Origin: Candidatus Omnitrophota bacterium | GTDB taxonomy: Bacteria > Omnitrophota > Gorgyraeia > Gygaellales > Profunditerraquicolaceae | Direction: 5' to 3' | Assembly (NCBI GenBank): GCA_016208765.1 | Contig: JACQXK010000001.1 | Coordinates: 128,218-192,217 of the forward strand | Length of the DNA: 64,000 bases | Shown here: piece after piece, positions 1 to 64,000 of the stretch | Layout of the letters: every line of letters starts with the position of its first letter | Numbering within the stretch: position 1 is the first letter of the stretch | The notes under the pieces: generated by a model | Database searches by the model: none | Seen by the model: only the letters and a program-made list of their open reading frames with translations | What the model was told of the DNA's origin: nothing | Position numbers and translations under genes: made by a program

Positions 1-627
1 ATGAACCTGGGGATTAATTATAAAGAGATTTCAATTCAAGAGATATTTGAGTCTTACCTTAAGACTTTAGAACCGCATTTTCAAGGACAAAGCTGGAGCG
101 TTGCCGAGGAGAATATACAGGCGCGTATCCGCGGAAACATACTGATGGGGCTGTCTAATAAATTTGGCTGGCTTGTTTTAACTACGGGTAATAAATCTGA
201 GATGAGCGTGGGTTATGCCACTCTTTACGGAGATATGGCCGGTGGGTTTGCGGTAATTAAAGATGTCCCAAAGACGCTGGTTTATAAATTGGCGCAATAT
301 TACAACGAGAGTAGATACAGGCAAATAATTCCACAAAGGGTGATAGAAAAAGCTCCTTCTGCAGAACTAAGGCCTAATCAAAAAGATACAGATACTCTGC
401 CTGCTTATGAAGAACTGGACCCGGTAATAAAATATTATGTGGAAGATGATATGCCTGTTTCAGAGATAATTAAAAAGGGTTTCAGCAAAGATGTTGTCCT
501 TAAAGCGGCTAAAATGGTAGATAGGAGCGAATATAAACGTAGGCAATCTCCTCCGGGGATCAAGATTACTCCTCGCGCATTCGGCAGGGACCGGCGCATG
601 CCCATAACCAACAGATTTTACGAATGA
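1..627 (+). CDS. nadE: NAD+ synthetase, C-terminal part (5' end cut by window start)
   Basis: The ORF translation contains the NadE PP-loop/ATP-pyrophosphatase region ([16 protein letters not shown]...). It runs from window position 1, so the N-terminus is missing. Confidence 0.85.
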
Positions 628-1487
628 ACCAAGGAGCGGACATGGATAGAAATATAACATTTAAAGGAAATCCGCTGACACTTGTCGGCAGAAATTTAAG
701 AATACCCTGTTTGGCGCCTGATTTTAAAGTAATCTCTCAGGATCTAAAAGAAATAAGCCTGGCAGATTTTAAGGACAGGATAAAGATTATTAATTCTTTT
801 CCTTCTTTGGATACTCCTGTTTGCGATCTGCAGGTAAAGGAGTTCAATAAAAGGGCAACAGGGTTGTCAGGCGATGTGGTAATTATAGGGATAAGTAAAG
901 ATTTGCCGTTTGCTCAAAAACGTTTCTGTGAAGCGTTTGAAATAAAGAATGTGTTTGTGTTTTCTGATTATAAAACTTCTTCCTTCGGCATTAACTACGG
1001 TTTACTAATTAAGGAATTAAATCTTTTGGCCCGGGCCGCGCTTATTGTGGATAAAAATAATACCCTGCGTTATCTTCAGCTTTCTCCCGAGCTCACTGCG
1101 CCTTTAAACTATGAAGATGTATTAAAAAACTTAGAAGAGGTAATAAAAAGTCCGGTTCTTTCAATCAAAGAAGGCCTGCCTTCTAAATGCAAGCCTTGTG
1201 AAACAGGGGCGCCGGCTCTTCCTAAAGAAAGCATTGAGAAGCTGTTGGCAAATCATCAGGGGTGGCAATTAGTAGAAGATAAAAAACTGGTTAAAGAGTT
1301 TAAGTTCAGGGATTTTATTGAGTCTAAATATTTCCTGGACATGGTTTCTGTGATTGCCGAAGAACAGGGGCATCATCCCACAATGACGTTAATCTACAAT
1401 AAGTTAAAAATTACCCTGACTACGCACGCAGCAGGAGGATTAACTGAAAATGATTTTATTATGGCTATGATGATTGATGAACTTTGA
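624..1487 (+). CDS. tpx: Thiol peroxidase (Tpx, atypical 2-Cys peroxiredoxin) fused to a C-terminal pterin-4a-carbinolamine dehydratase (PCD/DCoH) domain
   Basis: The N-terminal half carries the Tpx peroxidatic Cys motif SLDTPVCD and the resolving Cys in KRFCEA. The C-terminal ~95 aa carry the PCD signature [33 protein letters not shown]. The ORF overlaps the nadE stop by 4 nt. Confidence 0.8.
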
Positions 1488-1496
1488 GATGAGGGG

Positions 1497-2261
1497 ATGA
1501 TTATGCGCTATCTGCCAAAGTCAATAAAAGCACAGTTAATTATTTACTTATTCGTTTTCGCGGTTTTTCTCGCATTAAAAGAAAGGGATTTTGCTTTTTT
1601 AGCGGCGGTTGCCATTGCAGTAATAGCAGCTGTATCGGTAGAATCGCTTATCCTGTATTTTAAAACAAAGAAATTGCAGATAGCTGAAAGCTCTGTTATT
1701 ACCGGCTTGATCATAGGCTGTGTTGTAGCCAGCGATGAGGCGTGGTGGATGTTTATTTTGGCAGCTTCTTTAGCTATTTCTTCCAAATATATTCTTCGTT
1801 TCCAGAAGAAACACATTTTCAACCCTGCGGCTTTCGGTATATTTTTAACGATAATCTTGTTCGGAGTTCCAACAGAATGGAAAGGGACTTATCTTTGGTA
1901 TATACTTGTTCCATTTGGCATTTATTTTGCTTATAAGATCAGGAAACTGGAAATTGTTCTTGGTTATACAATTATTTCATTGCTTTTATTTGGAACACAG
2001 GATTTGTTGCGTGAGTTGCCTTTAGGCAATATTTTCGGTTACTTTAGCTATTTCTATATTTTTGTGATGGTGATAGAGCCAAAGACGACTCCGGTTAAAT
2101 CACTGGAAAAATATATCTTTGGCGCAGGCTTAGCAGTATTAATTTTTGTTTTGACAGAAGCAGGGGCCAGGTTTGATGTTGAGCTTTTTAGTTTATTGGT
2201 TATGAATGCCAGCGTTCCGATATTAAACAGGATCAGATTAAAAAGGGAGGTTTTAAAATGA
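1497..2261 (+). CDS. Short RnfD/NqrB-family-like polytopic membrane protein; no FMN-attachment motif recognised
   Basis: Multi-TM ORF. The segment ITGLIIGCVVASDEAWWMFILAASLAISSKYILRF..HIFNPAAFGIF resembles the conserved (P)WW...FNPA block of RnfD/NqrB. At 254 aa it is shorter than canonical RnfD. Confidence 0.45.
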   Translation: MIMRYLPKSIKAQLIIYLFVFAVFLALKERDFAFLAAVAIAVIAAVSVESLILYFKTKKLQIAESSVITGLIIGCVVASDEAWWMFILAASLAISSKYILRFQKKHIFNPAAFGIFLTIILFGVPTEWKGTYLWYILVPFGIYFAYKIRKLEIVLGYTIISLLLFGTQDLLRELPLGNIFGYFSYFYIFVMVIEPKTTPVKSLEKYIFGAGLAVLIFVLTEAGARFDVELFSLLVMNASVPILNRIRLKREVLK

Positions 2262-2611
2262 AGAAAGTATTTCTGCTTACTGTTTTCTTAATTTCTTTTA
2301 TGGCATTTTCATCTGCTTATGCGCATCCGCCATCAGATATTATTATAAACTTTGATCCGAAAACAAAAATACTTAATGCGGTAATTATGCATAATACGAG
2401 TAATCCGGATAGCCACTTTATCAAAAAAGTTGATATTGGTTTGAATGGCAAGGAGATAATTGAACATAAAATTTCCAGAGAAGATAATAATGAAAGCCAG
2501 ACAGTCAGCTATCTAATTCCTGATGCTAATAATGGCGACGTGCTTTCTGTTGAGGCTTATTGTAGTATTAGCGGTAAATTAAGAAAAGAAATTAAAGTAG
2601 AGGTAAAGTAG
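2258..2611 (+). CDS. Exported hypothetical protein with a signal peptide
   Basis: N-terminal signal peptide MKKVFLLTVFLISFMAFSSAYA. Start overlaps the upstream stop by 4 nt. No recognisable domain. Confidence 0.5.
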   Translation: MKKVFLLTVFLISFMAFSSAYAHPPSDIIINFDPKTKILNAVIMHNTSNPDSHFIKKVDIGLNGKEIIEHKISREDNNESQTVSYLIPDANNGDVLSVEAYCSISGKLRKEIKVEVK

Positions 2612-2612
2612 A

Positions 2613-3656
2613 GTGGATAATATGGGTAGGTTAAAAAAGATAATATACGCCTTGGCAATATTTTTGTTAGCAGGAGGTATTATGAAGGACAGTAGCGGTG
2701 CTTCGGGAAAGATCCCTATTTTTAATGCAGCTACAGGCAAGGTTGAGGAAGTTGAGAAGATTTACAAAACTGATGCAGAGTGGAAAAAGCTGCTTACCCC
2801 CGAACAGTACCGTATTACCCGGCTTAAAGGCACTGAGCGGCCGTTTTCCGGGCAATGCTCGCTTTCTCCCAAAGGAGCTGTTGGTATTTATCAATGTGTC
2901 GGCTGTGGTACGGATTTGTTTCGTTATGAAAGTAAATTTGAATCCGGCACTGGTTGGCCAAGTTTTTTTGAACCTGTTTCAGAACTTAATTTAACGCTGG
3001 TTTCAGACGATAGCATGGGTATGTGCCGGGCTGAAGTTTTGTGCGCGCGTTGCGATGCGCACCTGGGTCATGTTTTTGAGGATGGCCCGCCGCCGACAGG
3101 AAAACGTTATTGTATTAATGCAGCAGCATTGAAGCTTGCAAATAATTTAGCAAAGAATGATGCTGCTAAAACTCAAATTGCTGTTTTTGGTGCGGGTTGT
3201 TTTTGGGGAGTTGAGGCTGCGTTTAGCCAAGTTAAAGGCGTAGTAAATACTACTGTTGGATTTATGGGAGGAAGCACAAAAAACCCTACCTATAAGCAGG
3301 TATGTACAGATAGGACCGCTCATGCAGAAGTTGTACGGGTAGAATATGATCCTGAAAAAGTTTCTTATGAAAAGTTACTTGATGTTTTTTGGAACATTCA
3401 CGACCCAACTACTCCGAACAGGCAGGGCCCTGATCTTGGGTCTCAGTATCGTTCTGTGATTTTTTATCATACGTCCGAACAGGAGAGGGCAGCTTTGCTG
3501 TCAAAGGAGAAATTAGAGAAGTCAGGAAAATTTAAACGGCCGGTAGTAACCGAGATAGCGCCGGAAAAAGAATTTTATAAAGCAGAGGAGTATCATCAAA
3601 ACTACTATGGAAAACAAGGGATTAAACCGTCTTGCAGCTTGCCAAAAAATTTCTAA
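2613..3656 (+). CDS. msrAB: Bifunctional methionine sulfoxide reductase MsrB-MsrA with an N-terminal membrane anchor/signal
   Basis: MsrB zinc/catalytic motifs (CVGCGTDLF, GTGWPSF, CARCDAHLGHVF) are followed by the MsrA active site GAGCFWGVEA. A hydrophobic N-terminus (IYALAIFLLAGGI) suggests export. Confidence 0.85.
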   Translation: MDNMGRLKKIIYALAIFLLAGGIMKDSSGASGKIPIFNAATGKVEEVEKIYKTDAEWKKLLTPEQYRITRLKGTERPFSGQCSLSPKGAVGIYQCVGCGTDLFRYESKFESGTGWPSFFEPVSELNLTLVSDDSMGMCRAEVLCARCDAHLGHVFEDGPPPTGKRYCINAAALKLANNLAKNDAAKTQIAVFGAGCFWGVEAAFSQVKGVVNTTVGFMGGSTKNPTYKQVCTDRTAHAEVVRVEYDPEKVSYEKLLDVFWNIHDPTTPNRQGPDLGSQYRSVIFYHTSEQERAALLSKEKLEKSGKFKRPVVTEIAPEKEFYKAEEYHQNYYGKQGIKPSCSLPKNF

Positions 3657-4659
3657 GAAGGCAGATGCAGCTGATCTCGGAATAAAAAAAGCCGCTAATA
3701 TTATCTTAAGCGCAAAAAGTATAGTTATCGCCTGCCATGTTAATCCTGATGGCGACTGTATAGGATCTCTGTTGGGGCTTGCCTTTGGATTAAAGTCTTT
3801 GGGAAAAAAAGTTTTTATGCTTAGCCAAGACGGCGTGCCTAAGAAATACAGGATGTTACCCGGAGCAAACTACATAAGAAAAAGATTAGATAAGAAAATA
3901 GATCTGGCAATAGCGGTTGACTGTAATGAAAAGCAGATGTTGGGAAAATCATTTAAAGTCTTTGAAAGAGCAGAAAAAATCTTAGAAATTGACCATCATG
4001 AGTTTCGTGTTCCCTTTGGAGACATTGCATTTGTGGATACTCGTGCAGGAGCAGTAGGAGAGATGGTCTTTAGCTTGTTGAGAGAATTGAATGTCTCTTT
4101 GACACAGAATATGGCTAAAAATATCCTGACATCTATAATTGTAGAAACAGATTCTTTCAGTTTGCCTAATGTACGTGCATTCACATTTGAGGTCTGCGCA
4201 AAGCTTTTTGATACAGGGATAGATTTTTCCAAGTTCATTGAGATGATCTATTGGACGAGCACAAAAGAGAAAATAATTTTGTCAGGTATCTGCCTTTCAA
4301 GATGTAAATTTTTAAGAAAAGGTAAAATTGCCTGGTCCATTGTAAAACAAAGCGATTTTAAGAAGTTTAACGGTAAAGATGAAGATGTTGATGCTGTAGC
4401 AGACCAGATGAGGCAAATTAAAAATGTGTTGATTTCTATATTGTTTCGTCAGAAGCCGCGCGGGTTTTTAAGAGTTAGCCTAAGGTCAAAAGGGTTGATC
4501 AATGTTGCAACTCTTGCGCAGAAATTCGGCGGCGGAGGGCATTTTGATGTGGCAGGGTGTACTGTTGTTGATAGCGCGCTTGTGAGAAGGAAGATTCTTT
4601 TGGAAGCAGAACGGCTATTAAGCCAAAAGTATAATTTCTTGCTTAACCGAACCGATTAA
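3607..4659 (+). CDS. nrnA: DHH/DHHA1 phosphoesterase, NrnA-like oligoribonuclease/pAp phosphatase
   Basis: DHH motifs (HVNPDGDCIGS, DHHE) and the DHHA1 motif GGGGH. The annotated start overlaps msrAB by 50 nt, so the true start may lie downstream. Confidence 0.8.
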   Translation: MENKGLNRLAACQKISKKADAADLGIKKAANIILSAKSIVIACHVNPDGDCIGSLLGLAFGLKSLGKKVFMLSQDGVPKKYRMLPGANYIRKRLDKKIDLAIAVDCNEKQMLGKSFKVFERAEKILEIDHHEFRVPFGDIAFVDTRAGAVGEMVFSLLRELNVSLTQNMAKNILTSIIVETDSFSLPNVRAFTFEVCAKLFDTGIDFSKFIEMIYWTSTKEKIILSGICLSRCKFLRKGKIAWSIVKQSDFKKFNGKDEDVDAVADQMRQIKNVLISILFRQKPRGFLRVSLRSKGLINVATLAQKFGGGGHFDVAGCTVVDSALVRRKILLEAERLLSQKYNFLLNRTD

Positions 4660-4690
4660 AATATAATGGACGATAGAATGAGGAGAACAT

Positions 4691-5296
4691 ATGAAACTTA
4701 AAACTACAAGGCTTGAGGCTTTAACTGACGGGATATTCGCGATTATTATGACTGTTCTCCTGGTTGGTTTAAGCGAGGTGTTTAGTTTAAACGGGCCGCT
4801 AACTCAATCAGATCTTTTAAAATTCTTTCTTGCGCTTAAAAATGATTTCGGAATTTATATCTTAACATTCTTAATTTTGGGTGTTTTTTGGTTTGAGCAT
4901 CACTGGCAATTTCATTTTATTAAGCATGCGGATGTTGCGTTGGTTTTTATAAATATTCTTTGGTTTATGGTAATTTGCCTGTTACCTTTTACTTCACTTC
5001 TTTTGGGCAACCACGGGCATTTATTTATTCCGGTATTTTTGTTTGAATTAAATATACTTTTGTCCAGCCTGATATTATATGCTCACTGGTTATACGCTTC
5101 AAAACATCATCGCTTGTTGGATCCGGAGGTAAATAAAGACATAGTTAGTTCTCATCGTGAAGCAGGTTTATTCCTGATAGGGATATGTGTTTTAGCTTTA
5201 ATCGTAACATTCTGGAATTCGCTTATTGGTTTATTAGTTTTAGCAATGTCGCCTTTAGTTTTTATTTTTTATCGCAAGTCAAACCACGGTTCTTGA
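4691..5296 (+). CDS. TMEM175/DUF1211-family putative K+ channel
   Basis: Six predicted TM segments. TM1 carries the hallmark motif RLEALTDGIFAIIMTVLLV, which corresponds to the RxxxFSDGxFAI signature of TMEM175 homologues. Confidence 0.65.
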   Translation: MKLKTTRLEALTDGIFAIIMTVLLVGLSEVFSLNGPLTQSDLLKFFLALKNDFGIYILTFLILGVFWFEHHWQFHFIKHADVALVFINILWFMVICLLPFTSLLLGNHGHLFIPVFLFELNILLSSLILYAHWLYASKHHRLLDPEVNKDIVSSHREAGLFLIGICVLALIVTFWNSLIGLLVLAMSPLVFIFYRKSNHGS

Positions 5297-5328
5297 TATG
5301 GGAGGCTTGATCTGGAGGATGTTAAGAA

Positions 5329-5649
5329 GTGAACAAACCGTTTCTTAAGTTATTAAAGGGGAACAAGAGGTTTAAGCGGCTTTTGGGAGATGCTAAGAAT
5401 AGACAAGGCTTACGCTCAGGTTTAGTGGTTTTAAAACCAGGCGAACTTGTCGGAGAGCATTCTACTGAAAATAAAGAAGAGATTTTGATTGTTTTGTCCG
5501 GCTGCGGTTATTTTTATTACGGCAAGAAGACCATTATTTTAAAAGAAAACACTTTTCTTTATGTCCCGGAGAGAACTACGCATAATGTTAAGAATGCCGG
5601 GCAAAAGCCGTTAAAGTATGTCTATATAACAGCAAATTTAAATAAATGA
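5329..5649 (+). CDS. Small cupin-domain protein
   Basis: 106 aa beta-barrel pattern (G.....H....EE...V..G.......G). GTG start with an upstream GGGAGG-like RBS. Confidence 0.6.
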   Translation: MNKPFLKLLKGNKRFKRLLGDAKNRQGLRSGLVVLKPGELVGEHSTENKEEILIVLSGCGYFYYGKKTIILKENTFLYVPERTTHNVKNAGQKPLKYVYITANLNK

Positions 5650-6443
5650 CAGATTATCTGGCATTGGCCAAGCTTGCCGCGCTTAAGGCGGGTAAAATCC
5701 ATAAAAAGTATTTTTGTCGTAATCCCAGAATTAAGACAAAATCCTCAACCTTTGACCTTTTGACCGTTGCCGATACCCAAGCCGAGAGGGTAGTGGTTTC
5801 GTTAATAAGGAAATATTATCCGCAGCATAATTTTCTTGCCGAAGAATTCCGTTACAGGAAAACCGGTTCAGAATACACATGGATCATTGACCCTTTGGAC
5901 GGAACAAATAATTTTGCAAGCGGACTTCCGATTTTTTGCGCTTCAGTGGCGTTAATGTTCAGAAATGAAATAATTGCCGCAGCCGTTTATGACGTGACCA
6001 GAAATGAGTTATTCTACGCTCAAAAATACCGGGGGGCGTTTCTTAACGGAAAGCGCATCAGCGTTAATTCTGCCTCGGAATTAAAAAAATCGCTGTTAAT
6101 TACCGGCATTTATTATGATCGCGGAAAAAAAATGGAACAAACTTTAGATACGATTAAAGATTTTCTTTATCGCCATGTGCTGGATGTGCGCAGGCTCGGA
6201 GCTGCTGCCCTTGATTTATGTTACGTGGCTTGCGGCAGGGCTGCCGGTTTTTGGGAGTTTGAATTGAGCCCCTGGGATTTCGCTGCCGGAAAATTAATTG
6301 TTGAAGAAGCAGGGGGCATGGTGACGGGGAGCTTAGAGGAAACAGTGCCGCTTACAAAGAAATATTTTATTGTTGCATCAAATACGAAAATTCATCGCAA
6401 GATGCTTGCAATTATAAACAAGAAAGTTGCGAGGAAGTTGTAG
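5646..6443 (+). CDS. Inositol monophosphatase family protein (SuhB/CysQ-like)
   Basis: IMPase metal-binding motifs WIIDPLDGTNNF and an EE...D pattern. 4-nt overlap with the upstream gene. Confidence 0.8.
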   Translation: MTDYLALAKLAALKAGKIHKKYFCRNPRIKTKSSTFDLLTVADTQAERVVVSLIRKYYPQHNFLAEEFRYRKTGSEYTWIIDPLDGTNNFASGLPIFCASVALMFRNEIIAAAVYDVTRNELFYAQKYRGAFLNGKRISVNSASELKKSLLITGIYYDRGKKMEQTLDTIKDFLYRHVLDVRRLGAAALDLCYVACGRAAGFWEFELSPWDFAAGKLIVEEAGGMVTGSLEETVPLTKKYFIVASNTKIHRKMLAIINKKVARKL

Positions 6444-6524
6444 CATATTTTAATCAGAATGGCGGCTAAGATTATCCTGAGCGAGCCTAAGGCGAGAGAA
6501 GGATCTTAAAGAAGGATTGTTTGC

Positions 6525-6689
6525 ATGGAAGAAAAGATCGGGCATTTAAAAGTGAATATATTTAAGATTAAAAACCGTTGCGGATATGCGGCAGTGTGTT
6601 TTGACCATTTGACTGAGGGCAAAACACAACAAGAGGCCTATGAACGCATGCTAAAGGCTTTGCGCCGGACAAATAAGCAGGAAAAATGA
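6525..6689 (+). CDS. Small ORF (54 aa) with a HicB/UPF0150-like antitoxin pattern
   Basis: Manual translation gives MEEKIGHLKVNIFKIKNRCGYAAVCFDHLTEGKTQQEAYERMLKAL.... This resembles the HicB core Y.A...DL.G..T.G.T.EEA. It lies below the ORF-track size cut-off, overlaps the next start as ATGA, and no HicA partner was seen. Confidence 0.3.
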   Translation: MEEKIGHLKVNIFKIKNRCGYAAVCFDHLTEGKTQQEAYERMLKALRRTNKQEK

Positions 6690-7165
6690 AGATAAAACCA
6701 GAAGATAAATATATGAAGTTAGCAATTTCCGAGGCTAAGAAGAACCTGAAGTTAATGCATGGGGGCCCATTTGGCGCGTGTATTGTTAAAGCCGGTAAAA
6801 TCCTTGCAGTGGCGAGGAATACTGTTTTAAAAGAGGATGCTGTTTGTCATGCTGAAATAAATGCTATCAAAATTGCCTCTAAGAAAATAAAAAGTTTTGA
6901 CCTGTCCGGGTGTATTATATACTCAACCACTGAACCATGCCCGATGTGTTTTAGCGCTATCCACTGGGCGCGCATAGGAGTAGTTGTTTTTGGCACAACC
7001 ATTCATGATGCCCAGCGTATTGGATTTAACGAATTAAAGATTTCTTCAGCTATGTTGAAACGATTAGGCAAAAGCAGGGTCAAGCTTGTAAAAAGTAAGT
7101 TAACCAAAGAGTGCAGGCAATTGTTTGATAACTGGCGCGTTTTGCCCGGCAGAAAATTATATTAG
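6686..7165 (+). CDS. CMP/dCMP-type zinc deaminase (TadA/guanine deaminase-like)
   Basis: Zinc-binding motifs CHAEINAI and TEPCPMC. Confidence 0.75.
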   Translation: MKIKPEDKYMKLAISEAKKNLKLMHGGPFGACIVKAGKILAVARNTVLKEDAVCHAEINAIKIASKKIKSFDLSGCIIYSTTEPCPMCFSAIHWARIGVVVFGTTIHDAQRIGFNELKISSAMLKRLGKSRVKLVKSKLTKECRQLFDNWRVLPGRKLY

Positions 7166-7196
7166 CAGTGATCCAGATTTAATCCCGGAGGAAATA

Positions 7197-8480
7197 ATGA
7201 CTGAATATAATGATAAACAGGCGGTGCGGATTTCAGAAGAAAATTACCGGGCTGTATTTGATGTAATTAATGACGCAGTCTTTATACACAAGCCGGATAA
7301 CGGTGAAATATTAGATTGCAATCAAAAGACTCTGCAATTATACGGTTATTCGTTAGAGGATATCCGTTTAAAAACAATCGGAGACCTTAGCTCTGGAAAG
7401 CCCCCTTACGACCATAATAATGCTTTAAAGTTTGTGCAAACAGCAGCAGGCGATGGCCCGCAGATATTTGAATGGTTGGCAAAAGATAAAGCAGGAAAGG
7501 AGTTTTGGGTTGAGGTTAATCTAAAGAAGATATTGGTTGGTTCGGAAGTAAGAGTTTTGGCAATTGTCCGGGATATTCAGTTGTTAAAGTCTGCTTCAGA
7601 AGAATTGAAAGAATTGCAAAAAAGGATTGAATTTATCCTTGGAGTTACTAAAACCGGAGTAGATATTATTGATTCCGATTTTAATATTGTTTATATTGAC
7701 CCCACCTGGGCAAAGGTTTACGGAGATTTTAAAGGCAAGAAGTGCTTTGAATATTTTACCGGACGCAGCAGCTCTTGCCCGGGCTGTACCTTGAAATTAG
7801 CTTTTTTAACCAAGCAACCTGTGGTCACTGAGGAGGTCCTTCCAAGAGAAGGCAACCGTCCGATCCAGGTTACCACGATACCTTTTCAAAATGAAAAAGG
7901 TGAATGGTTGGTAGCTGAGATTAATGTTGATATTACTAAAATAAAACGCACTCAGGAGCTCTTAAAGGAACAGAAGTCAAGCCTTCAATCAATAGCCGAC
8001 AATGTTCCGGGAGCTGTCTATGAGTATCAATTAACTAAAGACGGCAAGCAGAGTTTTATTTTTTTAAGCGCAGGGGCAAAAGAATTGTTTGGTCTTGGTT
8101 TAACAGAGATGAAAAAAGATTTTTCATTAGCCTGGGGCTTAATTATTCCTGATGACGCAGAGCTTGTGCAGGAATCTATATTGTCTTCTGCTCGCTCTAT
8201 GCAGCAATGGAATATGGAGTTTCGCATAAAAATGCCAAATGGAGAGAATAAATGGATACACGGTAGTTCTATGCCTAAGTTAAATGCAAAAGACGGCAGT
8301 ATTGTTTGGACCGGCACTTTTCTGGATATAACAGCGCGTAAAAAAGTAGAAGATGAGTTGTCCCGGAAATTGCGCGAATTAGAAATATTTCAGAAAGCCG
8401 CCATCGGAAGAGAATTGAAGATGATAGAGTTGAAGAAGAAGATAGAGAAACTTGAAGAAGAGCTTAAAAAGCAGCAATAA
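7197..8480 (+). CDS. Multi-PAS-domain sensor protein with a C-terminal coiled coil and no output domain
   Basis: At least three PAS-like modules (VFDVINDAVFIHK..., KTGVDIIDSDFNIVYID..., SIADNVPGAVYEYQL...) and a KLEEELKK coiled-coil tail. Start placed at the ATG at 7197, which has a GGAGG RBS; the track ORF starts at 7125 and overlaps the previous gene. Confidence 0.75.
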   Translation: MTEYNDKQAVRISEENYRAVFDVINDAVFIHKPDNGEILDCNQKTLQLYGYSLEDIRLKTIGDLSSGKPPYDHNNALKFVQTAAGDGPQIFEWLAKDKAGKEFWVEVNLKKILVGSEVRVLAIVRDIQLLKSASEELKELQKRIEFILGVTKTGVDIIDSDFNIVYIDPTWAKVYGDFKGKKCFEYFTGRSSSCPGCTLKLAFLTKQPVVTEEVLPREGNRPIQVTTIPFQNEKGEWLVAEINVDITKIKRTQELLKEQKSSLQSIADNVPGAVYEYQLTKDGKQSFIFLSAGAKELFGLGLTEMKKDFSLAWGLIIPDDAELVQESILSSARSMQQWNMEFRIKMPNGENKWIHGSSMPKLNAKDGSIVWTGTFLDITARKKVEDELSRKLRELEIFQKAAIGRELKMIELKKKIEKLEEELKKQQ

Positions 8481-8503
8481 AAACTATATAAGCGGAGGAA
8501 GAA

Positions 8504-10153
8504 GTGCAAACTGGAATAAAAATTGATTTTAAGCAGATTTTTCTTTTAATAATTCTATCTTATATTTTCCTGATTATGGGTAACAGCATTTTGAGCCTTA
8601 CAAATCCTGATGAAGTTTTCTATTCGCAGACCGCGAGGGAGATGATCCAGAAAAAAGAGTGGATTACTCCTTATTTATTCGGCCAGCCTCAATTTGAGAA
8701 ACCGGTACTTTTTTACTGGTTGCTGCGTATTGGTTTCATGATTTTTGGAGCCCTGCCTTTTGTCGCTCGTTTTCCCGCAGCATTATTCGGGATATTCGGC
8801 GCAATTGGCGTGTATCTTCTGGTGCTTTACGGGTATGAGGATAAAAAGAAGGCATTTGCCTGCGCGGTAATTCTTATTTCTTCCGGTTTATATATTGGTC
8901 TGGCGCGGACAGTTTTTATTGACCTGGTTTTTGCGGTATTGATCCTTTTGTCTTTAGTTTCTTTTTTTGTCGGATATATCAGGCCTGTTTTTAAGGCCAG
9001 AGGGATAATTTTATTTTTCTTGTTTGCTGCCTTGGCAGTTTTGGCTAAAGGGCCGCTTGGTTTTACCATGGTGCTGATGGCTGTATTGTTATTTTTAGCG
9101 ATTAAAAAGGACATTAAATTCTTGTTTAATAAATATTTTTTATGTGGATTCTTTGTTTTTCTTTTAGTGTCAGTTCCTTGGTACTTGCTAATGATTTATA
9201 AATATGGCCATAACTTTAGCAGCGAATTTTTTTATAATGTCCATATTCGCAGATTCTTTGAGGCAGAACATCCGGCAAATGACACGTGGTATTTCTATCC
9301 TTTTTCTACGATTGCCTGCATGTTCCCGTGGAGCATTTTTGTTGTAATCTCATTTTTTTATTTTTTTAAACGGATTATCGCAGATAAACAAAACCCAATA
9401 CATCTGTTTTTGGCCTGCTGGATAGCGGCTGTTTTTGTTACTTTTCAATTTGCACATTCAAAGTTAGTAAGTTATATTTTTCCGCTTTTCCCTGCGGTGG
9501 CTGTAATATCGGGAGATTTTTTCTGTAATGTTGTCAGTTCCGGAAAAACAAAACCAATAAAGCTTATTTCATTGATTATGTGGGTTGTGCTTGCATTATT
9601 TCCTGCAGGGCTTTTGTTTGCGGCGGGTAAATATCCAGAATATATCGTTTCCAAAACGCCGTTTTATAATTTTATCATTTTGTATTCTCTCATATTAATT
9701 GTGATGCTGGTGTCAATTATAAAAAAGAAATACTGGTTAAATTTTTATTTAATAGCCATACAGGTCCCGCTTTTAATATTTTTTGTTTTTTATTTTCACA
9801 ATAATTACGAGGATTTTATTTCCAGCAAAAACCCATGCAGGTATCTACTGGATAATTATAAGGTTGAAGGGAGAATTATCTGCTCTAAGTCATTTATGCG
9901 CGGTGTGCGTTTTTATACTGACAAGGACGTAGCTATGCTTAGTATCGGAGGCAGCTCTCTTTACAGCCCTCATCCGGTGCCTATTTTAGATTCAGAAGAA
10001 CATGTAAGGCAGTTTCTTGGCACTCAAGGGGTAACTTATTGTGTTTTAAGCAAATCATCAGTTGAGGATTTAAAGCGTATTGCAATTCAATATAGCGTTT
10101 CGGTGTTAAAGATCTTTGGCAATGAATATGTCGTGCAAGTTGTAAAGAAATAA
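8504..10153 (+). CDS. GT39/GT83 (ArnT/PMT-like) membrane glycosyltransferase
   Basis: N-terminal motif PDEVFYSQTAREM, matching the DE/aromatic/arginine motif of ArnT/PMT. About 13 TM segments. GTG start with a GGAGG RBS. Confidence 0.8.
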   Translation: MQTGIKIDFKQIFLLIILSYIFLIMGNSILSLTNPDEVFYSQTAREMIQKKEWITPYLFGQPQFEKPVLFYWLLRIGFMIFGALPFVARFPAALFGIFGAIGVYLLVLYGYEDKKKAFACAVILISSGLYIGLARTVFIDLVFAVLILLSLVSFFVGYIRPVFKARGIILFFLFAALAVLAKGPLGFTMVLMAVLLFLAIKKDIKFLFNKYFLCGFFVFLLVSVPWYLLMIYKYGHNFSSEFFYNVHIRRFFEAEHPANDTWYFYPFSTIACMFPWSIFVVISFFYFFKRIIADKQNPIHLFLACWIAAVFVTFQFAHSKLVSYIFPLFPAVAVISGDFFCNVVSSGKTKPIKLISLIMWVVLALFPAGLLFAAGKYPEYIVSKTPFYNFIILYSLILIVMLVSIIKKKYWLNFYLIAIQVPLLIFFVFYFHNNYEDFISSKNPCRYLLDNYKVEGRIICSKSFMRGVRFYTDKDVAMLSIGGSSLYSPHPVPILDSEEHVRQFLGTQGVTYCVLSKSSVEDLKRIAIQYSVSVLKIFGNEYVVQVVKK

Positions 10154-10195
10154 GAGTTTTCTCTTGATTTTTCCGCCTAAAATGGTAGAAATAAT

Positions 10196-11542
10196 ATGCA
10201 TATGAAGAAAACTGTTTTATTATTTCTGCTATTTAGTGTATTATTCCCGCCTTTTCTTTTCTGTAATGAACCCAGTAATGAAGAATTTTCTCTGAGCCTC
10301 CAGGATGCCATTGGCATTGCCTTTAAGAACAATAAAGATATCCAGATCAGTGAACAGGATATTTCTTTTGCCAAGGCCGGGATCATGTCTGCCCGTAGCC
10401 AATTCCTTCCAAACGTAGACGCTAACTATAGTTATACCCATAATGAAGCGGTAAGCCCGATCACTGTGCAAGGTACAAAGAAAGATATCGGCCTTTTTAC
10501 CGGGTATAAGAATGATAATCTTGTAGGAATAGGCGTAACCCAGACTGTTTATGATGGTGGGGCGAATATTGCAAGCTTCCGGCAGGCGCAATTAAACCTG
10601 AAAGTAAGCTCTGAAACTTTGCGCACCAAGAAGCTGGATGTTGAATTTGAAACAAAACGGCTTTATTACGGGCTGATGCTTGCTTATGAAACAGAGCGTA
10701 TTGCGCAGGATCTGGTAGGCCAGGCCAAATCGCATTATGAAGACGTGAATGCAAAGTTTGGACAGGGGACGTCTTCTAAATTTGATGTTTTGCAATCAAG
10801 TGTTCAGGTTTCAAAATTAATGCCTCAGTTTATCAGTTCGGTTAATGATATCAGGCTGGTTATGGCAGATTTAAACAAGGCGCTGGGTATAAAAATTCAA
10901 ACCGAGACAAAAGCAAGGGATAAATTTACTTATAGCCTTATTGAAATAAAAGAAGATGAGTTTTTGCGCCAGGCATATTTGACTGCCCCCGAGATGACGG
11001 TTAAGTCTTTGGGTATTGATATTAATAAATGGGCGATTAACATTGCAAAGGCAGGATACCGTCCGCAGCTAACTGCCGATTTAAATTATTTTTATCGCTC
11101 CAACAACTGGAATACTATGTTTAACACCAAACATAATAACTGGAATGCTGGTATTGCGTTAAGTGTGCCGATTTTTGACGGTTTTTCTTCCAAGGCAAAA
11201 GTGGATGAGGCAAAGGCGCGTTATACACAGTCAAATCTTGATAAGGCAAACCTTATTGATCAGATCGCCGTTAATATCCGCCAGGCATGCCTTGATCTAA
11301 AAGAGGCCCAGACAATTATTGATTCACAAAAAGATAATGTGGAAGAAGCAAGGGAGGCCTTAAGGATCGCTAATGTTGGTTATGATAACGGAGTTAACAC
11401 AAACCTGGATGTTTTAGATGCGCAGGTTTCTCTGGCGCAGGTGGAGCAAAATTTGGCGCAGGGGATCTATGACTATCTTTTGGCCAAGGCATTTCTTGAA
11501 CGTACAATAGGGATTAGTTATATTGAGGAGGCAAAAAAATGA
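10196..11542 (+). CDS. TolC-family outer membrane efflux protein
   Basis: Signal peptide and two OEP repeats (LSLQDAIGIAFKNN..., LDVLDAQVSLAQVEQNL). Confidence 0.8.
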   Translation: MHMKKTVLLFLLFSVLFPPFLFCNEPSNEEFSLSLQDAIGIAFKNNKDIQISEQDISFAKAGIMSARSQFLPNVDANYSYTHNEAVSPITVQGTKKDIGLFTGYKNDNLVGIGVTQTVYDGGANIASFRQAQLNLKVSSETLRTKKLDVEFETKRLYYGLMLAYETERIAQDLVGQAKSHYEDVNAKFGQGTSSKFDVLQSSVQVSKLMPQFISSVNDIRLVMADLNKALGIKIQTETKARDKFTYSLIEIKEDEFLRQAYLTAPEMTVKSLGIDINKWAINIAKAGYRPQLTADLNYFYRSNNWNTMFNTKHNNWNAGIALSVPIFDGFSSKAKVDEAKARYTQSNLDKANLIDQIAVNIRQACLDLKEAQTIIDSQKDNVEEAREALRIANVGYDNGVNTNLDVLDAQVSLAQVEQNLAQGIYDYLLAKAFLERTIGISYIEEAKK

Positions 11543-12378
11543 AGAAAAGAGGTAAGTTGATAATCCTGGCACTGATAATTATTGCGGCAGGTGCTGCGGG
11601 ATTTCTCTTTGCACGTTATGAGAAAGAAATAAACGCTAAAAAAATAGTTAAGGTTTCAGGAAACATTGAAGGGGATGATGTAAGGATTTCCTTCCGTTAT
11701 GAGGGCCAGATTCTGGAATTATTGACCGACGAAGGAGAAGTAATCAAAAAAGGCGATATTGTGGCGCGCCTTAATACCGACGAATTAACCAAAATAAGGG
11801 ATAATGCCTTAGGTGAATTAAAGGCTGCGCAATATAATCATGAGCTTGCCAGGATAGATTATGAACGCGCGGAAAATCTTTTAAAGGCAGGGGCCATTTC
11901 CGTGCAAAAAAGAGATGATGCCAAAACTACCTTTGATTCTTCAAAAGCAGATGTGGATAAACTGCAGGCTTCTCTGGATCTTGCCCAAACCCGCCTGGGC
12001 TTTGCTGAGTTAGCCTCTCCGTTAAACGGCTATGTTTTAGTAAAGAGCTCGCTGCCCGGTGAAGTGGTGCAGGTGGGCACGCCTGTTTTTACAGCCATAG
12101 ACTTAAATAATATCTGGGTTACCGCTTATATTAATGAAACAGATTTAGGCCGTGTTAAATTAAATCAAAAAGCCGAAGTCAAGACAGATACTTATACAAA
12201 CAAGGTTTATAACGGATGGATTTCTTTTATTTCAAGCCAGGCAGAGTTTACGCCAAAGCAGATTCAGACCGATATAGAACGGGTTAAGTTGGTCTATCGC
12301 ATAAAGGTCAGGGTGGATAATTCCAGCCTTGATTTAAAACCCGGCATGCCTGCAGATGCGTATATAAGTACTGAATGA
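11539..12378 (+). CDS. HlyD-family membrane fusion (periplasmic adaptor) protein
   Basis: N-terminal TM, a biotinyl-lipoyl-like region and coiled coil. 4-nt overlap with the TolC gene. Confidence 0.8.
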   Translation: MKKRGKLIILALIIIAAGAAGFLFARYEKEINAKKIVKVSGNIEGDDVRISFRYEGQILELLTDEGEVIKKGDIVARLNTDELTKIRDNALGELKAAQYNHELARIDYERAENLLKAGAISVQKRDDAKTTFDSSKADVDKLQASLDLAQTRLGFAELASPLNGYVLVKSSLPGEVVQVGTPVFTAIDLNNIWVTAYINETDLGRVKLNQKAEVKTDTYTNKVYNGWISFISSQAEFTPKQIQTDIERVKLVYRIKVRVDNSSLDLKPGMPADAYISTE

Positions 12379-12454
12379 ATCAGCTATAAGCCATGAAACT
12401 TTAATCCGCGGCCATTCTGAATATTGTATCCGCGGCCATCCGCATTTAATTAAT

Positions 12455-13186
12455 ATGATTACCATAAAAACAGAAAAACTCAGCCGTAAATTCGGAGATC
12501 TTGTTGCTGTAGATGATCTGAACCTGGAAGTGGAAGAGGGGGAAATTTTCGGTTTGGTCGGCCCTGATGGAGCCGGAAAAACCACTACCATGCGCCTTTT
12601 AACCGGGATCCTTGAGCCTACAGACGGGCAGGCATGGGTTTATAATAAACATACTGTAAAAGAAGCTGAGCCTCTTAAAGAGAATATTGCTTATATGTCG
12701 CAGCGTTTTGGGCTTTACGAAGAATTGACCGTATTGGAGAATATAAATTTTTATGCTGATGTTTATGGGGTTGCCAAAGATAAGCGCCAGGAGTCTATTG
12801 AGCGCTTGCTTGGTTTTTCAGGGTTGTTGCCTTTTAAGGCGCGTTTTGCAGGCAAGCTTTCCGGAGGGATGAAACAGAAACTGGGCTTGGCGTGCGCCCT
12901 TATCCATACGCCGAGGGTTTTATTTCTTGATGAGCCTACAAACGGAGTTGATCCGGTTTCCCGGAGAGATTTCTGGAAAATTCTTTATGACCTGCTAAAA
13001 GAGAAAGTTACCATATTTTGCTCTACGTGTTATCTGGATGAAGCTGAACGCTGCCGCAGGGTGGGCCTGATGCATAAAGGAAAACTTTTGCGTTGTGAGT
13101 CACCTGAGAGAATTAAGAAAGAATATAACGCCAAAACTTTGGAAGAGGCTTTTATTACTATAATTAAGGAATATGAATCAAAATAG
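12455..13186 (+). CDS. ABC transporter ATP-binding protein (YbhF-like, first copy)
   Basis: Walker A GPDGAGKTT, ABC signature LSGGMKQK, Walker B LFLDEPT. Confidence 0.9.
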   Translation: MITIKTEKLSRKFGDLVAVDDLNLEVEEGEIFGLVGPDGAGKTTTMRLLTGILEPTDGQAWVYNKHTVKEAEPLKENIAYMSQRFGLYEELTVLENINFYADVYGVAKDKRQESIERLLGFSGLLPFKARFAGKLSGGMKQKLGLACALIHTPRVLFLDEPTNGVDPVSRRDFWKILYDLLKEKVTIFCSTCYLDEAERCRRVGLMHKGKLLRCESPERIKKEYNAKTLEEAFITIIKEYESK

Positions 13187-14126
13187 TATTGCTGTTAGCG
13201 TAGAGAAGCTTGAAAAGAAATTCGGCCAGTTTACCGCTGTTAACAAGATTGATTTTGAAGTTAAACAGGGGGAGATATTTGGTTTCTTAGGGCCTAATGG
13301 CGCCGGGAAATCTACGACGATCAGGATGCTTTGCGGGATTATCCCTCCTACCTCAGGGAGCGGGCAGGTCGGAGGGTATGATATTATCAAAGAGCAGTAT
13401 AAAATTAAGCAGCATATCGGTTACATGTCGCAAAAGTTCTCTCTTTATAATGATCTGACTGTTGAAGAAAATATTAATTTTTATTGCGGAATATACAAAA
13501 TACCGCCGTCGGAAAAAAAAGAACGTTTTGACGCGGCTATACACACAGCCGGATTGGAAGGGATGGAATCCCGCCTTACCGCTACGCTTGCCGGCGGTTG
13601 GAAGCAACGTTTAGCTTTAGGGTGCGCGCTTTTACATAAGCCAAATATCATATTTCTTGATGAGCCGACATCAGGAGTTGATCCGATAACCCGCGCTAAT
13701 TTCTGGTCGGTTATTAAGGAATTGGCAAGCCGCGGGGTAACCGTGTTTGTAACCACCCACTATATGGACGAGGCTGAAAATTGCAATCGCATGGTTTTAA
13801 TTTATCGCGGGACAATTATTGCTGCAGGCACGCCGGGTGAAATGAAAACGTCTATGAAAAATGAGGTGCTTGAGATCGTAGTTTTAAATTCGCAAGGCTG
13901 GCTTGAGAGGATCAGCAGGATAGAAGGTATTAAGGAAGCCGCGCTTTTTGGGGCGGCGATCCATGTAGTTGTTTATGATAGCGCCAAGGCGATTCCCGCA
14001 ATTAAGGAATTTCTTAATAAAGAAGGGGCAGGGGAATTTAATGTTAACAAGATCCTTCCTTCCCTTGAAGATGTTTTTGTTTCAGCCATAGAAAGCTATG
14101 ATCATACAGAGTCTAAGAAGAATTAA
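13173..14126 (+). CDS. ABC transporter ATP-binding protein (YbhF-like, second copy)
   Basis: Walker A GPNGAGKST, signature LAGGWKQR, Walker B IFLDEPT. Confidence 0.9.
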   Translation: MNQNSIAVSVEKLEKKFGQFTAVNKIDFEVKQGEIFGFLGPNGAGKSTTIRMLCGIIPPTSGSGQVGGYDIIKEQYKIKQHIGYMSQKFSLYNDLTVEENINFYCGIYKIPPSEKKERFDAAIHTAGLEGMESRLTATLAGGWKQRLALGCALLHKPNIIFLDEPTSGVDPITRANFWSVIKELASRGVTVFVTTHYMDEAENCNRMVLIYRGTIIAAGTPGEMKTSMKNEVLEIVVLNSQGWLERISRIEGIKEAALFGAAIHVVVYDSAKAIPAIKEFLNKEGAGEFNVNKILPSLEDVFVSAIESYDHTESKKN

Positions 14127-15240
14127 GGCAATAGCTTGGAAGGAATTTATCCAGATCAGGCGCGACCCGCGCTCGCTGGCAATGGCGCTGGGTATCCCCA
14201 TATTTTTGTTAATAATTTTTGGCTACGGCTTGTCTTTGGATATTGACCATGTGCGCACCATTGTCTGGAACCAGGACCAGTCATCAAAACTTACCAGGGA
14301 TTTTCTGCTTAATTTCAAGAATTCAAAATATTTTAAGATCGTCGGCTATACTGATAATTACCGCGAGATTGAACATAAGATTAACAGCGGCGAAGTGCTT
14401 TTGGCTTTGGTTATTCCAAAAGATTTTTCTCAATTTATTGAATCAGGAAAATCCGCTCCTTTGCAGTTAATCGCTGACGGAAGCGATGCCAACACAGCCA
14501 CTATTGCCATTGGTTATGTGCGTTCAGTGGTATCTAAATATAATGTTGAACTTGCGGTTAAAACTTTTACACAGGTCGGGTTAAATCCTCCTAAAACATT
14601 GAGTGTCAGTTCAAGGGTCTGGTACAATATGGGGCTTACCAGTACATGGTTCATTGTTCCCGGAGTTATCGCAATGATCATCATGATCATTGCGGCGTTG
14701 GTTACTTCTACTTGTATTGCAAAAGAATGGGAAAGAGGGACCATGGAACAATTGATCTCTACGCCGGTAAAAGCTCCGGAGCTTGTAATCGGCAAATTCA
14801 TTCCATATTTTGCCATCGGTTTTTTTGATCTGATGGTCGGAGTTTTAATGGGAGAGGTTCTGTTTGGCGTGCCTTTTAGGGGGAGTTACATATTGCTTAT
14901 TATTTTAAGTTCGCTTTTTTTAACCGGAGCGCTTTCACAAGGGATCTTAATTTCTGTTGTTGCCCGCACGCAATTAATGGCAAGCCAGCTTGCCAGCCTT
15001 ACCACTCTTATACCAACTTTACTTTTGTCAGGTTTTATCTATCCGATTTTTAACATGCCTAAAGTAGTGCAGGCCCTGACGTACCTTGTTCCGGCGAGAT
15101 ATTATATCATTATCTTGAGAGATTCGTTTTTAAAAGGAAATAGTATTGATGTAATGTGGGATGAAGCCTTATTTTTACTGATGTTTGCTTTTGTGATGCT
15201 TGCCATTTCAATAAGGAAATTTAAAAAGAAGGTGGCATAA
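14098..15240 (+). CDS. ABC-2 family permease (YbhS/YbhR-like)
   Basis: N-terminal RDPRSL motif typical of ABC-2 permeases and six C-terminal TM segments. Confidence 0.85.
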   Translation: MIIQSLRRIKAIAWKEFIQIRRDPRSLAMALGIPIFLLIIFGYGLSLDIDHVRTIVWNQDQSSKLTRDFLLNFKNSKYFKIVGYTDNYREIEHKINSGEVLLALVIPKDFSQFIESGKSAPLQLIADGSDANTATIAIGYVRSVVSKYNVELAVKTFTQVGLNPPKTLSVSSRVWYNMGLTSTWFIVPGVIAMIIMIIAALVTSTCIAKEWERGTMEQLISTPVKAPELVIGKFIPYFAIGFFDLMVGVLMGEVLFGVPFRGSYILLIILSSLFLTGALSQGILISVVARTQLMASQLASLTTLIPTLLLSGFIYPIFNMPKVVQALTYLVPARYYIIILRDSFLKGNSIDVMWDEALFLLMFAFVMLAISIRKFKKKVA

Positions 15241-15303
15241 AATAATTAAGGTGTCCATCCCGCTTTGCGGGATTTCGGTTGGATAAAATAATTAAGGAGT
15301 TTA

Positions 15304-16431
15304 ATGTTTGAGAGAATTAAGGCGATCCTGATCAAAGAGTTTAAGCAGATCTTCCGCGATCCGCGAATGAAGACGGTTATTTTTGTTACTCCGCTTATAC
15401 AGATAATTCTTTTCGGTTATGCCGCAAACAAAGATATCAATTATATACCTACCGCAATTTATGACCGCGATAACACCAAGGAGAGCCGTGAGCTTTTACG
15501 CAAGTTTACCTATTCTAAATATTTTGTGCCTGAGAGATATATTTATAGCGATAAAGAACAGAACCTGGTTTTAGACAAAGGGCTTTCAAGCGTGGTTATT
15601 CGCATTGACCGCGGGTTCGGCCGCAATCTTAAAGCAGGGAAGAACGCTAATATCCAGATGGCTTACGACGGCACAGATTCAAACACAGCCATGGTTATTA
15701 TGGGTTATGCCAACACAATTATCAGTAATTATCAGGATGAGCTTCTTAAAGAAAGGGCAGATGCCGTTGGTAAGATAGCAGCCATATCCAATGTCAGGCT
15801 TGAGGATCGCGCATGGTTTAATGGGAACCTTATCTCAAGGAATTATTATTTGCCCGGCGTAATTGCTACCATTGTAACGATGATGTCTCTTTTATTGACT
15901 GCTATGGCTATAGTTAAAGAGAAGGAAATCGGCACGATGGAACAATTGACTGTCAGTCCGTTAAAACCGATTGAGTTGATTGTGGGAAAACTTCTTCCTT
16001 TTGGAGCAATCGCCCTTGTCCAGATTACCCTGATTACTATATTGGGCGTTTTGTGGTTTGGCGTGCCGTTAAGAGGGAATTTACTTTTATTGCTTTTCGC
16101 CACTTGCGTATATTTGTTTACTACTTTGGGGATAGGTTTGTTTATTTCCACAATATCTTCAACCCAGCAGGAAGCAATGATGTCTGTGTTCCTGTTTTAC
16201 CAGCCGACGGTTTTACTTTCAGGTTTTGCCTATCCTATTATTAATATGCCGCAGGTTATCCAGTGGTTTACTTTTCTTAATCCGTTGCGGTATTTTATGG
16301 TAGTGATCAGGAGCATATTTTTAAAAGGCGTAGGCCTTGATATTCTTTGGGCGCAACTCCTGCCGCTTGTAGCTATCGGAGTATTCGTTGTTATTCTTAG
16401 CACCCTGAAATTTAGAAAAAGTATGGGTTAG
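15304..16431 (+). CDS. ABC-2 family permease (YbhS/YbhR-like)
   Basis: Paralogue of the upstream permease (FRDPRMK motif, TM pattern). Confidence 0.85.
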   Translation: MFERIKAILIKEFKQIFRDPRMKTVIFVTPLIQIILFGYAANKDINYIPTAIYDRDNTKESRELLRKFTYSKYFVPERYIYSDKEQNLVLDKGLSSVVIRIDRGFGRNLKAGKNANIQMAYDGTDSNTAMVIMGYANTIISNYQDELLKERADAVGKIAAISNVRLEDRAWFNGNLISRNYYLPGVIATIVTMMSLLLTAMAIVKEKEIGTMEQLTVSPLKPIELIVGKLLPFGAIALVQITLITILGVLWFGVPLRGNLLLLLFATCVYLFTTLGIGLFISTISSTQQEAMMSVFLFYQPTVLLSGFAYPIINMPQVIQWFTFLNPLRYFMVVIRSIFLKGVGLDILWAQLLPLVAIGVFVVILSTLKFRKSMG

Positions 16432-16441
16432 ATGATCTAAA

Positions 16442-17578
16442 ATGACGCAGATATTAATTTTCTTAAAACAAAAAATTGAATTTATGGTTTTGATTTTTAT
16501 TTTCCTTTCTTATCCGCTATCTGCATTTGCGAAATCTCAAGCTGTTAAGCCGGCACCTGAATATGAAAAGATCTTTTATAAAGAAAAAGGATGGATCGGT
16601 GCGGATGGGGCATATTCTGTTTCACTTGGCCCTGATACAGCGCTTTGGTTTTTCGGAGATACTTGTATCGGAGAAATCACCTCCGGAAAACGTAAAATTG
16701 ACGCGGTCATTAATAATTCAGTCGGCCTTTTGCGCGGTAAGAATCCCAAAAAGGCTTCAGTTGAATTTTTCTGGAACAAGGATAGCTATGGAAATTCAAC
16801 GTCATTTATTAAACCTGATGACGGGATAGGATGGTTTTGGCCCTTTGGCGCTGTTATAAGCGAAAATAAATTATATATTTTCCTTATGCAGGTAGATAAG
16901 AGCCAGGAGAAGGATAGCCTTGGCTTTAAGTTGATCGGCACGACTTTAGCCGAGGTTGATAACCCGTTTGATAATCCTTATGAATGGATAATTAACCAGC
17001 GTAAGATCCCTTTTGGGAAGTTTTCAAGCCAGGGAAATTTATTTTTTGGATCCTCTGTTTTAAAAGAAGAGGGTTTCGTTTATATTTACGGATGCAGCGA
17101 GGATTGGTCCAAAGGTCCCGATGGAAGAAGCATGATAATCGCGCGTGTCCCTGTCGATAAAATTACAGATTTTAATTACTGGCGGTTTTTTGCCAAAGAT
17201 GAATGGGTGGCTGATCTTAATATGGTTTCGGGGCTTTTTAACGGGATAGCTACTGAATACTCCGTGCAGTATTATCGTAAGTTAAAAGAATATGTTGTTG
17301 TTTATACCCAGGATAGCATGTCTATGAATGTGCTTGCCAGAACTTCACTTACGCCTTTTGGCCCCTGGAGCAAACCAAGGATAATTTATGAATGTCCTGA
17401 GTATGCGTGGGACAAGGGTTATTTTTGTTATGCTGCCAAGGCGCATCCAGAGCTTTCTTTAAAGAAAGAAGATTTAATTATTACTTATGTTTGTAACTCT
17501 ACTGATATGGACAAATTATCAAGTGATGTCCGCATATATTGGCCGCGTTTTATTAAGGCACGGATTGATCCTGAATAA
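16442..17578 (+). CDS. Exported hypothetical protein (possibly beta-propeller/glycoside-hydrolase-like)
   Basis: Signal peptide (LIFIFLSYPLSAFA). W/G-rich motifs GWIGADGAYS, LWFFGDT and GWFWPFG. Family not firmly recognised. Confidence 0.55.
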   Translation: MTQILIFLKQKIEFMVLIFIFLSYPLSAFAKSQAVKPAPEYEKIFYKEKGWIGADGAYSVSLGPDTALWFFGDTCIGEITSGKRKIDAVINNSVGLLRGKNPKKASVEFFWNKDSYGNSTSFIKPDDGIGWFWPFGAVISENKLYIFLMQVDKSQEKDSLGFKLIGTTLAEVDNPFDNPYEWIINQRKIPFGKFSSQGNLFFGSSVLKEEGFVYIYGCSEDWSKGPDGRSMIIARVPVDKITDFNYWRFFAKDEWVADLNMVSGLFNGIATEYSVQYYRKLKEYVVVYTQDSMSMNVLARTSLTPFGPWSKPRIIYECPEYAWDKGYFCYAAKAHPELSLKKEDLIITYVCNSTDMDKLSSDVRIYWPRFIKARIDPE

Positions 17579-17629
17579 CCTTGAAATAAAATCAGGTTAA
17601 GGTATAATGCCTCTGTTTGGAGGAATCTT

Positions 17630-18226
17630 ATGTTAAAAAGAAGAATTTTTTTTTCCTTAGTTTTGTTTTTTGCGCTTACCTTGTTTATCAAACCTGCTCA
17701 GGCAGCTAATCCAAGAATGAAAAGCCTGCAATTGCAGCAAAGAAAAACTTACCGGGATTTCTCAATAAACGAATCGGCGGCATTAAGAAAGTTTGTAACC
17801 AGTATTAAGCGCATGGCTCCTGCCGTAAGAAAAACCGCCGTTACAGAATATAAACAAATTTTAAAACAGAAAAAAGTATTATTTCTAAATTTAATCAAAC
17901 AGCAAAGAAGAATTCTTTCCGGTAAGGACAAGCGTTTAAAATGTTCGCTGGGAGAATTGAAGATGGGCGAATTAATGATGTTCTTTGAGGTTCAGCTTCA
18001 GGATATGCTGCAAAACTTTAATAATCAGGCATATTCAGCAGTTAATTTTGCAAGAAGGTTTTCAATAGACAAGGCCCTTACTATAAAGCAAAAGCAGCAG
18101 GCTGTGCAGGGGTATTTTAAGGAAGATAAAGAAGAAAATGAACTTATTAACCAGCGGCAGAAGATTGAGTTGGAAAAAGAATTAGAGAAGCTTTGCAGGG
18201 GGATATTGCGTGAGCAGAAAGGGTAA
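17630..18226 (+). CDS. Exported coiled-coil hypothetical protein
   Basis: Signal peptide ending AQAAN, then a K/Q/E-rich helical region. Confidence 0.5.
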   Translation: MLKRRIFFSLVLFFALTLFIKPAQAANPRMKSLQLQQRKTYRDFSINESAALRKFVTSIKRMAPAVRKTAVTEYKQILKQKKVLFLNLIKQQRRILSGKDKRLKCSLGELKMGELMMFFEVQLQDMLQNFNNQAYSAVNFARRFSIDKALTIKQKQQAVQGYFKEDKEENELINQRQKIELEKELEKLCRGILREQKG

Positions 18227-18228
18227 TT

Positions 18229-19584
18229 TTGGAAATGAAAGATAAGTTTAATTTAAGTTCAGAGGCTTTTGATTATCTGGGGATAGGTTTCTATAAGTAT
18301 TGTTTGGGGAAAAATGAGGGTTTTGAATTTATTAACCCGTCATTGGTAAAAATCCTCGGGTATTCTTCCCGTGCTCAGCTGATGAAAAAGAAGTTTGTGG
18401 ATTTGTTTTGCAGTGTGGATGAAAAGAATAAATTTCTGGGAGCTATCAAGAAAAGTAAGCGCGTGAAATTTTTTGAAACCAGCCTGCTAAAGAAAAACAA
18501 TAAGCCGATATGGGTGGCAATCAGCGCTTTTCAGGCTAAAAGCGGAACAAAAAACGAGTACCTTGAGGGCCTGGTGGAAGATATTTCGCTTCATAAAGAT
18601 ATGGAAGAAAATATTGCTTTAGAAAGGGATATGTTCCAGGGCGCGCTTGACAATATGCCTGATGCTATTTATTTTAAAGATAACTTGAACAGGATTGTGC
18701 GGGTAAACCAGTATTATCTTCAGGGGATGAATAAGAAACAGGAAGATGTCACCGGAAAAACTGACTTTGATTTCTTCCCAAAGCAGCAGGCGCAGCAGAT
18801 GTTTGAGGATGATAATCTTGTTTTAACCACAGGTAAACCGATTGTGGGAAAAATTGAAAGGACATTGCTTGCTAACGGTGAATGGAATCAGGTAATCACT
18901 ACCAAGATTCCTGTTTACGACCGTCAGGGAAAGATCGTCGGGACAATGGGGATTACCCGCGATATGACTGCCTATGCGAATCTTGAACACTCGCGTTTTA
19001 AGATGATGATGAATGCCTTAGTGGTTTTGGGAAGGGCGCTTGAGATGCGCGATCCTTATACTTCTATGCACACCAGGAATGTCGCTGTAATAGCCGGTGA
19101 AATTGCCAAAGTTTTAGGTTGGGATGAGAACAGGCTTTTAGGAATGAAGCTGGCTGCAGAGCTGCATGATCTGGGAAAGATCAGCATTCCTTTGGATATT
19201 TTGAATAAACCGGGTAAGTTAAGTGACTTGGAATATCAGTTGATACAGAAGCATGTTGAGAATTGCTGCAAGTTAATCGGAGATATTGATTTTCCATTTT
19301 CTTTGGGCCAGATCATTGAACAGCACCATGAGCGGCTTGATGGTTCTGGTTATCCGCACAAGATTAAAGAAGGGGATATCTGCACTGAAGCGCGGATTTT
19401 GGCAGTCAGTGATGTTTTAGAGTCAATGACCAGCCACAGGCCGTATCGGGCAGCGCTTGGGAAGAACAAGGCAATTGAAGAATTGCAAAAAGGATACGGC
19501 AATAAGTATGATGCCAGTGTAGTAGATATTGTGGTGGGGTTGTTGGACAAAAATGATGGTAAAATCTTCTGGCAGTCAAATTAG
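18229..19584 (+). CDS. PAS-domain HD-GYP phosphodiesterase (c-di-GMP signalling)
   Basis: N-terminal PAS modules. The C-terminal HD domain carries the metal-binding HD...HDLGKISIP and the diagnostic HHERLDGSGYP (HD-GYP) motif. Confidence 0.85.
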   Translation: MEMKDKFNLSSEAFDYLGIGFYKYCLGKNEGFEFINPSLVKILGYSSRAQLMKKKFVDLFCSVDEKNKFLGAIKKSKRVKFFETSLLKKNNKPIWVAISAFQAKSGTKNEYLEGLVEDISLHKDMEENIALERDMFQGALDNMPDAIYFKDNLNRIVRVNQYYLQGMNKKQEDVTGKTDFDFFPKQQAQQMFEDDNLVLTTGKPIVGKIERTLLANGEWNQVITTKIPVYDRQGKIVGTMGITRDMTAYANLEHSRFKMMMNALVVLGRALEMRDPYTSMHTRNVAVIAGEIAKVLGWDENRLLGMKLAAELHDLGKISIPLDILNKPGKLSDLEYQLIQKHVENCCKLIGDIDFPFSLGQIIEQHHERLDGSGYPHKIKEGDICTEARILAVSDVLESMTSHRPYRAALGKNKAIEELQKGYGNKYDASVVDIVVGLLDKNDGKIFWQSN

Positions 19585-19619
19585 CGTTATGGTAAAATAA
19601 ACACCAAAGGGAGGTCAAA

Positions 19620-20027
19620 ATGATCAAGACTGTTAAGTTGAGCAAGGAGTTGGTGGTAACTGTGATCAACAAAATCGGGATTTTAGCGGATATGTCCAAG
19701 ATTGTTTCTGATCACGGCCTTAATATTGAAGCTGTAGCCGGGTATGCTACCAATAATGAAGCAAAGGTAATGATCGTTACCGACGATAATTTGCGCGCAG
19801 GAGATGCCTTAAGAAAAGCTGGTTACAATTCTATCAAAGAAAATGAAATAATTATTCTTGAATTGGAAAATAAATCCGGTGCCCTTCGTCAGATCACTTC
19901 AAGTTTGGCAGCCTCCGGAATTGATATCAAGCAGGTTTATGGGACCGCCTGCACTGCAGGGTGCCCTGCAAAAATAGTTTTGTCTACTAGTAATAATGAG
20001 AAAGCATTTTTAGTTTTTAAGAAATAA
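19620..20027 (+). CDS. Tandem ACT-domain protein
   Basis: Two ~65-aa ACT-like halves (VVTVINKIGILADMSKIV..., IIILELENKSGALRQITSSLAASGIDI...). Confidence 0.7.
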   Translation: MIKTVKLSKELVVTVINKIGILADMSKIVSDHGLNIEAVAGYATNNEAKVMIVTDDNLRAGDALRKAGYNSIKENEIIILELENKSGALRQITSSLAASGIDIKQVYGTACTAGCPAKIVLSTSNNEKAFLVFKK

Positions 20028-20054
20028 ATTTGATGGAATTTAGGGGACGGCCAA

Positions 20055-20459
20055 ATGAATAATACAGATGTGAAGAAGGTTCTCATAATTGATGACGAAA
20101 CTGATTTTGTGGAAGTCTTGACAGAAAGAGTCAGGGCTTGGGGTTATGATGTGTATTCTGCCTCAAACGGAAAAGAGGCCTTGGCGCTGATGAAAACAGA
20201 CAAGCCGGATATTATTGTCTTGGATTATCTTATGCCGGAGATGAATGGCTTGGAAACCTTGAGAGAGGTCCGTAAAATTGACAAAAAGCTTCCGGTGATC
20301 ATGCTTACTGTTATTCAGGATATGGTGGCAATCAAGGGTATAGAAAAGTATGATGTCAGCGCTTTTATTCCCAAGCTAAGCGCATATTCTGATACGCAGG
20401 CTTCTTTAAAAGCAGCGCTTGACCTGGTAAAGATCAAGCTTAATAAAAACAAGAAATAG
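20055..20459 (+). CDS. Stand-alone CheY-like response regulator receiver
   Basis: Receiver motifs: acidic pair DDE, phospho-acceptor D in IIVLDYLMP, and T/K residues (LTV, IPK). Confidence 0.85.
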   Translation: MNNTDVKKVLIIDDETDFVEVLTERVRAWGYDVYSASNGKEALALMKTDKPDIIVLDYLMPEMNGLETLREVRKIDKKLPVIMLTVIQDMVAIKGIEKYDVSAFIPKLSAYSDTQASLKAALDLVKIKLNKNKK

Positions 20460-20461
20460 GA

Positions 20462-20854
20462 ATGAGTATTAAAAAGAGGATTTATTATCACCACACGGAT
20501 TGCGGGGGTGTGGTTTATTACGGGAATTATCTTTCTTTCCTGGAAGAAGCGCGCACGGATTTTCTTGAAGAAAAAGGTGTGTTAGTCAAGGACTTAGCGG
20601 CACAAGGCACTCTTTTTGTAGTTGCCCGGCAGGAAATAGATTATAAATTCCCGTCTTTTTACGGTGATGTTTTAGAAATCGTTACCCGTGTTTCTGAGAC
20701 AAGCGGAGTACGTATTAATTTTGAATATGATTTGATAAATCAAAACAAGCAGCTTGTGTCAAAAGCAAAGACAATCCTTGTCTGTGTTGATTCAAGCCTC
20801 AAGCCAAAACCTATCCCTGAGCAAATCCGCCAGAAGATTTCCTGTTCTAAATGA
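20462..20854 (+). CDS. YbgC/4HBT-family acyl-CoA thioesterase
   Basis: Hotdog-fold N-terminal motif YYHHTDCGGVVYYGNYLSF. Confidence 0.8.
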   Translation: MSIKKRIYYHHTDCGGVVYYGNYLSFLEEARTDFLEEKGVLVKDLAAQGTLFVVARQEIDYKFPSFYGDVLEIVTRVSETSGVRINFEYDLINQNKQLVSKAKTILVCVDSSLKPKPIPEQIRQKISCSK

Positions 20855-21117
20855 AAACCCAGCCGTTTATGCATAATAAATCTTTATTTTTAGTTAGCCA
20901 AAGTGGCTGCCTGTTGCCTTTGTTAATTATGTTTAATTTATTTTTTGGTTGGTTGTTCCTTAAGCCGGCTGCTTGGTTTTTGCTGGAGGCAGGTTTTATT
21001 ATATTATTTATCATAAATTCCTATATATTCAGCCGCAGGCTGCACTCATATGCTCAAAAGCGCAATAATGTTGTGGATGTGGAAGGCAAGGTTGTTGAGG
21101 ACATAGAAAATAATTGA
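20851..21117 (+). CDS. Small two-TM membrane protein
   Basis: Two hydrophobic helices. Overlaps the upstream stop. No homology recognised. Confidence 0.35.
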   Translation: MKTQPFMHNKSLFLVSQSGCLLPLLIMFNLFFGWLFLKPAAWFLLEAGFIILFIINSYIFSRRLHSYAQKRNNVVDVEGKVVEDIENN

Positions 21118-21191
21118 CATTGTTTTCTTTTGTGTTAAAGTAATCCCTATTTCGCGCAGTATATTTTAAAAAAAAGAAGGAGGATGTAAAA

Positions 21192-23294
21192 ATGTTTGGT
21201 TTTGATTTACTGATTTTGGCTCCAATAGGTTCAATTCTTGCGCTTTCGTTTGCTTTTTACCTTGCTCTTAGTGTTTTGAAGATGGATCAGGGTACGGACC
21301 GGATGAAAGAAATCGCGCAGGCAGTGCGAATTGGCGCACAGGCATATTTAAAACGCCAGTATGTTGGGGTCGCTTTATTTTTTGTGGCAGTGTTTTGTAT
21401 TTTGATGTTCATGGCAGTGAAGAATTATTTGGTTATTTTTGTTCCTTTTGCGTTTCTTACCGGCGGGTTGTTCTCAGGGCTTTCCGGGTTTATCGGAATG
21501 AACATAGCTACTCAATCTTCAAATCGCACAGCTGCAGCAGCAATGAAAAGCCTTAATTCAGGTTTACGCGTAGCTTTTTCAAGCGGCGCAGTTATGGGGC
21601 TTACTGTGGTAGGGCTTGGTTTATTGGATTTAAGTATCTGGTATTATTTTTTAAACTGGTATTATTCCTGTCATCCGATTCCATTGGGGACAGATAAAAT
21701 AGCTGCAATTACATCCACTATGCTTTGTTTTGGTATGGGGGCCAGCTCTCAGGCATTGTTTGCCAGGGTCGGCGGAGGTATTTTTACCAAGGCTGCGGAT
21801 GTAGGCGCTGATTTGGTGGGGAAAGTTGAAGCAGGTATTCCTGAAGATGACCCGCGTAATCCTGCAGTTATCGCTGATAATGTCGGTGATAATGTCGGCG
21901 ATGTGGCTGGGATGGGCGCTGATTTGTATGAGTCTTATGTCGGTTCTATTGTGGCTACTTCTGCACTTGGTGTTGCTGCCGGATTAGGTGTTGCCGGTGT
22001 AACTGTTCCTATGGTTATGGCAGCAGTAGGCGTAGTTGCTTCAATTATCGGGACGTTCTTTGTGAAAAGCAAAGAAGACGCAAGTCAAAGTGCCTTGTTA
22101 GCTGCGCTTCGTAAAGGCGTGTTTGCCAGTTCTTTTATTGTGGCTGTGATATCTTTTTTCTTGATCAAGGCCACCTTGGGTGTTGAACATATGGGCGTTT
22201 ATTGGTCAGTGCTTACAGGCTTATTGGCCGGTGTTTTAATTGGTTTGTGCACAGAATATTATACTTCAAGCGGATTTAAGCCTACGCGCTTTATTGCGGA
22301 TCAGTCAGTTACAGGGCCTGCAACAGTAATTATCGGAGGTCTTGCTGTTGGGATGATGTCTACAGCTTTACCTGTGTTGATTGTGGGTATTGCTATTTTG
22401 GCCAGCTACTTTTTATCAGGTGGTGCAGCTAATTTTAACTCTGGCCTCTACGGTATAGCTATTTCTGCAGTAGGCATGCTTTCTACTTTGGGGATTACCT
22501 TGGCCACTGATGCTTATGGTCCGGTTGCGGATAATGCCGGCGGAAACGCAGAGATGTCGCATCTGCCTCCTGAGGTAAGAAAGAGAACCGATGCCTTGGA
22601 TTCTTTGGGAAATACCACTGCAGCAACGGGCAAGGGTTTTGCCATTGGTTCTGCTGCTTTAACTGCTTTGGCATTAATTGCTGCATTCAGGGATCAGGTG
22701 GGTTTGTATGGCAAAGAAATGGTTTTAAGCTTAATGAATCCAAATGTATTGGTAGGTTTGTTTTTTGGCGGGATGCTTCCATTTTTCTTCTGCTCTATGA
22801 CCATGCGCGCAGTAGGACGAGCTGCTGGTAAAATCGTTGTGGAAGTGCGCAGGCAATTTAAGGAAATTGCCGGCCTGATGGAAGGAAAAGCCAAGCCTGA
22901 TTATGCTCGTTGTGTTACTATTGCAACGGCTGCGGCCCAGAAAGAAATGATCATGCCTTCGCTTTTGGCAGTGGCTGCTCCGATTGTGGTTGGCCTTTTA
23001 ATTGGTGTTGAGGCAGTAGCTGGGTTATTGACTGGAGCAACTGTCTGCGGTTTTGTTTTGGCGGTAATGATGGCTAATTCCGGAGGCGCATGGGATAATG
23101 CCAAGAAATACATTGAAGAGGGGCATCATGGGGGCAAAGGTTCTTTAGCGCATAAGGCAGGAGTAGTTGGTGATACAGTAGGGGATCCTTTTAAAGATAC
23201 TTCCGGGCCTAGTTTAAATATTTTAATTAAGCTGATGTCTATGGTGTCTATTGTATTTGCTTCTTTTATTATCAGAAACACTTTTTTTAAGTAG
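21192..23294 (+). CDS. hppA: Membrane-bound proton/sodium-translocating pyrophosphatase
   Basis: 700 aa with ~16 TM segments. Diagnostic motifs [18 protein letters not shown] and [22 protein letters not shown]. Candidate TTGACA-N16-TGTTAAAGT promoter at 21114-21141. Confidence 0.95.
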
Positions 23295-23312
23295 TTTTTT
23301 TAGTCTCAAATA

Positions 23313-23357
23313 GCAAGCGGGCGTTTCTAATTATAGGAAACGCCCGCTTTGTTTTTC
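23313..23357. terminator. Rho-independent terminator after hppA
   Basis: Stem GCAAGCGGGCGTTTC, loop taattatag, stem GAAACGCCCGCTT(T), followed by GTTTTT. Confidence 0.7.
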
Positions 23358-23384
23358 GGGTTTTAGTGGTATAATAAATTTGTT

Positions 23385-23987
23385 ATGGAAGATTTAGAAT
23401 TTGCCCAAAAATGCGCTAAAGGGGACAATAACTCTTGGGATGAATTCTTAAAGAAATATTCCCGCCTTATTTACAATTATATTTATCAGGTTTTAAATAA
23501 TAAAGGTTACAATTCCAACCTGTACCTGCATGATGTTTTTCAGGATTTTTTCTATTTTTTGATCAAAGATGACTACAAAAAAATCAAAAGTTTTAAGGCA
23601 AAAAACGGCTGCTCTTTGGCAAGCTGGCTAAGGCAGGTGGCGATTAATTTTACTTTAAATTATATCCGCCGCATTAAGCCGGAAGTTTCTTTGGATGAAC
23701 AGAGAGACGATGAATTAAGCTTAAAAGAGATTATAGCTGATGAAAATGCATCCAGCGATGATTATCTTGCTCAAGAGGAAAAGCTTGATGATTTAAAAGA
23801 TTGTATCCGCGCCTTAAATAACGACGAGAAGATGTTTATAGATTTGAATATTTTTCGCGGTATCCCCATGGAAAACATGAAGGATTATTTTCAAGTGGGC
23901 AGGTCAGCTTTAGATATGCGTAAATCGCGGATCATTGAAAAACTCAGGGATTGCTTTAAAAGCAAAGGTTTTATGTTAGATTTTTAG
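23385..23987 (+). CDS. ECF-family RNA polymerase sigma factor
   Basis: Sigma-70 region 2 (YSRLIYNYIYQVLNN...DVFQDFF) and region 4 HTH (FIDLNIFRGIPMENMKDYFQVGRSALDMRKSRIIEKL). Extended -10 TGGTATAAT at 23367-23375 lies only ~9 nt before the ATG, so the transcript may be leaderless or nearly so. Confidence 0.8.
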   Translation: MEDLEFAQKCAKGDNNSWDEFLKKYSRLIYNYIYQVLNNKGYNSNLYLHDVFQDFFYFLIKDDYKKIKSFKAKNGCSLASWLRQVAINFTLNYIRRIKPEVSLDEQRDDELSLKEIIADENASSDDYLAQEEKLDDLKDCIRALNNDEKMFIDLNIFRGIPMENMKDYFQVGRSALDMRKSRIIEKLRDCFKSKGFMLDF

Positions 23988-24024
23988 TTTTTATGTGTCT
24001 ATTATAGTAGGGAGGGTATAGATT

Positions 24025-24729
24025 ATGCAGGACAAAATGGATAAGCTTGTTAAGCATGTTTATAAAAAATACAAAGCTGATGTGCATGTTTATGAAAATG
24101 AGCATCCGGGAGAAGAAAGGCTGGCGTCTTTTTTGGAGGGGGGATTATCTAAGGATGAGTCTGAGCATGTTAAGGCGCATTTATTAAGCTGCAGCGATTG
24201 CATGGATAATTTTGCATCTAATTTTCCAGTTTTTCCAATTGAGAAATTAGATGTTCCGGCAGCTGGCCTTGCTGAATTAAAAGAGTTGATCTTGGCGCAG
24301 AAAAAAGTTTCTTTTCTTGAGATAGCCTTGCGGTTAAAAGAGAAAATGCTTGAGGTGATTAATACTAACGGCGATTGCTTAGTTGGGCTTGAATTGATCC
24401 CCGCTCCTGTTTTACGCAGCAGGGAAATAAAGGATTTTAAAGATGAAGTTGTTATTTTAAAGGATTTTGGTGACATAAGAGTAGAGGTAAAAGTAGAGAA
24501 TAAAGATAAAAATACGTTTAATCTTATAATTGTGGCAAAGAACAGGCAGACACAGCAGGTGCTTAAAGATTTAAGAATAACCTTAATTAAAGATGGATTA
24601 GAAATGGAGTCGTGCCTTGCAAATTCCGGCTCGGTTGTTTTTGAACATGTGGAATTGGGTGTTTATAAGGTTGAGGTTTCCAGCATTGAAGAAAGGCTCG
24701 CTTCTATTCTGCTGGATGTAAAGGCCTAA
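24025..24729 (+). CDS. Putative cytoplasmic zf-HC2 anti-sigma factor with a C-terminal domain of unknown function
   Basis: Motif HVKAHLLSCSDCMD matches the H-x3-C-x2-C anti-sigma zinc finger. No TM segment. Located immediately downstream of the ECF sigma gene. Confidence 0.6.
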   Translation: MQDKMDKLVKHVYKKYKADVHVYENEHPGEERLASFLEGGLSKDESEHVKAHLLSCSDCMDNFASNFPVFPIEKLDVPAAGLAELKELILAQKKVSFLEIALRLKEKMLEVINTNGDCLVGLELIPAPVLRSREIKDFKDEVVILKDFGDIRVEVKVENKDKNTFNLIIVAKNRQTQQVLKDLRITLIKDGLEMESCLANSGSVVFEHVELGVYKVEVSSIEERLASILLDVKA

Positions 24730-24734
24730 GCCAA

Positions 24735-26942
24735 ATGCAAAAAGAAAAAGCATTAATCCTTGAAATATTCAGGCAGGATTCCGGCCTTAAGATGGGCCTT
24801 TTTGAGGCTGATGATTTTGTTTCTACGCTTCGGCATTATGCCAATGTGCATGTTTTGTTTACTGAAATTGATAGCCTTTGTTCAGAGTTGGCCGTAGCGT
24901 TGAATAAAGTAGACAGAAACGGAAATTTGGATCCGGATGCGCTGAAGCAATTGACAAAAGTCGGAAGTTTATTATGGAGCCATTTATTTAGCCGGCAGAT
25001 AAAAGAGAAGCTGAAGAACTCAGGTATCTTTGATTTAGTTTTGTCAATTGATGAAGAGCTGGTGAATATTCCCTGGGAGCTTCTTTATGACGGGACAAAT
25101 TTCCTGTGCTTAAATTTTAATCTTGGCCGTGTGGTGCGCACTAAGTCTGAAAATTCTCCTGTGCAATACCGCAGTTTTTCCTCTGCGCCAAAGATGCTTA
25201 TTTTGGCAAATCCCACCAATGACCTAAAATCAGCTTATATTGAGGGCCTGAACATTAAGAATCAGTTTGAGCGAAAAAGAAATAATGTGCGCATTGATTT
25301 TAAATCAACTCTGATTAACAGGCTTTATGTAAAGAAGAACCTGCAGGATTATGACATTATGCATTTTGCCGGACACTGTGAATATGAGGAATCCAATCCT
25401 TCGGCAAGCGGCTGGGTGCTTTCCGACGGCAGGTTTACAGTGCAGGATATCTTGGGTATCGGGCCGGATGTGCAGCTTCCGTCATTAATATTTTCTAATG
25501 CCTGTCATTCTGCTTTCCCGGGGGCAAGCCTTCCTGAGGCTGATTATCAGAAGAAAGCATACAGTTTAGCTGCGGCGTTCTTACTCTCCGGGGTAAGGCA
25601 TTATATCGGCACGATCCGCAGGATTGAAGATACGGCAAGCCTTAGTTTTGCGCAGGAATTCTATTCTCATCTGGTTTTCGGCAAGCCCATCGGAGAGAGT
25701 CTGCGCCTGGCGCGGATTAAATTAATTAAAGACCGCGGGATCATGTCTATTCATTGGGCCAGCCACCTGCTTTATGGGAATCCGGGTTTTGTTTTTTTTA
25801 AATCTCAGGCAAAGGCCGAGCCTAAAAGGCCTAAAATAACTTTTCGTTTGCCAAAAAAGGTTATTGGCGCGGTTTCTGCCGGTTTTCTCTTAATTTTTCT
25901 GGGAGTTTTTCTGTATTTTTGGCTGCCCAGCAAAAATCCGAATAACTATTTTTTGCTTGCGCAATCAAAAAAGATGTTTTCCGTTGGTGATAATAAGGGG
26001 GTAATTGCTTTAGGTAACAAGATTACATCTAAGGATCCTGATTTTCTGGCGGCGTACCCGGTTTTAGCAGAAGCCTATCAGCGCAGCGGAGACCGTGAAA
26101 ATGCCCTGAAGTATTATTTTGAGTATGCGCGTTTTAGCGAGAAGAAAAATGATAAGCGGCATTTGGCGGCAAGTTTTACTGAAATCGGGTGGAATTATCA
26201 TTTGCAAGGGGAATATGCAAAGGCGTTTGAGTATTATGACAAGGCTATTAATTTGAGCCGGCAAAATAAAGATAAATTAAATGAGGCGCGAGCATTGCGT
26301 AAGTTAGCCGTTTGGTACATTGATAAAAAGAATGATGATAAGGCACTTGAATTACTGACGAAAAGCTCTGAGATCAACCGTTCGCGGCAGCATGCCTATG
26401 AACATAAATATAATTTGGCTTGCGATTATTTTGACATGGGGCTTGTTTTTATTAACAAGAATGATTACGAAAGCGCAAAAGAATTCTATGATAAGAGCCG
26501 CAGGTTATTTGAGAAGCTTAAGTTGAAAAACGAGCTAAACGATTATTATTTTAATTTGGGGGAGATTTATGTTGCCCAGAAACAATTTCAAAAGGCGCTG
26601 GATAGTTATATGCAAGGCCTTAAGATTGATGAAAGGCAGAATAATAAAGTTGGCCTGGCATGTGACTACAACATGATCGGAGAATTGTATGTGGAGATGG
26701 ATAATTGGAGCGAGGCTGAGAAATATTTTATGCGCTCATCAAATATGTCCAAAGAGATCAATGCACGGCCGGAACTTGCCGGAGCATATTACAACCTTGG
26801 CCTGTTGTATAAGAAAATGGGAAAGAAAAACAAGGTAAGGGAATACTGGCGCCAGGCGCAGGAAATTTATAAGGCAATTGATGAATCAATGTATCAGGAA
26901 ATTAAGAAAGAACTTCTGGCGTTAAACAATCCGGTTTATTAG
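24735..26942 (+). CDS. CHAT (caspase-like protease) domain - single TM - TPR repeat protein
   Basis: CHAT catalytic dyad context IMHFAGHCEY and IFSNACHSA in the N-terminal ~360 aa. A TM helix VIGAVSAGFLLIFLGVFLYFWL follows a KRPKITFRLPKK patch, so the CHAT domain is predicted cytoplasmic. The C-terminal ~330 aa are TPR-like repeats (AEAYQRSGD..., AKAFEYYDKAINL..., ELAGAYYNLGLLYKKMGK...). Confidence 0.8.
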   Translation: MQKEKALILEIFRQDSGLKMGLFEADDFVSTLRHYANVHVLFTEIDSLCSELAVALNKVDRNGNLDPDALKQLTKVGSLLWSHLFSRQIKEKLKNSGIFDLVLSIDEELVNIPWELLYDGTNFLCLNFNLGRVVRTKSENSPVQYRSFSSAPKMLILANPTNDLKSAYIEGLNIKNQFERKRNNVRIDFKSTLINRLYVKKNLQDYDIMHFAGHCEYEESNPSASGWVLSDGRFTVQDILGIGPDVQLPSLIFSNACHSAFPGASLPEADYQKKAYSLAAAFLLSGVRHYIGTIRRIEDTASLSFAQEFYSHLVFGKPIGESLRLARIKLIKDRGIMSIHWASHLLYGNPGFVFFKSQAKAEPKRPKITFRLPKKVIGAVSAGFLLIFLGVFLYFWLPSKNPNNYFLLAQSKKMFSVGDNKGVIALGNKITSKDPDFLAAYPVLAEAYQRSGDRENALKYYFEYARFSEKKNDKRHLAASFTEIGWNYHLQGEYAKAFEYYDKAINLSRQNKDKLNEARALRKLAVWYIDKKNDDKALELLTKSSEINRSRQHAYEHKYNLACDYFDMGLVFINKNDYESAKEFYDKSRRLFEKLKLKNELNDYYFNLGEIYVAQKQFQKALDSYMQGLKIDERQNNKVGLACDYNMIGELYVEMDNWSEAEKYFMRSSNMSKEINARPELAGAYYNLGLLYKKMGKKNKVREYWRQAQEIYKAIDESMYQEIKKELLALNNPVY

Positions 26943-26959
26943 CGATAGAAATAAGGATT

Positions 26960-27104
26960 CTGTCCTGTCTTGTTCTCGCAGCACCGTTTGCCCCGCCCCA
27001 GCGTGGCGGGGCTGCACTCGGGCGAAAACTCTTGCTCTTCCCCGACTTTTAGTCGGGGAAGAGCAAGAGTTTTCTAACGTGCTGCTCGAATCAAGACAGG
27101 ACAG
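26960..27104. repeat. 145-nt nested inverted-repeat element (long outer stem enclosing two GC-rich hairpins, the second terminator-like)
   Basis: Outer arms ctgtcctgtcttgttctcgcagcac (26960-26984) and gtgctgctcgaatcaagacaggacag (27079-27104). Inner hairpin 1 ccccgcc/ggcgggg at 26992-27011. Inner hairpin 2 is an 18-bp perfect stem ctcttgctcttccccgac/gtcggggaagagcaagag at 27029-27069 followed by TTTTCT. Confidence 0.6.
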
Positions 27105-27227
27105 TTGTTCTTATATGCCGTCTTTCTTAGTTGCGTTAGTTTAATTGCTGAGTCATTCTGAACGAGCACGGCGAGTGAAGGATCTGTGTTTGACAAAACA
27201 AACAGGAAAACTTCACGGAAAATAAAT

Positions 27228-27256
27228 TTGACAGATTCAATATCGGGTAGTATGAT
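27228..27256 (+). promoter_or_regulatory. Sigma70-type promoter for the PKD lipoprotein gene
   Basis: TTGACA (27228-27233), 17-nt spacer, TATGAT (27251-27256). The GTG start at 27293 is preceded by an AAAGGAG RBS. Confidence 0.5.
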
Positions 27257-27292
27257 TATCTAAGTTGTGTTTGGCTAAAAGGAGCTTAATCA

Positions 27293-28546
27293 GTGAAAAG
27301 ATTTGCAGCGATATTATTAGCAGTATTAACTTTATCCGGGTGCGCCACTTACAGGTTTCAAACAGGCCAGCCTCCTTATAATAAAGGTTATGTGGTTGAA
27401 AGAAGCGGCCAGCCTATTGTAGATTATACAGTAGGAAAAAACAACACTGTGCCTTCGGACCTGAAGCTTGCAGTTGAGCGTTTCTATCGTCGTAGAGATA
27501 CTGTTGAGGCTTATTATAAAAAGATGGGTGAGATGGAGGGTAGGTTTAAAGAAGTTTTCTTAAATCCTCCTATTGCCATCGTGCAATTTATCGGAGGATT
27601 CTTCCACCTGCCTTATCTTTATTATTCTAATTATAAATATGAGCATGATCCTAAATACCGCAAAGAAGTTGATAAGGAACAAAATGAACGTCTTGCTGCT
27701 GAACTGGCGCGCAAAAAAGCCGTGCGAGATGAACTCAATGCTTACATAGAGAAGGATTTGGCAAAGGAACCGGTTTTAGCTAAAGAGCCTGAAGTTGTGG
27801 AGACCAAAGTTGAAGAAGTAAAGGTTGCATTAGCCGAAGGAGAAAAAACAACTGTTGTTAAAGAGGAGATAGAAGAACCAAAGGCAAGCACAGAGGCAAA
27901 CCTTGATGTAAATGCTTCAGTGGTAACTGAAGCAAAACCTGCTGAAGTTGAAAAATCTGTAGTTGAGCCTGTTGTTGAAGAAAAAGTTACAGCAGTGCCT
28001 GTTGTCCAGGCAGAGAAAATTGTAACAGAGCCTGCTAAAGAGCCTGTTGCAGGGCCTGCGCAGGAAGAAATAATTGTAACAGAATCTACTCCGGCAGAAA
28101 AGATTACAACAGAACCTGCTTTGACAGAGAAGGCTACAGCAGAGCCAGCTATGGTAGAAAAGGTAGAAACATCTCCTCAGGTTGTTGAGAAACCAGAGCC
28201 TGTTCTTGAAGTTACAGTAAGAAAAGTTGAAGCGCCGAAGATAACCAAAGAAAAAGTAAAACCGCAGGCACAGCCTCCGGTAGCCATAATCATTGCTAAG
28301 CCTGCAAAAGGTTATTCTCCTTTGAGAGTTAAATTTTATGGGCATAAATCCCATTCCCGCGGTTCAAGAATAATCGCCTATCAGTGGGATTTTGGCGACG
28401 GCACCACCTCTAATAAAAAAGACTTCGTTAATACCTACTGGAGCGTTAGCTATGGCTCCAGAAATTTCCCCGTTACACTTACCGTTACTGATAACCGCGG
28501 CAATACCGCCACCGCAACTACGGTTATTGAAGTAAAAAGCAAATAA
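27293..28546 (+). CDS. Lipoprotein with a long E/P/V/K-rich low-complexity linker and a C-terminal PKD domain
   Basis: Lipobox LTLSGC. ~180-aa repetitive acidic/proline region (EPVVEEKV, EPAKEPV, EKPEPVLE ...). PKD signature in the C-terminal ~100 aa (LRVKFYGHKS...WDFGDGTTS...VTLTVTDNRGNTATA). Confidence 0.8.
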   Translation: MKRFAAILLAVLTLSGCATYRFQTGQPPYNKGYVVERSGQPIVDYTVGKNNTVPSDLKLAVERFYRRRDTVEAYYKKMGEMEGRFKEVFLNPPIAIVQFIGGFFHLPYLYYSNYKYEHDPKYRKEVDKEQNERLAAELARKKAVRDELNAYIEKDLAKEPVLAKEPEVVETKVEEVKVALAEGEKTTVVKEEIEEPKASTEANLDVNASVVTEAKPAEVEKSVVEPVVEEKVTAVPVVQAEKIVTEPAKEPVAGPAQEEIIVTESTPAEKITTEPALTEKATAEPAMVEKVETSPQVVEKPEPVLEVTVRKVEAPKITKEKVKPQAQPPVAIIIAKPAKGYSPLRVKFYGHKSHSRGSRIIAYQWDFGDGTTSNKKDFVNTYWSVSYGSRNFPVTLTVTDNRGNTATATTVIEVKSK

Positions 28547-28572
28547 ATAATTCAAGAAATTTTTGTTAGATT

Positions 28573-30165
28573 TTGCTACTTCCTGTGTCTATTAGTATAG
28601 GAGGTGGCAAAATGAAGAAGAAGGTTTTGTTTTTTGGCGCAGTTTTCTTAGGGGTTTTTCTGCATGTCTTGGGCCAGGGTTTGGAGTGGGAAGATATTAG
28701 CGGAGGGAATCTGAATTTTAGGTCAGTCTTAGTTGATGATGCCAATCCGCAGTTGATTTATTCAGGAACTAACCGTGAAGTGCTAAAAACTGAAGATGGT
28801 GGAAAGATCTGGCGTAGTATTTTAAGGGTCAAGGGGCAGGATACAAATGTAAATTTTATTTCTTTTGACAACTCAAACAAAAATATTCTTTATGCTGCCA
28901 CCGGCAATGGTTTGTATGTAAGCAATAATCAAGGCAGGCGCTGGGAAAGAATTTTTAAAGGAAAAAGCTCGGCAGAGGCAGAATGTACAGCAGTGGTTGC
29001 TACCGGCATAAATATTTTCTTAGGCACAAAAGCAGGTTTATTTTACAGCCAGGATAAAGGGCGCACCTGGCATAAAGAAATTGGTAAAATCGGGACAAAC
29101 CGTATTTTAACAATTGCGCAAAGCTTTCGTGATGAAAAGAATATCTATGTTGCCGGTGTTGACGGTGTGTTCAGGACTAAAAATAACGGCAATGATTGGG
29201 AGAGAGTTTTTGTTGCGCACCCCGTAGAAAATGGCAATGAAGACGATAATCCAGAGGATGATCATGATGAAGAAAAGCGTTATTCAGGAGTGCGCTATAT
29301 TTGCCTTGATCCTAATAATCATGCTTACCTATATTTATCTTCTGATAAAGGGGTGTATAAAAGCAGCGATCAGGGGAATACCTGGTATTTGTTGTCGGAT
29401 TACGGTTTAATAAATAAGGAAGTCAGTTTTATTTTCATGGACGAAAATTCTAATCTTTATGCAGCAGCAAGATCAGGTATTTTTGAATATAAGAATGAGC
29501 GTTGGAAAGAGTTGTCTTTTGGCTTGTCTGCAGGAGAAGTGAGATTTCTGGCGCATGATAATAAACGTAACTTATACGCTGCTTGCGAAAAAGGGTTGTT
29601 TAAGGCCGGCCTTGATAATTTTGTTAATTATAAACCGGGGAATCCTTTGGTTTTTTATAGCGAGGGAGAGCCAAGGATTGGAGATGTGCAAAAGGCAGCG
29701 ATAAAATATGCAGAGGTAGAGCCAAATAAAATAATAAAATGGAGAAAGCAGGCGGCAAAGAAGGCGATTATGCCGCAGGTAAGCGCAGGAGTTGGCCGTA
29801 ATGTAACCGATCTTTGGCATTGGGAGGGAGGGTCTACTACCAAGCCTGAAGATGATATCTTAAGGCGCGGTAACGATGCCATAGAATGGGATGTTACTTT
29901 AAGCTGGGATCTAAGCGAGCTAATCTGGAATAATGATCAGACTTCAATTGATACAAGGTCGCGTTTGATGGTGCAATTGCGGGATGATATTTTAGATGAG
30001 GTAACTAAAACTTATTTTGAGCGCATGCGCGTAAAGATTGAATTGAATAATCTGGCTATTGAAGATAAAAAGCGCAGGATTGAAAAAGAGCTCAGGCTTC
30101 AGGAATTGACTGCTTCGTTAGACGCTCTAACCGGAGGTTATTTTACACAAAATATCAAAGGTTAA
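28573..30165 (+). CDS. Exported BNR/Asp-box repeat beta-propeller protein (Ycf48/sortilin-like) with a C-terminal helical region
   Basis: Signal peptide. At least five Asp-box-like repeats (TEDGGKIWRS, SNNQGRRWER, SQDKGRTWHK, TKNNGNDWER, SSDQGNTWYL). C-terminal region is coiled-coil-like. Confidence 0.7.
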   Translation: MLLPVSISIGGGKMKKKVLFFGAVFLGVFLHVLGQGLEWEDISGGNLNFRSVLVDDANPQLIYSGTNREVLKTEDGGKIWRSILRVKGQDTNVNFISFDNSNKNILYAATGNGLYVSNNQGRRWERIFKGKSSAEAECTAVVATGINIFLGTKAGLFYSQDKGRTWHKEIGKIGTNRILTIAQSFRDEKNIYVAGVDGVFRTKNNGNDWERVFVAHPVENGNEDDNPEDDHDEEKRYSGVRYICLDPNNHAYLYLSSDKGVYKSSDQGNTWYLLSDYGLINKEVSFIFMDENSNLYAAARSGIFEYKNERWKELSFGLSAGEVRFLAHDNKRNLYAACEKGLFKAGLDNFVNYKPGNPLVFYSEGEPRIGDVQKAAIKYAEVEPNKIIKWRKQAAKKAIMPQVSAGVGRNVTDLWHWEGGSTTKPEDDILRRGNDAIEWDVTLSWDLSELIWNNDQTSIDTRSRLMVQLRDDILDEVTKTYFERMRVKIELNNLAIEDKKRRIEKELRLQELTASLDALTGGYFTQNIKG

Positions 30166-30182
30166 TGGTGATCTTATGGTAA

Positions 30183-30248
30183 GTCATTCCCGCGTATGCG
30201 GGAATCCAGCCACGGGAACGCCTGGATGCCCGCTTTCGCGGGAATGAC
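30183..30248. repeat. GC-rich compound palindromic element in an AT-rich intergenic region
   Basis: Outer arms gtcattcccgcg/cgcgggaatgac. Internal hairpins ttcccgcg-tatg-cgggaa and cccgc-tttc-gcggg. Confidence 0.45.
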
Positions 30249-30328
30249 AATATCTACTCCCAACGCGACGATAAAATTAGGTTTAAAGTTGTGCTTAAAT
30301 AGTGTATAATTATAATAGGAGGAAGGAT

Positions 30329-30709
30329 ATGAGTAAAATAACAGTATTTACGATAATTTTGGTTTTATTTGCCGGCCTTGGATTCTGCGAGGAAATGAAG
30401 AAGAACCAGTATAACGAAGATTGGACATACCGCCAGGAAAGCGATAAGCCCAAGACCAATCCTTATTCAGGTGAATGGCAGACTGTACCCGGTGAAAAAA
30501 ACATAAAATATAATCCGTACCGGGAAGATTGGACATATGAACAGGAAGCGGATAAGCCAAGATATAATCCTTATTCAGGTGAGTGGATTGATATAAATCC
30601 TGATGAAGATATGAGGGCTCAGTCCGAATTGAAAGAAAAGAAAGAAGAAAAAGATAAGTCTACTACTGGCAACAGCTCTGGTTCTGAAACTAAAAAAAAT
30701 GAAGAATAG
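30329..30709 (+). CDS. Small secreted tandem-repeat protein
   Basis: Start placed at ATG 30329 (AGGAGGA RBS; extended -10 TGTATAAT at 30303-30310) rather than the track start at 30302. Signal peptide. Two copies of the ~35-aa repeat EDWTY.QE.DKP..NPYSGEW. K/E-rich tail. Confidence 0.6.
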   Translation: MSKITVFTIILVLFAGLGFCEEMKKNQYNEDWTYRQESDKPKTNPYSGEWQTVPGEKNIKYNPYREDWTYEQEADKPRYNPYSGEWIDINPDEDMRAQSELKEKKEEKDKSTTGNSSGSETKKNEE

Positions 30710-31169
30710 GTTTTTCTTTTTTACAATTGCTGCAATTTTGTTTTCTGCAGTAACAGCGTTTGCCGAAACTTCCGTTAAAGCCGAAGTTGATAAAACAAAA
30801 TTATCCACTGATGATGCGCTTACCTATAAAATTGTTGTAATTTCTGACGAGAAAAAAGTTCCCGCTCCGGAGTTGCCAAAGTTTGGAGGTTTTAGGGTCA
30901 TTTCCAATGCCCAATCTTCTACAACTTCGTTTGCAAAAAATGGATTTAAGAGGATTTTAGTTTATGCTTATGTTTTGGTTCCTTATTCTACGGGAAAACT
31001 TAAAATTGAACCAAGCAAGCTTAAAATCGGAAGCAGGGTTTATGAATCAAAGCCTTTTGAGATAGAGGTGACGCAGGGAAAAAATAAGCCGGTTATGCCA
31101 CCTAAAACAAAGTCAGCCCCCCAGAGAAATATTCCTTCCGGCCCACGTGAGCCGCAGTATACATTATAG
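30699..31169 (+). CDS. Exported BatD-like N-terminal-domain protein (short form)
   Basis: Signal peptide. A beta-sandwich-like region resembles the N-terminus of BatD oxygen-tolerance proteins, but at 156 aa it is much shorter than BatD. Confidence 0.45.
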   Translation: MKNRFFFFTIAAILFSAVTAFAETSVKAEVDKTKLSTDDALTYKIVVISDEKKVPAPELPKFGGFRVISNAQSSTTSFAKNGFKRILVYAYVLVPYSTGKLKIEPSKLKIGSRVYESKPFEIEVTQGKNKPVMPPKTKSAPQRNIPSGPREPQYTL

Positions 31170-31174
31170 CTTTT

Positions 31175-33244
31175 ATGAAAAGCACCCTTCAAAGCCCTAT
31201 TCAATACTTAAAAGGCATCGGGCCAAAAAGAGCGGATAAATTTTCCAAACTTGGAATTAATAGCATTGAGGACCTGCTGTATTATTTCCCCCGCCGGTAT
31301 GAAGATCGCACAAACTTTGTTTTAATTAAAGGCCTCAAGGAAGGCCAAGTCCAGACTATAAAAGCTGAAATAATTGCAGGCGGGCAGCGAAATTCATGGC
31401 GCAGAAGGTCTTTTAGCATTACTGAGGCGTTTGTAAAGGATGATAGCGCGCGGATTTCCTGTGTTTGGTTTAACCGTCCGTATTTAAAGAATTATTTAAA
31501 GCCGGGTGTAAAACTGATCCTTCACGGCAAGCCGGAACTAAGGCAGAATGGTTTGCAGATGAATAACCCGGAGTTTGAGATTATATCAGATGAAGATGAG
31601 CCGCTAAGCGCAGGAAGGATTGTCCCTGTTTATTCCCTGCCCGAAGGTTTCTCTCAGAGGTATTTTCGCAGGCTGATTAAACAATCGCTTGATAGCCATG
31701 TTTCACAGATTATTGATTGCCTTGCTTATGATATCAGGCAGCGTAATAATTTGCTTAATTTGGCGCAGAGTTTGTTGAATATCCATTTCCCCGTTGATTT
31801 AAAGATCCAGAAACAGGCGTACGAGCGGCTTGCTTTTGAAGAATTTTTTCTTTTTCAGATCCCGCTTGTTTTAAGAAAGTTCAAGAGAAAAGAAAAGAAA
31901 GGTATTGTGCATAAAGTAAAAGGGGATTTGCTGGATGATTTCTTAGCACATATGCCGTTTGTCTTGACCAAATCGCAGCTTAAGGTGGTAGATGAAATAA
32001 AAAAAGATATGTCCGGGCAGGCTGCGATGCAAAGGCTCCTGCAGGGCGATGTTGGTTCAGGGAAAACCATAGTTGCCCTGATCGCTGCTGCGGTTGCTTG
32101 GCAGGGAGGTTATCAAACAGCTTTTATGGTGCCGACGGAAATTCTGGCCAGGCAGCACTTTGAGAAAATCGGCAGTTTAATGAAAGAGGCAAAAGCAGGT
32201 TTATTGGTGAGCAGCTTAGACAAAAAGGAGAAGCAAAAGATTCATCGTGCATTAAAAGAAGGCCAAATAGATATATTGATCGGCACGCACGCGCTCTTAG
32301 AGGAAGATGTACAGTTTAAAAACTTGGGATTGGTGGTTATTGATGAACAGCATAAGTTTGGAGTCGGGCAGCGCGCACTTTTACCGCAAAAGGGTATTAA
32401 CCCCGATTGCCTGATCATGACCGCTACCCCTATTCCGCGCACCCTGGCAATTACCATTTATGGAGATCTGGATATTTCAATTATTGATGAGCTTCCTCCG
32501 GGAAGGCAGCCGGTTAAGACCATGTATTTTACTAAGAAACAGCGCTTAAAGGCTTATGAATTAGTTGAGGCCGAGCTTAAACAAGGCAGCCAGGCGTATA
32601 TTGTTTATCCGGTTATTGAAGAGTCGTTCGCGCTTGATATGGACGGGGCCAAAGAAATGTATCAGCAATTAAGCGCAGGTGTATTTAAGGAATTTAAGTT
32701 AGGCTTAATTCATGGCAGGCTTAAACAGCAGGAGCAGGACGAGATTATGTTTAAGTTTAAAAATAAAGAGCTGGATGCTTTGGTTTCTACAACAGTTTTA
32801 GAAGTTGGTATTGATAATCCTAATGCTACCTGTATGGTGGTAGAAGAGGCGCACAGGTTTGGTTTAAGCCAGCTGCATCAACTACGAGGGCGGGTGGGCC
32901 GAGGAGAAAAGCAATCTTTTTGCATGCTTGTTTCTGATGCTCAGGGGCAGGAGGCTATGGCACGTATCCAGGCAATGGTGCAATATAGCGACGGTTTTAA
33001 GATTGCCGAGGAGGATTTAAAAATTCGCGGGCCGGGTGAGTTTTTCGGCAGCCGGCAGCATGGTTTGACTGAATTAAAGATCGGGAACCCTTTGGTGCAG
33101 ATGCAATTGTTAAAGCGCTCGCGCGAGGAAGCAATCAAGCTTTTAGAACATGATGAGCGTTTGGAGCAAAGGCAAAACTTGGCTTTAAAGGAAAAATTAT
33201 TACAAAGGTTCCCGGAATATGAGAAATTAGTAATGGTGGGTTAG
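31175..33244 (+). CDS. recG: ATP-dependent DNA helicase RecG
   Basis: Wedge domain plus SF2 helicase motifs (GDVGSGKT, DEQHKFG, QLHQLRGRVGRG). Confidence 0.95.
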   Translation: MKSTLQSPIQYLKGIGPKRADKFSKLGINSIEDLLYYFPRRYEDRTNFVLIKGLKEGQVQTIKAEIIAGGQRNSWRRRSFSITEAFVKDDSARISCVWFNRPYLKNYLKPGVKLILHGKPELRQNGLQMNNPEFEIISDEDEPLSAGRIVPVYSLPEGFSQRYFRRLIKQSLDSHVSQIIDCLAYDIRQRNNLLNLAQSLLNIHFPVDLKIQKQAYERLAFEEFFLFQIPLVLRKFKRKEKKGIVHKVKGDLLDDFLAHMPFVLTKSQLKVVDEIKKDMSGQAAMQRLLQGDVGSGKTIVALIAAAVAWQGGYQTAFMVPTEILARQHFEKIGSLMKEAKAGLLVSSLDKKEKQKIHRALKEGQIDILIGTHALLEEDVQFKNLGLVVIDEQHKFGVGQRALLPQKGINPDCLIMTATPIPRTLAITIYGDLDISIIDELPPGRQPVKTMYFTKKQRLKAYELVEAELKQGSQAYIVYPVIEESFALDMDGAKEMYQQLSAGVFKEFKLGLIHGRLKQQEQDEIMFKFKNKELDALVSTTVLEVGIDNPNATCMVVEEAHRFGLSQLHQLRGRVGRGEKQSFCMLVSDAQGQEAMARIQAMVQYSDGFKIAEEDLKIRGPGEFFGSRQHGLTELKIGNPLVQMQLLKRSREEAIKLLEHDERLEQRQNLALKEKLLQRFPEYEKLVMVG

Positions 33245-33248
33245 GCTT

Positions 33249-33842
33249 ATGATAAGGATTACTACAGGAATATATAAGAGGATGCACATTTTGATGCCAG
33301 AGGGAATCCGTCCGACACAAGACAAGGTGAGAAAAGCCCTGTTTGATATTTTGGGGGATATTGAAGGATTGTCTTTTTTGGAGCTTTTTGCCGGTTCCGG
33401 AGCAGTGGGCTTTGAGGCTGTGTCAAGAGGAGCGGGAGAACTGGTTTTAGTAGAGCAAAACCGTGCCTGCATATCTGTAATAAAGAAGAATATTGAGCTT
33501 TTGAAGCTGGATGAGAGTATCCTATTTTCTCAGGATGTAGATAAGGCAGTAAAGACTTTTCATACTCAAGGCAAGGTTTTTGACCTTATTTTTATGGATC
33601 CCCCGTATTCTAACCCCCACACCAATTGGTCTATCGCTACGGATATTTTCCCAATTGGTGTGGGGGCAAAAAAAACCTTGCAAACCCTGGGGGCTTATGA
33701 TATATTATCGCCCAATGGTTTTATTATAGTTGAGCATTTTAAGAAAGACGCCTTACCGCAAGAGCAGGATAAACTGGTCAGGTTCAAAGAGGCAAAATAC
33801 TCAGATACCCTGCTTTCATTTTATAAAAAATGTGCCAAATAG
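33249..33842 (+). CDS. rsmD: 16S rRNA (guanine966-N2)-methyltransferase RsmD
   Basis: SAM-binding motif LELFAGSGAVGFEA and catalytic DPPY. Confidence 0.85.
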   Translation: MIRITTGIYKRMHILMPEGIRPTQDKVRKALFDILGDIEGLSFLELFAGSGAVGFEAVSRGAGELVLVEQNRACISVIKKNIELLKLDESILFSQDVDKAVKTFHTQGKVFDLIFMDPPYSNPHTNWSIATDIFPIGVGAKKTLQTLGAYDILSPNGFIIVEHFKKDALPQEQDKLVRFKEAKYSDTLLSFYKKCAK

Positions 33843-34312
33843 CCATATATCCAGGGACTTTTGACCCAGTTACTTACGGTCATATTGATATAATTAAGCG
33901 CGCCCAGGAAGTGTTTTCTGAGGTTATTATAGGGGTTGCGCACAATCCGCATAAGAAACCTCTTTTTGATGTTAATGAAAGAGTGGGTTTGTTAAAAAAA
34001 GCGACCAGGGATTTTAAATCTGTTGAGGTATGTGATTTTAACGGGCTGGTGGTTGATTTTGCGCGTAAGCGTAAGGCAAAGGTAATAATCCGAGGCCTAC
34101 GCATGCTTTCTGATTTTGAATATGAATTTCAAATGGCGCTGACTAACCGTAAAATCGCACCGGACATTGAAACTATTTTTATGATGCCGCAGGAATCTTA
34201 CAGTTATCTTTCTTCAAAGCTCTTAAAGGAAGTGGCTTCTATGGGCGCTGATATTTCCAGCTTTGTTCCTGATTTTGTAGAATCCTCGCTTAAGAATAAA
34301 CTGGGAAAATAG
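33830..34312 (+). CDS. coaD: Phosphopantetheine adenylyltransferase
   Basis: N-terminal YPGTFDPVTYGHIDII, which matches the nucleotidyltransferase (T/H)xGH motif. Confidence 0.9.
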   Translation: MCQIAIYPGTFDPVTYGHIDIIKRAQEVFSEVIIGVAHNPHKKPLFDVNERVGLLKKATRDFKSVEVCDFNGLVVDFARKRKAKVIIRGLRMLSDFEYEFQMALTNRKIAPDIETIFMMPQESYSYLSSKLLKEVASMGADISSFVPDFVESSLKNKLGK

Positions 34313-34314
34313 CT

Positions 34315-34722
34315 GTGAAGATTGAAATAAATAAAATTACTCTTGAAGGGATGCGGCTGGCTGAGGATATCATGCCTCAGGCCTTGGATTTAGATACAGA
34401 GATCATCAGGTTCCGTGGCCCGATACATTTAGAAGGGCATGCATATAAGATTACAAACGTAGTTACGGTTGATTTAACTTTAAAAGCTTCTTTAGAGACA
34501 AGTTGTTCTCGTTGTCTTGAAGATTTAAGATTTGACCTTGATAAAAATATTCAACTTAATTATCCGGTTGAAAAAAATGAACTGGTAATTGATTTAGACC
34601 CGGATTTAAGGCAGGAATTGATATTGTATTCTCCGCTTAAGCCTTTATGTAAACCTGATTGTAAAGGGCTTTGTGTTAAATGCGGGGCGGATTTGAATAA
34701 AGAAAAATGCAAATGTGCTTAA
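34315..34722 (+). CDS. yceD: YceD/DUF177-family protein (large-subunit rRNA accumulation), immediately upstream of rpmF
   Basis: Conserved position before rpmF and two C-terminal CxxC pairs (CSRC, CVKC). Confidence 0.8.
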   Translation: MKIEINKITLEGMRLAEDIMPQALDLDTEIIRFRGPIHLEGHAYKITNVVTVDLTLKASLETSCSRCLEDLRFDLDKNIQLNYPVEKNELVIDLDPDLRQELILYSPLKPLCKPDCKGLCVKCGADLNKEKCKCA

Positions 34723-34744
34723 TGATTATTGAAAGGAGTTAAAA

Positions 34745-34948
34745 GTGCCACTACCAAAACAAAGACATTCCAAGGCGCGCGGGAGAAAGCGACGCACGCA
34801 TTGGAAATTAACCAAGACTAACCTCGTTTTGTGCCCTCAATGTAAGCAGCCCAGGAAACCTCATAATGTTTGCGCAGTTTGCGGATATTATGACGGCAGG
34901 CAGGTTGTAGAAATTGAAATTAAAGAAAAGAAAAAGAAAGGCCGTTAA
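34745..34948 (+). CDS. rpmF: 50S ribosomal protein L32
   Basis: Sequence MPLPKQRHSKARGRKRRTHWKL with the zinc ribbon CPQC...CAVC. GTG start. Confidence 0.9.
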   Translation: MPLPKQRHSKARGRKRRTHWKLTKTNLVLCPQCKQPRKPHNVCAVCGYYDGRQVVEIEIKEKKKKGR

Positions 34949-35013
34949 TTAGTGAGTGGTTAATTGGTGAGTGGTGAGTAGACCAATTAAGCAATTAACA
35001 AATTAACCAATTA
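34948..35013. repeat. ~55-nt intergenic repeat, copy 1 (hairpin with internal GTGAGTGGT direct repeats)
   Basis: ttagtgagtggttaattggtgagtggtgagtagaccaattaagcaattaacaaattaaccaattaa. About 90% identical over ~45 nt to the copy at 40285-40340. Contains a ggttaattgg ... ccaattaacc-type inverted repeat. Confidence 0.6.
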
Positions 35014-35019
35014 AAAAAT

Positions 35020-36009
35020 ATGAAAATTGTCGTAGATGCCATGGGGGGCGATCACGGCCCCGAAGTAGTAATTAAGGGAGTTATTCAGGCAGTTAACGAG
35101 TATGAAACAGAAGTGGTGTTAGTTGGTAATGAGCCTGAAATAGCTGAGCAGTTAAAGAAAAACAAGTATGCCGGCAACAAGATCCATATCCACCCTTCTG
35201 CTGAGGTAATTGAAATGCATGAACCTGCGGCTACCAGCGTGCGCAGAAAACGCAATTCTTCAATTGTGGTTGGTTTAAATCTGGTTAAACAGCAGAAGGC
35301 AGACGCTTTCTTTAGCGCCGGTAATACCGGTGCTGTTGTCTGCGCAGCTACCCTTGGGCTAGGGTTATTGCCGGGGATTGAGCGGCCGGGCATTGCAATT
35401 ATTACTCCTACCTTAAAAGGCATATCAATTATAATTGACGTGGGTGCAAATATTGACCCAAAACCCAGCCAGCTTCTGCAGTATGGCATTATGTCCGATG
35501 CATATTTCCGTAATATCTTAAATAAGCCTGACCCGACGGTGGGTATATTAAACGTTGGAGAAGAAGAAAGCAAGGGCACGGAGTTTATTAAAGAAGCGTA
35601 TGAGCTTCTGGAAAAAAGCCACCTTAATTTTATCGGCAATGTTGAAGGTAAGGATTTGTTTTCCGGCAAGAGCGATATAATTCTTTGCGATGGTTTTGTC
35701 GGTAATGTTGCTCTAAAAGTAACTGAGAGCGTGGTTGAAACCATGACGACATTTTTAAAACGCAATCTGCTTAGTTCTATGTTAGGTAGAATTGGTATTT
35801 TCTTTTTGATCCCCAGTTTTAAGCGCCTAAAAAAGCAGTTAGATTATTCTGAATATGGCGGAGCGCCTCTGTTGGGCGTTAATGGTGTAGTAATTATCGG
35901 CCACGGCCGTTCAAATGTCAGTGCGATTAAAAATGCTGTCCGGGTTGCCAAAGAAGAAGTAGAGCGTAAATTTACAGAAAAAATTTCAGAAGCAATCAAA
36001 TCACAATAA
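35020..36009 (+). CDS. plsX: Phosphate acyltransferase PlsX
   Basis: MKIVVDAMGGDHGP start. Full-length PlsX architecture. Confidence 0.95.
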   Translation: MKIVVDAMGGDHGPEVVIKGVIQAVNEYETEVVLVGNEPEIAEQLKKNKYAGNKIHIHPSAEVIEMHEPAATSVRRKRNSSIVVGLNLVKQQKADAFFSAGNTGAVVCAATLGLGLLPGIERPGIAIITPTLKGISIIIDVGANIDPKPSQLLQYGIMSDAYFRNILNKPDPTVGILNVGEEESKGTEFIKEAYELLEKSHLNFIGNVEGKDLFSGKSDIILCDGFVGNVALKVTESVVETMTTFLKRNLLSSMLGRIGIFFLIPSFKRLKKQLDYSEYGGAPLLGVNGVVIIGHGRSNVSAIKNAVRVAKEEVERKFTEKISEAIKSQ

Positions 36010-36039
36010 ATTTGTGAGTGGTAAGGAGCTTAATTAGCC

Positions 36040-37017
36040 ATGAAAAAAGTAGGTATTATCGGAGTTGGAGAGTATTTACCAAAAAAGGTCCTGACTAATA
36101 AGGATCTTGAAAAGATGGTGGATACTTCTGATGAGTGGATTACTACTCGTACTGGTATTAAACAAAGGCGCTTGGTTGCAAAGAATGAGGCGGCAAGCGA
36201 CCTTGCTATTAAAGCTAGCTATCAGGCCTTGGAAGATGCCCGCCTTAAACCTGAAGATTTAGATTTAATCATTGTTGCTTCTATCACAGGCGATATGCCG
36301 TTTCCGTCGGTTTCCTGTTTGGTGCAAAACGCGATTGGCGCTAAGAAAGCAGCTTGTTTTGATATCAGCGCAGCTTGTGCCGGGTTTGTTTATGCGGTTA
36401 CTATTGCCAAACAGTTTATTGAGAGCGGGAGTTATAAGAAAATTTTAGTTGTCGGGGTAGAAGTATTGTCTTCGGTTACTGACTGGAAAGACAGGAACAC
36501 TTGTGTCTTGTTCGGAGACGGCGCAGGGGCAGCTGTTTTGTCTGAAGTTAGATCAGGAGGAATCCTTTCTTCTTATCTGGGCAGTGATGGGTCAAAAAAG
36601 GACCTGCTTTATATTCCGGCTGGCGGCTCAAGGCTTCCGGCAAGCAAAGAGACCATTGATAACCGAATGCATTATATAAAAATGCAAGGCAATGAATTAT
36701 TTAAGTTAGCAGTTACTCTAATGTCTGAAGCAGCGCAAATTGCTTTGAAGAAAGCCGGCTTAGAGTGTAAGGATATAGATTTGGTTATTCCGCATCAGGC
36801 AAATATCCGTATTATTATGGCAATGGCAAGAAAACTTAAACTTCCCGAAGAAAAAATCTACCTTAATATAGCAAAATATGGAAACATGTCTTCAGCTTCT
36901 ACTGCAACCGCACTCTGTGAGGCAAAAAAAGAAGGTCGTATTAAAAAAGGCGACATAGTCTTGCTGGATGCTTTTGGTGCAGGTCTTGTCTGGGGCGCTT
37001 GTGTTATAAAATGGTGA
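36040..37017 (+). CDS. fabH: 3-oxoacyl-ACP synthase III
   Basis: Active-site Cys in FDISAACAGF. His/Asn region HQAN and C-terminal GAGLVWGA. Confidence 0.95.
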   Translation: MKKVGIIGVGEYLPKKVLTNKDLEKMVDTSDEWITTRTGIKQRRLVAKNEAASDLAIKASYQALEDARLKPEDLDLIIVASITGDMPFPSVSCLVQNAIGAKKAACFDISAACAGFVYAVTIAKQFIESGSYKKILVVGVEVLSSVTDWKDRNTCVLFGDGAGAAVLSEVRSGGILSSYLGSDGSKKDLLYIPAGGSRLPASKETIDNRMHYIKMQGNELFKLAVTLMSEAAQIALKKAGLECKDIDLVIPHQANIRIIMAMARKLKLPEEKIYLNIAKYGNMSSASTATALCEAKKEGRIKKGDIVLLDAFGAGLVWGACVIKW

Positions 37018-37916
37018 GCTATTTATTTGCAGGCCAAGGCAGTCAGTATGTTGGAATGGGAAAAGATTTGTATGATACTTTTCCCGCGGCCAAAGCAGTT
37101 TTTGACAATGCGGATAAGGTTTTAGGGTTTTCTATAAGTAAACTTTGTTTTGAAGGCCCTCTTGAAGAATTAACCAAAACCAATAATGCGCAGCCGGCAA
37201 TAGTAACTATGAGTATTGCGGCTTTAGAGACTTTTAGGTCAAATAGCGTAGCTGTGTCTAATCCTGATTTTGTAGCTGGTTTGAGCCTTGGGGAGTATTC
37301 GGCTTTAGTTGCTGCAGAGGCTATGCGTTTTGAGGATGCGGTTTATCTGGTTAGGCGCCGCGGAGAGTTTATGGAAGAAGAAGCCAGAAATAATCCCGGT
37401 AAAATGCTTTCAATTATCGGCCTTGATTTAATCAAGGTAAAAGAAGTTTGTGTTGAGGCTAACACTCAGATAGCCAATCTAAATTGTCCGGGGCAGGTTG
37501 TGGTTTCCGGGGCTGCGCAAGAAATTGAACGAGCGCAAGTTTTAGCAAAAGAAAAAGGCGCGAAATTAGCGGTGATTCTTGAAGTCAGCGGAGCGTTTCA
37601 TTCTTCGTTTATGCAGGGAGCAACCATAAAACTTGCACGTGAATTAGAAAAGATTAAAATAAATTCTCCTCAAATTCCGATAGTTTGCAATGTAACAGGC
37701 AAGCCTGCGAATTCTGCGCAGGAAATTAAGGACAATCTTATTAAGCAGGTTGCCTCTTCGGTTTTGTGGGAAGGTTCAATGGATTTTATTTTATCTAAAG
37801 GTGTGCAGAATTTTATTGAATTTGGCCCGGGAAAGGTTTTGAAAGGTTTAATGCGCAGGATCAACTCAACTGCGCAAGTTGTAAACATTGAGAAAAAGGA
37901 AGACGTGTTGAATTAA
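37011..37916 (+). CDS. fabD: Malonyl-CoA:ACP transacylase
   Basis: FAGQGSQYVGMG and active-site GLSLGEYSA. Start placed at ATG 37011, overlapping the fabH stop by 7 nt; the track ORF begins at 36999. Confidence 0.9.
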   Translation: MVSYLFAGQGSQYVGMGKDLYDTFPAAKAVFDNADKVLGFSISKLCFEGPLEELTKTNNAQPAIVTMSIAALETFRSNSVAVSNPDFVAGLSLGEYSALVAAEAMRFEDAVYLVRRRGEFMEEEARNNPGKMLSIIGLDLIKVKEVCVEANTQIANLNCPGQVVVSGAAQEIERAQVLAKEKGAKLAVILEVSGAFHSSFMQGATIKLARELEKIKINSPQIPIVCNVTGKPANSAQEIKDNLIKQVASSVLWEGSMDFILSKGVQNFIEFGPGKVLKGLMRRINSTAQVVNIEKKEDVLN

Positions 37917-37930
37917 CCAACAAGAGGGCG

Positions 37931-38677
37931 ATGATGAAATTAAAAGATAAGGTGGCGTTAATTACAGGCGGTGCGCGAGGAATCGGAAAATCAATTGCTT
38001 TAATGTTCGCCAAAGAAGGCGCGGATATTGTAATTGGCGACGTGAACCTTGAAGAAGCAGAGAAAACATGTAAAGAAATAGAGGCCCTGGGAAGAAAAAC
38101 CCTTGCTTTGCAGTTAGATGTGACAGATTTGGCAAAAGTGGAAGAAGCAATAAATAAAATTCTTGACAAATTTACAAAGGTTGATATATTAGTTAACAAT
38201 GCTGGGATAACTAAGGATAATTTACTGCTTAGAATGAACCCTGACCAGTGGGATGCAGTGTTAAATGTGAATTTAAAAGGCGCGTTTAACTGTATCAAGG
38301 CAGTGAGCAAGCCCATGATGAAGCAGAGAAGCGGTAAGGTTATAAATATTGCTTCAATTATAGGCATAATCGGTAATCCCGGGCAGGCAAACTACGCAGC
38401 TGCCAAAGCAGGTATGATTGCTCTTACAAAAACAGTAGCAAAAGAGTTCGCAAGCCGTAATATTACGGCAAACGCAGTCGCACCCGGTTTTATACAGACC
38501 GAGATGACAGCTAAGCTTCCGGAAGATATAAAGAATCAGATGAAGGGGGCAATACCGCTGGCAAGGTTCGGTAGTCCCGATGACGTGGCAAATACTTGTT
38601 TGTTTTTGGCGAGCGAAGATTCCAGTTATATTACCGGCCAGACGATCGTAGTTGATGGCGGTATGGTAATGGCGTAA
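37931..38677 (+). CDS. fabG: 3-oxoacyl-ACP reductase
   Basis: SDR motifs TGGARGIGK and NNAG, plus the Y/K catalytic pair in YAAAKAG. Confidence 0.95.
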   Translation: MMKLKDKVALITGGARGIGKSIALMFAKEGADIVIGDVNLEEAEKTCKEIEALGRKTLALQLDVTDLAKVEEAINKILDKFTKVDILVNNAGITKDNLLLRMNPDQWDAVLNVNLKGAFNCIKAVSKPMMKQRSGKVINIASIIGIIGNPGQANYAAAKAGMIALTKTVAKEFASRNITANAVAPGFIQTEMTAKLPEDIKNQMKGAIPLARFGSPDDVANTCLFLASEDSSYITGQTIVVDGGMVMA

Positions 38678-38695
38678 AGTTAAAAGGAGGAAATA

Positions 38696-38935
38696 ATGGC
38701 AGTGCAAGAAAAAGTTAAGTCAATTATCGCAGAGCAGTTAGGTGTTAAACCGGAAGAAGTAACCCCTGAAGCATCGTTTGTTGATGATTTAGGCGCAGAT
38801 TCTCTGGATACCGTTGAGTTGGTTATGGCTTTGGAAGAAGAGTTTGGAGTTGAAATTCCTGACGAGGATGCTGAAAAGATCACTACTGTCGGGGATGCTA
38901 TTAAGTATATTGAAGATAAGGCAACCAATAAATAA
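38696..38935 (+). CDS. acpP: Acyl carrier protein
   Basis: Phosphopantetheine-attachment motif [18 protein letters not shown]. Confidence 0.95.
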
Positions 38936-38951
38936 AATTTCTATATAAAAT

Positions 38952-39009
38952 ATTCCTTATTACCCCCGCCGACCTCCCGTTTCTTGCAAAACAAAAAACA
39001 GGGAAGAAG
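38952..39009. other. Stem-loop between acpP and fabF (possible attenuator or partial terminator)
   Basis: acccccgc ... gcgggggt arms flanking an A-rich loop. Confidence 0.3.
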
Positions 39010-39036
39010 CAGCGGGGGTAAAGTTTAATTAAGCTT

Positions 39037-40284
39037 ATGCATGAACATAGAGTAGTTGTTACAGGCTTAGGTGTAATTACTCCGGTCGGAAACGACATTT
39101 CTTCTTTTTGGAAGTCAATGGAAGAAGGTAAAAATGGCGTTGGGCCGTTGACGAGCTTTGATCCTGCCAAGTTTGATTCCCGTATCGCCGCAGAAGTAGA
39201 AGGTTTTGACCCCGCAAGTTACGGCATGTCATTTAAAGATATTAAACGTATGGATAAATTTGCGCAGTATGCCGTGGCTTCTGCGAAACAGGCAATTACT
39301 AATTCGGGAATTGATTTAGAAAAAGAAGACAGGACGCGGATTGGCGTTTTAATCGGCTCAGGTATCGGAAGTTTGCATACTATTGAGTTTGAACACAAGA
39401 ATATGCTGGATAAGGGCCCTTCAAGGATGTCGCCTTTTTTAATCCCTATGTTGATTGTAAATGCCGCAGCCGGGCAGGTTGGTATCTTTTTTGGATTAAA
39501 AGGGCCGAATTCCTGTGTTGCTACTGCTTGTGCTTCTGGTTCGCATGCGATTGGAGATGCGTTCCGGGTTATTGAGCGCGGAGATGCTGATGTAATGGTT
39601 ACCGGAGGCACTGAAAGTAGCGTTACTCCTACGGGTGTTGGCGGATTCTGTGCCTTAAAAGCATTATCTACAAGAAATGACCATCCGGAAAAAGCCAGCC
39701 GGCCATTTGACCGCGAGCGTAACGGTTTTGTTATGGCAGAGGGTTGCGGTTTGGTGATTTTGGAAAGTTTAGAGCATGCCAACAAAAGAGGGGCAAAAAT
39801 CTTAGCAGAGATTGTCGGTTATGGCATGTCTTGCGACGCATATCATATTACCGCGCCTGATCCTGGTGGCGAGGGAGCTGCGAGGGCAATGCTTTGGGCG
39901 CTTAAGGATGCTAATCTTAATCCCGAGGATGTTAATTATATCAATGCCCATGGCACCTCAACTAAATTAAATGATAAGATAGAAACCCTATCTATAAAAA
40001 AAGCCTTTGGTGCGCACGCCAAGAAAGTGATGATCTCCTCAACTAAATCTATGACCGGGCATCTCTTGGGTGCTGCAGGAGGGGTAGAGTTTGTGGTTTG
40101 CTGTTTGTCTTTAGCGCACGGAGTTATCCCGCCAACAATAAACTACGAATATCCGGATCCTGATTGCGACCTTGATTATGTGCCTAATAAGGCGCGTAAG
40201 GTAAATGTTGAGGTTTGCATGTCAAATTCATTGGGATTCGGCGGCCATAATGCCTCTCTTATTGTAAGAAAATTTATTAGTTAA
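39037..40284 (+). CDS. fabF: 3-oxoacyl-ACP synthase II
   Basis: Active-site Cys in ATACASGSHAIG. His-His motifs (HGTST, GHLLGAAG). Confidence 0.95.
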   Translation: MHEHRVVVTGLGVITPVGNDISSFWKSMEEGKNGVGPLTSFDPAKFDSRIAAEVEGFDPASYGMSFKDIKRMDKFAQYAVASAKQAITNSGIDLEKEDRTRIGVLIGSGIGSLHTIEFEHKNMLDKGPSRMSPFLIPMLIVNAAAGQVGIFFGLKGPNSCVATACASGSHAIGDAFRVIERGDADVMVTGGTESSVTPTGVGGFCALKALSTRNDHPEKASRPFDRERNGFVMAEGCGLVILESLEHANKRGAKILAEIVGYGMSCDAYHITAPDPGGEGAARAMLWALKDANLNPEDVNYINAHGTSTKLNDKIETLSIKKAFGAHAKKVMISSTKSMTGHLLGAAGGVEFVVCCLSLAHGVIPPTINYEYPDPDCDLDYVPNKARKVNVEVCMSNSLGFGGHNASLIVRKFIS

Positions 40285-40340
40285 TTAGTGAGCGGTTAAT
40301 TGCTGAGTGGTGAGTAGGCCAATTAACCAGTTAACCAACA
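40285..40340. repeat. ~55-nt intergenic repeat, copy 2
   Basis: ttagtgagcggttaattgctgagtggtgagtaggccaattaaccagttaaccaaca. Begins at the fabF stop codon, just as copy 1 begins at the rpmF stop. Confidence 0.6.
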
Positions 40341-41609
40341 ATGAATTATACAATTGCAGAAAAGATATTATTGGCTCACACCGGCTTAAAGCAAATTAAG
40401 CCGGGTGATTTTATTGAGGCTAAAGTTGATTTGGCACTTGGTAATGATATTACTGCGCCTATCGCCATAGAAGAATTTAAAAAGGCGGGTTTTTCCAAAG
40501 TATTCAACAAGAACAGAATTGTTTTGGTGCCGGATCATTTTGCTCCTGCAAAGGACCAAAAAAGCGCTAACCAGTGTAAGATCCTTGCGAATTTTGCCAA
40601 AGAGCAGAAAATTCAGAATTATTTTGAAATTGGCTGTATGGGAATTGAGCATGCGCTTTTGCCGGAAGTTGGTTTAGTCGGCCCGGGTGATTTAATTATT
40701 GGCGCAGATTCACATACATGCACTTATGGCGCGCTTGGCGCATATTCTACAGGTATCGGTTCAACTGACCTTGCCCGTTGTTTTGTGGATGGGAAAATTT
40801 GGTTAAAGGTGCCTCATTCCGTTAAGTTTGTATATAGAGGTAAATTGAATAAATGGGTAGGAGGTAAAGATCTGATTCTTTATACAATTGGACAGATTGG
40901 TGTTGATGGCGCGTTGTATAAAGCGATGGAATTTGCTGGGACGGTAATCAAAAAGCTTCCTATGGATGATCGTTTTTCCATGAGCAACATGGCAATTGAG
41001 GCAGGGGGCCGTGCAGGGATTATTGAGCCGGATGAAATTACAAGAGAATATGTGGCTAACCGTAAACCTTCGTCCAGAAAAGGCTGGAAGTTTTTTAGTT
41101 CAGATAAAGACGCAGCTTACGAGAAAATCTACGAATGGGATGTTACTAATCTTGAGCCGCAGGTTGCTTGTCCGCATTTACCCAGCAATGTAAAACCAGT
41201 AAGCGCTTTAAAAAGCGTTAAAATTGACCAGGTAGTAATTGGTTCATGCACTAACGGCAGGATTTCAGATTTAAGGATTGCCGCAAAGATCTTAAAGAAT
41301 AAGAAGGTGTCTGCGGGATTGAAATTAATTATTATTCCAGCTACCCAAAAAATATATTTACAGGCAGTAAAAGAAGGTTTAGCAGAAATTTTTGTAAAAG
41401 CAGGCGGGGTATTTTCTACGCCTACTTGCGGCCCGTGTTTAGGCGGGCATATGGGAATTTTAACTGAAGGAGAAGTTGCCCTGGCTACGACAAATCGTAA
41501 TTTTATCGGCCGCATGGGCAGCCCTAAATCTTTTGTTTATTTGTCTAATCCGGCGGTTGCCGCAGCAAGTGCAATTACGGGGAAGATCACGCATCCTGAT
41601 AAAATATGA
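40341..41609 (+). CDS. leuC: 3-isopropylmalate dehydratase large subunit (archaeal-type LeuC; homoaconitase not excluded)
   Basis: Aconitase-family Fe-S cluster cysteines (CTNGR, TPTCGPCLG). 422-aa short-type large subunit. Confidence 0.85.
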   Translation: MNYTIAEKILLAHTGLKQIKPGDFIEAKVDLALGNDITAPIAIEEFKKAGFSKVFNKNRIVLVPDHFAPAKDQKSANQCKILANFAKEQKIQNYFEIGCMGIEHALLPEVGLVGPGDLIIGADSHTCTYGALGAYSTGIGSTDLARCFVDGKIWLKVPHSVKFVYRGKLNKWVGGKDLILYTIGQIGVDGALYKAMEFAGTVIKKLPMDDRFSMSNMAIEAGGRAGIIEPDEITREYVANRKPSSRKGWKFFSSDKDAAYEKIYEWDVTNLEPQVACPHLPSNVKPVSALKSVKIDQVVIGSCTNGRISDLRIAAKILKNKKVSAGLKLIIIPATQKIYLQAVKEGLAEIFVKAGGVFSTPTCGPCLGGHMGILTEGEVALATTNRNFIGRMGSPKSFVYLSNPAVAAASAITGKITHPDKI

Positions 41610-42091
41610 TCATTAAAGGCAGAGTGCATAAATTCGGGGATGATATTAACACCGATGATATTATTTCGGCAAAATACCTTGTTTCTACAGATGCCAAAGA
41701 ATTAGGAAGGCATTGTATGGAGAGTATAAATCCCGATTTTGTAAGTCAGGTTAAAGAAGGTGATATTATTGTTGCCGGTAAGAATTTTGGCTGTGGCTCA
41801 AGCCGCGAACATGCGCCATTGGCAGTAAAGGGTTGCGGGGTGCATGCTGTAATTGCCAAGAGTTTTGCGGCAATATTCTTTCGTAATTCTATAAATATCG
41901 GGTTGCCTTTTTTGGAGTCGGAGGAAGTAGATAAAATTGATGAACAAGATGAATTAGAAATTGATTTAGCCAAAGGTTCAATCAAGAATTTAACGCAAAA
42001 TAAAGAATATAAAACACAGGCATTTCCTGAATTCCTGCAGGCGATTGTTGAGGATGGGGGCCTGATGAATTACGTGAAACGGAGAAAATAA
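41606..42091 (+). CDS. leuD: 3-isopropylmalate dehydratase small subunit (LeuD, short type)
   Basis: Aconitase swivel-domain motifs GDDINTDDII and FGCGSSREHA. Confidence 0.85.
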   Translation: MIIKGRVHKFGDDINTDDIISAKYLVSTDAKELGRHCMESINPDFVSQVKEGDIIVAGKNFGCGSSREHAPLAVKGCGVHAVIAKSFAAIFFRNSINIGLPFLESEEVDKIDEQDELEIDLAKGSIKNLTQNKEYKTQAFPEFLQAIVEDGGLMNYVKRRK

Positions 42092-43140
42092 TGCATAAAA
42101 TAGCAGTTATACCCGGAGACGGTACCGGCCCGGAAGTGGTGAATGAGGGATTGAAGGTATTGGGGGCAGCCGGAAAAAAGTTTAATTTTAAATATGAAAC
42201 AAAAATCTTTGATTTTAGCGGTGCGCGCTATTTAAAGACAGGAAAATTAGTTGAAGACGCTGATGTTGAGGCCCTAAAGAAATATGACGCTATTTACCTT
42301 GGGGCAGTAGGGCATCCTGACGTTAAACCGGGAATTTTGGAAACAAACGTGTTATTAAAATTGCGTTTTGCCTTGGATCAGTATATTAATTTACGTCCGG
42401 TAAAACTTTATAACTCAAATTACTGCCCATTAAAAGATAAAAAACCGGAAGACATAGATTTTGTGGTAGTAAGGGAAAATTCCGAGGGGCTTTACAAAGG
42501 AATGGGTGAGTTTCAGAATAAAGGAACTAAGGATGAAGTAGCGATCCAGATTTCTTATAACACGCGTAAAGGCGTAGAGCGTTGCTTGCGTTATGCATTT
42601 GAATTTACCCGTAAGCGCAATAAGAGAAAGAAGCTTACTCTTTGCGGAAAGACAAATGTCTTAACTTATGCCTGGGATCTTTGGGAGAGGACATTTAAGG
42701 AATTGGCAAAAGAATATCTAGATGTTACTACAGATTATGCGCACGTTGATGCTACAACGATGTGGTTTGTAAAGAATCCTGAATGGTTTGATGTTATTGT
42801 TACGGATAACATGTTCGGTGATATTATTACCGACTTAGGGGCAATGATACAAGGTGGTATGGGTATTGCCGCAGGAGGTAATATTAATCCCGGAGGTGTT
42901 TCAATGTTTGAGCCTATCGGTGGAAGCGCTCCTAAATATACAGGCCAAAATGTAATTAATCCTCTAGCTGCGATTTGCGCAGTTGGAATGATGCTTGAAA
43001 ACTTGGGTGAAGAGAAAGCCGCAAAAGCAATTGAGGACACGGTGATTAAACTTGTTTCAACTAAGCTTAAATCATTAGCTGCAGGTAAAATGGGCTATTC
43101 TACTACTCAGGTTGGGGATTTGGTGGTTGAGAATTTATAG
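42091..43140 (+). CDS. leuB: 3-isopropylmalate dehydrogenase (isocitrate/isopropylmalate DH family)
   Basis: Motifs [13 protein letters not shown] and [12 protein letters not shown]. Confidence 0.85.
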
Positions 43141-43154
43141 GGATAAATATTTAT

Positions 43155-44225
43155 ATGAAGAAGTATAATGTTGCTGTTGTTGGGGTAGGTGTTGTGGGGA
43201 TTGAGATGCTGCGCGTATTGCGCCAGCGAGATTTTCCTGTTAATCAATTAAAGGTTTTTGCGCGATCAGCGCGCGATATAGAAGTTGATGGGCAGAGATA
43301 TTCCGTTGAACCGATTTCTGCCGATGGTTTTAATGGCATTGATATTGCTTTGTTTGCCGGCACAGAGGGAGAAAAAGGCGCTGCGGTTACCTATGCTGCT
43401 GATGCGGTAAAGCGTGGCGCGGTAGTAATAGATAATGGCGCAGACTTTCGTATGGATCCAAAGGTGCCGCTGGTGGTCCCTGAGGTAAATGGCAAAGATG
43501 TTTACTCCGTTAGAAATTGGCTTATAAATGGTTCAAAAGATATTTCTAACGGGGCAAAAAAGCACAAAGGGATTATTGCTAATCCAAATTGTTCAACTAT
43601 TCAGATGGTCGTGGCATTATCGCCAATTCATAAGAAAGTAGGCATTAAAAGAATTATTGTTACTACCTTACAGGCTTCATCAGGTGCTGGAAAAAGCGCG
43701 GTTGAGCAACTAAAAGAAGAGACCGGTTTGATCTCAGGCGGCGGTTGTGAAAATGTGCATGTTAAGGCCCAGGCTAAAGGCATGCCGCAGCAATTAGCAT
43801 ATAATGTTTTTCCGCATATTGGCAGCCCTGCCGAATGTGATTATACAAATGAAGAATGGAAACTGGTAAAAGAGACCCATAAAATTATGCATGATGATAA
43901 AATTAAGATTTCCGCAACCACAGTCCGTGTTCCGGTCAGGACCGGGCACTCTGAAGCGGTTTATATTGAAACTAAAAAACCGATTGAACCGGATAAAGTC
44001 CGGCAATTATTAACTAAATCACCCGGGATCATTGTAATTGATGATTTGAAAAATAATCTCTATCCAATGCCTAAAGACGTAGAAGGCAAAGATGAAACTT
44101 TTGTCGGCCGCATCCGCAAAGACCCTTTTGTTAAAAATGGTTTGTGGTTATGGGTGGTGGCGGATAATCTGCGTAAGGGTGCGGCGACTAACGCCGTGCA
44201 GATTGCCGAAGAGCTTATCAAATGA
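43155..44225 (+). CDS. asd: Aspartate-semialdehyde dehydrogenase
   Basis: N-terminal Rossmann motif VAVVGVGVVG and catalytic Cys in IANPNCSTI. Confidence 0.9.
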   Translation: MKKYNVAVVGVGVVGIEMLRVLRQRDFPVNQLKVFARSARDIEVDGQRYSVEPISADGFNGIDIALFAGTEGEKGAAVTYAADAVKRGAVVIDNGADFRMDPKVPLVVPEVNGKDVYSVRNWLINGSKDISNGAKKHKGIIANPNCSTIQMVVALSPIHKKVGIKRIIVTTLQASSGAGKSAVEQLKEETGLISGGGCENVHVKAQAKGMPQQLAYNVFPHIGSPAECDYTNEEWKLVKETHKIMHDDKIKISATTVRVPVRTGHSEAVYIETKKPIEPDKVRQLLTKSPGIIVIDDLKNNLYPMPKDVEGKDETFVGRIRKDPFVKNGLWLWVVADNLRKGAATNAVQIAEELIK

Positions 44226-45031
44226 AATCTGTTGTTTTGGCATCCGGTGACCTTGCCGGCAGGCCCAAACGTAATCTTAAACTGCAAATTGAGTATGACG
44301 GCTCGCAGTATTCAGGCTGGCAAATACAAAATCACCAGCGTTCACCCGAAGCCCGCCGCAGGACCAAGAAAACAATTCAGCAAGTTTTAGAAAAAACTCT
44401 CCAGGAAATCTTGCAGCAGAAAATTAAGGTAATTGTTTCCGGTAGGACTGATGCCGGAGTGCATGCTTTAGCGCAGGTGGTTAATTTCTATACGATCTCA
44501 AAGATTCCTCTTGAGAGATTGCAACTGGCCGTTAATTCATTGCTTCCGCATGATATTGTGGTTACAAAAATAGAAGATGTTCCTGAGTCTTTTCACAGCC
44601 GGTTTTCTGCAAAAAGCAAGATCTATCGTTATATAATTCTAAATCGTAAATACTCTTCGGCTTTACTTAAGAACACGGTTTTTTTCTTTCCGCATACTCT
44701 TAATGTTGGCTTGATGCAAAAAGAGGCAAGAGTGCTTTTGGGAAGGCATGATTTTAAGTGTTTTCAGACATCTGAAAAAAAAGAAAAGAACACTGTGCGC
44801 ATAATTAAGAAGATCTCTATCAGGAAAAACAAGGATTTTATTAATATAGAAATTGAGGCAAACGGGTTTCTTTATAACATGGTGCGAAATATTGTGGGCA
44901 CTTTAATTGAAATTGGAAGAGGAAAACTCCCGCCAAATAGTATGAAAAAGATACTTGTTTCTAAAAATCGCATTTACGCCGGCCCCATTGTTCCCAGTCA
45001 AGGCTTGTGCCTTATTAAGGTAAAGTATTAA
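44222..45031 (+). CDS. truA: tRNA pseudouridine(38-40) synthase TruA
   Basis: Catalytic Asp motif GRTDAGVHA. Confidence 0.9.
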   Translation: MKSVVLASGDLAGRPKRNLKLQIEYDGSQYSGWQIQNHQRSPEARRRTKKTIQQVLEKTLQEILQQKIKVIVSGRTDAGVHALAQVVNFYTISKIPLERLQLAVNSLLPHDIVVTKIEDVPESFHSRFSAKSKIYRYIILNRKYSSALLKNTVFFFPHTLNVGLMQKEARVLLGRHDFKCFQTSEKKEKNTVRIIKKISIRKNKDFINIEIEANGFLYNMVRNIVGTLIEIGRGKLPPNSMKKILVSKNRIYAGPIVPSQGLCLIKVKY

Positions 45032-45086
45032 TAATTCTACCCTTAATCTTCTTTACTTTTCCTGAGCCCGGATTATAATAAAATCT

Positions 45087-46802
45087 ATGCCGGACAGGGA
45101 TAATATCCAAATTGGCCAGATTTTGATTGATGAAGGTTTAATTACTGCCGAACAGCTTGAGGCAGGCTTACGTGAGCAAAAGAAGGATAGCGCATTTATC
45201 TGCACTACCCTTGTAAAGTTGGGTTTTCTCCAGGAAGAAAAAGTCTTTAAAGTCCTTTCCCGCCATTTAAATATTCCTTATTCTAAGCTTAATGAACGCG
45301 AAATAGACCCTTTAATTATCCAAAAGGTTCCGGCAAAGTTTGCCAGCCACTATAAAATTATTCCTATAGGATTTGATGGCTCGTCTTTGCTTGTAGCTAT
45401 GACTGATCCTTTGGATGTGCGCACGCTTGACGATATCAGATTGCTTCTTGGTGTTGAGGTAAGGGGAGTGCTTGCCTCAGAAACAGAGATCATGGATGCT
45501 ATCCGTAAATATTACGGAGTTGGTGCGGATACTTTGGAGAAAATTGTTTCTGAAAAAAGCGCTTTTGAAGAATTAAGAGTTCAGGCGCAGGAAGTACAGG
45601 ATTTGGAAACAATGGCTGAGGACGCCTCAATTATAAAGTTTGTGAATCAAATTTTGTCCGAGGCGGTTAAAGAAAGGGCAACCGATATCCATCTGGAGCC
45701 ATTCCAGGATGAATTGCGCGTGCGTTTTCGTATTGACGGTATTCTTTATGATATTAATATTCCTGAAACAATTAAATATTTTCATCCGGCAATAGTCTCG
45801 CGCATTAAAATTATGGCAGCGCTTAATATTGCTGAGCGCCGTTTACCTCAGGACGGAAGGATTAAGGTAAAAGTTATTGATTACGAACTTGATTTGCGCG
45901 TTTCTACTATGCCGACTATTTTTGGAGAGGCAGTGCAGATCAGGTTATTAAGCTCAGGTATGTTTTTGGAGCTTGAGAAATTGGGCCTTATGCCTGAGGA
46001 TATGAAAATAATTGAATCAGTGATTAAAAAGCCTCACGGTATATTATTTGTTACCGGGCCGACTGGTTCCGGTAAATCAACAACTTTGTATGCCTGCCTT
46101 GCCAGGATAAATTCCAGTGCAGTAAAAATTATCACTATTGAGGACCCGGTTGAATACCAGCTTAGAGGAATAAATCAGGTTCAGGTTAATCCGCAGATAG
46201 GTTTTACTTTTGCAGCTGCCCTTCGCCATATGCTGCGCCACGATCCGGATGTTATGATGGTCGGCGAGGTGCGTGATTATGAAACTGCTGAGATAGCAAT
46301 AAGAAGCGCTTTAACAGGGCATTTTGTTTTTTCAACGCTTCATACAAATGATGCGGCAGGCGCAATTACCCGTTTATTAGATATGAATATTGAGCCGTTC
46401 TTGGTTTCTTCTTCGCTGGAATGCCTCGTTGCACAGAGGCTTGTGCGCGTGATTTGCCCGAAATGTAAGGTTGCAGTTAAAGCTGAAGCAAGGAAAGAGA
46501 TCTTTTCTCAGATTAAAGATATTGAATTTAATCCAAAGAAAGCAGGGCTTTATGAGGGTAAAGGCTGTGAATACTGTCATTTTACCGGATATAGAGGAAG
46601 AAGCGCTATATATGAAATTCTGGTAGTTAATGAAGCGATCAGAGAGATGATCTTAGCCCGCGCTTCCAGCCAGCAAATCAAACAAAAAGCCGTTTCTCAA
46701 GGGATGCGCACGCTGCGTCAAAATGGGTTGCAGAAAGTTTTTATGGGAGAGACCACTTTTACAGAGGTGGTCCGTGTAACACAGCAAGAAGAATTACCTT
46801 AA
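45087..46802 (+). CDS. gspE: Type II secretion / type IV pilus assembly ATPase (GspE/PilB family) with an N-terminal T2SSE_N domain
   Basis: T2SSE_N-like N-terminal domain. Walker A GPTGSGKST. Asp and His boxes. Tetracysteine CPKC...CEYC zinc motif. Confidence 0.9.
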   Translation: MPDRDNIQIGQILIDEGLITAEQLEAGLREQKKDSAFICTTLVKLGFLQEEKVFKVLSRHLNIPYSKLNEREIDPLIIQKVPAKFASHYKIIPIGFDGSSLLVAMTDPLDVRTLDDIRLLLGVEVRGVLASETEIMDAIRKYYGVGADTLEKIVSEKSAFEELRVQAQEVQDLETMAEDASIIKFVNQILSEAVKERATDIHLEPFQDELRVRFRIDGILYDINIPETIKYFHPAIVSRIKIMAALNIAERRLPQDGRIKVKVIDYELDLRVSTMPTIFGEAVQIRLLSSGMFLELEKLGLMPEDMKIIESVIKKPHGILFVTGPTGSGKSTTLYACLARINSSAVKIITIEDPVEYQLRGINQVQVNPQIGFTFAAALRHMLRHDPDVMMVGEVRDYETAEIAIRSALTGHFVFSTLHTNDAAGAITRLLDMNIEPFLVSSSLECLVAQRLVRVICPKCKVAVKAEARKEIFSQIKDIEFNPKKAGLYEGKGCEYCHFTGYRGRSAIYEILVVNEAIREMILARASSQQIKQKAVSQGMRTLRQNGLQKVFMGETTFTEVVRVTQQEELP

Positions 46803-46823
46803 GTACTGAGCTATCAATAAATA

Positions 46824-48032
46824 ATGCCAACATTTAATTATACCGCAAAACCGGCTCCAGATAAAACAACTACCGGGAAGATTGAGGCGGAATCTCAGCA
46901 GGATGCAATTAATAAATTAACTGTTTCCGGTTTATATCCGATTTCTGTTTCACCGGAAGATTTTTCTGCAGAAAGCCGAAAGTTCCTTTCATTTAAGAAG
47001 GTTTCCAAAAAAGACTTAGTCTTGTTTACCGGGCAGCTTTCCGGTTTGGTTGAATCCGGAGTTAATATTGTTAACGCGCTAAAAATTATCTCCGGGCAAT
47101 CTCATAACAAAAACCTGAAGTCAATCTTAAATGACATTATCTCCAGGATAAAAGACGGAAATTCTTTATCAGAAAGTTTGTCAGCGCACAAATATTTATT
47201 TTCTGGACTTTATTCGGCAGTTGTCCGCACAGGTGAGGCAAGCGGTAATTTAAAAAGCGCCTTAAAAGGTTTGGCGGTGTTTTTGGAGAAAGAAGAGGAG
47301 TTTAGGGATTCTTTGGTTTCAAGCCTTATTTATCCTGCGTTTGTCATCTTTGTGGGGACGATGACAGTCCTTGGGTTATTGGTTTTTGTTATTCCCCGGC
47401 TCGTCTCTATGTTTGAAGATATGGGGCAGGCATTACCGCTTCCTACGCTCATTTTAATTAATATTTCAAGTTTTATACGCCATTACTGGTGGTTAATTAT
47501 GGTTGTGGCCTCTTTAGTTGTGTTTTTGTTGCGCAGGTTCTATGAGTCTCCCGGGGTAAAAGTAAGTTTTGATAAATTTAAGCTTGGTTTAACTATCGCA
47601 GGGCCCCTGATACTAAAGGCGCAAATAAGCCGTATGATGCGAACTTTATCTTTATTACTTTCAAGCGGTATTCCTATCTCAGCTTCTCTTGAGGTTTCAG
47701 CAACAGTTTTGGATAATCATGTTTTACGGCAGGAGGTGGATAAATTTAAAGAGCAAATCTCAAGAGGAGCCAGTTTATCCAGCGCATTAAAAACTTCGGA
47801 GTTTTTTCCTGAGTTTGTCACTAATGTCGTATCAATTGGCGAGGAGTCCGGTTCTTTGGATAAAGCTCTGGCACGCATTGCCGGAGAGTATGAAAAGGAA
47901 GTGGACAGGATGTTAAAAACATTGACAAGAATGACTGAGCCGGTAATAATTTTGGTAATGGGTTTAGTGGTAGGTTTTATTGTGTTGGCAATGTTGTTAC
48001 CGATTTTTCAGATAAATTTAATTGCAAGATAG
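46824..48032 (+). CDS. gspF: Type II secretion / T4P platform protein (GspF/PilC family)
   Basis: Two GspF repeats and three TM segments. Confidence 0.9.
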   Translation: MPTFNYTAKPAPDKTTTGKIEAESQQDAINKLTVSGLYPISVSPEDFSAESRKFLSFKKVSKKDLVLFTGQLSGLVESGVNIVNALKIISGQSHNKNLKSILNDIISRIKDGNSLSESLSAHKYLFSGLYSAVVRTGEASGNLKSALKGLAVFLEKEEEFRDSLVSSLIYPAFVIFVGTMTVLGLLVFVIPRLVSMFEDMGQALPLPTLILINISSFIRHYWWLIMVVASLVVFLLRRFYESPGVKVSFDKFKLGLTIAGPLILKAQISRMMRTLSLLLSSGIPISASLEVSATVLDNHVLRQEVDKFKEQISRGASLSSALKTSEFFPEFVTNVVSIGEESGSLDKALARIAGEYEKEVDRMLKTLTRMTEPVIILVMGLVVGFIVLAMLLPIFQINLIAR

Positions 48033-48043
48033 GAGGAAAGCAA

Positions 48044-48245
48044 ATGCAGAATAACCGCAGGGGTTCGCTCAAATCCCGGAAATTTACCTACCTGGAAGGG
48101 GTCATATTTAAAAAAAGAGCCAAAGGACCCGTGGGGCAATCTTTATCATTATAAATCTCCCGGTTCCCGTAACAGCGACTATGATCTTTATTCTTCCGGT
48201 CCCAATGCCGTTGAAGGTGATAGTGACGATGTCGGAAACTGGTAA
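48044..48245 (+). pseudogene. gspG: Remnant of the major pseudopilin GspG (C-terminal ~45 codons only, out of frame with the upstream ATG)
   Basis: In one frame the sequence translates as ...KEPKDPWGNLYHYKSPGSRNSDYDLYSSGPNAVEGDSDDVGNW*, which is the conserved GspG C-terminus. That frame has no start codon back to the gspF stop. The ATG at 48044 has a GGAGGA RBS but is in another frame and terminates after 36 codons. The frames would join with a -1 shift in the A7 run at 48113-48119. The N-terminal prepilin helix is absent from every frame. Confidence 0.55.
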
Positions 48246-48705
48246 CCGGCAGCACGGTTTGGCCGGTTTTACTTTTATTGAACTTTTAATCATTAGTATT
48301 ATTATCGGCATCCTGGCGGCAATTTCTGTCCCTCAATTTAAGAAAACATTTGAGAGTTTTCAATTACAAAACTTAGTGAAGGATGTCTCCTGTTTATTCC
48401 GCTATCTTCAGGCAAACTCAATTTCTCAGGCTAAGGTTTACGGCCTAAGGATAAATTTGGATACGAAAGAATTTTCTTCTTTTGTGAAGGAGCCCGGGAA
48501 AGAAGAGGCTCTCACCGGGCGCTTTGCGAAGGTAAACAGGTTTACAGAAACAATAGAGATTATTCTTATCCCTCAGGATAAAAGTGTTGTTTATTTTTAC
48601 CCCGACGGGAGCATGGATGATTTAACCATAGATTTTATTGACAAGAACAAGAAAAAGATGCAACTTGTTATTCAGGGGGCAAAAGGTGAGATCAAGATCA
48701 AGTAA
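48229..48705 (+). CDS. Minor pseudopilin (GspH-like) with a prepilin cleavage/methylation N-terminus
   Basis: MSETGNRQHGLAGFTFIELLIISIIIGILAAI matches the prepilin peptidase site G|FTFIE. Start moved to ATG 48229 from the track start at 48181. Confidence 0.75.
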   Translation: MSETGNRQHGLAGFTFIELLIISIIIGILAAISVPQFKKTFESFQLQNLVKDVSCLFRYLQANSISQAKVYGLRINLDTKEFSSFVKEPGKEEALTGRFAKVNRFTETIEIILIPQDKSVVYFYPDGSMDDLTIDFIDKNKKKMQLVIQGAKGEIKIK

Positions 48706-49066
48706 GGCATTTTCTTTAATTGAATTGTTGGTTACTATGGCAATACTTGCTGCGGGAATTGTATTTATTTTCCGTTCTTTTGCTGCTTCATTAGCCGGGG
48801 TTAAGCTAAGCCAAAATATTACTAATGCCTGTTTATTGGCAGAAAATAAAGTCTGGGAGATAGGCCAACATTATAAAGACGGGTTCAGCTTTCCTGAGCA
48901 AGGCGCGGAGGAATCAGGGGTAAAGAAATTTGATTGGAATTCTAAATTTTCTGATACTGAAATTGCCGGTTTAAAAAAGCTTGATTTAATTGTCTCTTGG
49001 CCGGAAGGAACAATGGCGTATTCAATGAATTTTTCCACTTTTGTTTACAAGAAGCAGCAGCCATGA
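48686..49066 (+). CDS. Minor pseudopilin (GspI-like)
   Basis: V/MRSRSSKAFSLIELLVTMAILAAGIVFIF prepilin N-terminus. GTG start at 48686, in frame with the track ORF at 48638. Confidence 0.7.
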   Translation: MRSRSSKAFSLIELLVTMAILAAGIVFIFRSFAASLAGVKLSQNITNACLLAENKVWEIGQHYKDGFSFPEQGAEESGVKKFDWNSKFSDTEIAGLKKLDLIVSWPEGTMAYSMNFSTFVYKKQQP

Positions 49067-49809
49067 GAAATTTACGGTCATTTACCCCGTTACACCCAGA
49101 AAGCCTCGGCCTTAAGGCTGGAGATGAATGGCAGATTAAATTTGAATCAGAAAGAAAGCCTCGCTTTTTAGGGTGGGGTGTAACGGGGTTTACTTTAATT
49201 GAAGTTTTAATTTCAACTACTATCTTTGCGGTGGTATTAGTTGTAATATATTCTGCTTTTCAGACAGGCGTCTTAAGCTATAACAAGATAGATTCAGCTT
49301 CAGGGGTTTATAACCCTGTAAGGGTTATTTTTAACCGTATAGAGTCAGATATTAAGAATACGTTTGTTTATAATAAGGATGATTCGCAATTCCATGGCAC
49401 AGAGCACGGCATTTATTTTTTTAGCATTAGAGACAGCTTTGATAAAGACAGTAACATTAATACAAATTTGGCTCTTATTAAGTATGAATTGAATGCCGAT
49501 AAGTTAAAGCGTAGCTGTTTAGTTGGCATTGATGTTTTGGATGATAATTCAACGCATCAGGCCCAGGATTTATTAGATAACTTAGAAGAATTCTTAATTG
49601 AGTATGCCTCGCGGACAAATGATCCGGATAATCCCTATCAGTGGCAGAAGTCCTGGCCCAGGGAAGGAGATGACAATCAAAAAAAGAATTTGCCTTTGGC
49701 AGTAAGAGTAACCATGGTTTTAAAAGGCACAGAGGAAAAACCCGGAGAACAAGAAAGAAGAATTAGTTTTACCAAAGTTATTGAATTGGCTCAAAGCAAC
49801 CTAAAATAG
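49064..49809 (+). CDS. Minor pseudopilin (GspJ-like) with an unusually long leader
   Basis: GFTLIEVLISTTIFAVVLVVIY prepilin motif about 40 aa after the ATG at 49064 (ATGA overlap with gspI). The track ORF starts at 48997. Confidence 0.65.
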
Positions 49810-49812
49810 TTT

Positions 49813-50829
49813 ATGAAAAAAGGCTCGGTTTTGATGATCAGTTTGTGGGTAATGGCGATATTAGTTGTTTTTGCTGTCGGGCTTGGGCATCGCGCTGCAA
49901 TTAGCTTAAAATTGGCGTGCTATCAAAGAGATAAATTAAGGGCAGTTAATTTGGCAAAGGCTGGCCTAAATAAGGCCATCGCTTTTATAGAGGTAGATGC
50001 TGTTGACCCGGATACAAAGGATTTTGACACAATCAAAGAATGCGGCATAAACCTTAAAGGAAGAAATCTTGAGGATATTTTTAACTTTAGTGAAAACAAC
50101 AATAAAGATGGTTTCAAGGCTGGTTACAAGAATTCCAGGCAGGATTTTATTTTTGGGGTGCGCGATGAGGAGAGTAAGATAAATATTAACGGTTCTCTTG
50201 ATGCTGACAAAAAAAGGGTGCTTGCGGTATTAAATTCCTGTTCTATTGATAAAGCCGCGGAAATTTCCGAATTAATTAGTGAATGGACAAAGCAGGGTTC
50301 AATAATACCTGTTGCTAAGAAGCAAGAGTTTAATGCCCCTGAGGAATTGTTGCCAGTGCTGGAGTATTTCTATAAACAACAAGCAGGTGAAATAGATTAT
50401 CGTAAAAAAGCTCAGGAGACATTTTCTGTTGTACGTGGTTTTATCACGGTTTTCCCGGAAGATAAATCAAAGGTTAATATTAACACTGTTTCTGAGCAAG
50501 TGTTGGTTATGCTGGCGAACTCGCTTGCGGTTGGAGATGAAACAAATCATGTGTTAAATGTATCTGATGAAATTATCAAATTAAGGGATTCAAAAGTTTC
50601 CTCGGGCCAGCCCTTTAAAACAAAAACTGACCTTGTGCTTGCCCAGACTGCAATTGACCCTGCAGATTCAGATAGCATAAATCTTTTTAATAAACTTACA
50701 GATGCTTTTGTTTTCAAATCACAATATTTTCAGATTGAAGTTGCCGGCTTTATTGGTAGAATAAATAAAAGCATTGTCGCAGTGTATAACCCTTATAAGC
50801 ATGAGATTGTTTATTGGCATGAAAATTAA
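49813..50829 (+). CDS. gspK: GspK-like pseudopilin
   Basis: N-terminus MKKGSVLMISLWVMAILVVFAVGL fits the GspK family GSxLIxVLWxxALL pattern. Confidence 0.8.
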   Translation: MKKGSVLMISLWVMAILVVFAVGLGHRAAISLKLACYQRDKLRAVNLAKAGLNKAIAFIEVDAVDPDTKDFDTIKECGINLKGRNLEDIFNFSENNNKDGFKAGYKNSRQDFIFGVRDEESKININGSLDADKKRVLAVLNSCSIDKAAEISELISEWTKQGSIIPVAKKQEFNAPEELLPVLEYFYKQQAGEIDYRKKAQETFSVVRGFITVFPEDKSKVNINTVSEQVLVMLANSLAVGDETNHVLNVSDEIIKLRDSKVSSGQPFKTKTDLVLAQTAIDPADSDSINLFNKLTDAFVFKSQYFQIEVAGFIGRINKSIVAVYNPYKHEIVYWHEN

Positions 50830-52252
50830 TTTTATCGCACATAACCGGAAGAAAACTGTTTTTGTTTGTCAGCTTTCGGATACTGTTTTAAAGGTTATTA
50901 AATGCCTCAGGACAGGTATAAAAAAACAGGTTTTGGGCGTAGAGGTTGAAAAATTACCTCCGGGGATTGATGATAAAAATATCAGCGTGAGGTTAGGTAT
51001 ATTACTTAAGAAATTATCTTATAATAATGATCCGTTTATTATTGTTTTAGCCCGCCAGAATGTAACTTGCAGGTATCTAAAAGTTCCTACTCACATTCCG
51101 GCTGAGATAGAAAAGATCGTCGGCCTTCAGGCATCGCGTTACCTGCCGTATCCTTCGGAAGAATTGGTCACTGGTTTTGAGGTTGTGTCGGTAGATAAAA
51201 CAGGGTATTCCGATATAAATGCAATCATTGTGCATAAAAATGTAGTTGAACGCCTGTTGAATATCGCTGCGGCGTCAAACATCAGGAAACCTTCTTTGAT
51301 TTTAAGCTCATTTGGCTTGTGTAATTTTGCTTATTATTTTAATCCTAAAGAAACATCTCCTATAATGGCCATAGATTTGGATAAAAACTTTGTTGAAATT
51401 GTTGTAGTTTCCTGCGGTAAAATGTTTTTTAGCCGTTCTTTCCAGATGCCGGAGCAGGAGGATAAATGGCAGAATGTATTTGCTGAAGAATTCAATAAAA
51501 GTAAATCTGCATATTTTAAGGAAGTGGGGGGAAGTGAACCGGTTAAGTATATTGTTAGTGGGACCAAAGATAGTATTTTTGCCGTTAGCGGTTATCTTAA
51601 AGAAGCTTTGAATTTAAATGTACAGCAAATTTCAAATATAGATATCCCTGCCCAGCCTGCTCTTATTAATGACTTGTCTCTCATGGGGATTTCTTTGTCA
51701 AGCCTGGTTGGCCTTGGAATAAATGAAATTCCACAATCAATTAACCTGCTGCCGAAAGCGCTTAAAGATAAGGCCCGTAAGGCATTGGAATTAAGCGACA
51801 GGATAAAATTGACCCTTGGTATCCTGGCGATAGTATTTATCTTTAGCCTGGGTTTGGCGAAGAATATCAATAACAAGACAATATATTTGCAAAAACTTAA
51901 GGCAGAACTTGCAAAGATTTCTAATGAGGCAAAGCCTTTAGAAGAGATTGATAAACGTTTTAAGCTCTTGGAAGGCCGTTCCAGGATAAAAATGTCCAGC
52001 CTTGATTTGCTTTATGAGCTTTCGCAAAATCTGCCTGAATCGGTGAACTTGCTTAGTTTTACTTACGAGGAAGGTAATCAGGCTGTTTTGCGCGGGCAAT
52101 CCAAGGATCTCAACTCAGTATTTAATTTTATGAATAAGCTTGAGAAGGCTCCTGTATTTAAGCAATTTAATATTAAGCTACGCTATGTAACACAGAAGAA
52201 ACTGCAGTCAGGTGATGTGGTGGATTTTGAAATTATTTGTGCCAAATACTGA
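50819..52252 (+). CDS. PilM-like actin-fold / PilN-like fusion (GspL-analogue) assembly protein
   Basis: N-terminal ~330 aa have a PilM/FtsA-like pattern. A TM helix (LTLGILAIVFIFSLGLA) is followed by a coiled-coil periplasmic region. Start placed at ATG 50819. Confidence 0.65.
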   Translation: MKINFIAHNRKKTVFVCQLSDTVLKVIKCLRTGIKKQVLGVEVEKLPPGIDDKNISVRLGILLKKLSYNNDPFIIVLARQNVTCRYLKVPTHIPAEIEKIVGLQASRYLPYPSEELVTGFEVVSVDKTGYSDINAIIVHKNVVERLLNIAAASNIRKPSLILSSFGLCNFAYYFNPKETSPIMAIDLDKNFVEIVVVSCGKMFFSRSFQMPEQEDKWQNVFAEEFNKSKSAYFKEVGGSEPVKYIVSGTKDSIFAVSGYLKEALNLNVQQISNIDIPAQPALINDLSLMGISLSSLVGLGINEIPQSINLLPKALKDKARKALELSDRIKLTLGILAIVFIFSLGLAKNINNKTIYLQKLKAELAKISNEAKPLEEIDKRFKLLEGRSRIKMSSLDLLYELSQNLPESVNLLSFTYEEGNQAVLRGQSKDLNSVFNFMNKLEKAPVFKQFNIKLRYVTQKKLQSGDVVDFEIICAKY

Positions 52253-52266
52253 GTTACCGATAAATA

Positions 52267-52797
52267 ATGCAGAAAATATTATCTAAAAGAGAAGAAACAA
52301 TTTTATTTTCAACTATCGGCATGATTGTGTTTTTTGTTTTTTTTAATTTTGTCATTTCTCCGGCCATTGATAAATATGAGGCTTTAAATAAAGAGATAAC
52401 TATAACCAAGGTAAAATTTAGAAAGTGCCTGTCACTTCTTAATCGTAAAAGCTATATAGAAAGTCATTATCGTAAATTTTCTGCCCAGGCAGCGCTTCCC
52501 AGTGAAAAAGGAGATTCTCTGGTAGATGTTTTATCAGAATTAGAGGGATTTGCGAAAGAAGCAAATATGCGTATTGCTGATATGCGCCCGCAAGGCCAGA
52601 GAAACGTGGATTTATATAAAGAATATATGATAGATATTAAATTAGAAGGAAATATTGAAGGTTTTTTAAAATTCATTTTCAATGTTGAGAATTCTTTATC
52701 TCTTTTGCGTATTAAAAAGTTTCAACTTTCTGCCAAGCAGCAATCCGGCCTTTTAGAAGGAACATTTTCTATTTCCAAATTAGCATTAAATGAATAA
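52267..52797 (+). CDS. PilO/GspM-like bitopic assembly protein
   Basis: N-terminal TM (ILFSTIGMIVFFVFFNFVI), then a coiled coil and an alpha/beta periplasmic domain. Confidence 0.55.
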   Translation: MQKILSKREETILFSTIGMIVFFVFFNFVISPAIDKYEALNKEITITKVKFRKCLSLLNRKSYIESHYRKFSAQAALPSEKGDSLVDVLSELEGFAKEANMRIADMRPQGQRNVDLYKEYMIDIKLEGNIEGFLKFIFNVENSLSLLRIKKFQLSAKQQSGLLEGTFSISKLALNE

Positions 52798-52821
52798 TGC
52801 ACACAGTTTCTGAAATTATAC

Positions 52822-52850
52822 TTGACATAAGTCGGTAGGTGTGTTAAAGT
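52822..52850 (+). promoter_or_regulatory. Sigma70-type promoter with a TGTTAAAGT extended -10
   Basis: TTGACA (52822-52827), 17-nt spacer, TAAAGT (52845-52850) preceded by TGT. The same GTGTTAAAGT -10 block lies 16 nt after a TTGACA upstream of hppA (21114-21141). Confidence 0.45.
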
Positions 52851-52893
52851 TATAACAAATTTGGAAGCATCAAACACACAAAGGAGGTGTAGG

Positions 52894-53568
52894 ATGAGTA
52901 GTTGGCAAGTGGTTTTGTTGGAACCGGCAAGAACGGTACTCACCCAGATTGGTCAGTTTTTGGTAAATGTTTTATTGGTATTAATCATCCTTATTATAGG
53001 TTGGGTTATTTCAAGGATGATTAAGGCGGTAGTTACCAAGGGCCTGAGGCTTTTGCGGGTTGATGCGATATCTGAAAAGATAGAATTAGACAATATTCTA
53101 GAAAAAGGCGGAATTGCTTATTCATTGTCAGAATTGTTAGGGGTAATTTGCTATTGGTTGGCAATCTTAGTAACTTTTGTTGTTGCTCTTTCAACGGTGA
53201 ACTTGATTACACCAAGTGTCTTGGATAGTGTTGTTTCTTATATACCCAATGTGATCGTTGCGGTGTTTTTGCTTATTTTGGGTATGTTTTTGGCGAATAT
53301 GCTTAAAAATATTGTGCAGGCAGCGGCAAATAATGCAGGGCTTCGCCAGGGAAAACTTTTAGGTAGTATTGTGAGTTTTCTGATTGTTGCATTTGCTATT
53401 TTAGCTGCTTTGGAGCAATTAAAAATTGGTGTTAAGATTACAGAGTTAACATTAAGTATTATTTTAGGGACAGTTGGCTTGGGCCTTGCTTTGGCATTCG
53501 GTTTAGGATGCAAAGATGTTGCCGGCAAATTTGTTTCTGAATTGGTTGAAACCATCAAAAAGAAATAA
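52894..53568 (+). CDS. Membrane protein with repeated conserved-TM-helix modules (MscS N-terminal-like)
   Basis: Four or five ~25-aa hydrophobic repeats (e.g. VLTQIGQFLVNVLLVLIILIIGWVISRMI). Start placed at ATG 52894 with an AAAGGAGG RBS. Confidence 0.55.
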   Translation: MSSWQVVLLEPARTVLTQIGQFLVNVLLVLIILIIGWVISRMIKAVVTKGLRLLRVDAISEKIELDNILEKGGIAYSLSELLGVICYWLAILVTFVVALSTVNLITPSVLDSVVSYIPNVIVAVFLLILGMFLANMLKNIVQAAANNAGLRQGKLLGSIVSFLIVAFAILAALEQLKIGVKITELTLSIILGTVGLGLALAFGLGCKDVAGKFVSELVETIKKK

Positions 53569-53590
53569 TGTTGCTTTAAGATATTTAGCA

Positions 53591-53628
53591 AAAAACCCCG
53601 CGCTGACTTAAGTGCGGGGTTTTTTGTT
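53591..53628. terminator. Rho-independent (bidirectional-type) terminator
   Basis: aaaaaCCCCGCGCtgacttaagtGCGGGGttttttg. Confidence 0.75.
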
Positions 53629-53654
53629 GTGAAAGAAAATAAGAAAAGGTTGGA

Positions 53655-53882
53655 ATGGAAGATAATAGGAAAGCAGAATCTTGCTGGGAGTTTCTTGATT
53701 GTCCTGATGAAGTCAAGTCAATGTGCCCTGCCTATAAAACAAATTCAGGAAATGAATGTTGGATGGTCGCGGCTAGTTTTATGGCAACTGATACGAGGTG
53801 CCCGAGGGCAGGAAAAGATTTTAAACGTTGCTGGGAGTGTTCCTGGTTTAAGGAAGCTAACCCTAATTTTGGTAAACAATAA
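53655..53882 (+). CDS. Cys/Trp-rich miniprotein (75 aa) with paired CW motifs
   Basis: ESCWEFLDCP, CPAYK, NECWMVAASF, CPRAGKDFKRCWECSWF: eight Cys and five Trp in a zinc-ribbon-like arrangement. Preferred over the overlapping alternative-frame ORF 53629-53904, which starts inside the terminator T-run and has low-complexity content. Confidence 0.5.
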   Translation: MEDNRKAESCWEFLDCPDEVKSMCPAYKTNSGNECWMVAASFMATDTRCPRAGKDFKRCWECSWFKEANPNFGKQ

Positions 53883-53900
53883 GGCTAAGAGGTCTCTTTT

Positions 53901-54692
53901 ATGAAGACTAAATTATTTTATTTTTCCGGGACAGGCAACTCTTTAAAAATAGCGCGTGATTTAGCTGAGGCATTAGGGGAAGCAGAGATCATCCCGCTTT
54001 CAAAAGCCATGGTTAATGATGAGGTGATTATAGATTCTGAATGTATGGGGATCATCTTCCCGGTTTATATGTTTGGAACACCTTTAATTGTAAACGAATT
54101 TATTAAGAAATTAAGATGTGCTAAAGAGCAGTACATTTTTGCTGTAGCAACGTATGGCGGCAGAGCAGGAAGCGCTCTTTTACAAGTAAAAGACAGGTTA
54201 TCCAAGCGCGGGCTTAAACTGTCTGCAGGATTTGCCGTGCTTATGCCGGGTAATTATACGCCGCTTTACGGCGCCATTACCCCAGAAAAGCAGCAAAAGA
54301 TATTTGACAGAGAAAAAATAAGGATTACAGAAATAGCTCAGATTGTAAAAGAGAGAAGGCCGTTTCGGATTGAGAGAAGCTCGGTAGTCTTTAATTTTCT
54401 TTCTAATTTTATTTATAAACTTTGCGCGCCGCATGTGTATAAAATGGACAAAGGTTTTTGGGTGGATGCAAAATGCAATAGTTGCGGCATATGTCAAAAA
54501 GTTTGCCCTGTTAGTAATATTAGAATGAAAGATGGCCATCCTGCATGGCTTGGCAGGTGCGAGCAGTGCCTGGCTTGTTTGCAGTGGTGCCCGCAGGAAG
54601 CGATTCAATATGGCAAGTCTACTTCCGGACGTAAACGCTACCACCATCCTGATGTTAATATACAAGATGTTATCCTGGGTGAGGAAAAATGA
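53901..54692 (+). CDS. Flavodoxin-like / 2x[4Fe-4S] ferredoxin-domain protein (EFR1-type)
   Basis: N-terminal flavodoxin-like LFYFSGTGNSLKIARDLA. C-terminal CNSCGICQKVCP and CEQCLACLQWCP cluster motifs. Confidence 0.75.
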   Translation: MKTKLFYFSGTGNSLKIARDLAEALGEAEIIPLSKAMVNDEVIIDSECMGIIFPVYMFGTPLIVNEFIKKLRCAKEQYIFAVATYGGRAGSALLQVKDRLSKRGLKLSAGFAVLMPGNYTPLYGAITPEKQQKIFDREKIRITEIAQIVKERRPFRIERSSVVFNFLSNFIYKLCAPHVYKMDKGFWVDAKCNSCGICQKVCPVSNIRMKDGHPAWLGRCEQCLACLQWCPQEAIQYGKSTSGRKRYHHPDVNIQDVILGEEK

Positions 54693-55633
54693 AAAAGAAG
54701 TTTATTATTATTCTGATTTGTTTTTTATCTCTGGTTGTTTTTTGTGTTGTCAGGGATTTTGTGATTAAGAACATTATTACAGTGGTCGTTACAAATGTTA
54801 CAGGGGCTCCTACTAATGTAGGAGGATTTTCTCTTAGCGTTATAAGGCAGTCTGTTAAGATAACTAATTTTAAAATGTATAGCCCTGAGGGATTTCCCAG
54901 GGATATTATGATCGATATTCCTTTGATGCGTGTTAGTTGCGATCTGCCCTCAATCTTAAAAGGAAAGATTTATCTTAAGGAGTTGGTTTTGGATTTAAGG
55001 GAGATGGGTTTGGTAAAAAATAAAGAAGGTAAACTAAACGTTGACTCGCTTAAAATCTCTCAGGCAAAAGGCGAGGTGAAGAAATCTACCAAGCAGATGC
55101 CCATACAAATAGATTTGGTGCAGTTAAATATTGGAAGAGTAGTAAATAAGGATTATAGTGCTCAGGGTGGCCCGGTAATCAAGGTGTATGATGTAGGAGT
55201 TAAGAAAACTTATAAAAATATTAGCAGTATTCAGCAGCTAATCGCGCTTATTATTGCAGAGTCATTAAAAGCAGCCGGTATACGGGGGCTTGGCATATAC
55301 GGTGTTTCTATGTTGACCGGAGTTGCAGCGCTTCCTGTGGCGGCAGCTTTTACTTTTGGCGGCAAAGATTATGCGCAGCAAGATTACAGTATTTCTTGGG
55401 ACAGGGCGTATGATGTAGGTTTAGCTGTGTTAAAAGAGTCGGGGAGAATAGGGAATGAGAACAAGGCCACCGGAGTGATCAGCGCTGATGTTGGAGGGGT
55501 CCAAGTAACGTTTAAGCTACAGAAAATATCAAATAATTCCACCCGAGTTACAGTTTCTGCCCGAAAGTTTATTCTTCCTCAGCCTGAAGTGGCTGCCGGA
55601 GTAATGTATAGAATATCGGAGAAACTCAAGTAG
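54689..55633 (+). CDS. Membrane-anchored AsmA-like N-terminal-domain protein
   Basis: Signal anchor, then a region (ITNFKMYSPEGFPRDIMIDIPLMRVSCDLPSILKGKIYLKELVLDLREMGLVKNKEGKLNVDSL) resembling the AsmA/DUF748 N-terminal domain. Confidence 0.45.
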   Translation: MKKKFIIILICFLSLVVFCVVRDFVIKNIITVVVTNVTGAPTNVGGFSLSVIRQSVKITNFKMYSPEGFPRDIMIDIPLMRVSCDLPSILKGKIYLKELVLDLREMGLVKNKEGKLNVDSLKISQAKGEVKKSTKQMPIQIDLVQLNIGRVVNKDYSAQGGPVIKVYDVGVKKTYKNISSIQQLIALIIAESLKAAGIRGLGIYGVSMLTGVAALPVAAAFTFGGKDYAQQDYSISWDRAYDVGLAVLKESGRIGNENKATGVISADVGGVQVTFKLQKISNNSTRVTVSARKFILPQPEVAAGVMYRISEKLK

Positions 55634-55711
55634 AGAAAAAAGATATGCAAAAGACTTTAGCGGCTGTATTTTGTATTTTTCGCGGGGCATTGGTTAAATA
55701 ATCCTGACAAC

Positions 55712-55765
55712 TTGTCGGCAATGGGGTTTGCCTTTAACTGCCTTAACGGCTGATAACTCCTACTA
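55712..55765 (+). promoter_or_regulatory. Fluoride riboswitch (crcB motif)
   Basis: tcGGCaATGGgGTTtGCCtttAACtGCCttaacGGCTGATaAcTCCTAC matches the consensus GGCGAUGGnGUUCGCC...AACYGCC...CUGAUGAUYCCUAC. It sits 20 nt upstream of the crcB GTG and its AGGAGG RBS. Confidence 0.75.
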
Positions 55766-55782
55766 AAAAAAGGAGGTATTAA

Positions 55783-56169
55783 GTGTTAAGGTTTTTTTTG
55801 GTTGCAGCAGGTGGAGCGATTGGAACGGGTTGCAGGTATCTGCTCTCAGGCCTTGATTATAAATTATCAGGAGGCATTTTTCCTGTCAGTACAATTTTTA
55901 TTAATCTTCTCGGTTCTTTTGTAATAGGCATTCTCTGGGGGCTTTTTGAACGCTCGGCTATATCTCCAAATATGAGGATGTTTGTTTTTATCGGTGTGCT
56001 TGGCGGGTTTACGACATTCTCAACTTTTTGCCTTGAGAATTTTAATCTTATCAGAGACGGAGAATTAAGGATTGCGCTGTGGAATATTCTTTTTAGTAAT
56101 TTGTTCGGGCTTCTGTTTGTGTTTATTGGTTTTGCTATCTCAAGATATTTGTTAAACATGCTAAAATAA
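55783..56169 (+). CDS. crcB: Fluoride ion channel CrcB/Fluc
   Basis: GGAIGTGCRYLLS motif and four TM segments. GTG start. Confidence 0.9.
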   Translation: MLRFFLVAAGGAIGTGCRYLLSGLDYKLSGGIFPVSTIFINLLGSFVIGILWGLFERSAISPNMRMFVFIGVLGGFTTFSTFCLENFNLIRDGELRIALWNILFSNLFGLLFVFIGFAISRYLLNMLK

Positions 56170-56179
56170 GGGGTGAGAT

Positions 56180-56512
56180 ATGAAGTTACCGGAAGAAGGA
56201 ATGCTTTTAAGGATTTTTGTTGGCGAATCAGACCATTACCAGGGAAAGGCGCTTTACGAACAGGTTGTTTTAAAGGCAAGGGAAATCGGCCTTGCGGGGG
56301 CGACGGTAATCCGGGGGATAATGGGTTTTGGCGCGGATAGCCGGATGCACACAGCTAAATTGCTGCGGCTTTCAGAAGATCTGCCGGTTGTAATTGAGCT
56401 TGTTGACACGGAAGCAAATCTGAATAAATTAATGCCGTTTCTTGATGATGCAGTAACTGAAGGCCTTATTACGCTTGAAAAAGTCAGGGTAATAAAATAT
56501 CGGCATGCCTGA
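56180..56512 (+). CDS. DUF190 (PII-like) protein commonly co-regulated with crcB
   Basis: LLRIFVGESDHYQGKALYEQVV...VIRGIMGFG pattern of the DUF190 family, which is known to accompany fluoride riboswitches. Confidence 0.8.
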   Translation: MKLPEEGMLLRIFVGESDHYQGKALYEQVVLKAREIGLAGATVIRGIMGFGADSRMHTAKLLRLSEDLPVVIELVDTEANLNKLMPFLDDAVTEGLITLEKVRVIKYRHA

Positions 56513-56547
56513 GTTTGACTGAAGTTTTTTTTTGGCCTACCTAAATC

Positions 56548-56590
56548 GGCGGTTCTAATTTCTTGTGGAAATAGAACCGCCCTTTTTATA
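56548..56590. terminator. Rho-independent terminator after the crcB-DUF190 unit
   Basis: GGCGGTTCTA-atttcttgtggaaa-TAGAACCGCC followed by CTTTTTAT. Confidence 0.7.
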
Positions 56591-56637
56591 ACTAGATTAA
56601 TTAAGAAAAGATTGACAAAGATACTGCATATGGTAAA

Positions 56638-56663
56638 CTTGTTATGAACATATGTTCATAACA
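56638..56663. promoter_or_regulatory. 26-nt perfect palindrome (candidate operator) overlapping the promoter of the DUF134 regulator operon
   Basis: TTGTTATGAACATATGTTCATAACAA is identical to its reverse complement. TTGACA at 56613-56618 and a TAAACT-like -10 lie just upstream, and the palindrome covers the -10/+1 region. The DUF134 gene start is at 56671. Confidence 0.6.
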
Positions 56664-56670
56664 AAGGAGT

Positions 56671-56979
56671 TTGATAATGAGGCCAAAGAAGACAAGGTGG
56701 ATTAAATGCGCCCCGCAGGAAAGATGTTTTAAGCCCTTATGTAAACCGTTAAGCAAATTAGAAGATGTTTATTTGACGCTTGATGAGTTTGAGGCTGTGC
56801 GTCTTGCTTGTGTTGAAGGATTAAAACAAATTGACGCCGCTAAGAAACTAAAGATTTCCAGGCCGACATTTTCAAGGATTTTGACTTCAGCCCAGAATAA
56901 AATTGCTGATGGTTTAGTTAATATTAAGGCGATCAGGATTGAGGGTGGTTGTTGTAAAATTGCAAAGAGGAGCAAATAA
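56671..56979 (+). CDS. DUF134/UPF0251-family putative DNA-binding regulator
   Basis: N-terminal Cys-containing region (KCAPQERCFKP) and a sigma-70 region-4-like HTH (LTLDEFEAVRLACVEGLKQIDAAKKLKISRPTFSRIL). Confidence 0.75.
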   Translation: MIMRPKKTRWIKCAPQERCFKPLCKPLSKLEDVYLTLDEFEAVRLACVEGLKQIDAAKKLKISRPTFSRILTSAQNKIADGLVNIKAIRIEGGCCKIAKRSK

Positions 56980-58151
56980 TGAAGGATTGGAAAAATTTTT
57001 TATATATTGGGGCAGCGTTTTTGGCATGCTTTTATCTTCCTGTTGAAAATCTGCGTTTTAGCAATGCAATCTTTGAGGCTTTGGCGCTTGTTAAATGGTA
57101 TGCCAGGGAGCATGTACTCCTATGCCTTGTTCCTGCATTTTTTATTGCCGGTGCTATTTCTGTATTTGTGAGCCAGGCATCAGTTATAAAATACTTTGGG
57201 GCAAAGGCAAATAAATTTCTTTCGTATGGCGTGGCGTCGGTTTCAGGGACAATCTTAGCAGTTTGTTCATGCACAGTGTTGCCTTTATTTTCGGGAATTT
57301 ATAAAAGGGGAGCAGGGCTCGGGCCTGCAATTGCTTTTTTGTATTCTGGGCCTGCAATAAATATTTTAGCCATAATTCTAACTGCCCGAATCCTTGGGTG
57401 GCAGCTTGGGCTTGCCCGCGCAGTAGGCGCAATAATTTTTAGTATTGTAATTGGTTTATTAATGCACCTTATATTCTTAAAGGAAGAAAGGGCCCGTCAT
57501 GCAAATGGAGATTTTAACGTTGGAGAGGTAAAAGAAACCCGATCTTTAGGTAAAACCGTTCTTTATTTTACTTCCATGGTAGTGTTTCTTGTATTTGCTA
57601 ATTGGGGTAAACCCATTGAAGGAGATCATGGGATTTGGTCAGCAATTTATCAGTATAAATGGTGGGTTGCCGGTTTTTCTCTCGTCGCTCTAACTGTTAT
57701 GCTTTTTAAATGGTTCAAAAAAGATGAATTAAAGCAATGGACCGGCGCAACATGGGAATTCGCGCTTCAGATACTGCCACTTCTGTTGGGTGGAGTTTTG
57801 ATTTCTGGTTTTCTTTTGGGCAGGGTTGGTCATGAGGGTATTATTCCTTCGCGCTGGGTTGAAATGCTGGTCGGTGGCAATTCTTTTCGGGCAAATTTCT
57901 TTTCATCAATTGTAGCGGCGTTTATGTATTTCGCCACGCTCACTGAGGTGCCAATTTTGCAGGGTTTAATCGGATCGGGAATGGGGAAGGGGCCTGCTTT
58001 GGCGCTTCTTTTGTCCGGGCCTGCATTAAGCCTACCAAGCATGCTTGTGTTGAGGAGTATAATGGGAACAAAGAAAACAATTGTTTATATAAGTTTGGTT
58101 ATAATCATGTCTACTATAACGGGGATGTTTTTTGGTTTTATTGTTAAATAG
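56979..58151 (+). CDS. DUF318-family permease (ArsP-like predicted permease)
   Basis: About 10 TM segments. Sequence pattern and gene context (followed by redox-active disulfide protein 2) are typical of PF03773 permeases. Confidence 0.7.
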   Translation: MKDWKNFLYIGAAFLACFYLPVENLRFSNAIFEALALVKWYAREHVLLCLVPAFFIAGAISVFVSQASVIKYFGAKANKFLSYGVASVSGTILAVCSCTVLPLFSGIYKRGAGLGPAIAFLYSGPAINILAIILTARILGWQLGLARAVGAIIFSIVIGLLMHLIFLKEERARHANGDFNVGEVKETRSLGKTVLYFTSMVVFLVFANWGKPIEGDHGIWSAIYQYKWWVAGFSLVALTVMLFKWFKKDELKQWTGATWEFALQILPLLLGGVLISGFLLGRVGHEGIIPSRWVEMLVGGNSFRANFFSSIVAAFMYFATLTEVPILQGLIGSGMGKGPALALLLSGPALSLPSMLVLRSIMGTKKTIVYISLVIIMSTITGMFFGFIVK

Positions 58152-58160
58152 GGAGGGGTA

Positions 58161-58394
58161 ATGAAAATAGAGATTTTAGGAGTTGGTTGCCCTAAATGCA
58201 AACAGCTTACAGCGAACGCCGAAGCAGCGGTAAAAGAACTCGGCATCTGCGCAGAAATTGTTAAAGTAGCAGATATAACGAAGATTACCGAATATGGCGT
58301 AATGATGACTCCTGCATTAGTCATTGACGGGACAGTGTTTTCGGCTGGAAAGGTTTTGAACAAAGATGAAATTAAGAAGATTATTTCAAAATAA
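58161..58394 (+). CDS. Thioredoxin-fold redox-active disulfide protein 2 (cytoplasmic)
   Basis: MKIEILGVGCPKCKQL N-terminus with a CxxC motif. 77 aa. Confidence 0.75.
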   Translation: MKIEILGVGCPKCKQLTANAEAAVKELGICAEIVKVADITKITEYGVMMTPALVIDGTVFSAGKVLNKDEIKKIISK

Positions 58395-58406
58395 CAGGAG
58401 GATTGG

Positions 58407-58829
58407 TTGAAGAAAATATTTTTGGTAATTCTGTCGGTTATTACGGCAATTAACATAAGTTCTTTGGCGGTTGCCCAAGATAAACAGCCAGCCAAGGTAA
58501 TAGCATACTATTTTCATGGAACGTTCCGCTGCCCGACGTGTATCAATATGGAAAAGTATTCAAGGGAAGCGATTGATACAAATTTTAAAGAAGCTGTTGA
58601 TTCAGGCAGGCTTGAGTTTACGGTGGTTAACATTGAAGATAAAGGAAATGAGCATTATGCCGGTGATTATCAGCTTTATACCAAATCTCTTGTTCTTTCT
58701 TTGGTTAAAGATGGCAAAGAAGTCAAATCAAAAAATCTTGATAAAATCTGGGAGTACTCTCGCGACAAGAAAAAGTTTATTGAATATGTGACTGGCGAGG
58801 TAGATGGATTTATGAAGGAAGGACAGTGA
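58407..58829 (+). CDS. Exported thioredoxin-like protein with a CPTC motif
   Basis: Signal peptide, then YYFHGTFRCPTC (CxxC in a thioredoxin-like context). Confidence 0.5.
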   Translation: MKKIFLVILSVITAINISSLAVAQDKQPAKVIAYYFHGTFRCPTCINMEKYSREAIDTNFKEAVDSGRLEFTVVNIEDKGNEHYAGDYQLYTKSLVLSLVKDGKEVKSKNLDKIWEYSRDKKKFIEYVTGEVDGFMKEGQ

Positions 58830-59515
58830 TGGGAATCTTAATTGTTTTTGGGTCAGCGTTCTGGTTGGGAATATTAACCTCAATCAGCCCTTGTCCGCTG
58901 GCGACAAATATTGCGGCGGTATCGTTTCTTTCCAAAAAGATCGCGCACCCATTTATGGTATTTCTTTCAGGCCTTGCTTATACAGTCGGGCGGATGGTTG
59001 CGTATGCCACACTTGGGTGGATAATTATTAATTCGTTTTTGAGTGTGCCTGAGGTTGCTCAGTTCTTGCAGAAATATATGGGCAAGGCATTGGGGCCTTT
59101 GTTGATAGTTACAGGGTTATTCTTATTAGAAATCATCACGATTAAATTACCTGGAGTCGCTTTGTCTCAAAAGCATCACAATAAACTCGTTGAGTCCGGA
59201 GCGCCGGGAGCTTTCCTGCTGGGGATAATCTTTGCATTGGCATTTTGTCCGGTTTCAGCGGCGTTGTTCTTTGGCAGCCTTATCCCTTTGGCGCTTAATA
59301 ACAAAGCAGGGACAATATTACCGTTTATCTACGGAGTGGGGACAGGGCTTCCGGTATTCATATTTTCAGTAGCTATCGCCTTAGGTGTTACCTCAATGAG
59401 CCATTGGTTCCATAAGATCACAAAACTTGAGTACTATACCCGCAGAATTACAGGCGTTATTTTTATCTTTGCGGGATTGTATTATATAGGAATTTATATT
59501 TTAAAATTATTTTAA
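58826..59515 (+). CDS. ccdA: CcdA/DsbD-family transmembrane thiol-disulfide electron transporter
   Basis: Six TM segments. Conserved Cys in TM1 (ISPCPLA) and TM4 (ALAFCPVS). Confidence 0.75.
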
Positions 59516-59526
59516 GAGGAGAAAAC

Positions 59527-60606
59527 GTGGAGCATGTTGTTTATGAAGAACGGCGTTTAAGTTTTTTTGAGAAATATCTGACTGTTTGGGTTTTTGCTTG
59601 TATCGGGATAGGAATACTTCTGGGTAAGTTTTTTCCGGCAGTAGCCCTTATTTTGGATAAATTATCCGTTTATCAGGTGTCTATCCCCATTGCTATTTGT
59701 TTGTTTTTTATGATGTATCCAATCATGGTCAAGATTGATTTTGCCGAAGTGATTAAGGCAGGAAAGGCCCCTAAACCGGTAATCCTTACATTGGTAGTAA
59801 ATTGGTGCATAAAACCATTTACTATGCTTGCTATTGCGTGGTTGTTTTTGGGAGTGTTGTTTAAAGGATGGCTTCCAGGTATGGAGATTGTGAAGGGAGG
59901 GGCGCAGGTAGAATTGTTCAGGTCATATATTGCCGGATGTATTTTGCTTGGCATTGCACCTTGCACTGCGATGGTTTTAATCTGGGGTCATTTAGCCCGT
60001 GGTAACGACGGGCATACTCTTGTTATGGTAGCAATTAATTCGTTGACGATGCTATTTCTCTATGCGCCTCTGGGGGGCTGGCTTTTGGGCGTAAATAAAA
60101 TGCCTATTCCATGGCAAACTATCGTTTTGTCTGTGGTTATTTATGTCGGCCTGCCGCTATTCTTGGGGTATTATTCAAGAAAATTAATAATTGCTAAGAA
60201 GGGTTTCAAATGGTTTGAAGAAAAGTTCTTGCATTATCTGACGCCGGTTTCTATTTGTGCGTTACTTCTCACGCTTGTTTTATTGTTTTCGTTTAAGGGT
60301 GAGTTGATAATTAATCAACCGCAGATTATCTTTCTAATAGCTGTTCCTCTTTTTATTCAGACCTGTTTTATTTTTTTCATTTCATATATATTAGCTAAAT
60401 GGCTCAAGTTGTCCTATCGCGATGCGGCTCCTTCGGCCTTAGTCGGAGCAAGCAATCATTTTGAGGTGGCAATTGCCACCTCAACCATTCTTTTTGGGCT
60501 TTCTTCAGGCGCTTCGCTGGCAACTGTTGTCGGCGTCTTAATAGAAGTTCCGGTTATGCTTATGCTGGTTAAGATTTGTTTAAAGACACAAAATTGGTTT
60601 AAATAA
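59527..60606 (+). CDS. acr3: ACR3-family arsenite efflux transporter
   Basis: N-terminus [27 protein letters not shown] matches the ACR3 pattern LSFLDRYLTLWIF. Ten TM segments. GTG start. Confidence 0.8.
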
Positions 60607-60634
60607 TAGCGGTATAAAAACAGGCAGGATAAAT

Positions 60635-60680
60635 GAACGGTTTTGTTTTCTCTTAGGAAAATAAGCCGTTCTTTTTTATT
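60635..60680. terminator. Rho-independent terminator after acr3
   Basis: GAACGGtt...aaGCCGTTC followed by TTTTTTATTT. Confidence 0.6.
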
Positions 60681-60700
60681 TGTGCAGTTTAATTAAGAGC

Positions 60701-60728
60701 TTACAAAAATTGATAATTATTATATAAT
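60701..60728 (+). promoter_or_regulatory. Sigma70-type promoter for rubrerythrin
   Basis: TTACAA (60701-60706), 16-nt spacer, TATAAT (60723-60728). AAGGGAGG RBS before the ATG at 60758. Confidence 0.45.
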
Positions 60729-60757
60729 AGTAAACACAAACAAAAAGGGAGGTTAAG

Positions 60758-61336
60758 ATGGGAAAATCAATAAAAGGCACAAAAACAGAGCAGAATCTTT
60801 TAAAGGCATTTGCCGGCGAGTCGCAGGCGCGTAACAGGTATACTTATTTTGCAAGTGCCGCAAGAAAAGAAGGGCTTGAGCAAATAGCCAATATTTTTGC
60901 TGAGACTGCCGAGAATGAAAAAGAGCATGCTAAAGTTTTCTTTAAATACCTTGAGGGTGGAGATGTGGAGATAACTGCGACGTATCCTGCAGGCGCAATC
61001 AGGGATACCAAGACAAATCTTGAAGAAGCAGCAGCAGGCGAGAATCTGGAATGGACTTCGCTTTATCAGGATTTTGCAAAGACAGCCAAGGATGAAGGGT
61101 TTCCTGAGGTGGCTCGTTCATTTGAGCAGGTAGCAAAAGTAGAAAGATTCCATGAATCGCGTTATCGTAAGCTGATCAATAATATCGCAAATCAGGAGAT
61201 ATTTAAAAAGAAGTCTACAGTGAAATGGCATTGTATTAATTGCGGATATGTTATTGAGGCAGGAGAGGCGCCTAAAGAGTGCCCTGCATGTAAGCACCCT
61301 CAGGCGTATTATGAGGTATTGGCTGAAAATTATTAA
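60758..61336 (+). CDS. rbr: Rubrerythrin
   Basis: Diiron ferritin-like motifs (E..H pairs: [21 protein letters not shown]) plus a C-terminal rubredoxin-like CINCG...CPACKHP. Confidence 0.9.
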
Positions 61337-61355
61337 TTTAAGGAAACCTTAAGAG

Positions 61356-62582
61356 ATGAAGCGCAAGGCAATTAATCTTATTATTCTTTTCGGGCTTGTA
61401 AGTCTTTTTGGCGATATTGTATATGAGGGCGCGCGTAGTATTAACGGGCCTTATTTAAAACTGCTTGCGGTTAATGCAACTACTCTGGGTTTAATAGCCG
61501 GGGTGGGCGAATTTTTGGGGTATGCTCTGCGTTTAGTTTCTGGATACTTGTCAGATAAAACAAAATCATATTGGCTGCTTACATTTTCTGGATATGGCTT
61601 GTTAATTGTCGTACCGCTTCTTTCTTTAGCAGGGGTTTGGCAGGTTGCTGCTCTTTTTATAGTATTAGAACGCGTCGGTAAGGCGATCCGTAATCCGGCA
61701 AGAGACACCATTCTTTCTCAGGCAAGCTCGCAGGTTGGTACAGGATTTGGATTTGGCCTGCATGAGGCAATGGATCAGATTGGAGCAGTTACCGGCCCAT
61801 TAATTTTCTATTTCTTATTTGTTATTTCAGGCAAAAACACCGGTATTGCTGATTATAAAAAAGGATACGCTTTTTTATGGATCCCATTTTTACTGGTCAT
61901 ATTATGTTTGTTTGTGGCTTTTCGTAAAGTGCCTCATCCTGAAGTTCTTGAGATAGAGAAAAAGAATAAAATACCTGACAAGCTTTCCAAACTTTTTTGG
62001 CTGTATACTTTTTTCTCTTTTGCCGCTACTGCCGGATTCTGTAGTTTTATTCTGGCTGCTTTTCATTTTAAATCTACCGGTGTTTTGTCAGATGCCCAAA
62101 TACCGTTATTTTATGCCATAGCCATGGGGGTTGATGCAGTTGCAGCACTTTTAATAGGAAAGTTTTATGATGTATTAAAAAATAAAAGCAATAATCAGAA
62201 TGCCGGGCTTAATTTGCTGGTGGTTATACCATTAATATCAATTTTAATACCAATTTTTGTATTCTCAAAAAGTATTAATTTTATAATAATCGGCGTTATC
62301 TGTTGGGGCATAGTTATGGGAATTCAAGAAACAATCATGAGGTCTGCAATTGCCGATATAACTTCTTTAAATAAACGCGGCACAGGATATGGTATTTTTA
62401 ATACTGCTTACGGCCTGGCGGTATTTTTGGGAAGTTTTTTATTGGGATTTTTATATGATCGTTCGGTAGCTTTTATAATTCTTGCGGTTATACTTATTGA
62501 GTCAGCAGCGCTTGTTGTATTCTTCTTAATGAGAAAAGAGGCGCAGCTGCAAGAAAAAGTGGCAGTTGAGTTTCAAGCTTAG
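61356..62582 (+). CDS. MFS transporter
   Basis: Twelve TM segments. MFS loop motif GKAIRNPARDTILS. Confidence 0.8.
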   Translation: MKRKAINLIILFGLVSLFGDIVYEGARSINGPYLKLLAVNATTLGLIAGVGEFLGYALRLVSGYLSDKTKSYWLLTFSGYGLLIVVPLLSLAGVWQVAALFIVLERVGKAIRNPARDTILSQASSQVGTGFGFGLHEAMDQIGAVTGPLIFYFLFVISGKNTGIADYKKGYAFLWIPFLLVILCLFVAFRKVPHPEVLEIEKKNKIPDKLSKLFWLYTFFSFAATAGFCSFILAAFHFKSTGVLSDAQIPLFYAIAMGVDAVAALLIGKFYDVLKNKSNNQNAGLNLLVVIPLISILIPIFVFSKSINFIIIGVICWGIVMGIQETIMRSAIADITSLNKRGTGYGIFNTAYGLAVFLGSFLLGFLYDRSVAFIILAVILIESAALVVFFLMRKEAQLQEKVAVEFQA

Positions 62583-63387
62583 GTGGGAAATGTCCAAAAT
62601 GAAAGTATTTAGAATAGCGATTTTATCCATTGTTGCATTGTTTATCGTTGGAATAACTGTATGGATACAGCAGGGTGAAGACAGGGATGCTTTATACCAG
62701 GTTTCTGTTTTAAGAGGCCTGATGCAAGGAGATTATGACGGGAAGATTGCTTTGCATACGATTCGCAGCCACGGAGATTTTGGTTTAGGTACATTTGACC
62801 GCCTTGATGGAGAAGCAATAGAATTGGATGGAGTATTCTATCAGGTTAAAGCAGACGGAAAAGTGAAGCGAGTGGATAGCAATGTTAAGTCTCCTTTTGC
62901 TATGGCCACATTTTTCAACAGCGATATGGAATTTCACCTTGACCAGGATTCGGATTACGTTTCTCTGCAGCAATTAATTGATAGCCGCCTTCCAACAAAG
63001 AATATTCCTTATGCAATCAAAATTGAGGGTAAATTCAGCTATGTTAAGGTCAGAAGCGTTCCGGAGCAGAATAAACCGTATCCTTTCTTGTCTGAAGTTA
63101 TTAAGAATCAAAGCGTGTTTGAGTTTAAAGATATTGAAGGCACATTGATAGGTTTTAGAATGCCAGATTGCATGCAAAGCGTGAATGTCCCCGGGTATCA
63201 TATGCATTTTTTAAGCCGCGATAAAACAAAGGGAGGACATGTCTTGGGGCTTTCGTTAAATAACGCAGTGATTAAGATTGATGATATTAATCGTTTTATA
63301 ATGGAGCTTCCGAAAAGCCAAGATTTCTATAATCTTGACTTTTCTGTTAGTGCCGATGATGGTCTGGCAACTGAAAAGAGCAAATAG
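62566..63387 (+). CDS. budA: Alpha-acetolactate decarboxylase with an N-terminal hydrophobic anchor/signal
   Basis: ALDC signature LYQVSVLRGLMQGDYDGK...GLGTFDRLDGE. Probable start at MKVF (62599), which gives an N-terminal TM/signal. Confidence 0.8.
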   Translation: MSFKLRWEMSKMKVFRIAILSIVALFIVGITVWIQQGEDRDALYQVSVLRGLMQGDYDGKIALHTIRSHGDFGLGTFDRLDGEAIELDGVFYQVKADGKVKRVDSNVKSPFAMATFFNSDMEFHLDQDSDYVSLQQLIDSRLPTKNIPYAIKIEGKFSYVKVRSVPEQNKPYPFLSEVIKNQSVFEFKDIEGTLIGFRMPDCMQSVNVPGYHMHFLSRDKTKGGHVLGLSLNNAVIKIDDINRFIMELPKSQDFYNLDFSVSADDGLATEKSK

Positions 63388-63413
63388 TTTATTTTAAACA
63401 ACAGGAGGAGATA

Positions 63414-63824
63414 ATGGATATTTTATTAAAAAGAATTATTGAGGCAGCTGGTATTCCTGGTTATGAAAGTGAAATTGCAAAGATAATGCACGCTGAATTT
63501 AAAAAAACCTGCGACCAGGTGCAGATTGATAATTTTGGCAATGTCATTGCCAAAAAGGGTAAGGGCAAAATCAAGATTATGCTTGCAGCACACATGGATG
63601 AGATAGGTTTGATGGTTAAGCACATAACAAAAGAAGGTTTTTTATATTTTATAAAATTAGGCGGAATAGACGACAGGATACTTCCTGCGCAGAGAGTTAT
63701 AGTAAAAGCTAAAAAAGGAGATTGCCTGGGGATAATTGGCACAAAGCCTCCGCATCTGCAAAAGGAAGAAGAAAAGAAGAAGCCTCTTAAATATGAGGAT
63801 ATGTTTCAAGGCAATAGACGATAG
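63414..63824 (+). CDS. M42-family (FrvX/TET-like) aminopeptidase, N-terminal part; the reading continues in the +1 frame from ~63811 to the window end
   Basis: HMDEIGLMVKHI catalytic region and GIIGTKPPHL in frame 0 up to the stop at 63822-63824. The +1 frame from 63811 reads AIDDRIGCFALIKIM...TQEEVGLKGA...AIAIDTNAAGDTP, which is the continuation of M42 metal-binding motifs. A frameshift, and possibly an internal deletion of the IDIGA-region, is implied. Confidence 0.55.
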   Translation: MDILLKRIIEAAGIPGYESEIAKIMHAEFKKTCDQVQIDNFGNVIAKKGKGKIKIMLAAHMDEIGLMVKHITKEGFLYFIKLGGIDDRILPAQRVIVKAKKGDCLGIIGTKPPHLQKEEEKKKPLKYEDMFQGNRR

Positions 63825-64000
63825 AATCGGCTGTTTTGCTTTAATTAAAATAATGGAAAAATTAAAAGTTAATGCGGAAGTTTATGCTGTAGCCACAACT
63901 CAGGAAGAGGTGGGTTTAAAGGGTGCTCGCACTTCGGCATTTAAGATTGATCCTGCTTATGCCATAGCCATAGATACTAATGCTGCAGGAGATACTCCTC

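What the first reader, a model, noticed from the sequence alone, without database searches (positions are those of the whole stretch)
23385..26942. Three-gene ECF sigma / cytoplasmic anti-sigma / CHAT-TM-TPR module: a caspase-like protease may control the sigma factor
The sequence shows an ECF sigma gene, then a TM-less zf-HC2 anti-sigma, then a 735-aa protein with a cytoplasmically oriented CHAT domain (His in HFAGH, Cys in NACHS), one TM helix and an extracytoplasmic TPR array. All three are co-directional with 5-40 nt spacers. They sit behind a single promoter and are closed by a terminator-like hairpin. The inference is that the TPR region senses an envelope cue and the cytoplasmic CHAT protease cleaves the soluble anti-sigma, which would be a route to ECF activation different from the classical site-1/site-2 RIP cascade. 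TPR-CHAT proteases (HetF, Csx29/Craspase) are known from other contexts. I cannot verify whether an ECF group with this conserved partner has been described.
Basis: partly seen in the sequence, partly recalled or inferred. Interest (0 to 1): 0.75.

Follow-up and report, generated by a model that had tools for sequence, protein, structure and literature searches.

The report
Membrane caspase-like protease paired with anti-sigma
A three-gene unit conserved across the uncultured phylum Omnitrophota pairs a stress-type sigma factor and its soluble inhibitor with a membrane-spanning caspase-like protease, which probably frees the sigma factor by cutting the inhibitor at one invariant arginine.

Summary
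Window 23385-26942 encodes an ECF sigma factor (200 aa), a TM-less zf-HC2 anti-sigma (234 aa) and a 735-aa CHAT-TM-TPR protein.

The triad is obligate. Sigma, anti-sigma and CHAT occur in the same order in 77 of 77 testable Omnitrophota species loci. Starting from the anti-sigma, the CHAT gene follows in 69 of 71 metagenome loci. The anti-sigma to CHAT gap has a median of 5 nt.

The positive-inside rule places the CHAT domain in the cytoplasm in 78 of 78 orthologs. The catalytic His and Cys are invariant (111 of 111).

The anti-sigma's most conserved part is not its sigma-binding domain. It is a predicted-disordered linker holding an Arg that is invariant in 146 of 146 orthologs and in 123 of 123 distant cluster representatives. 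HetF, which has the same CHAT-TM-TPR layout, cleaves its cytoplasmic substrate after Arg.

Distant relatives, including Nitrospinota, keep sigma, anti-sigma and CHAT but swap the outer domain: TPR, discoidin, CsgG-like, trypsin-like, or none.

Best reading (confidence 0.58): a receptor-type CHAT protease cleaves a soluble anti-sigma, bypassing regulated intramembrane proteolysis. Cleavage itself is inferred, not shown.

Precedents exist (Craspase Csx29/Csx30, DdvA, HetF/PatU3, ECF54), so this is a new variant of a known kind.

The parts
23315..23349 (+). Intrinsic terminator of the upstream H+-pyrophosphatase gene. It marks the 5' boundary of the module.
   Evidence: Stem of 14 bp (8 GC pairs) followed by a T-run. 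The H_PPase gene is at 21192-23294.
23367..23375 (+). Extended -10 promoter element TGGTATAAT, 9 nt upstream of the sigma start codon. This implies a housekeeping-type promoter and a leaderless or near-leaderless mRNA.
   Evidence: Sequence read. A TATAAT-like hexamer lies within 20 nt of the sigma start in 75 of 75 orthologous loci, and 60 of 75 have the TG extension. An SD-like motif is present in only 1 of 75.
23385..23987 (+). ECF (group IV) sigma factor, 200 aa.
   Evidence: TIGR02937 scores 69.9 bits against a cutoff of 42.9, and Sigma70_r2 scores 25.7 against 24. Orthologs lie directly upstream of the anti-sigma in 77 of 77 loci. Sigma genes in distant triads are homologous to it (E 1e-21 to 1e-53).
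24025..24729 (+). Soluble zf-HC2 (ZAS-type) anti-sigma factor, 234 aa. It comprises an N-terminal helical anti-sigma domain, a helical linker, a conserved disordered motif and a C-terminal beta-sandwich.
   Evidence: zf-HC2 scores 26.6 bits against 22.2 and is detected in 38 of 40 members. No TM segment. AF2 model. SD-like motif upstream in 72 of 77 loci.
24178..24201 (+). H52-x3-C56-x2-C59 zinc-binding motif of the anti-sigma domain.
   Evidence: H27, H52, C56 and C59 are invariant in 146 of 146 orthologs. HxxxCxxC is present in 122 of 123 distant representatives.
24361..24444 (+). Conserved but predicted-disordered linker motif (residues 113-140, ...GDxLVGxELxPAPVLRSRxIKDFKD). The candidate protease recognition and cleavage site is R131|S132 (R131 = nt 24415-24417).
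   Evidence: Mean pairwise identity is 0.72, against 0.45 for the anti-sigma domain. pLDDT is below 50 over residues 106-138. R131 is present in 146 of 146 orthologs and 123 of 123 representatives. The next residue is S, G, A or T in all 146 orthologs.
24445..24726 (+). C-terminal 8-strand beta-sandwich of the anti-sigma (transthyretin/CarboxypepD_reg-like). It is the presumed docking or regulatory domain.
   Evidence: pLDDT 83-89. EMC7_beta-sandw hits in 19 of 40 members, with weaker SpaA and CarboxypepD_reg hits. No significant PDB match.
24735..26942 (+). CHAT-TM-TPR protein, 735 aa, interpreted as a receptor-type caspase-like protease.
   Evidence: Identical (100%) to an NCBI protein from a Candidatus Omnitrophica MAG. 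Relatives occur in 327 GTDB species-representative genomes.
24957..25781 (+). Cytoplasmic CHAT (clan CD cysteine protease) domain, residues 75-349. H210/H214 are at nt 25362-25376 and C257 at nt 25503-25505.
   Evidence: PF12770 scores 110.8 bits. H210, H214, N255 and C257 are invariant in 111 of 111 orthologs.
25860..25928 (+). Single transmembrane helix (residues ~376-398), oriented N-in/C-out.
   Evidence: KD19 2.39. K+R flank counts are 5.9 (N side) and 1.5 (C side), with N greater than C in 78 of 78 orthologs. AF2 helix at 374-396.
25941..26927 (+). Extracytoplasmic TPR array (17 modelled helices, residues 403-731), the presumed sensor domain.
   Evidence: Multiple TPR Pfam families. AF2 pLDDT about 90. 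Mean pairwise identity 0.58.
26951..27113 (+). Nested 160-nt hairpin structure after the CHAT stop codon. It probably terminates transcription here but is not a conserved part of the module.
   Evidence: MFE -109.7 kcal/mol, z -12.7. Arms mapped. No Rfam family. Absent from L001.

Best explanation
The three genes form one signalling module.

The operon is transcribed from a housekeeping-type extended -10 promoter. The sigma gene is translated from a leaderless or near-leaderless mRNA, the anti-sigma from its own Shine-Dalgarno site, and the CHAT gene by coupling to the anti-sigma (5-nt gap).

The soluble ZAS anti-sigma holds the ECF sigma factor through its N-terminal zinc-binding helical domain.

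The third protein is a single-pass receptor protease. Its TPR array faces the periplasm and its CHAT domain faces the cytoplasm. When the outer domain detects its cue, the CHAT domain becomes active. The cue is unknown but is probably an envelope protein, and activation may work by induced dimerisation as in initiator caspases.

The active CHAT domain then cuts the anti-sigma in its exposed conserved linker, most likely after the invariant Arg131 (LR|S). This separates the sigma-binding half from the beta-sandwich half. The sigma-binding fragment is then lost, probably through general proteases, and the sigma factor is released.

Shown here: gene content, topology signal, obligate co-occurrence, invariance of the catalytic and candidate-site residues, and modular swapping of the sensor domain.

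Inferred: sigma binding, the cleavage itself, the cleavage site, the nature of the signal, and the fate of the fragments.
For: 1. Domains are confirmed.

2. Linkage is obligate. There are 77 of 77 triads in GTDB Omnitrophota species loci. Reciprocally, 69 of 71 anti-sigma loci are followed by CHAT and 69 of 70 are preceded by sigma. The three exceptions have only 250-412 nt of flank.

3. Coupling is tight. The median anti-sigma to CHAT gap is 5 nt over 73 species, and -20 to +18 nt in distant variants.

4. The CHAT domain is cytoplasmic in 78 of 78 orthologs by the positive-inside rule. It is therefore in the same compartment as a TM-less anti-sigma.

5. The protease appears catalytically competent. 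H210, H214, N255 and C257 are present in 111 of 111 orthologs, and the H[FY][AS]GH motif is kept in all ten sequenced distant CHAT partners.

6. The best-conserved stretch in the anti-sigma is a predicted-disordered linker (identity 0.72 against 0.45 for the sigma-binding domain; pLDDT below 50).

7. Within that linker, R131 is invariant in 146 of 146 orthologs and in 123 of 123 cluster representatives, even where the flanks have diverged. The pattern is hydrophobic-R-small.

8. HetF has the same CHAT-TM-periplasmic-TPR layout. Its CHAT domain cleaves the cytoplasmic regulator PatU3 between R117 and S118, and the Cys mutant is inactive (PMC8406250, PMC9457339).

9. The TPR-CHAT protease Csx29 cleaves Csx30, an inhibitor of an ECF-like sigma factor (PMC10028731).

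10. In distant relatives the sigma, anti-sigma and CHAT core persists while the C-terminal domain changes: TPR, two F5/8-type-C domains, CsgG-like, trypsin-like, or none. These include Nitrospinota. This is the pattern expected for a sensor module bolted onto a fixed transmitter-substrate pair.

11. No ECF-type autoregulatory promoter is conserved upstream. Only a sigma-70-type -10 element is. That fits constitutive expression with post-translational control.
Against: - There is no direct evidence of cleavage or of physical contact between the CHAT domain and the anti-sigma.
- The CHAT core was modelled poorly (pLDDT below 50 for residues 138-374). Active-site geometry and any docking surface could not be examined.
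- A soluble HxxxCxxC anti-sigma could in principle be inactivated by thiol oxidation alone, as in RsrA.
- Conserved operon partners of ECF sigma factors can be regulon outputs rather than regulators, a caveat stated in PMC7826278.
- How a single TM helix would transmit a periplasmic signal to the CHAT domain is unknown.
- In one variant (L164) the CHAT protein has no TM helix, so membrane signalling is not universal in the family.
- The taxonomy of most distant variants is unknown.
Confidence: 0.58

Rival explanations
1. Securin-like arrangement. The anti-sigma's conserved linker and beta-sandwich bind the CHAT active site as a pseudosubstrate, inhibitor or adaptor. The anti-sigma then keeps the protease off, or targets it, and the real proteolytic substrate is something else, such as the sigma factor itself, an envelope-biogenesis protein or the CHAT protein. 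Sigma release would follow from competition or partner switching rather than from cleavage of the anti-sigma.
For: The data that support a direct contact between the CHAT domain and the anti-sigma are equally compatible with inhibition. Separase, a CHAT-fold relative, is held inactive by securin bound at its active site (summarised in PMC11506125).
Against: An invariant Arg followed by a small residue is what a true P1-P1' site looks like for HetF (R|S). Pseudosubstrates usually lack a cleavable P1 residue. No alternative conserved substrate gene travels with the module across the variants.
Confidence: 0.15
2. The anti-sigma is an RsrA-like redox-sensing ZAS protein that releases sigma when its zinc-thiolate site is oxidised. 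The CHAT-TM-TPR protein is a co-transcribed output or an unrelated HetF-like envelope or division protease, and does not regulate sigma.
For: H27, H52, C56 and C59 are invariant. The anti-sigma is soluble, like RsrA and ChrR, although the NCBIfam hits to those families are weak. Operon partners can be targets rather than regulators (PMC7826278).
Against: This does not explain why the most conserved anti-sigma segment is a disordered linker with an invariant Arg, plus an extra beta-sandwich. It does not explain why CHAT genes with unrelated C-terminal domains always abut this anti-sigma type, including a permuted gene order. The operon is driven by a housekeeping-type promoter, so the CHAT gene is not visibly sigma-dependent.
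Confidence: 0.12
3. Non-proteolytic tether. The CHAT domain acts only as a membrane scaffold that docks the anti-sigma/sigma complex. A periplasmic signal changes its conformation and releases the complex without peptide-bond cleavage.
For: DdvA's CHAT domain was seen in a resting state, and its dyad mutants showed no phenotype under the conditions tested (PMC11506125). This shows that CHAT domains in sigma pathways need not be constitutively active.
Against: Absolute conservation of His, Asn and Cys in 111 of 111 orthologs, and of the catalytic motifs in 31-44% identical variants, argues for retained catalysis. So does the invariant Arg in the partner.
Confidence: 0.08

Closest known systems
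HetF / PatU3 of Anabaena sp. PCC 7120 (PMC8406250, PMC9457339)
   Same: The domain order is identical: N-terminal CHAT, one TM helix, periplasmic TPR. The CHAT domain cleaves a soluble cytoplasmic negative regulator after an Arg (R117|S118), and the catalytic Cys is required. The anti-sigma here carries an invariant R131-S132 in an exposed linker.
   Different: The window protein is not a HetF ortholog (NF045509 scores 22.5 bits against a cutoff of 1200). HetF's substrate PatU3 is not an anti-sigma and no sigma factor is involved. HetF acts in cell division and heterocyst development. HetF and PatU3 are not described as an operon pair.
Type III-E CRISPR Craspase: Csx29 (TPR-CHAT), Csx30 and CASP-sigma (PMC10028731)
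   Same: A CHAT protease cleaves a soluble protein that binds and inhibits an ECF-like sigma factor. Cleavage separates the sigma-binding N-terminal part from a C-terminal domain.
   Different: Csx29 is cytoplasmic and is activated by target RNA through Cas7-11. It has TPR-then-CHAT order and no TM helix. No cas genes occur near the module and PADLOC gives no defence hit. The window sigma scores 22.6 bits against the III-E sigma model, whose cutoff is 100. Known Csx30 sites follow Leu or Met, not Arg.
DdvA / DdvS of Myxococcus xanthus (PMC11506125)
   Same: An ECF sigma factor is controlled by a ZAS-type anti-sigma domain associated with TPR and CHAT modules and one TM helix. CHAT-mediated proteolysis is proposed as the trigger.
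   Different: DdvA is one polypeptide with the ZAS domain inside and TPR-CHAT in the periplasm, and the proposed follow-up is RseP-dependent RIP. Here the ZAS anti-sigma is a separate soluble protein, the CHAT domain is cytoplasmic, only the TPR array is outside, and no RIP step is needed. DdvA controls a defence island. This module sits among housekeeping genes.
CalpL / CalpT / CalpS (type III CRISPR SAVED-Lon protease, anti-sigma, ECF-like sigma; bioRxiv 10.1101/2024.05.08.593097)
   Same: A tripartite protease, soluble anti-sigma and ECF-like sigma system in which a dedicated protease cleaves the anti-sigma.
   Different: The protease is Lon-type and is activated by cyclic oligoadenylate. 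It is cytoplasmic and CRISPR-linked.
ECF54 (Actinobacteria), as summarised in PMC8999054 citing Huang 2015 and Casas-Pastor 2021
   Same: This is an ECF group whose conserved gene neighbourhood includes CHAT-domain and 'carboxypeptidase'-domain proteins, and proteolytic control has been proposed. The anti-sigma's beta-sandwich here is CarboxypepD_reg/EMC7-like.
   Different: ECF54 is described as lacking any anti-sigma factor and is actinobacterial.
Classical RIP cascades (RseA/DegS/RseP, RsiW)
   Same: The sigma factor is released by regulated proteolysis of its anti-sigma in response to an extracytoplasmic cue.
   Different: In those systems the anti-sigma is membrane-spanning and is cut first outside the membrane and then within it by two proteases. 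Here the anti-sigma has no TM segment, and the protease itself carries the signal across the membrane.

Membership tests
ECF (group IV) sigma-70 family | [quoted passage not shown] | tested here: met
   TIGR02937 scores 69.9 bits against a cutoff of 42.9 over residues 18-190. Sigma70_r2 scores 25.7 against 24. No equivalog or subfamily model reaches its cutoff.
ECF (group IV) sigma-70 family | Assignment to a defined ECF Hub group. | not testable with these tools
   ECF Hub HMMs are not available here. The main text of the reclassification paper mentions neither CHAT nor Omnitrophica, and its supplements are not held.
ZAS / class I anti-sigma domain (zf-HC2) | HxxxCxxC zinc motif within an N-terminal helical bundle, encoded next to an ECF sigma gene. 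| tested here: met
   zf-HC2 scores 26.6 bits against 22.2 and is detected in 38 of 40 members. H52, C56 and C59 are invariant in 146 of 146 orthologs. Four N-terminal helices are modelled. The gene is adjacent to sigma in 77 of 77 loci.
ZAS / class I anti-sigma domain (zf-HC2) | Physical binding and inhibition of the cognate sigma factor. | not testable with these tools
   This needs a pull-down, two-hybrid or transcription assay, or a multimer structure prediction.
CHAT domain, clan CD cysteine protease | Match to PF12770 with a conserved His-Cys catalytic dyad. | tested here: met
   PF12770 scores 110.8 bits. H210, H214 and C257 are invariant in 111 of 111 orthologs. Which of the two His residues is catalytic was not resolved.
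CHAT domain, clan CD cysteine protease | Demonstrated peptidase activity. | not testable with these tools
   This is biochemical. The AF2 model of the core was too poor (pLDDT below 50) even for a geometry check.
HetF (NCBIfam NF045509 equivalog) | Full-length match above the curated cutoff. | tested here: not met
   22.5 bits against a cutoff of 1200, with only residues 252-355 aligned.
HetF (NCBIfam NF045509 equivalog) | CHAT-TM-TPR domain order with a cytoplasmic CHAT domain. | tested here: met
   compared with the HetF organisation in PMC8406250 and PMC9457339.
DdvA-like TPR-CHAT anti-sigma | ZAS domain, TM helix and periplasmic TPR-CHAT in one polypeptide. | tested here: not met
   The ZAS domain and the CHAT domain are on separate proteins, and the CHAT domain is N-terminal and cytoplasmic.
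Type III-E CRISPR Craspase module | Association with Cas7-11, Csx30 and Csx31, and a III-E type sigma factor. | tested here: not met
   The neighbours are housekeeping genes. PADLOC gives no defence hit. NF041236 scores 22.6 bits against a cutoff of 100.
RIP-regulated anti-sigma (RseA/RsiW type) | Single-pass transmembrane anti-sigma with an extracytoplasmic domain. | tested here: not met
   No hydrophobic segment is present. The maximum KD19 has a median of 1.03 across 77 orthologs, and the top 150 representatives are uniformly ~230 aa or fragments.
ECF54-type CHAT-associated ECF | Sigma sequence in the ECF54 clade, with no anti-sigma and with CHAT, subtilase and carboxypeptidase neighbours. 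| not testable with these tools
   Only a review summary was available. An anti-sigma is clearly present here, which differs from the published description.

The most novel reading that the evidence does not exclude
This is the founding example of an unrecognised and widespread class of 'receptor caspases'. These are single-pass membrane proteases with a cytoplasmic CHAT domain. On an extracytoplasmic cue, the CHAT domain directly cleaves a dedicated soluble ZAS anti-sigma at one invariant Arg. That gives a one-protease transmembrane route to ECF sigma activation with no intramembrane proteolysis. The class would be core to Omnitrophota, present in Nitrospinota and other lineages, and able to exchange sensor domains (TPR, discoidin, CsgG-like, trypsin-like). 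The actinobacterial ECF54 group may be a diverged member.
Probability: 0.5. Interest if true: 0.8.

Novelty: new variant of a known kind. Interest (0 to 1): 0.72.

Why it matters
ECF sigma factors are among the most abundant bacterial signalling systems. Only a handful of activation mechanisms are established: regulated intramembrane proteolysis, redox sensing, partner switching, phosphorylation and C-terminal extensions.

This module would add a distinct mechanism, in which the protease itself is the transmembrane receptor and the anti-sigma is a soluble substrate. It would also connect three separately studied uses of CHAT proteases (HetF in development, Craspase in CRISPR immunity, DdvA in defence regulation) to an ordinary housekeeping signalling role.

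It gives a defined and testable prediction: cleavage at LR|S, abolished by R131A or C257A. It also provides a natural set of swappable sensor domains that could be useful for engineering orthogonal sigma switches.

Finally, it is one of the few conserved regulatory circuits identifiable in Omnitrophota, a phylum with almost no experimental biology.

Tried and rejected
- **Fold comparison of the CHAT domain.** The AF2 model built from the 24-sequence alignment had pLDDT below 50 across residues 138-374. No fold search was run on it because the matches would be meaningless.
- **Profile search of the CHAT protein against PDB sequences.** Only TPR proteins were returned. No Csx29, separase or DdvA hit appeared.
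- **Foldseek of the anti-sigma model against PDB.** Only generic Ig-like beta-sandwiches were returned, all with E above 1e-3. No specific homolog was found for the C-terminal domain.
- **Third homolog search, using a profile of distant anti-sigmas.** It gave only 6 hits because of the word-index limit, so the phyletic range stays poorly defined.
- **Organism labels.** They could be recovered for only two divergent clusters, one Nitrospinota and one Omnitrophota.
- **ECF group assignment.** ECF Hub models are unavailable. The NAR 2021 supplements and the primary ECF54 paper by Huang 2015 are not held.
- **Defence-system reading.** Rejected. There is no PADLOC hit beyond generic TPR, the neighbours are housekeeping genes, and no cas genes are present.
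- **Autoregulatory ECF promoter upstream of sigma.** None is conserved. Only a sigma-70-type extended -10 element is.
- **Downstream hairpin as a known RNA.** No Rfam family reached its threshold. The structure is not repeated in the window and is not conserved in the nearest relative.
- **PKD lipoprotein gene as part of the module.** Rejected. It is present downstream in only 2 of 80 loci.

Full report
**1. What is in the window**

The window comes from a Candidatus Omnitrophota MAG. The 735-aa protein is 100% identical to an NCBI entry on a 258,789-bp contig.

At 23385-26942 there are three co-directional ORFs:
- a 200-aa ECF sigma factor (TIGR02937 69.9 bits against a cutoff of 42.9; Sigma70_r2);
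- a 234-aa protein with a zf-HC2 anti-sigma motif at residues 30-59 (26.6 bits against 22.2) and no hydrophobic segment;
- a 735-aa protein with a CHAT domain at residues 75-349 (110.8 bits), one TM helix near 376-398, and a TPR array from about 403 to 731.

The spacers are 37 and 5 nt. The upstream H+-pyrophosphatase gene ends in a strong terminator at 23315-23349, so the module starts a new transcription unit.

**2. Topology**

Across 78 orthologs, the 15 residues on the N side of the TM helix carry 5.9 K+R on average. The C side carries 1.5, and the N side is the higher in every case. There is no N-terminal signal peptide.

By the positive-inside rule, the CHAT domain is cytoplasmic and the TPR array is extracytoplasmic. 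This layout resembles receptor kinases such as PknB (my own knowledge). It is also the layout described for HetF.

**3. Conservation of the triad**

A scan of one genome per GTDB species found relatives of the CHAT protein in 327 genomes. The best 80 loci were kept. Most are labelled Omnitrophota, 13 carry a Planctomycetales or Margulisiibacteriota label, and one is simply 'bacterium'.

In all 77 loci with upstream DNA, sigma and anti-sigma genes lie directly upstream in the same order and on the same strand. The other three loci are cut at the contig end.

The reverse test started from the anti-sigma in metagenome contigs. A CHAT gene follows immediately in 69 of 71 loci, and a sigma gene precedes in 69 of 70. 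The three exceptions have only 250-412 nt of flank.

The anti-sigma to CHAT gap has a median of 5 nt over 73 species.

**4. Expression signals (new)**

All 75 loci with enough upstream sequence have a TATAAT-like hexamer within 20 nt of the sigma start codon. In most, 6-9 nt separate the hexamer from the start codon. Sixty of the 75 have the TG of an extended -10 element. Only 1 of 75 has a Shine-Dalgarno-like sequence.

In the window this element is TGGTATAAT at 23367-23375, with the ATG at 23385. The implication is a housekeeping-type promoter and a leaderless or near-leaderless sigma mRNA.

The anti-sigma has an SD-like motif in 72 of 77 loci. The CHAT gene has one in only 10 of 78, which fits translational coupling to the anti-sigma.

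No conserved ECF-type promoter is visible, so control is expected to be post-translational.

**5. The anti-sigma**

AF2 with a 40-sequence alignment gives three parts:
- four N-terminal helices (the anti-sigma domain), followed by two more helices;
- a segment at residues 106-138 with pLDDT below 50;
- a confident 8-strand beta-sandwich at 141-232 (pLDDT 83-89).

The beta-sandwich is transthyretin/CarboxypepD_reg-like by weak Pfam hits and has no significant PDB match.

The low-confidence segment is the best-conserved part of the protein. Mean pairwise identity is 0.72 for residues 113-140, against 0.45 for the sigma-binding helices. By comparison the CHAT catalytic domain scores 0.64.

Within that segment R131 is invariant in 146 of 146 orthologs. 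S132 is always S, G, A or T. R133 is present in 142 of 146.

High conservation combined with predicted disorder is typical of a linear motif that is read by a partner protein.

**6. The protease**

H210, H214, N255 and C257 are invariant in 111 of 111 distinct orthologs, so the domain is very likely an active enzyme. The CHAT core was modelled poorly and could not be compared structurally.

**7. The wider family (new)**

An exhaustive profile search with the anti-sigma found 447 clusters (50% identity level) at E ≤ 1e-10. The top 150 are all about 220-248 aa or fragments, and none is fused to a TM segment or another domain.

Among 123 full-length representatives, the flanks of the linker diverge strongly but the Arg is still invariant (123 of 123). 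It is usually preceded by L, F, M or V and followed by a small residue.

I read the genomic context for thirteen divergent members. Ten gave enough flank. Two of them, P0387 and P0373, carry the same CsgG-like architecture, so nine architectures are listed below.

| Locus | Arrangement |
|---|---|
| L163 | sigma-like, anti-sigma, CHAT-TM-two F5/8-type-C domains |
| L161, L173 | CHAT-TM-CsgG-like domain |
| L169, L170 (Nitrospinota) | sigma, anti-sigma, CHAT-TM-trypsin-like domain |
| L164, L165 | sigma, anti-sigma, soluble 421-aa CHAT |
| L171, L174 | CHAT-TM-TPR-like |
| L175 (Omnitrophota) | CHAT-TM-other domain |
| L172 | permuted order: CHAT-TPR, sigma, anti-sigma |

Every one of these has a CHAT gene beside the anti-sigma. 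In eight architectures its start abuts or overlaps the anti-sigma stop; in L172 it lies upstream, before sigma. Two further loci (L162, L167) are cut short but show a partial CHAT ORF immediately downstream of the anti-sigma.

The CHAT domains are 31-44% identical to the window's. All ten keep the H[FY][AS]GH motif and nine matched the N[AS]C pattern; L174 was not matched by my pattern. In eight of the nine TM-bearing forms K+R is higher on the N side; in L173 the two sides are equal (3 and 3).

The neighbouring sigma genes are homologous to the window's sigma (E 1e-21 to 1e-53).

So the fixed core is sigma plus a ZAS anti-sigma (with its Arg linker and beta-sandwich) plus an N-terminal CHAT domain. 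The outer domain is exchangeable. That is the signature of a sensor attached to a fixed transmitter-substrate pair.

**8. Mechanism**

The best-supported reading is that the CHAT protein is a receptor protease. A signal at the extracytoplasmic domain activates the cytoplasmic CHAT domain. The CHAT domain then cuts the soluble anti-sigma in its exposed linker, most likely after R131, and the sigma factor is freed.

The closest experimental analogue for the enzyme is HetF. It has the same CHAT-TM-periplasmic-TPR layout, and its CHAT domain cleaves the cytoplasmic regulator PatU3 between R117 and S118 in a Cys-dependent way (PMC9457339).

The closest analogue for the logic is Craspase, in which the TPR-CHAT protease Csx29 cleaves the sigma inhibitor Csx30 (PMC10028731).

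Three points are inference: activation by induced dimerisation, removal of the sigma-binding fragment by general proteases, and the nature of the cue.

Three rivals remain open:
- a securin-like inhibitory role for the anti-sigma;
- an RsrA-like redox switch, with the CHAT protein as an output;
- a non-catalytic tether.

Each explains less of the data. In particular they do not account for the invariant Arg, the invariant dyad and the sensor swapping.

**9. Comparison with the literature**

Within the searchable library, CHAT and anti-sigma appear together only in a few contexts:
- DdvA;
- type III CRISPR systems (Craspase, CalpL and SAVED-CHAT papers);
- a review sentence on ECF54, an actinobacterial group said to lack an anti-sigma but to have CHAT, subtilase and carboxypeptidase-domain neighbours.

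The main text of the ECF reclassification paper mentions neither CHAT nor Omnitrophica.

The module is not a member of the HetF equivalog, the DdvA type, the III-E system or the RIP type (see the membership tests).

It is best called a new variant of protease-controlled ECF signalling. My literature coverage is incomplete, because subscription papers and supplements are missing.

**10. Context**

The neighbours are housekeeping genes: H+-PPase, RecG, an RsmD-like methyltransferase, a CoaD-like protein, an ABC-2 transporter and a PAS-HD-GYP protein. PADLOC finds no defence proteins.

H+-PPase lies upstream in about 50 of the 80 loci. A secreted BNR/sortilin-like propeller lies downstream in about 40. 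This looks like a core chromosomal envelope-signalling unit, not a mobile or immune island.

**11. Verdict**

It is strengthened by a specific candidate cleavage site and by the discovery of a broader family with modular sensors. The cleavage step remains unproven.

- Interest: 0.72
- Novelty: new variant of a known kind

Noticed in passing
window 26951-27113 (+): A 160-nt nested three-way hairpin lies immediately after the CHAT stop codon. MFE is -109.7 kcal/mol and z is -12.7. It contains a perfect 24-bp stem (27024-27047 / 27051-27074) inside 13-bp outer arms. It matches no Rfam family, is not repeated in the window, and is absent from the closest relative L001, where a tRNA gene follows instead. 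It could be a terminator, an inserted palindromic element or an sRNA.
   Followed up: partly
window 23367-23385, and the corresponding upstream regions of L001-L080: The sigma gene appears to be leaderless in all testable species. An extended -10 element (TGnTATAAT) sits at a nearly fixed 6-9 nt from the start codon, with no Shine-Dalgarno sequence. A TATAAT-like hexamer is present in 75 of 75 loci, and an SD-like motif in 1 of 75. Whether leaderless starts are common in Omnitrophota generally was not examined.
   Followed up: partly
window 28573-30165 (+); L013, L021, L047, L066, L071 and others: A secreted BNR/Sortilin-Vps10-like beta-propeller (530 aa, with an N-terminal signal-like sequence) lies downstream of the CHAT gene in about 40 of 80 species loci. 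In some it is directly adjacent (27-150 nt). It could be a periplasmic partner of the TPR domain, or a regulon member.
   Followed up: no
window 21192-23294 (+): A membrane H+-pyrophosphatase gene lies immediately upstream of the module in about 50 of 80 species loci at 79-89% amino-acid identity. This synteny with the sigma operon is unusually stable.
   Followed up: no
L169 5741-8296 and L170 2147-4702 (Nitrospinota): This variant partner has a cytoplasmic CHAT domain, a TM helix, and an extracytoplasmic trypsin-like (Trypsin_2) domain followed by an Asp-rich repeat tail. That is two different protease domains on opposite sides of the membrane in one protein, next to the same anti-sigma type. 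An OmpA-like gene and an alpha-2-macroglobulin-like gene follow.
   Followed up: partly
L172 940-4735: The gene order is permuted (CHAT-TPR, then sigma, then anti-sigma) in one divergent member. The three genes therefore stay together even when rearranged.
   Followed up: no
L016, L036, L043, L044, L052, L056, L058, L064, L070, L074, L079 ('Planctomycetales'); L009 ('Margulisiibacteriota'): Several MAGs that carry the typical Omnitrophota-type triad and synteny are labelled Planctomycetales or Margulisiibacteriota in their records. This is probably submitter taxonomy or binning rather than true occurrence in those phyla.
   Followed up: no
window 27293-28546 (+): A 417-aa lipoprotein-like protein has a long Glu/Lys/Val/Pro-rich low-complexity middle region and a C-terminal PKD domain. 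It has its own strong sigma-70 promoter (TTGACA-17-TATGAT at 27228-27256). It sits between the module and the BNR gene here, but is found in only 2 of 80 other loci.
   Followed up: no
window 24025-24729, residue 35: The window's anti-sigma has Ser at position 35, where 126 of 146 orthologs have Cys, a likely fourth zinc ligand. Seventeen orthologs share the Ser. H27 is invariant in orthologs but is replaced by Cys in 48 of 123 distant representatives, so the zinc ligand set may vary (HHCC or CHCC).
   Followed up: no

Follow-up and report, generated by a model that had tools for sequence, protein, structure and literature searches.

The locus and its two repeat copies

Does a sequence repeated at both ends of a fatty acid synthesis operon regulate that operon, or did it come there from elsewhere? 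The question is raised by a 64,000-nt stretch of DNA (here called the window) from an Omnitrophota MAG, in which the gene string rsmD-coaD-yceD-rpmF-[copy 1]-plsX-fabH-fabD-fabG-acpP-fabF-[copy 2]-leuC-leuD-leuB, all on the + strand, contains two nearly identical intergenic sequences. The first-pass annotation of this DNA saw in them a bracket around the fab operon, and offered a REP-like element, a shared terminator or attenuator, and the binding site of a fatty acid synthesis regulator as explanations. The bracket holds as far as positions go, but is positional only, the gene 3' of copy 2 being leuC. The two sequences are probably copies of an insertion element that is miniature (about 55-70 nt), modular and non-coding, and that belongs to a family widespread in uncultivated bacteria of the PVC group; they look like recent insertions rather than a switch for fatty acid genes, since uncultivated sediment bacteria carry the same repeat at dispersed places between unrelated genes.

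Alignment within the window gives a direct repeat pair at 34944-35002 and 40280-40338 (59 nt, 90% identity), confirming the near-identity that had been reported for the sequences after rpmF and fabF; a 30-nt degenerate core matches copies 1 and 2 only in the window, and was matched in none of 100 dinucleotide-preserving shuffles. Copy 1 (34944-35014, +) fills the rpmF-plsX spacer and copy 2 (40280-40338, +) the fabF-leuC spacer, each occupying nearly all of it up to the downstream start codon (35020 and 40341, respectively). Both had been said to start exactly at stop codons, which is right in that the TAA stops of rpmF (34946-34948, +) and fabF (40282-40284, +) lie within the first TTAATTAG unit of each copy (34945-34952 and 40281-40288), but fabF ends at 40284, not at 40285. 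The position of the rpmF stop is identical in a relative with an empty site.

No further copies were found in the 64-kb window by blastn-short and a unit scan, which leaves 2 copies in these 64 kb of the source MAG. Two shorter recurrences that had been counted with the element do not belong to it: the 13-mer at 27141 stands by itself (blastn-short E 0.04), away from any other element unit, and the gtgagtggt 9-mer (GTGAGTGGT), whose true position is 36014-36022 rather than 36015-36023, has 8 matches against 5.7 expected, a frequency at chance level. It is part of the plsX-fabH spacer with its AAGGAG ribosome-binding site, and since that spacer is conserved in an element-less relative, 36014-36022 is not a copy. 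An independent assembly of the plsX locus, Logan contig SRR12113406_902562 (L001), ends inside the repeat (position 1, at TAATTGGTGAGTGG), a break that a multi-copy repeat would be expected to cause in an assembly graph. A crude ORF call places 68 of the window's 71 ORFs on the + strand, a bias strong enough to confound any reading of element orientation there.

Modular architecture and predicted fold

The element is modular: GTGAGTG 7-mers and GTTAATTG 8-mers are followed by a complementary arm, with a variable number of units. With (G)TGAGTGG or TGAGTAG named A, TTAATTGG named B, and their complements a and b, the unit order is B'-A-B-A-A then b-b-b-b in copy 1, and B'-A-B-A-A then b-b in copy 2. 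The G-rich left arm, in which the 8-mers and 7-mers alternate, terminates in GTGAGTAG; a short, variable loop leads to the right arm, a tandem array of the complementary 8-mer NAWTTAAC or, in a sister type, of the complementary 7-mer CYACTCA. In copy 1 the left arm and loop (34952-34981, +) are made up of GTGAGTGG (34952-34959), TTAATTGG (34960-34967), TGAGTGG (34968-34974) and TGAGTAG (34975-34981), and the right-arm array (34983-35014, +) of CCAATTAA (34983-34990), CAATTAAC (34992-34999), AAATTAAC (35000-35007) and CCAATTAA again (35007-35014). Both copies contain the internal repeats described earlier, one direct (GTGAGYGG ... TGAGTGG TGAGTAG) and one inverted (GGTTAATTG / CAATTAACC). As read from the sequence, each of the three reading frames meets a stop codon in GGTGAGTGGTGAGTAG, which lies in the left arm and loop of copy 1. 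The complementary GGTTAATTGG and CCAATTAACC units are internal and repeated, and the ends of the element have no unique definition.

As + strand RNA, the element is predicted to fold into a hairpin, with UUAAUUGG and CCAAUUAA as the paired strands of the stem and the A units as the loop. In copy 1 the predicted inner stem-loop (34960-34990, +) pairs 34960-34968 with 34982-34990 around a 13-nt loop, and a predicted outer stem pairs 34944-34950 with 35001-35007; in copy 2 the predicted stem-loop (40294-40336, +) pairs GGUUAAUUG (40294-40302) with CAGUUAACC (40328-40336) or, alternatively, with CAAUUAACC (40320-40328). Copy 1 has a predicted energy of -18.0 kcal/mol (z -2.9), and copy 2 one of -15.2 kcal/mol (z -1.8). 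A consensus stem, GGUUAAUUGG/CCAAUUAACC, recurs in an alignment of 11 compact family members, among which there are zero covarying pairs; this test is uninformative, because the sequence itself is conserved and the stems are invariant. Rfam searches gave no match over either copy, whether with a permissive limit of E 10 (33-42 kb) or at gathering level in the whole window.

Scans found no terminator-like or promoter-like sites at either copy. Copy 1 is followed by A6U, and the stems are A+U-rich. An intrinsic terminator or attenuator, one of the explanations first offered, was rejected: neither copy has a G+C-rich stem with a U-tract. An integron attC site was rejected as well, the genes being conserved core genes in conserved order, the box order inverted, and the units sequence-conserved repeats, as was a DNA uptake sequence, on context and density.

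Other features of the window

The only gathering-level Rfam match in the window is a fluoride riboswitch (RF01734) at 55708-55769 (+), which scores 56 bits where the gathering score is 34 (E 7.5e-13). The acpP-fabF spacer (38929-39036) holds a G+C-rich hairpin, UUACCCCCGC...GCGGGGGUAA (-29 kcal/mol, z -3.7), which is unrelated to the element and has weak miRNA-like Rfam matches. Intergenic palindromes lie at 30166-30301 and 26943-27292 (GTCATTCCCGCG...CGCGGGAATGAC and a long nested inverted repeat), and similar GTCA..GCGAAAGCGGG motifs occur in the flanks of metagenome loci. There are also 30-nt tandem repeats (27979-28150) inside a PKD-domain ORF (27293-28546), and an 84-nt direct repeat with 108-nt spacing at 30395-30586. 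No tRNA genes were found in the 64-kb window.

Filled and empty sites in relatives

PlsX and LeuC of the window are identical to proteins that NCBI assigns to a Candidatus Omnitrophica MAG; an exact-protein look-up of FabF gave no record. The gene order from recG to truA is kept in other Omnitrophota. A same-genus relative (L132, GCA_020063045.1) has an identical gene order and 81-85% nucleotide identity over 20 kb. The rpmF-plsX spacer, 71 nt in the window, is 12 nt in this relative and in contigs L123 and L125 (rpmF-TAA-ccttaactaat-ATG-plsX), and the fabF-leuC spacer, 56 nt in the window, is 4 nt in L132 and L134 (fabF-TAA-ttta-ATG-leuC). Outgroups also lack the element at rpmF-plsX, where L126 has a 29-nt spacer and L129 has overlapping genes. 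A third pair comes from another Omnitrophota lineage, in which the copy nearest to copy 1 among the matches listed (L077; 96% over 51 nt) lies between a pfkB-like gene and kdsB: this spacer is 64 nt in L077 and 2 nt in L137 (TAA-ag-ATG), between flanks that are 96-99% identical. The element is thus polymorphic for presence and absence at orthologous sites, in three filled/empty pairs, and the empty sites in relatives with the same operon order mean that neither window copy is conserved.

At the rpmF-plsX junction, gain in the lineage of the window is the parsimonious reading; at fabF-leuC, deletion in the relatives may be an alternative to gain. In all three pairs, filled and empty sequences diverge directly after the TAA stop, this TAA being the start of a (T)TAATTRG unit. 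Both window copies are flanked by (G)TTAA, but TTAA is also part of the element's own units, so that a duplication would be indistinguishable from them; the L077 copy has no clear target-site duplication.

Some of the same junctions carry unrelated modular hairpins in other related Omnitrophota: fabF-leuC in L126 (15429-15548, z -3.6) and L129 (15407-15556, z -4.9), and pfkB-kdsB in L136 (about 4790-4916). These are long hairpins built of other short units (AAAAGTA-type, CTAAATCC-type, TTGTTATA-type), and several unrelated "flavors" of modular hairpin repeat seem to colonize these genomes. Either such junctions are permissive hot spots or a hairpin is useful there; the hairpin-free 2-12-nt spacers of the closest relatives argue for permissive hot spots. 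In Omnitrophota and Sedimentisphaerales, tight operon junctions have been repeatedly colonized by small modular hairpins of several unrelated sequence types.

A dispersed repeat family

How far does the repeat extend beyond this locus? A core 23-mer, GTGAGNGGTTAATTGNTGAGTGG, was found in at least 120 contigs in a scan of metagenome contigs. A stricter pattern, TGAGTGGTGAGTAGNCCAATT, proved too specific: scanned against genome contigs, it gave one match, in a MAG labeled Aegiribacteria (L002). No match to the element was found in viral contigs (scan) or in plasmids and phages (both blastn). The first-pass annotation had counted a lack of conservation in relatives, together with a total of only two copies, against its own proposal; conservation is indeed lacking at both sites, but copies in nature far exceed two.

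Family statistics were taken over 87 non-redundant copies among the matches listed, with orthologous loci collapsed. By a crude ORF call, 69 of these 87 (about 79%) fall between genes, whereas 15% of the DNA is non-coding (p about 1e-40). Among the matches listed, the raw counts are 43 copies between co-directional, 8 between convergent and 8 between divergent genes. The G-rich strand is on the sense strand in moderate excess (30:13, p 0.014; 23:4 for tandem-only arrays; both among the matches listed). Neighbors are unrelated housekeeping genes, such as rplL-rpoB, nusG-rplK, rplC/rplD, rpsM, glyA, proS, ispG, argB, kdsB, pilM/N and adk. Hosts, assigned via 90%-identity protein clusters, include Omnitrophota (L045, L077 and the window) and, on the Planctomycetota side, Sedimentisphaerales, Phycisphaerae or Planctomycetota (L009, L025, L034, L039, L049, L084, L102), and the G+C content of the loci ranges from 36 to 63%. 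At orthologous sites the element is either there as a discrete unit of 55-70 nt or missing; it is intergenic, and occurs across numerous genomes from two phyla or more.

Members of the family come in three architectures: that of the window, [B-A]n-A, loop, [b]n; a second, [A-B]n, loop, [a]n; and a tandem-only [A-B]n that reaches 8 units. Orthologous loci differ in their number of units, a sign of slippage. Loops are variable and often contain a nested G+C-rich hairpin. A recognizable complementary arm is missing in 51 of the 87 members among the matches listed, so that the hairpin is not universal. The six bases 5' of the first GTGAG are most frequently TAATTG (25/87), and a stop triplet lies within 8 nt of 65 of the 87 copies, again among the matches listed. 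Two or more element clusters occur within 22 loci of up to 15 kb (among the matches listed). In the loops of many copies (e.g., L011, L023, L026, L050, L052, L118), the G-rich and AATTAAC arms enclose another conserved element, CGCCCTCTCCCC-N4-GGGGAGAGGG-ATGGGGTGAGGGG.

None of four 15-mers from the core is present in searchable papers, and a literature search on Omnitrophota and repeats found nothing specific; the family appears to be undescribed. It is documented here in Omnitrophota and Sedimentisphaerales, of which few members or none have been cultured.

Regulation, RNA function or growth in place?

The position of the copies, flanking plsX-fabHDG-acpP-fabF and made of repeated units that resemble half-sites, is what suggests an operator for a FapR/FabT/FabR-like regulator of fatty acid synthesis, bracketing and co-regulating the fab genes. 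This now seems very improbable. The element is absent in relatives with the same operon (L123, L126, L129, L132), while in other genomes it stands beside rplL-rpoB, nusG-rplK, kdsB and pil genes; the window copies follow stop codons in a co-directional string and are not at predicted promoters; and the check for a FapR homologue that had been proposed found, at this locus, rsmD, coaD, yceD and rpmF upstream of plsX, and no fapR-type gene. For annotation of the window, a tempting cis-regulatory bracket around the fab operon is thereby removed as a wrong inference.

Could the hairpin serve the host as RNA instead? An intercistronic element might shield the rpmF and fabF messages from 3' exonucleases or act as a processing site, and might uncouple neighboring cistrons as REP does in E. 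coli, mobility being secondary. We consider this unlikely, although both copies are on the sense strand, in co-directional strings, and fold better than shuffles, and although the sense-orientation bias in the family, including that of the tandem-only arrays, might hint at a role as RNA. The unrelated hairpins at the same junctions (L126, L129, L136) would also fit, if any hairpin could be useful there, but the spacers of the closest relatives are 2-12 nt long and have no hairpin. There is no covariation, the stems being invariant; terminator features and Rfam matches are likewise missing; copies with the CYACTCA right arm ([a]n) between co-directional genes are antisense in 5 of 5 cases among the matches listed; nor is the sense strand the one that folds better. 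Because of G-U pairs, the G-rich strand always folds better, whatever the direction of the genes, so that its better folding is no evidence for selection on RNA structure. Taken with the antisense [a]n copies, this means that the orientation bias is not clear evidence for such selection either, and replication-strand effects could equally produce it, given the strand distribution of ORFs in the window.

It is also conceivable that nothing moved, slippage and template switching having expanded short native TTAA-rich spacers into arrays of 7/8-nt units and fold-back palindromes. Orthologous loci do vary in unit number, and arrays that are purely tandem are common; the rpmF-plsX spacer of L126, which starts with GTTAATTGAG and includes CCTTAAC, resembles a proto-site; and heptameric intergenic repeats near the upstream ORF are already known, for example in Nostoc and Xanthomonas (PMC4692102). 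Growth in place nevertheless appears quite improbable for sequences that share a composite 50-59-nt architecture, including the non-repetitive junction GTGAGTAG-R-CCAATTAA, at three unlinked sites with 90-96% identity. It would also have to produce the identical core 23-mer in contigs from different phyla, and the empty sites TAAtttaATG and TAAagATG offer nothing to expand from.

A possible route of insertion

Insertion thus remains the preferred reading, and a possible course of events can be outlined. In the lineage of the window, one copy has landed directly 3' of the rpmF TAA and another directly 3' of the fabF TAA; the element would spread by insertion as a whole unit, and its unit number would then drift by slippage. 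Between tight cistrons, stops in three frames and a compact hairpin would keep the upstream protein from being lengthened, and the fold would bring the upstream stop and the downstream start near each other; these two properties may explain why the element is tolerated inside operons. When transcribed, it would be an intercistronic stem-loop, probably neutral for the operon or, at most, altering mRNA stability or translational coupling slightly.

What might move such an element? One guess is a transposase of the RAYT/IS200 type that acts in trans on single-strand hairpins, another is microhomology-driven copying at TAA/TTAA. A motif search (pattern HxH...YxxxNP) found no RAYT-like ORF in the window and about 1 Mb of loci. 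No transposase lies between paired copies, where the genes are ordinary (pil, rnf-like, ribosomal, PEP-CTERM), and no parent autonomous IS sharing the element's ends was seen. Inspection by eye of 86 flanking ORFs gave a single mobile-element gene, an IS110-like ORF (L008).

Three kinds of gene found near copies may be recorded here. The ORF in L008 (about 395-705; FIGIDVAKDTFHVA...), resembling an IS110-family transposase, begins within about 30 nt of an element copy. IS110 elements are known to target repeated palindromes, and the element repeats could be landing pads for elements of this type. In L120 (887-2606) and L081 (2003-3646), a 485-aa Cas12f/TnpB-like ORF (PF07282, E 1e-15) has a core copy some 240 nt upstream of it. 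Finally, in five loci (L021, L056, L069, L076, L079; 5 of 125 copies) a gene whose product begins with M(N/S)EYSFEKLEVY is found at most about 400 nt away on the same strand; by motif only, these genes resemble the 23S-rRNA-IVS / four-helix-bundle (Avd-like) family.

With only three pairs, and with empty-site spacers of 2-12 nt, the seeming affinity for TAA stops may reflect either a target preference or survivorship. If the preference is real, it would suggest an unusual targeting mechanism. A bolder and rather doubtful version of the insertion reading is that of a transposase-less or trans-mobilized "nano-element" shared across phyla (Omnitrophota, Planctomycetota, possibly Fermentibacterota), which would home directly 3' of TAA stops, turning the stop into its first TAATTG unit, and would colonize 2-12-nt junctions in essential operons by means of its all-frame stops and a hairpin bridging stop and start. 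If this were true, it would be among the smallest mobile DNAs known, with a target defined at codon level.

The points that make the family noteworthy are its cross-phylum spread, its modular build of 7- and 8-nt units, and this apparent affinity for TAA stops. In practical terms, the repeats break assemblies, and they could act as strain markers. The filled sites are also a natural experiment on the tolerance of 60-nt inserts between translationally coupled genes.

Comparison with known repeat classes

REP, BIME and REPIN sequences are short, non-coding, mostly extragenic hairpins between co-directional genes, near the 3' end of the upstream gene; they are mosaic or modular, vary in presence between strains, and are thought to be transcribed (PMC3733652; PMC3116915). 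The present element is likewise short, non-coding, mostly extragenic, hairpin-forming, modular and variable in presence, and is found between co-directional genes, near where the upstream gene ends. REPs in the narrower sense are 20-40-bp stem-loops with a 6-13-bp stem and an unpaired GTAG or CGTC tag at one outer end (PMC3733652). Here, in contrast, GTAG (34978-34981 and 40314-40317) is inside the loop, 5' of the 3' arm, rather than outside the stem. The stem, of 8-9 bp, is in the REP range, but the loop has 13-15 nt and the unit 55-70 nt, with extra repeated units. Its stems are A+T-rich (TTAATTGG), whereas those of REPs are G+C-rich, and its arms are tandem 7/8-nt units, one arm having extra bulged units. 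In addition, its sequence is shared across phyla, and the motif search of about 1 Mb found no RAYT, the Y1 HUH transposase that mobilizes REPs and REPINs (REP doublets) and whose gene, in genomes with many REP copies, usually has the repeats on both sides. "REP-like element" was therefore the nearest of the three explanations first offered, in that the repeat is dispersed, intergenic, hairpin-forming and present or absent between relatives, but the strict definition of a REP does not describe it.

The GGGAATC / GGGGAYT repeats of Xanthomonas and Nostoc are head-to-tail intergenic heptamers, nearer to the upstream ORF, variable in length and sometimes in inverted pairs (PMC4692102). The element resembles such heptamers in having 7-nt units in intergenic regions, with a length that varies between close relatives, but it alternates 7-mers with 8-mers, has a complementary arm, and is gained or lost whole, as a discrete 55-70-nt block; its sequence is unrelated and not G4-forming. 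The STRR sequences of the cyanobacteria Calothrix and Nostoc are also intergenic heptameric tandem repeats.

The SDRs of Nostoc punctiforme are apparently mobile hairpin repeats of 21-27 nt, reportedly restricted to a single cyanobacterial subgroup, often located in tandem heptamers, nested in one another, and without an adjacent transposase. Like them, the element is shorter than 100 nt, bears a hairpin and is apparently mobile with no transposase next to it; unlike them, it is larger, modular, and found in Omnitrophota and Planctomycetota. With MITEs (Correia, RUP, Nezha) it shares a non-autonomous nature, complementary ends, an A/T target (TA/TAA) and intergenic or operon-internal locations, and with BOX elements a variable number of internal units. 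MITEs, however, are typically longer than 100 nt, and the element has neither clear terminal inverted repeats matching a known IS nor a demonstrable target duplication, and no parent IS was seen. Although the formal definition of none of these classes fits it, the element works like REP/BIME/REPIN sequences, heptamer repeats, SDRs and MITE/BOX elements, and the best reading is that of a miniature insertion element, REPIN/MITE/SDR-like in kind, which folds into a hairpin between cistrons.

Follow-up and report, generated by a model that had tools for sequence, protein, structure and literature searches.

Does the genome of this uncultured Omnitrophota bacterium encode a pseudopilus machine without its major subunit, or is part of one gene missing only from the deposited record? 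This is the question raised by the gspG locus of the window, i.e., the whole 64-kb stretch of DNA that was analyzed, in which an otherwise intact gsp cluster holds only a start-less piece of the major pseudopilin gene.

What stands at the locus can be described briefly. The stop codon of gspF (TAG, 48030-48032) is followed by an open frame over 48033-48242, closed by a TAA at 48243-48245; its translation, EESKCRITAGVRSNPGNLPTWKGSYLKKEPKDPWGNLYHYKSPGSRNSDYDLYSSGPNAVEGDSDDVGNW, begins EESKCRITAGVRSNPGNLPTWKGSYLKKEPKDPWGN and ends DSDDVGNW. The frame is absent from the list of open reading frames, and inspection of its codons by eye over 48033-48245 finds zero ATG, GTG or TTG, which bears out the preliminary description of a GspG C-terminus lacking an in-frame start. 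The match of this remnant to GspG is well outside chance: it covers positions 48-108 of the 108 in the Pfam T2SSG profile (55.3 bits) and positions 80-133 of the 134 in TIGR01710, in the latter case with 49.4 bits, under the cutoff of 88.85. When aligned with intact orthologues, it keeps all of the invariant columns (WKG.Y.K..P.DPWG...Y.L.S.G...DD..N). The C-terminal globular domain is present, and the start codon lies in a different frame.

What, then, is the ATG at 48044? It is found 8 nt downstream of an AGGAGG, and its frame stops at 48152-48154 after 36 codons, giving the product MQNNRRGSLKSRKFTYLEGVIFKKRAKGPVGQSLSL, for which a family profile search returned no protein-family match. The preliminary description saw correctly that this ATG has a ribosome-binding site, stands in another frame and is followed by 36 codons. 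It does not, however, open an unrelated reading frame: this is where gspG really starts, with the prepilin leader in the first seven codons (MQNNRRG). The window copy keeps this leader and has lost the FTLIELMLVVIIIGVLAAMV helix that follows, i.e., the N_methyl motif (PF07963).

In the NCBI record the locus is represented by MBI4706485.1, a 64-aa "type II secretion system protein GspG" (MTAGVRSNPG...) that starts at an ATA at 48051, 7 nt past the true ATG and without its own ribosome-binding site. This PGAP product reads through the junction, which is thus N-free in the deposited record, and the number of Ns in the window is zero. The public entry carries no pseudogene or frameshift flag. The features of the locus and of the operon around it are collected in Table 1.

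Table 1. Features of the gspG locus and of the surrounding operon, in window coordinates
Feature	Position	Strand	Basis
gspG 5' stub	48031..48065	+	AGGAGG 48031-48036, ATG 48044, MQNNRRG 48044-48064, first base of Phe(+1) 48065; = L001 1722-1756
Junction, 203 bp missing (L001 1757-1959)	48065..48066	+	blastn vs L001
Frameshift product, MQNNRRG + 29 out-of-frame residues, 36 codons	48044..48154	+	translation of the window allele
gspG 3' part, R76-W134 of the intact protein	48066..48245	+	T2SSG E=7.8e-15; alignment with intact orthologues
gspE/pilB-like assembly ATPase, N-terminal MshEN (c-di-GMP-binding)	45087..46802	+	T2SSE E=9e-138, MshEN E=9.5e-21; MBI4706483.1
gspF inner-membrane platform protein, intact	46824..48032	+	T2SSF E=2e-62; identical protein on L001; MBI4706484.1
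gspH-like minor pseudopilin, leader MSETGNRQHGLAG/FTFIELL	48229..48705	+	N_methyl motif; TIGR01708 and ComGD matches below cutoff
gspI-like minor pseudopilin	48686..49066	+	TIGR01707 E=1.8e-8, N_methyl; gene call from L001 and L011
gspJ-like minor pseudopilin	49063..49809	+	T2SSJ E=1.5e-11; gene call in L011
gspK-like minor pseudopilin	49813..50829	+	NF037980 E=7e-12, below cutoff
PilM-PilN fusion at the gspL position	50801..52252	+	PilN E=1e-9, PilM_2 E=2e-4; gene call in L011
PilO/GspM-like protein	52267..52797	+	PilO E=1.5e-5; NF040576 GspM E=1.3e-4

An independent assembly allows a direct comparison. An exact-sequence look-up of the window's GspF protein led to a single Logan contig that encodes it, L001 (run SRR12113402, 3431 bp). 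In blastn, positions 1-1756 of this contig are 100% identical over 1756 bp to window 46310-48065, and positions 1960-3431 are 100% identical over 1472 bp to window 48066-49537; the 203 bp between them (1757-1959, a length of 3n+2) are not in the window. Directly 3' of gspF, L001 carries a complete gspG whose 134-aa product has both the N_methyl and the T2SSG domains. This prepilin reads MQNNRRG/FTLIELMLVV...DSDDVGNW or, given at greater length, MQNNRRG followed by FTLIELMLVVIIIGVLAAMVMPRLVGRSEQARSQAAKADINANIALALDMFEMDNGRFPTTEEGLAGLRSNPGNLPTWKGSYLKKEPKDPWGN and, at its end, DVGNW. Against TIGR01710 it reaches 141.2 bits, so that the cutoff of 88.85 is passed. The gap removes F8 to about L75, i.e., the whole N-terminal hydrophobic helix together with the alpha1C helix, and shifts the frame. 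At the two ends of the 203 bp, the intact allele has the boundary sequences GCAGGGGTTTTACCCTTATAG and CTTGCTGGTTTACGCTCAAATC (longer forms, CGCAGGGGTTTTACCCTTATAGAAC and GTCTTGCTGGTTTACGCTCAAATCC), and the 180-nt remnant and both flanks are 100% identical to it. Apart from the 203 bp gone from its middle, the major-pseudopilin gene (gspG) at this locus is an ordinary one.

This comparison also relocates the lesion, which had been linked to an A7 tract and attributed, among other options, to a homopolymer error plus a deletion. The preliminary description was right to list an assembly error plus a deletion among its options; the homopolymer part is not supported. The A7 run is unchanged in the intact allele, where it codes for the conserved LKKE, and a homopolymer error is ruled out. 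The lesion is the gap between 48065 and 48066.

Is an intact gspG at this place the rule among relatives? Eight related Omnitrophota loci have enough downstream sequence, and in six of them (L002, L003, L004, L005, L007, and L010) an intact gspG of 129-144 aa comes right after gspF, in the same gsp gene order; the products align well with the intact allele. The nearest GTDB-representative relative is an NC_groundwater Omnitrophota MAG (L002, JACROS01; GspF identity 86%), and the GspG of this sister MAG (MBI4981875.1) is 92% identical to that of the intact allele. At E ≤ 1e-20 the intact GspG has 6060 homologues, with identities of 70-92% among the best matches listed. Within the phylum, conservation of this family is very strong.

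In the remaining two loci, L008 (JAQURC01) and L009 (JAPLLY01), gspF is followed directly by a gspH-like pilin and the cluster has no gspG. The gspH-like pilins in question occupy 9203-9741 of L008 and 9206-9662 of L009. In that of L009 the first 11 mature residues, GFTLIELMLVV, equal the GspG consensus and are followed by a GspH-like body; such a sequence hints at recombination or gene conversion between gspG and gspH.

In the window the junction reads ...AACCGCAGGGGTT/CGCTCAAATCCCGG..., and the 31-mer that spans it is AATAACCGCAGGGGTTCGCTCAAATCCCGGA. The join is blunt: microhomology amounts to 0 bp, and a shift by one base is possible in neither direction. The sole similarity between the ends of the gap is a GGTTT 5-mer, 201 bp apart and 2 nt off the junction; no repeat of at least 10 nt was found at these ends, and none of the assembler k-mer size nearby. 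Direct-repeat slippage and k-mer collapse were rejected on these grounds. A 22-mer from the left flank gave 0 matches in JGI metagenome contigs.

Away from the junction, window and independent assemblies agree closely. Eleven Logan contigs from two runs, with ~60 kb of alignment, are all colinear with the window: those of SRR12113402 differ at one position (window 54493) in 37.3 kb, and those of SRR12113406 at none in 23.1 kb. The 203 bp of gspG are the single structural difference in about 45 kb compared, with no other indel against the 11 contigs, and the population is near-clonal across both runs. With lengths of only 1.4-9.4 kb and frequent breaks, the Logan contigs imply low coverage of this organism. 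In both runs breaks recur at intervals of a few kb, and neighboring contigs are separated by small gaps or overlap by less than k-1; contig ends fall, for example, at window 46302/46310 and 49522/49537 (L013, L001, and L012).

As for the site itself, a contig of SRR12113406 that is 100% identical to the window (L011) starts at 48179, 113 bp to the right of the junction. On the assumption of one break per ~5 kb, the chance of a break that near is roughly estimated at ~5%. Searches of the same run did not find the exact GspF, GspE, TruA, and H+-PPase proteins, and a query with the C-terminal 130 aa of GspF gave no 100%-identical fragment. The only independent assembly that crosses the junction site is L001, and there the gene is intact.

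How, then, did 203 bp disappear from the deposited sequence? Were they dropped by the assembly? Or, were they deleted in the cells? Since the same population has gspG intact, the finding is ordinary in either case: the assembly went wrong, or a null allele arose recently and is trivial. The probable answer is a local error of assembly or scaffolding: two pieces would have been joined without Ns over a poorly covered stretch, so that the 203 bp were dropped, and the gap would not be a feature of the organism. We infer assembly, as opposed to mutation, as the cause, just as we infer the function of the system. Such an error is suggested by the near-clonal population, where one would not expect beforehand that samples differ by a fixed 203 bp. 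It is also suggested by the blunt, repeat-free junction, which suits an arbitrary join more than slippage, and by the low coverage, with the contig of SRR12113406 breaking 113 bp away.

The way in which the assembly was probably made points in the same direction. Accession ranges and the sister MAG indicate that the window probably derives from the project and pipeline of He et al. (2021), in which each filter was assembled apart with MEGAHIT 1.2.9 and then scaffolded with IDBA-UD; curation is described at the level of bins, and read-level error correction is not described (PMC7906910). The accessions SRR12113402 and SRR12113406 were not found in the searchable text and available supplements of that paper. 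The probable combination of MEGAHIT and IDBA-UD, with no read-level error correction described, argues for an assembly error. Errors of this class, defined by a consensus without perfect support from even one read, have been documented by Chen et al. (2020), who counted 13 of them in one 1.13-Mb MAG, suspected them to be prominent with IDBA-UD, and pointed out that they put wrong protein-coding genes into databases (PMC7111523).

Some points pull the other way. De Bruijn assemblers make no false junction k-mers, so that a scaffolding or merging step is needed to produce this one, and 203 bp is rather large for a misestimated gap. The scaffold, moreover, is not generally error-prone, given that the window has no Ns and no other indel against the 11 contigs.

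It is also possible, and should be held tentatively, that the deletion is genuine: a very recent out-of-frame loss of 203 bp, leaving a gspG null allele fixed or dominant in the sample of the MAG, with the intact allele in sibling samples. Loss-of-function selection, e.g., by phages, often acts on pilin and pseudopilin genes, which counts for such an allele, and the L008 and L009 lineages are naturally without gspG after gspF. A real deletion also agrees with a junction that is N-free in the deposited record and translated across by PGAP (MTAGVRSN...), with the read support that MEGAHIT contigs normally need, and with a scaffold whose remainder matches independent assemblies, an argument for its being generally sound. 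The population, however, is near-clonal, with at most one mismatch in 37 kb between runs, and a blunt junction free of microhomology is atypical of spontaneous bacterial deletions. Further against it, the 36-aa deletion product has no record in any other assembly, the sole independent assembly over the site is intact, and GspG is very strongly conserved in the phylum.

If the deletion were real, what would it do? The window allele would yield only the 36-aa peptide and no major pseudopilin. The neighboring gene may be affected as well: the gspH start, ATG 48229, is preceded by GAAGGTGA and lies in a 17-nt overlap with the end of gspG (stop 48243-48245). Ribosomes on the deleted message would halt at 48154, 74 nt upstream of this start, so that any translational coupling between gspG and gspH would be lost and gspH would probably be translated less, as far as the arrangement of the two genes can tell. 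At the level of the population, a null allele may be segregating among otherwise clonal groundwater Omnitrophota, dominant on one filter or sample and absent on another; this is a tentative picture. Were it true, this putatively host-dependent nanobacterium would exist as a mixture of cells with and without a pseudopilus, for instance through phage pressure or as attached and free-living subpopulations.

Much less can be said for a cluster in decay, or for a pilus system with its major-subunit gene at another place, in which the remnant would be an old pseudogene; this is very improbable. It is true that the preliminary description found no secretin (GspD) or GspC, and indeed neither of these, nor a prepilin peptidase (GspO/PilD), was found among all window ORFs of at least 400 aa and the candidate ORFs of 230-290 aa. 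Likewise, a six-frame motif scan of the window for a second major pilin returned only the N-termini of gspH and gspJ. Clusters of the E-F-H-I-J-K type without G also exist in the phylum, as L008 and L009 demonstrate. An old pseudogene, however, would be expected to have gathered substitutions, and here neither the remnant nor its flanks differ at any base from the intact allele of the same population; the remaining genes of the cluster are all intact, with family matches. The comparison with L001 effectively refutes this reading, and a major pseudopilin supplied from another place, which had also been proposed, is unneeded when the same population has an intact gspG at the same locus.

That the remnant makes a functional short protein, of 64 aa from the ATA at 48051 (as NCBI lists it in MBI4706485.1) or of 67 aa by a slip in the A7 tract (a length that was correctly calculated in the preliminary description, the tract lying within the overlap of both frames), is hardly credible, given that either product would have no leader cleavage site or, at a minimum, no hydrophobic N-terminal helix for anchoring and polymerizing, that A7 represents native conserved LKKE codons in intact alleles, that the ATA comes 7 nt past the true ATG with no ribosome-binding site, and that the remnant, at 49.4 bits, stays under the TIGR01710 cutoff of 88.85.

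Coming back to the gene with its 203 bp restored, its setting is an operon in the order truA, gspE-like ATPase, gspF, gspG, gspH, gspI, gspJ, gspK, PilM-PilN fusion, PilO/GspM-like, and MscS-like. Whether this encodes a type II secretion system (T2SS) or a type IV pilus (T4P) is finely balanced in the profile scores: GspE reaches 612.5 bits with TIGR02533 (cutoff 630.25) and GspF 395.6 bits with TIGR02120 (cutoff 424), and the PilB and PilC models score nearly level with those of GspE and GspF, so that the equivalog cutoffs of T2SS and T4P are both narrowly missed. The GspL and GspM places are taken by the PilM-PilN fusion and the PilO-like protein. The operon may encode a T4P-like pseudopilus system in place of a classical T2SS, as the preliminary description remarked. 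By analogy with characterized GspG proteins, a prepilin peptidase would cut the intact GspG after the leader glycine; anchored in the inner membrane by its hydrophobic N-terminal helix, the protein would be polymerized into a pseudopilus by the GspE/GspF machine. T2SS-like loci with gspD, gspE, and gspF beside giant genes have been described for Omnitrophota in a preprint (10.1101/2023.11.21.568195).

Some further observations concern individual members of this operon. The gspE/PilB-like ATPase passes the NF053729 model for the c-di-GMP-binding motif (46.8 bits, cutoff 38), and this motif, together with the MshEN domain, suggests a pseudopilus machine under c-di-GMP control. The PilM-PilN protein, with 483-492 aa depending on the start (50774 or 50801, end 52252), is a weak match to the Amuc_1101 PilM-like family. 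Directly 3' of the PilO/GspM-like gene and on the same strand is the MscS-like gene (52861-53568), an order shared by both Logan assemblies.

The rest of the window has its own peculiarities. All of its plausible genes lie on the + strand, an unusually long co-oriented stretch for 64 kb, and the GC skew is positive in every 2-kb bin, from 0.10 to 0.25. Between 24735 and 30165, the gene for a 735-aa CHAT-protease/TPR protein precedes those for one protein with a PKD domain and one with a BNR/sortilin-type beta-propeller; together they may form a surface or signaling module.

What does all of this mean? Mainly, it is a matter of data quality: a public MAG record holds a broken gspG under the annotation of a 64-aa GspG that begins at an ATA, and whoever inferred from this genome an Omnitrophota T2SS-like system without its major subunit would probably be misled. 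Should the deletion be real, it would show, on a modest scale, that a surface-filament gene of an uncultured nanobacterium can be polymorphic for loss of function. The gene is a known one, with no new mechanism, and no long-standing question is touched.

The locus can finally be set against the systems that it resembles. The errors described by Chen et al. (2020) share with it a coding gene broken at a single scaffold locus, where another, independent assembly from the same population reads differently, in otherwise perfect colinearity (here with L001, whose flanks are 100% identical); what differs is the form, a clean 203-bp dropout here in place of a garbled stretch or a run of Ns. Natural loss-of-function deletion alleles of pilins also have an internal out-of-frame deletion by which the major subunit is lost and the machinery genes are left intact; unlike them, this allele has a junction without microhomology and is known from the deposited assembly only. 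The clusters of L008 and L009, natively without gspG, belong to the same phylum and have the same operon backbone; they show no gspG remnant, and their arrangement is common to two related MAGs, whereas the window keeps the two ends of gspG, each matching the intact allele without a difference.

With respect to a classical Gsp system, the differences are that secretin, GspC, and GspO were not found nearby and that a PilM-PilN fusion replaces GspL. With respect to the GspG of T2SS (PulG, EpsG, and XcpT; TIGR01710, PF08334 with PF07963), the window copy departs by being without codons 8-75, frameshifted, and at 49 bits. The intact allele of the same population, on the other hand, is a full-length member of that family: it has a leader ending in G, the FTLIE motif with E+5, the hydrophobic helix, the T2SSG domain, and the D-rich C-terminal loop, and it is found in the operon context of GspG, after gspE and gspF and before gspH-gspK.
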